DNA of 8,920 bases from IMG/VR virus record IMGVR_UViG_2713896787_000010. One strand, 5' to 3'. Numbering within the stretch: position 1 is the stretch's first letter; the number at the start of each line of letters is the position of its first letter. A program made the position numbers and the translations under genes. The DNA is from a virus. Lineage: Duplodnaviria; Heunggongvirae; Uroviricota; Caudoviricetes. The notes below the pieces were generated by a model that ran no database searches, was not told where the DNA came from, and worked only from the letters and a program-made list of their open reading frames with translations. Shown piece by piece: positions 1 to 8,920 of this stretch.

Positions 1-2030
1 CCTCTGCACCGGTCAGCATCGCCGCCATATTCTGTGCAATACCGTCAAAGGTCTGCGTGGCCGCGCTTTTAACCTGCGAAAAACTGTCCGTCGCACTTTC
101 TGCCCACTCGCCCCAGCCGGACTTCAGACCGGCCATCCAGCTTCCACGAAGCTGCTCCTCCGCAGACCAGGTGTTCTTCAGTGCAGATGTGGCCTTCGCC
201 AGCGCATCCGGATTATCACCGTACACGTCACGAAGGCGCTGCTCTTCCGACTCCCGCTGCACCTGACGGTCGGTGAGGCCCCGCGCCTGGGCACTGATTG
301 CCGCCTGCTTCGCGCCCTGCTGCTGCTCAAACCGCGCAGCCTGCTGTGCCAGCTCATTCAGGCGTTTCTGGTATTCAACCTTGTCGCCCAGCTCAGCCAG
401 NNNNNNNNNNNNNNNNNNNNNNNNNNNNNNNNNNNNNNNNNNNNNNNNNNAACTGTCGTTTCGTGGCAGCCTCTTTCAGGACCGCATACTGACTTTCCGC
501 CTTCCATAAATCGCGACGCTGCTGGCTGATTTTCCCATTCGCACCGCTGTGTTTTTCCAGCGTCCGGAGCTCGGTTTCAAGCGCCAGCAGGGCAGCATGC
601 GCCTGGTCTTCCTGACGCTCACCGGCTGACACTTTGACTCCTGACGACTTCGGCTTTTTCAGCGTCGATTCATAATCCTTTTTCGCCGCCGCCATCAGCG
701 TGTTGTAATCCGCCTGCAGGATTTTCCCGTCTTTCAGGGCCTTATTCAGTTCTTCCTGACGGGCGGTATATTTCTCCAGCGGCGTCAGCAGACGCTCATA
801 CGCCTTCTGCGCCTCTCCGGTATACTTCAGCTGTGATGCGTCCCGTTCGGCCCGGTCCCTGGCGGCCAGTTCACCGGCTTTTTCCATATCCGACTGCAGC
901 GTGGCCGCTGCCAGCCCCAGACGGGCATTTTCCCGGTCATTCCATGCGCCCTGAAGGTTGGCCCGGAAAGAGGAGGTTTTACCGCGGCGCTGGCTCCGAC
1001 TCTGGTACCACTGCCATTTTTTATCCGCCTCATCAAATGCCTTCTGCGCACTGGCGAGCATATCCGCTGAGGATTCCGGACGACCGATATCCAGAATGGC
1101 ATCCCACATCGATTTGAATGCCTTCCCTGTTTTATCCGCCCAGGTCTCCAGTGTTCCCATGTTTTCTTTCAGGCGACGGGTCTGCTCATCAAAGCCTTTC
1201 GTGGCGATATCGTTCGCCGCCTGCAATGCCCCGGCCTCGTCTCCGGAACGCTGCAGCTGTGCAACATACGCAATCTGCTCTGCCGTCACGTTACGGAACT
1301 GGCGCGCCATCGCCATCAGTCCCGACGTCGGGTCAGTGGTCAGCTTCCCGAAGGCTTCAGCGACTTTATCCACCTCCACACCGGATGCAGACGCAAAACG
1401 CGCGACACTCTGGTTGATGGCATCAAACTGTTCACCACCACGCACACCGGCATTCACCAGGGCTGCCAGTGACTCTCTCGCCTGGTTAAACGTCAGCCCT
1501 GCTGCCTGCCCGGCTCTTGAGAGAGTCAGCATACGATCGGCAGTCAGTCCGGACTGATTACCGGAAAGAACCAGGGTTTTATTAAACGCTGAAAGCGTGG
1601 AATCCCCCTGGTACCAGGCGTACGCCAGCGCACCTGTCGCCACCGCCAGCGAGGTGACCCCGACCATCGGCAGGGTGATCGCACCGGCAAGCCCCCTGAA
1701 CATGGGGATCATCCCGCCGAAGGAGTCCTTCACCTGACCGCCCTGTTGCAGCAGGATCAGCCAGGGATTCTGACCACCGGCAAGCTGCGTGGCGATATCC
1801 GTAAACTGTGCGGGCAGGGTTCGCATGGCCGCTTTATACTGCCCGACGGAAATCCCGGCTTTTTGTGCAGCCAGCGCCTGGCGGCTCAGGCCCTGTTCAA
1901 CAGCACTGGCGGTTTTTCTGGCGTCGGTATCCAGACCTGAAAAATGACGCCTTACCCGGCTCATCTGCTCATCGAAACGGACCGCATCCAGACTAAGGTC
2001 AATAACAAGATCACCAACCGGCTGGGACAT
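1..2030 (-). CDS. H: Tail tape measure protein, N-terminal ~2/3 (lambda gpH-like); partial, 3' end lies beyond the left edge; interrupted by N-run 401-450
   Basis: ORF 393..2030 (-) begins MSQPVGDLVIDLSLDAVRFDEQ... and is near-collinear with lambda gpH as recalled. Reverse-complement of 1..400 continues the same protein (LAELGDKVEYQKRLNELAQQ...GLTDRQ...WMAGLKSGW...FDGIAQNMAAMLTG), so the gene extends to position 1. ATG at 2030..2028 is preceded by GGAGGTG. The stop at 393 in the ORF track is a frame artefact of the N-run. Confidence 0.9.
401..450. other. Assembly gap / masked run of 50 N inside H
   Basis: Run of n; the H reading frame on the two sides is not connected by a 50-nt spacer, so the length is a placeholder. 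Confidence 0.9.
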
Positions 2031-2882
2031 ATCTCACACCTCCGGAAATCCCCGCTGAAGCCATCATTAATGCGGCATCATCCACCATGACATCCGCCAC
2101 ATCCGCAGACGATAAAATATCGCGCCCTCCGTCCCCACCGAACCGGACGCCTCCGGCAAGTCCTGCCGCTTTCTGCATCAGCATTTTGTCCTCATCCGGC
2201 CTCTCCACCTGCTCTTCCTCATGCCGGGGGACAAGCAGACTGAAATCAGAGGGATGCATATCCGGATCGCAAAAAAACAGGCTGAGTACAGCGTACGTCA
2301 GCCCGGAAAAATGCATATCCAGCTGGGTATCCTGAAAATAATGCGTGCGGTAAAAACGGTGCCAGTCGGCATATTCGGTGGATGTCATCCCGGCAAGCAT
2401 GGCGCGCCAGTCGGGTCTCCCCATCTCACGCGCCAGTCTGAGGGCAAAGTTCAGCTCGCCGTCGAAGACTTTCCCGCAGAAAAATCATCATCAGTCAGCG
2501 TGTTATTTTTCGCCACTTCAGTAATATCAGTATCCGGACGAACAGCTTCGATCATCCCGGACAGGCACAACACCACGTCTTCCGCCCGGGCAATGGCATC
2601 GGCAGGCCAGGTGGTGAGCACTTCCTGCTCTATCTTCATCACGGCCTCATTCATTGACGGTGACTCCGTTTTCTGTGGATGGTTATGCCACAGGGACATC
2701 GCCACCAGAAACGCGCCGGTTCTGACAAGGTCTTCCACGCTCACCTGCAGGTTACCGCTGGCTTCAGCCTGTTCTGCCCGTCGTTTCAGCAGGGCAAGAT
2801 GCTCGATACGCTGCAGCGCAGACAGCTCGGAAAGCGTGACGGACACACCGTTATATTCAAATTGTTCGGTTTTCAGAAACAT
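2011..2882 (-). CDS. T: G-T fusion tail assembly chaperone (gpGT-like), predicted to be made by -1 programmed ribosomal frameshift at the GGGAAAG heptamer near the 3' end of G
   Basis: The -1 frame after the heptamer reads GKVFDGELNFALRLAREMGRPDWRAMLAGMTSTEYADWHRFY..., continuous with ORF 2011..2424; there is no credible independent start or SD for T. The T stop (2011-2013) overlaps the H start (2030). Confidence 0.8.
2451..2882 (-). CDS. G: Tail assembly chaperone G (lambda gpG-like), 143 aa
   Basis: Protein MFLKTEQFEYNGVSVTLSELSALQRIEHLALLKRRAEQAE...AMSLWHNHPQKT... closely resembles lambda gpG; ATG at 2882..2880 preceded by GGAGG; position between V and T/H as in lambda. Confidence 0.9.
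   Translation of the reverse strand: MFLKTEQFEYNGVSVTLSELSALQRIEHLALLKRRAEQAEASGNLQVSVEDLVRTGAFLVAMSLWHNHPQKTESPSMNEAVMKIEQEVLTTWPADAIARAEDVVLCLSGMIEAVRPDTDITEVAKNNTLTDDDFSAGKSSTAS
2469..2475 (-). promoter_or_regulatory. Slippery heptamer G GGA AAG (-1 programmed frameshift site, G into T frame)
   Basis: Minus-strand sequence ...TTT TCT GCG GGA AAG TCT TCG ACG GCG AGC TGA; the heptamer sits 6 codons before the G stop, same heptamer and position as the lambda G-T frameshift. Confidence 0.8.
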
Positions 2883-2895
2883 GTATTACCTCCGT

Positions 2896-3489
2896 TTACC
2901 CTGCAGCGCCCGCTTCAGTAACGGTGACTTNNNNNNNNNNNNNNNNNNNNNNNNNNNNNNNNNNNNNNNNNNNNNNNNNNCCGTCAGGGTGGTTGTTTTC
3001 CCTTTTGCCACCGTACCGGATGTCGGCGTCACCTTAATCGCACTGACCGGCGTAATTTCGCTGCGTTCTTCCGCCACAGAAGGTTTACCCACGTTGGTCA
3101 CTTTCACCGTACGGGTGATCACTTCCTTCGCCGTTACGGCCTTACCGATACTGCTGACCCAGCCACGGAACACATCCACCGTGCCGTTCGGGAAACGGAT
3201 TTTATAGGCCCGCACATCCCCGCTTTCAAACCAGCCTATAAGCCCTTTCTGNNNNNNNNNNNNNNNNNNNNNNNNNNNNNNNNNNNNNNNNNNNNNNNNN
3301 NTCATCATCCAGGTAGTTATCATCGTAGGGTTCTGCCGTCATCTCGCCCGGCGTCAGATCCTTTACCTGTGCCAGTCGCTGCCAGTTATCGTCTGACAAC
3401 GGGTTTGCATAGGCATCACCCTGACCGTTATAAACCCACAGGGTGGTACCGGCACCTTTTACCGGTGCCAGAGGATTTGGTGTTGGCAT
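2896..3489 (-). CDS. V: Major tail tube protein (lambda gpV-like), interrupted by two N-runs (2931-2980, 3252-3301)
   Basis: N-terminus [62 protein letters not shown]; middle piece ...[52 protein letters not shown]...; C-terminal end reads ...[10 protein letters not shown] then TAA at 2898..2896. The two flanks share a frame and the middle piece is in another, so the N-runs are not true-length. Confidence 0.85.
2931..2980. other. Assembly gap / masked run of 50 N inside V (C-terminal Ig-like region)
   Basis: Run of n; the frame changes across it; by comparison with lambda gpV more than 50 nt appears to be missing. Confidence 0.9.
3252..3301. other. Assembly gap / masked run of 50 N inside V (N-terminal domain)
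   Basis: Run of n; the frame changes across it. Confidence 0.9.
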
Positions 3490-3496
3490 ATCGTCC

Positions 3497-3995
3497 TCAC
3501 ATCTCGTATGTAATGGAATAAGTCAAATCAGCAGAACTCCATAACGCCATATCGTCATCACGACGATACTCATAGCCCTGCGTAACCATCGTNNNNNNNN
3601 NNNNNNNNNNNNNNNNNNNNNNNNNNNNNNNNNNNNNNNNNNCATAACGCCATATCGTCATCACGACGATACTCATAGCCCTGCGTAACCATCGTGGTAA
3701 TCAGGCCTGACAGTGCCGGGATCGCACTCATCGCCGGATAAATCCGGCTTTCCATCCACGAATCCAGCTCTGAATCCGGCACCTGAGCAGGCAGGAAAAC
3801 TTCAATATGCAGCTCCGCCTGCCAGGTATCGCTGTCCAGCGCTTCGCCCGTGTATTCAGCGCCGGTGAGATAAACAGCAATTGCCGGAAAATCCGCCTCA
3901 TCAAAAACAGCGGGGCGACCATCAAACAGCGTCGCCCCGTGTTCATGCTGCTCGAGTGCATCCAGCACTGCAGCACGGATATCAGTATGTTTCAT
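3497..3995 (-). CDS. U: Tail terminator / tail tube completion protein (lambda gpU-like); contains N-run 3593-3642 and a flanking 53-bp duplication that is probably an assembly artefact
   Basis: Protein [51 protein letters not shown]...; after the gap the frame continues ...[18 protein letters not shown] then TGA at 3499..3497. Removing the 50 N plus one 53-bp copy leaves 396 nt = 131 aa + stop, the length of lambda gpU. ATG at 3995..3993 overlaps the Z stop (ATGA). Confidence 0.85.
3593..3642. other. Assembly gap of 50 N inside U, flanked by an exact 53-bp direct duplication (3540-3592 = 3643-3695)
   Basis: cataacgccatatcgtcatcacgacgatactcatagccctgcgtaaccatcgt is present on both sides of the N-run; this looks like unmerged overlapping contig ends. 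Confidence 0.85.
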
Positions 3996-4567
3996 CGCTT
4001 TATCACAATCCTTAGTTGTTGTTTCAACGCATAGCCCAGTTCTTTTGGCAGACGTTCTCGCCGGATACGGTTAACGTTCTCATCAAAAGCCTGCTTCAGT
4101 GGGGCCGCCATCGGAATTTTAACCACCTGAATGGGAAGACGATTACGCTTTTTCCTTCCTTTATCGTCATTGCCCTTCGCATACCGGGCTTCTGGCAAAC
4201 GTTGCATAACATGCCAGCGCCCATTATTTAATCGCTGGATGAATGCCCGCTGATAACGATGCTGACCGGCTTTAAGTATGCTGTTCGGACGATGACCAAG
4301 CATCCTGATCCCCAGCTTAATAGCAGGGAGATCACCGCGGTTAACGATAATTCTGGCATTCGGATTTCTGACCGTCGCCCGTTTCAGTCTGGACCGTTCC
4401 TTTACCAGTTTCCGGCTCACCCTGGTCTCCCGGGCAACCTGTGATGAAGACTGATTAATCGCCGTTGTAGCCACGCGGTTAATAGCCATTGCTGAAGCCG
4501 ACGGAATGGCGTTTTTACGAACCCGGCTCAGATTTTCAATCGCCTGATCAAGCCCTTTTATCGCCAT
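3992..4567 (-). CDS. Z: Tail completion protein (lambda gpZ-like), 191 aa
   Basis: MAIKGLDQAIENLSRVRKNAIPSASAMAINRVATTAINQSSSQVARETRVSRKLVKERSRLKRATV...[23 protein letters not shown] is very similar to lambda gpZ; position between FII and U. Confidence 0.9.
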   Translation of the reverse strand: MAIKGLDQAIENLSRVRKNAIPSASAMAINRVATTAINQSSSQVARETRVSRKLVKERSRLKRATVRNPNARIIVNRGDLPAIKLGIRMLGHRPNSILKAGQHRYQRAFIQRLNNGRWHVMQRLPEARYAKGNDDKGRKKRNRLPIQVVKIPMAAPLKQAFDENVNRIRRERLPKELGYALKQQLRIVIKR

Positions 4568-4581
4568 AATTCACCCTGCGT

Positions 4582-4935
4582 TTATCGTCGCCGGTTAACT
4601 GCGGGTGGTTGCCCACGGTTCAGCCAGAGATAACAACTGCCCCCGTCATCCGGAGAAACACGATCCACCCAGAACGTCTCACCATTAATGGTCAACGTGT
4701 CACCACGCCGCACGGCACGAACCGTATCCGTCCGCACAAATAATGACGGGCTGCTTCCTTCAATACGGATCCCACTACTGGCAAACCCCAGCGACTCCGG
4801 ATCGTCAAAAACCCCCTGAACTTCGCTGCCACACTGTGCCCCCGAGGTGAACTGCGCACAGAGCCCCATCACTTCAACGATCGTACTGTCTACCCCGGCG
4901 AGGGCAGCATCAAAGGCATTCTGAAAATCACGCAT
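4582..4935 (-). CDS. FII: Head-tail joining protein (lambda gpFII-like), 117 aa
   Basis: MRDFQNAFDAALAGVDSTIVEVMG...GVFDDPESLGFASSGIRIEGSSPSLFVRTDTVRAVRRGDTLTINGETFWVDRVSPDDGGSCYLWLNRGQPPAVNRRR is near-identical in its C-terminal half to lambda gpFII; start overlaps the FI stop by 8 nt. Confidence 0.9.
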   Translation of the reverse strand: MRDFQNAFDAALAGVDSTIVEVMGLCAQFTSGAQCGSEVQGVFDDPESLGFASSGIRIEGSSPSLFVRTDTVRAVRRGDTLTINGETFWVDRVSPDDGGSCYLWLNRGQPPAVNRRR

Positions 4936-5311
4936 ATTCAGCCGTTCCGTGCTGTATCATGGCCGTTGCCAGTGATGATGGCACCAGAACACGCATACCC
5001 CGTAACGCCAGCTCAACGGGACGACCTGTCTCCGGGCAATACCCCATTACTTGCAGGCACTTCCGTACCCGGACGGCTTTAACATCATCCGGAGCATCCG
5101 TGTTGTTCAACTGCTCACCATCGTCTGTGTGATTTTGATCAGCCCCGCTCTCATCAGAGTGCATAATGCCCTCCGGGGAAACAGCAAGCTCCTCTTCCCA
5201 CTCAGACACACGTTGAGCAATATCCGCAGCACTCCCCGACATATCCGCCTCGCGCCCCAGCAGGCCAGCCAGTTGACGAAGACGATTCAGATTTTCTTCT
5301 TTTGTTGCCAT
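4928..5311 (-). CDS. FI: DNA packaging / head assembly accessory protein (lambda gpFI-like), ~127 aa from the ATG at 5311
   Basis: ORF-track ORF 4928..5359 starts at a GTG inside the upstream hairpin; the ATG at 5311..5309 (MATKEENLNRLRQLAGLL...) has a perfect AGGAGG 5 nt upstream and gives a lambda-FI-like length. Acidic low-complexity centre and conserved C-terminus as in FI. Confidence 0.8.
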   Translation of the reverse strand: MATKEENLNRLRQLAGLLGREADMSGSAADIAQRVSEWEEELAVSPEGIMHSDESGADQNHTDDGEQLNNTDAPDDVKAVRVRKCLQVMGYCPETGRPVELALRGMRVLVPSSLATAMIQHGTAEYA

Positions 5312-5325
5312 CTCAGCCTCCTGTG

Positions 5326-5354
5326 AAAAAAGACACGGGGGCATTTCGCCCCCG
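5326..5354 (-). terminator. Intrinsic-terminator-like element in the E-FI spacer: 7-bp GC stem (5336-5342 / 5348-5354), 5-nt loop, then U-tract
   Basis: Minus-strand RNA: CGGGGGC-GAAAU-GCCCCCG UGUC UUUUUU, immediately followed by the FI Shine-Dalgarno AGGAGG and ATG. No equivalent on the plus strand. Confidence 0.5.
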
Positions 5355-5362
5355 CTCACGGA

Positions 5363-6391
5363 TTATTTCACCTGTACCACCACAAACTCATCCGGGTCCG
5401 GCAACACCATCAGCGGCGCGGACTGCGTCATGGTAAATTCACGGGCGGGATCCCCTACCGTCAGCCAGTGTTTCGGATAACGGGAAGAGGCCACCACACC
5501 TTCGGACAACGCCTGCGCATCCTGAATGGCACCATAGCAACGAATGCCCTCTGCTGCCGTATTCCCCAGGACCAGCGAGCCCTCAGGCAGATAACGTTTT
5601 TCGGTACCGTCCTCTGCCACATAAGACGTTTTTGCCACCACAATGGCCAGATCGCCGTAATACCCTTTGAAGGACACCACCGCGCCCAGGTCTTTCACCG
5701 CTGTTTCGAGTTGCGAATTAGAGCCGCGACGGGTATCCAGTTTTTCGCGGAACAATTTAAAGCCATTCAGCAGACGCCAGACGGTACCGTCCATAATGGC
5801 AATATTCACAAGACCGCTGGCCTGGTCGCAGTAGAGGTCAAGATCATGTGTAGGATCGAACGTGTCACGATCCTGTTTTGACCACTCCTTACCACTACCC
5901 TGAGTGATGTTATTCTTCGTCGACCTGCCAAAATCGACCTCAATTTTCTCGAACTGGTCTCCTTCCATCGTGTATTTGCCATACAGCACGGCATTCACCG
6001 CCTGCATTTCTTCCACCTGGACAATGGCGTGCTCTTCCTGTTTGAGGTTATCAGTGATGATACGCAGACGACGGTAGGCCGGGTCGTTCAGCTGAGCCGG
6101 ATCTTCACCGGGAAGACGCTCAACCGCCTGCTGGTAATTAAATTCGTGTTTCGGCTTGACGTAGCCCGGACGTAACACGCGGGTTTCACCACCACGATGA
6201 CGCAGCACTTTTCCTTCAACAACCGGGGAAACATAGGCCGCCACCGGCGTTTTTCCGGTAATTTTGTCCAGCATCACCTCTTCGGTATGGAAATTCACCG
6301 TACGGCGGAAAAACAGCTCCAGAAACAGCGCACGAAATTTCACTTTTTGTTCGGTATAACCGAGTAACTGGCGGGTCGTAAACAATCCCAT
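5363..6391 (-). CDS. E: Major capsid protein (lambda gpE-like), 342 aa
   Basis: MGLFTTRQLLGYTEQKVKFRALFLELFFRR...PGYVKPKHEFNYQQAVERLPGEDPAQLNDPAYRRLRIITDNL...KLDTRRGSNSQLETAVKDLG...GDPAREFTMTQSAPLMVLPDPDEFVVVQVK is collinear with lambda gpE over its full length; ATG at 6391..6389. Confidence 0.95.
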   Translation of the reverse strand: MGLFTTRQLLGYTEQKVKFRALFLELFFRRTVNFHTEEVMLDKITGKTPVAAYVSPVVEGKVLRHRGGETRVLRPGYVKPKHEFNYQQAVERLPGEDPAQLNDPAYRRLRIITDNLKQEEHAIVQVEEMQAVNAVLYGKYTMEGDQFEKIEVDFGRSTKNNITQGSGKEWSKQDRDTFDPTHDLDLYCDQASGLVNIAIMDGTVWRLLNGFKLFREKLDTRRGSNSQLETAVKDLGAVVSFKGYYGDLAIVVAKTSYVAEDGTEKRYLPEGSLVLGNTAAEGIRCYGAIQDAQALSEGVVASSRYPKHWLTVGDPAREFTMTQSAPLMVLPDPDEFVVVQVK

Positions 6392-6420
6392 AAATCAGTT
6401 CCTTTCATTCAGAAATCAGT

Positions 6421-6440
6421 CAGGCCACCGCGGTGGCCTG
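6421..6440 (-). repeat. Perfect 20-bp GC-rich palindrome (CAGGCCACCGCGGTGGCCTG) in the D-E intergenic spacer; potential RNA hairpin
   Basis: The sequence 6421-6440 equals its own reverse complement; it lies 8 nt downstream of the D stop and about 30 nt upstream of the E start. It contains a SacII-type CCGCGG core. No U-tract follows on the transcribed strand. Confidence 0.6.
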
Positions 6441-6448
6441 ATAACGTG

Positions 6449-6796
6449 TTACGGCAGCGCCGCGTGACTCAGGGCACTGCCGGCAAAGGCGTTGGCCTTT
6501 TTGTGTTCATCCACACTTTCAGGCCAGCGGATTGCCTCCGTCGCAAAGGTCCCCGACTTGTAATAGGTCAGCGCCGTCTCTGTGCCTTCAAGCGGCAGTA
6601 CCAGTATGCCAACCGCACTACCGGCTTTTTGTCCGTCCCAGACCACCAGTTTCCCGGTGGCCTCATCCAGCATCAGGGGCGTCAGTGCCGGTGTTGCCGA
6701 GGAAATCCCGCTGCTGCCTGTGGCGGTATGAGCCGGATCATTACCGGCAAAAATACGTATTTCCGCACGCTGTTCAGTGATAGTTTTCGTCACCAT
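6449..6796 (-). CDS. D: Head decoration / capsid stabilisation protein (lambda gpD-like), 115 aa
   Basis: MVTKTITEQRAEIRIFAGNDPAHTATGSSGISSATPALTPLMLDEATGKLVVWDGQKAGSAVGILV...YYKSGTF...AFAGSA matches the gpD family; ATG at 6796 preceded by AGGAGG. Confidence 0.9.
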   Translation of the reverse strand: MVTKTITEQRAEIRIFAGNDPAHTATGSSGISSATPALTPLMLDEATGKLVVWDGQKAGSAVGILVLPLEGTETALTYYKSGTFATEAIRWPESVDEHKKANAFAGSALSHAALP

Positions 6797-6832
6797 ATTG
6801 TAAAAACCTCCTGTTGATGGTCAGCACTGGCT

Positions 6833-8338
6833 TCATGGCATGGCCATGAGCATTTTCACGTCCGCATCACCGTCTGCTGACGTCTGTGGCACGCCACCCT
6901 GTACCGCTGCCGGTGAATGGTTCGCCATGATGCGTTCAAACATGGCGGTTGTGGATGCAGAGACCGGTTCTGCCTTACCTGATCCCGCAGCCAGCACAGC
7001 CCGGGCGCTCTCCACAGTCATTCCCGGGCAGGCAGCCAGCTGTTCAGCCTGCGCCTCAGCCCCTTTTGCCTCATCCAGTGCCATGATCTGATCACGGAGT
7101 GAGGGTCCGGCATCCGCCTGCGGTGAAGCAGCCAGGATCGGGCGGGCTTTTTCCACCGTCATCTCCGGCATCGCCGCCAGCGTTGCCGCCAGTTGTTCAC
7201 GACCTTTCGCTTCTTCACACGCCATAATGCGATCGGCTTCACTCTGCGCGGATGCCACCGGCTGCTGTGGTGCCGCCGCGGCCAGAATCGCCCGGGCCTG
7301 TTCAACGCTCATGCCCTGTTGTCCTGCCAGCATCGTGGCAAGCTGTTCACGTCCTTTCGCTTCCTGGCATGTCAGGATCCCCATCACTCGCTGGTTCTCC
7401 TGCGCGGCGGCTTCCGTTGCAGTTAATTGCGGCATAGTGCCTCCTCTGACATTACTGTTCAGCGCCGTGGCCATCACACTGATGGCATCCGACGCATTGA
7501 TTAATTCATCCGCCAGCCCGGCCTCAATGCCGGACTGACCTTCAAAAACGGCGGCCTCTGTTCCCGTGACAGCATCAACAGACAGACCGGTATACATCGC
7601 TACTTTTTCAGCAAACATCCGGCGCGCCGCATCAATGCGCTGTTGCATGTCCTGGCGAACCTCTGCCGGCAACGCTTCAAACTGATTGCCATCCACCTTG
7701 TGCGCCCCTGAGTAAATCAGCGTGATATCAACACCGGCCTGCGCCAGATGACCGGCATAGCTGACATGGCTCATCATCACGCCAATGGAGCCGATACGGG
7801 ATGTCTGGGTAACCAGCCGTCGGGAGCAGGCCGACGCCAGCAGCATGGCTGCAGAGCAGGCCGTGTCATTGCACAGTGCCCAGACCGGCTTCTGCTGACG
7901 GAGGCGGTAAATCATGTCAGCGCAGTCAAACGCGCCGGCGGCCTGCCCGCCCGGACTGTCAATGTCCAGCAGTACGCCCCGCACCTGGCTATCCGCCATT
8001 GCCTGCTGAAGACAGGCGACAATGCCGTCATAGCCTGTCATTCCGGAAAATGGCCGCATACCCCCCAGCCGGTGCACCAGCGTGCCGGTCACCGGCAGTA
8101 CAGCAATACCGTTCACCACCCGGTAAACACGGGCCGGTCGTTTACCTCCGGCCATGTACTCGTCCGTTTCAGCCAGCATTCCGGGAGCATCAAACTGTAC
8201 CTGCTGTTGTGGTACCGAAAGACTTGATGCCCCCATCTCGCGCCCGAGCGCGCAAAAGAAAACCCGCGCATAGGCGGGCTCCAGAAGCAGCGGTTCATTG
8301 AATGCTGCGGCAATAATGTGTGAAAGATTACGTCTCAC
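6833..8338 (-). CDS. C: Head maturation protease / scaffold (lambda gpC-like, S49 ClpP-like peptidase domain with a C-terminal Nu3-like scaffold region), 501 aa from a GTG start
   Basis: N-terminus (M)RRNLSHIIAAAFNEPLLLEPAYARVFFCALG..., GIAVLPVTGTLV, DIDSPGGQAAGAFDCADMI, CSAAMLLASACSRRLVTQTSRIGSIGVMM and ITLIYSGAHKVDGN all parallel lambda gpC. The first in-frame ATG is 35 codons in, so the GTG at 8338..8336 (GGAG about 10 nt upstream) is the likely start. Overlaps the B stop. Confidence 0.9.
   Translation of the reverse strand: MRRNLSHIIAAAFNEPLLLEPAYARVFFCALGREMGASSLSVPQQQVQFDAPGMLAETDEYMAGGKRPARVYRVVNGIAVLPVTGTLVHRLGGMRPFSGMTGYDGIVACLQQAMADSQVRGVLLDIDSPGGQAAGAFDCADMIYRLRQQKPVWALCNDTACSAAMLLASACSRRLVTQTSRIGSIGVMMSHVSYAGHLAQAGVDITLIYSGAHKVDGNQFEALPAEVRQDMQQRIDAARRMFAEKVAMYTGLSVDAVTGTEAAVFEGQSGIEAGLADELINASDAISVMATALNSNVRGGTMPQLTATEAAAQENQRVMGILTCQEAKGREQLATMLAGQQGMSVEQARAILAAAAPQQPVASAQSEADRIMACEEAKGREQLAATLAAMPEMTVEKARPILAASPQADAGPSLRDQIMALDEAKGAEAQAEQLAACPGMTVESARAVLAAGSGKAEPVSASTTAMFERIMANHSPAAVQGGVPQTSADGDADVKMLMAMP
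6935..7390 (-). repeat. Three diverged tandem copies (~144-159 bp, ~50 aa each) of a scaffold motif inside the 3' part of C
   Basis: Protein units: RVMGILTCQEAKGREQLATMLAGQQGMSVEQARAILAAAAP... / RIMACEEAKGREQLAATLAAMPEMTVEKARPILAASP... / QIMALDEAKGAEAQAEQLAACPGMTVESARAVLAAGSG..., followed by a truncated RIMANHSP. DNA: ctgttcacgacctttcgcttc (~7192) and ctgttcacgtcctttcgcttc (~7341) are 149 bp apart, with a third weaker copy near 7040. Confidence 0.6.
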
Positions 8339-8920
8339 GTGGTGTTGTCTCCTCTTCCGGCCTGCGACTCTCCGCTATCTGCTGCTGATACGCCTGCGCT
8401 ATCCACACCGGACGTGAGAGTCCGGCTTTTTGTCGCTCAGCAGATTCCCTGACCTGCTGGCGGAAAATGTCCTGATAATCCTCGCCCATCAGCGCCAGCT
8501 CTTTCTCATACGTGCTCAGTCCGGCCTCAATGCGCATCACTGATTCCTGGACTTCCTTGAGCCCGTCAATGGCCATTCTTCCGGCTCCAATCCACTCAGC
8601 CCGTGACCAGGCTGATCGCGCCTGATAAAAATCAAAACGCGCCCGTGGCGGACGAATAATCCCCCGAAGAAGTGCCTCTTCCAGCCAGCAGGAAAACATC
8701 TGCGTGGCCAGCCGGGACGCAATAAATTTTCGTCGTCCCATAAAATAGCGCCACGACTCATTGGCGGAGGCGCGGGCACTTGAATAACTGACCTTCGAGT
8801 AATCCCGGGACAACTGTTCGTAGGAAACGCCAAGACCGGCGGCGATATACCGCAGCAGCGCCTGTTCAAGCGCCGAAAATCCATTGTCTGAATCCTGCGC
8901 AGTCTGCAGTTTCAGATCAT
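8328..8920 (-). CDS. B: Portal protein (lambda gpB-like), C-terminal ~197 aa; partial, 5' end lies beyond the right edge
   Basis: ORF 8328..8813 reads (L)SRDYSKVSYSSARASANESWRYFMGRRKFIASRLATQMFSCWLEEALLRG...GRMAIDGLKEVQESVMRIEAGLSTYEKE..., matching the lambda portal C-terminal region. The frame stays open upstream to 8920 (...IAAGLGVSYEQ LSRDYS...); the TTG at 8813 is an ORF-finder artefact, not the start. Confidence 0.9.
   Translation of the reverse strand, partial: DLKLQTAQDSDNGFSALEQALLRYIAAGLGVSYEQLSRDYSKVSYSSARASANESWRYFMGRRKFIASRLATQMFSCWLEEALLRGIIRPPRARFDFYQARSAWSRAEWIGAGRMAIDGLKEVQESVMRIEAGLSTYEKELALMGEDYQDIFRQQVRESAERQKAGLSRPVWIAQAYQQQIAESRRPEEETTPRET

Follow-up and report, generated by a model that had tools for sequence, protein, structure and literature searches.

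INTRODUCTION

In P2 (gpO), Mu (gpI/gpZ), and the herpesviruses (UL26/UL26.5), protease and scaffold have a common C-terminal region, and it is through this common region that the protease of such nested pairs is carried into the procapsid. The usual contact between a scaffold and the shell is a small helical element at the scaffold's C terminus, such as the helix-turn-helix of the P22 scaffolding protein. Phage 21 is a normal lambda-like phage, whose head genes were reportedly first described by Smith & Feiss in 1993 (Gene 126:1).

In lambda, Nu3 is the scaffold and C the protease, with a C-terminal part common to Nu3; the scaffold enters procapsids and is then removed by the protease, and yeast two-hybrid assays revealed Nu3-Nu3, Nu3-E, and Nu3-C contacts (PMC3224144). 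Lambda gpC is 439 aa long (NC_001416, C at 4418-5737) and holds, at residues 355-400, one copy of the unit that is the subject of this study. In the GenBank record of the "Bacteriophage 21 head gene operon" (M81255), gene 6 encodes 200 aa labeled "head-tail preconnector gp6" and carries three repeat_region features, the "Tri1 box," "Tri box," and "Tri3 box," annotated "function unknown; putative." The complete phage 21 genome (OL657228) names the corresponding products "capsid protease/scaffolding protein" and "scaffolding protein."

Here, we analyzed a stretch of 8,920 bases (hereafter, the window) that, according to its list of open reading frames, covers the head-to-tail stretch of the late operon of a lambda-like prophage, with its genes on the minus strand. 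A preliminary description of this DNA had pointed to three diverged tandem copies of a motif in the C-terminal part of gene C. Alignments show that, among lambdoid C genes, this one is an allele of the phage 21 type, complete with its nested scaffold gene, and we propose that the triplicated unit is a putative binding module of the scaffold.

RESULTS

Gene C and its nested scaffold gene

Gene C (6833-8338, minus strand; 501 aa, GTG start), the homologue of phage 21 gene 5, encodes a fusion of a head maturation protease and a scaffold region. In the list of open reading frames, it overlaps by 11 nt the end of the portal gene B (8328-8813, minus strand) and is followed by the D/shp decoration gene (6449-6796, minus strand), then by an E-type major capsid gene (5363-6391, minus strand; PF03864 "major capsid protein E," 2.7e-66), beyond which come FI, FII, Z, U, V, G, T, and the start of H. 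The length of 501 aa, noted from the outset as exceeding the ~439 aa of lambda gpC, is correct, and so is the figure for lambda (439 aa). DNA identity to phage 21 gene 5 amounts to 98.7% over equal limits, the two proteins differing at 7 residues besides the start codon.

The product of gene C matches PHROG 53 "head maturation protease" with an E value of 2e-228. An S49 (SppA/ClpP-like) peptidase domain covers residues ~77-293 (7460-8110, minus strand; Pfam PF01343, E = 3.7e-35), and the SppA structures 3rst and 4kwb of the PDB match residues 77-290 (E = 4e-16). In the alignment, Ser162 coincides with Ser166 of lambda gpC, the residue reportedly identified as catalytic by Medina et al. in 2010, and the serine is conserved. 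With this S49 domain and its conserved serine, and with the order B, C, D/Shp, E that is the same in phage 21, lambda, phi80, and Gifsy-1, gene C is assigned to the lambdoid C/Nu3 head protease-scaffold family (PHROG 53). Within that family, two features place it in the phage 21 gp5/gp6 subtype: a scaffold gene that is nested in the 3' third of C and preceded by a ribosome-binding site of its own, recognized at the sequence level, and three Tri boxes in the C-terminal region common to both products.

The nested in-frame gene, a homologue of Nu3 and of phage 21 gene 6, extends over 6833-7435 (minus strand), opens with an ATG at 7435-7433, has its stop in common with C, and encodes 200 aa. A Shine-Dalgarno sequence, AGAGGAGG (7440-7447, minus strand), is located 4 nt upstream of the nested ATG. 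The ribosome-binding site annotated in M81255 falls at the equivalent of 7442-7446, and AGGAGG plus ATG are found at the homologous position of lambda, Met309 of gpC. Counted from this conserved internal start, the scaffold is 131 aa long in lambda versus 200 aa in the window. The in-frame ATG at 7435, the Shine-Dalgarno sequence, and the annotation of phage 21 gene 6 bear out the earlier parallel with lambda, in which the 3' part of C encodes the nested scaffold protein Nu3, and they indicate that the C-terminal 200 aa of C would also be made separately as a scaffold from an internal ribosome-binding site. The array of repeated units, R1 to R3, lies inside this doubly used part of C.

Three tandem units in the scaffold region

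Unit R1 (the Tri1 box; 7265-7399, minus strand) corresponds to residues 314-358, ENQRVMGILTCQEAKGREQLATMLAGQQGMSVEQARAILAAAAPQ; unit R2 (the Tri box; 7118-7240, minus strand) to residues 367-407, EADRIMACEEAKGREQLAATLAAMPEMTVEKARPILAASPQ; and unit R3 (the Tri3 box; 6977-7099, minus strand) to residues 414-454, LRDQIMALDEAKGAEAQAEQLAACPGMTVESARAVLAAGSG. In window coordinates, the boxes of M81255 are located at 7265-7368 (Tri1), 7118-7228 (Tri), and 6974-7087 (Tri3). Residues 455-501 (6836-6976, minus strand) constitute the C-terminal tail of C, which begins with a partial fourth unit, "MFERIMA," and ends with the hydrophobic "...MLMAMP"; an alignment of relatives indicates that F-[DE]-x-[FI]-M and the ending L-[LM]-x-x-P are kept. 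The DNA of "FERIMA" at 6924-6938 repeats the starts of R2 and R3 (repeat family D1, spacings of 156 and 141), and it is inside this partial fourth unit that the left limit (6935) initially set for the array (6935-7390) turned out to lie.

Pairwise local alignments of R1 to R3 reached scores of 83-106 (z = 11.6-16.5) against a null of 2,000 shuffles with a mean of 25, a standard deviation of 5, and a maximum of 54. The BLOSUM autocorrelation of the C-terminal 200 aa of C peaked at lags of 50 and 47, its value at lag 50 being above those of all 500 shuffles, and the PHROG scaffold profiles 8399, 8940, and 17040 each gave three matching stretches in C. The three diverged tandem copies of the preliminary description are thus confirmed, with some corrections: the repeat of ~50 aa is real but consists of a conserved core of 41-45 aa separated by linkers of 6-9 aa, the periods measured are 150 and 141 bp in place of ~149 bp, and the recurring 21-mer is present exactly at 7343-7363 and with one mismatch at 7193-7213, hence twice only, the third copy being too diverged.

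R1 is the positional orthologue of the single unit of lambda, which had been correctly described as single, and the motif "LDRLM" that follows it in the lambda tail is the equivalent of "FERIMA" in the window. The extra length of the window protein had been attributed to the additional copies, and the two extra units do contribute ~100 aa; however, the net gain is only 62 aa because it is offset by the 36-aa linker that lambda alone possesses.

Between copies, identity is 59-68% for nucleotides and 56-65% for amino acids. Tandem Repeats Finder, applied to the whole window, reported nothing in the array region because the copies are too diverged at the DNA level, and the repeat is therefore shown at the protein level. 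Identity between copies is 68-81% at codon positions 1 and 2 but only 38-41% at position 3, a pattern that bears on the alternative that the periodicity reflects sites for a regulatory protein or an RNA structure serving Nu3-type internal initiation. Such an element could be read into the CII pattern TTGYN6TTGY, marked in the complete-genome record of phage 21 at the equivalents of 7183-7196 and 7417-7430, but these CII-like matches occupy non-equivalent positions of the units, no DNA array was reported by Tandem Repeats Finder, and the protein-level repeat is far stronger and recurs in distant taxa whose DNA is unrelated. The codon-position pattern essentially refutes an element acting at the DNA or RNA level, and we hold such an element to be very improbable.

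Neither Pfam nor NCBIfam was found to contain a model for the unit. The HhH DNA-binding motif (PF00633), suggested by the resemblance of the P-G-M-T turn, was rejected, with 13.1 bits versus a cutoff of 24 and an E value of 0.09 for R3 only.

Distribution of the three-unit allele

Counted at a coverage of at least 80%, the three-unit allele is present in 1,866 of 5,426 complete E. coli genomes (34%), genomes with any match having a median of two such places, and a lambda-type one-unit scaffold region is present in 3,201 (59%). These two, the three-unit type and the lambda type, are the common ones among E. coli prophages. Gene C of the window is 100% identical to prophage genes of many complete E. 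coli genomes, e.g., of the STEC O26 type. A protein search with the 200-aa scaffold region matched mostly truncated E. coli fragments. Among deposited phages, the long form occurs in 20 records, including phage 21, ev017, 4A7, and Gifsy-1, and ~90 match no more than one unit, lambda, 434, N15, and HK630 among them; one unit was read in phi80 and in 2B8, and three in Gifsy-1.

These counts leave next to no probability that the three copies arose from an assembly or collapse error or from a recent strain-specific expansion. Nothing was found in favor of such an origin, although short-read assemblies often break inside the gene and yield many partial proteins. Copies that are 59-68% identical preclude mutual mis-assembly, the 1993 phage 21 sequence and its independent resequencing (OL657228) both contain three units, and so do all 80 of the closest IMG/VR contigs (80/80), in addition to the identical gene in many complete genomes. 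Assembly artefact is ruled out by these many independent assemblies, and the earlier view of an old duplication holds, on the strength of the 80 IMG/VR contigs and the 1,866 complete E. coli genomes.

The view of the array as an unusual expansion does not hold, given the Tri boxes of M81255 and the presence of the allele in 34% of complete E. coli genomes. The preliminary description had conceded that the array would be ordinary if lambda and most relatives carried the same three units; lambda carries one, and yet the three-unit allele is common and ordinary. The Tri-box triplication is the phage 21 allele, known and annotated for decades, and is neither unusual nor new.

Other copy numbers also exist. 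A four-unit allele was found in 104 complete genomes, and its R2 to R4 are 78-89% alike, which indicates a recent expansion. Two-unit alleles are rare, forming clusters of 1-3 sequences on short contigs: P0020 is a hybrid in which the front of R1 is joined to the back of R2, and R2 has been lost in P0021 and P0015. By their sequences, the two-unit proteins look like recombination products, and the four-unit alleles and two-unit hybrids together show that the number of units still shifts by recombination.

Age and constraint of the units

R1 units of different phages are 69-81% alike, compared to 47-64% between R1 and R2 or R3 within one protein. The nearest relatives of R2 are its counterparts in Gifsy-1 and Providencia, and those of R3 its counterparts in Trabulsiella and Gifsy-1; in these comparisons with Gifsy-1, Trabulsiella, and Providencia, the same-position match is clear for R1 and less clear for R2 and R3. 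Since same-position units pair across phages, the triplication predates the split of these prophage lineages.

Values of dN/dS range from 0.03 to 0.33 for the units, from 0.10 to 0.16 for the protease domain, and from 0.30 to 0.50 for linkers and tail, the tail alone (0.35-0.45) being looser than the units. Among the units, constraint is tightest on R1 and loosest on R3. Judged by these ratios, purifying selection acts on each of R1, R2, and R3, and because the units are constrained about as much as the protease domain and more than linkers and tail, all three copies are retained as working protein.

This constraint is what has to be weighed against the main alternative, namely, that only R1 works and that R2 and R3 are merely tolerated, replacing the 36-aa disordered linker of lambda with a spacer of similar reach. 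One unit is sufficient in lambda, phi80, and most distant relatives, the window protein lacks the lambda linker, two-unit deletion and hybrid alleles have been found, and constraint is strongest on R1 and weakest on R3. Nevertheless, R2 and R3 keep the module's invariant residues A-K-G-R-E, L-A, P-G-M-T, A, and L-A-A across relatives that are 45-60% identical, and their dN/dS remains at 0.12-0.33 even against Gifsy-1 and Trabulsiella, below that of true linkers. Moreover, positional orthology across genera implies long retention, and the two-unit alleles are, as described above, rare. We consider the spacer unlikely, while granting it some weight.

Occurrence and predicted fold of the unit

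A profile built from 20 units matched 1,030 protein clusters among 1.84 billion representative proteins (E ≤ 0.001). Among the best 150 of these 1,030 matches, 137 have one unit, 10 have two, and 3 have three; because multi-unit proteins score highest, the other 880 are almost certainly single-unit. The matches fall into two size classes, protease fusions of 400-550 aa with the unit near the C terminus and separate scaffolds or called internal open reading frames of 60-230 aa. With one genome taken per species, 28 loci were obtained, of which 5 have three units (Escherichia, Shigella, E. albertii, Trabulsiella, and Providencia), 1 has two (Buttiauxella), and 22 have one, the last including Vibrio, Caulobacter, Rhizobium, Paracoccus, Leptospira, and Desulfarculus. 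Independent duplications outside the enterics are represented by P0136, P0104, and P0226. Of the 28 loci, 24 were searched for an E-type capsid gene (PF03864); it directly follows the unit-bearing gene in 23, and in the remaining one the contig stops too soon, so that every searched locus with enough sequence has it. This profile survey shows the unit to be, as judged from the proteins matched, a conserved and normally single-copy core of C/Nu3-type scaffolds, both within and outside the Proteobacteria.

The AlphaFold model of a single R1 unit has three helices (pLDDT 86), and in the model of the whole scaffold region the helical units (pLDDT 70-80) are connected by low-confidence linkers. The unit is accordingly modeled as a small three-helix bundle, a fold that is predicted. 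Neither in sequence nor in fold did the unit show homology to the solved C-terminal coat-binding helix-turn-helix of the P22 type.

DISCUSSION

Our analysis argues for a reading in which the window gene is of phage 21 type, its array originated by tandem amplification, and each unit acts as one module of a multivalent scaffold. Taken as a whole, we regard this as probably the right explanation. By comparison with relatives, the three copies go back to an ancient tandem amplification among enterobacterial prophages, in one lineage of which they arose, and they have since diverged to ~60% identity. A plausible route, which we infer from the motifs shared by units and tail, would be unequal recombination between a unit start, "R-I-M," and the similar "R-L/I-M" that opens the tail.

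As for function, the units may fold independently as three-helix bundles, strung like beads with flexible linkers between them. Each unit would be a putative protein-binding module that keeps the scaffold inside the assembling shell, along with the protease to which the module is also joined, its partners being further scaffold molecules and/or the E-type capsid protein. With the triplication, each molecule would have three binding modules instead of one, with the capsid unchanged, making both the scaffold and the tethered protease multivalent; the triplicated array would partly replace the long disordered linker of lambda, and the protease would digest the scaffold after assembly, as in lambda. 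The preliminary description had gone further in suggesting that extra copies could alter scaffold stoichiometry or capsid assembly, for which we found no support, the downstream E-type capsid protein being of an ordinary 342 aa and phage 21, a normal lambda-like phage, carrying this very array.

Several observations nevertheless weigh against parts of this mechanism. Because the B-C-D-E head module is conserved as a whole, co-occurrence of the unit with an E gene is confounded as evidence, and the conserved tail could itself be the capsid-binding element, like the C-terminal ends of other scaffolds. Moreover, the extra copies may be dispensable, since a single unit is enough for lambda and variants with two are known, and the boxes carry in GenBank the label "function unknown; putative."

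A more ambitious hypothesis, which we put forward as a long shot, could be that unit copy number, from 1 to 4 in the C genes of E. coli prophages, is a selected and recombination-tunable valency that might set the tightness with which scaffold and protease engage their own E-type capsid protein. If so, such a valency dial might prevent interference between the head-assembly lines of several lambdoid prophages residing in one host, the Tri boxes would serve as a dial of specificity or affinity and not be a frozen accident, and the module of 1,030 clusters would deserve definition as a scaffold-to-capsid adaptor domain.

As a discovery, the array is of little weight, being a standard allele of an E. 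coli prophage head gene. Our study adds modest context to it, namely, the wide single-copy spread of the unit, its predicted three-helix fold, its shifting copy number, and the lack of a curated model in Pfam or NCBIfam. For probing the C-terminal binding of Nu3-type scaffolds, a ready series exists in the natural alleles with one, three, and four units.

Altogether, the locus can be placed among three sets of known systems. Lambda gpC is 53% identical to the window protein overall, and the two have in common the S49 domain, the B-C-D-E order, the nested scaffold, the Shine-Dalgarno sequence plus ATG, the unit, and the type of tail, whereas a 36-aa Ser/Thr/Ala/Gln-rich linker upstream of the unit is present in lambda only and absent from the window protein. 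The C genes of Gifsy-1 (STM2605, "prohead protease; Lambda gpC homolog"), Trabulsiella, and Providencia resemble that of the window in their three units, with equal order and positional orthology, and in the tail motif; they differ by an identity of 56-58% in the scaffold region, by other linker lengths, and, for some of these proteins, by a short extension past the "...MSIP" ending. The closest system is phage 21, whose genes 5 and 6 share with the window the nested gene, the ribosome-binding site, and the three repeats at equal positions, and whose departures are point differences only, three of them in or beside R2 (A364T, A373V, and K378N in phage 21).

Variation in the number of scaffold units

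An allele of the head protease/scaffold gene C with four of the ~40-aa scaffold units was found in Escherichia coli GCA_032727965.1 (L115, positions 1-1043; protein P0028), with units 2 to 4 sharing a mutual identity of 78 to 89%. Of 5426 complete E. coli genomes, 104 carry this allele, which argues that the array is still growing in some lineages. Two-unit variants of C were also found among E. coli fragments (proteins P0020, P0021, and P0015; L116). P0020 joins the front of the first unit, R1, to the back of the second, R2 ("...GMSVEQAR" running directly into "PILAASPQ..."), and R2 is missing from P0021 and P0015; all three look like products of unequal recombination. As every one of these variants comes from short contigs and tiny clusters, some of them could be assembly errors.

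Outside enteric bacteria, two-unit forms of the module occur in representative proteins of unrelated lineages (P0136, P0104, P0226, and P0105), both as protease fusions and as free-standing proteins of scaffold size. These independent versions show that the module has been duplicated in tandem more than once. No Pfam or NCBIfam entry exists for the module, although it matches 1030 clusters. Escherichia phage D2 (OM475427.1) matches gene C, with 96% identity, over window positions 6833-8141 only. In this phage the 5' end of C comes from a different lineage, which would place a mosaic junction within the protease-coding part.

Annotations within the array and in the window

PHROG 1999 ("unknown function", 135 positions) matches C residues 365-501 end to end (window 6836-7244). 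A separate ORF has evidently been called in some phage annotations from the Met within R2 ("IMACEE"); this ORF probably reflects how gene callers handle the nested arrangement. The phage 21 record OL657228 carries "transcription factor CII" binding sites, annotated by the pattern TTGYN6TTGY alone, at positions equivalent to window 7183-7196 and 7417-7430 (plus strand); these predicted sites fall inside the coding array, but on the other strand from gene C, and probably match the pattern by chance.

Genes H, V, and U look interrupted or frameshifted in the ORF list (V as 2886-3323 plus 3226-3489) because the window contains four masked stretches (401-450, 2931-2980, 3252-3301, and 3593-3642), each exactly 50 N long and so not a multiple of 3; gene C is free of all four. 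The conserved -1 frameshift site of lambda G/GT, which serves the tail assembly chaperone, is present as the slippery heptamer GGGAAAG at 2469-2475 (minus strand). It lies close to where the G-like ORF (2451-2882) ends, immediately ahead of the T-like ORF (2011-2424).

Comparison with the lambda Nu3 start

In lambda (NC_001416), a perfect AGGAGG lies 4 nt 5' of the ATG of gpC Met309 (L003 1325-1345; about 5324-5344 of the record), the exact homologue of the phage 21 gene 6 start (compare window 7433-7447). Read from Met309, Nu3 would be 131 aa long, whereas RefSeq nu3 starts at 5132 (Met239), where no Shine-Dalgarno sequence is visible, and encodes 201 aa. Conservation of the Shine-Dalgarno sequence and start site suggests that the real lambda scaffold is the shorter, Met309-initiated product.
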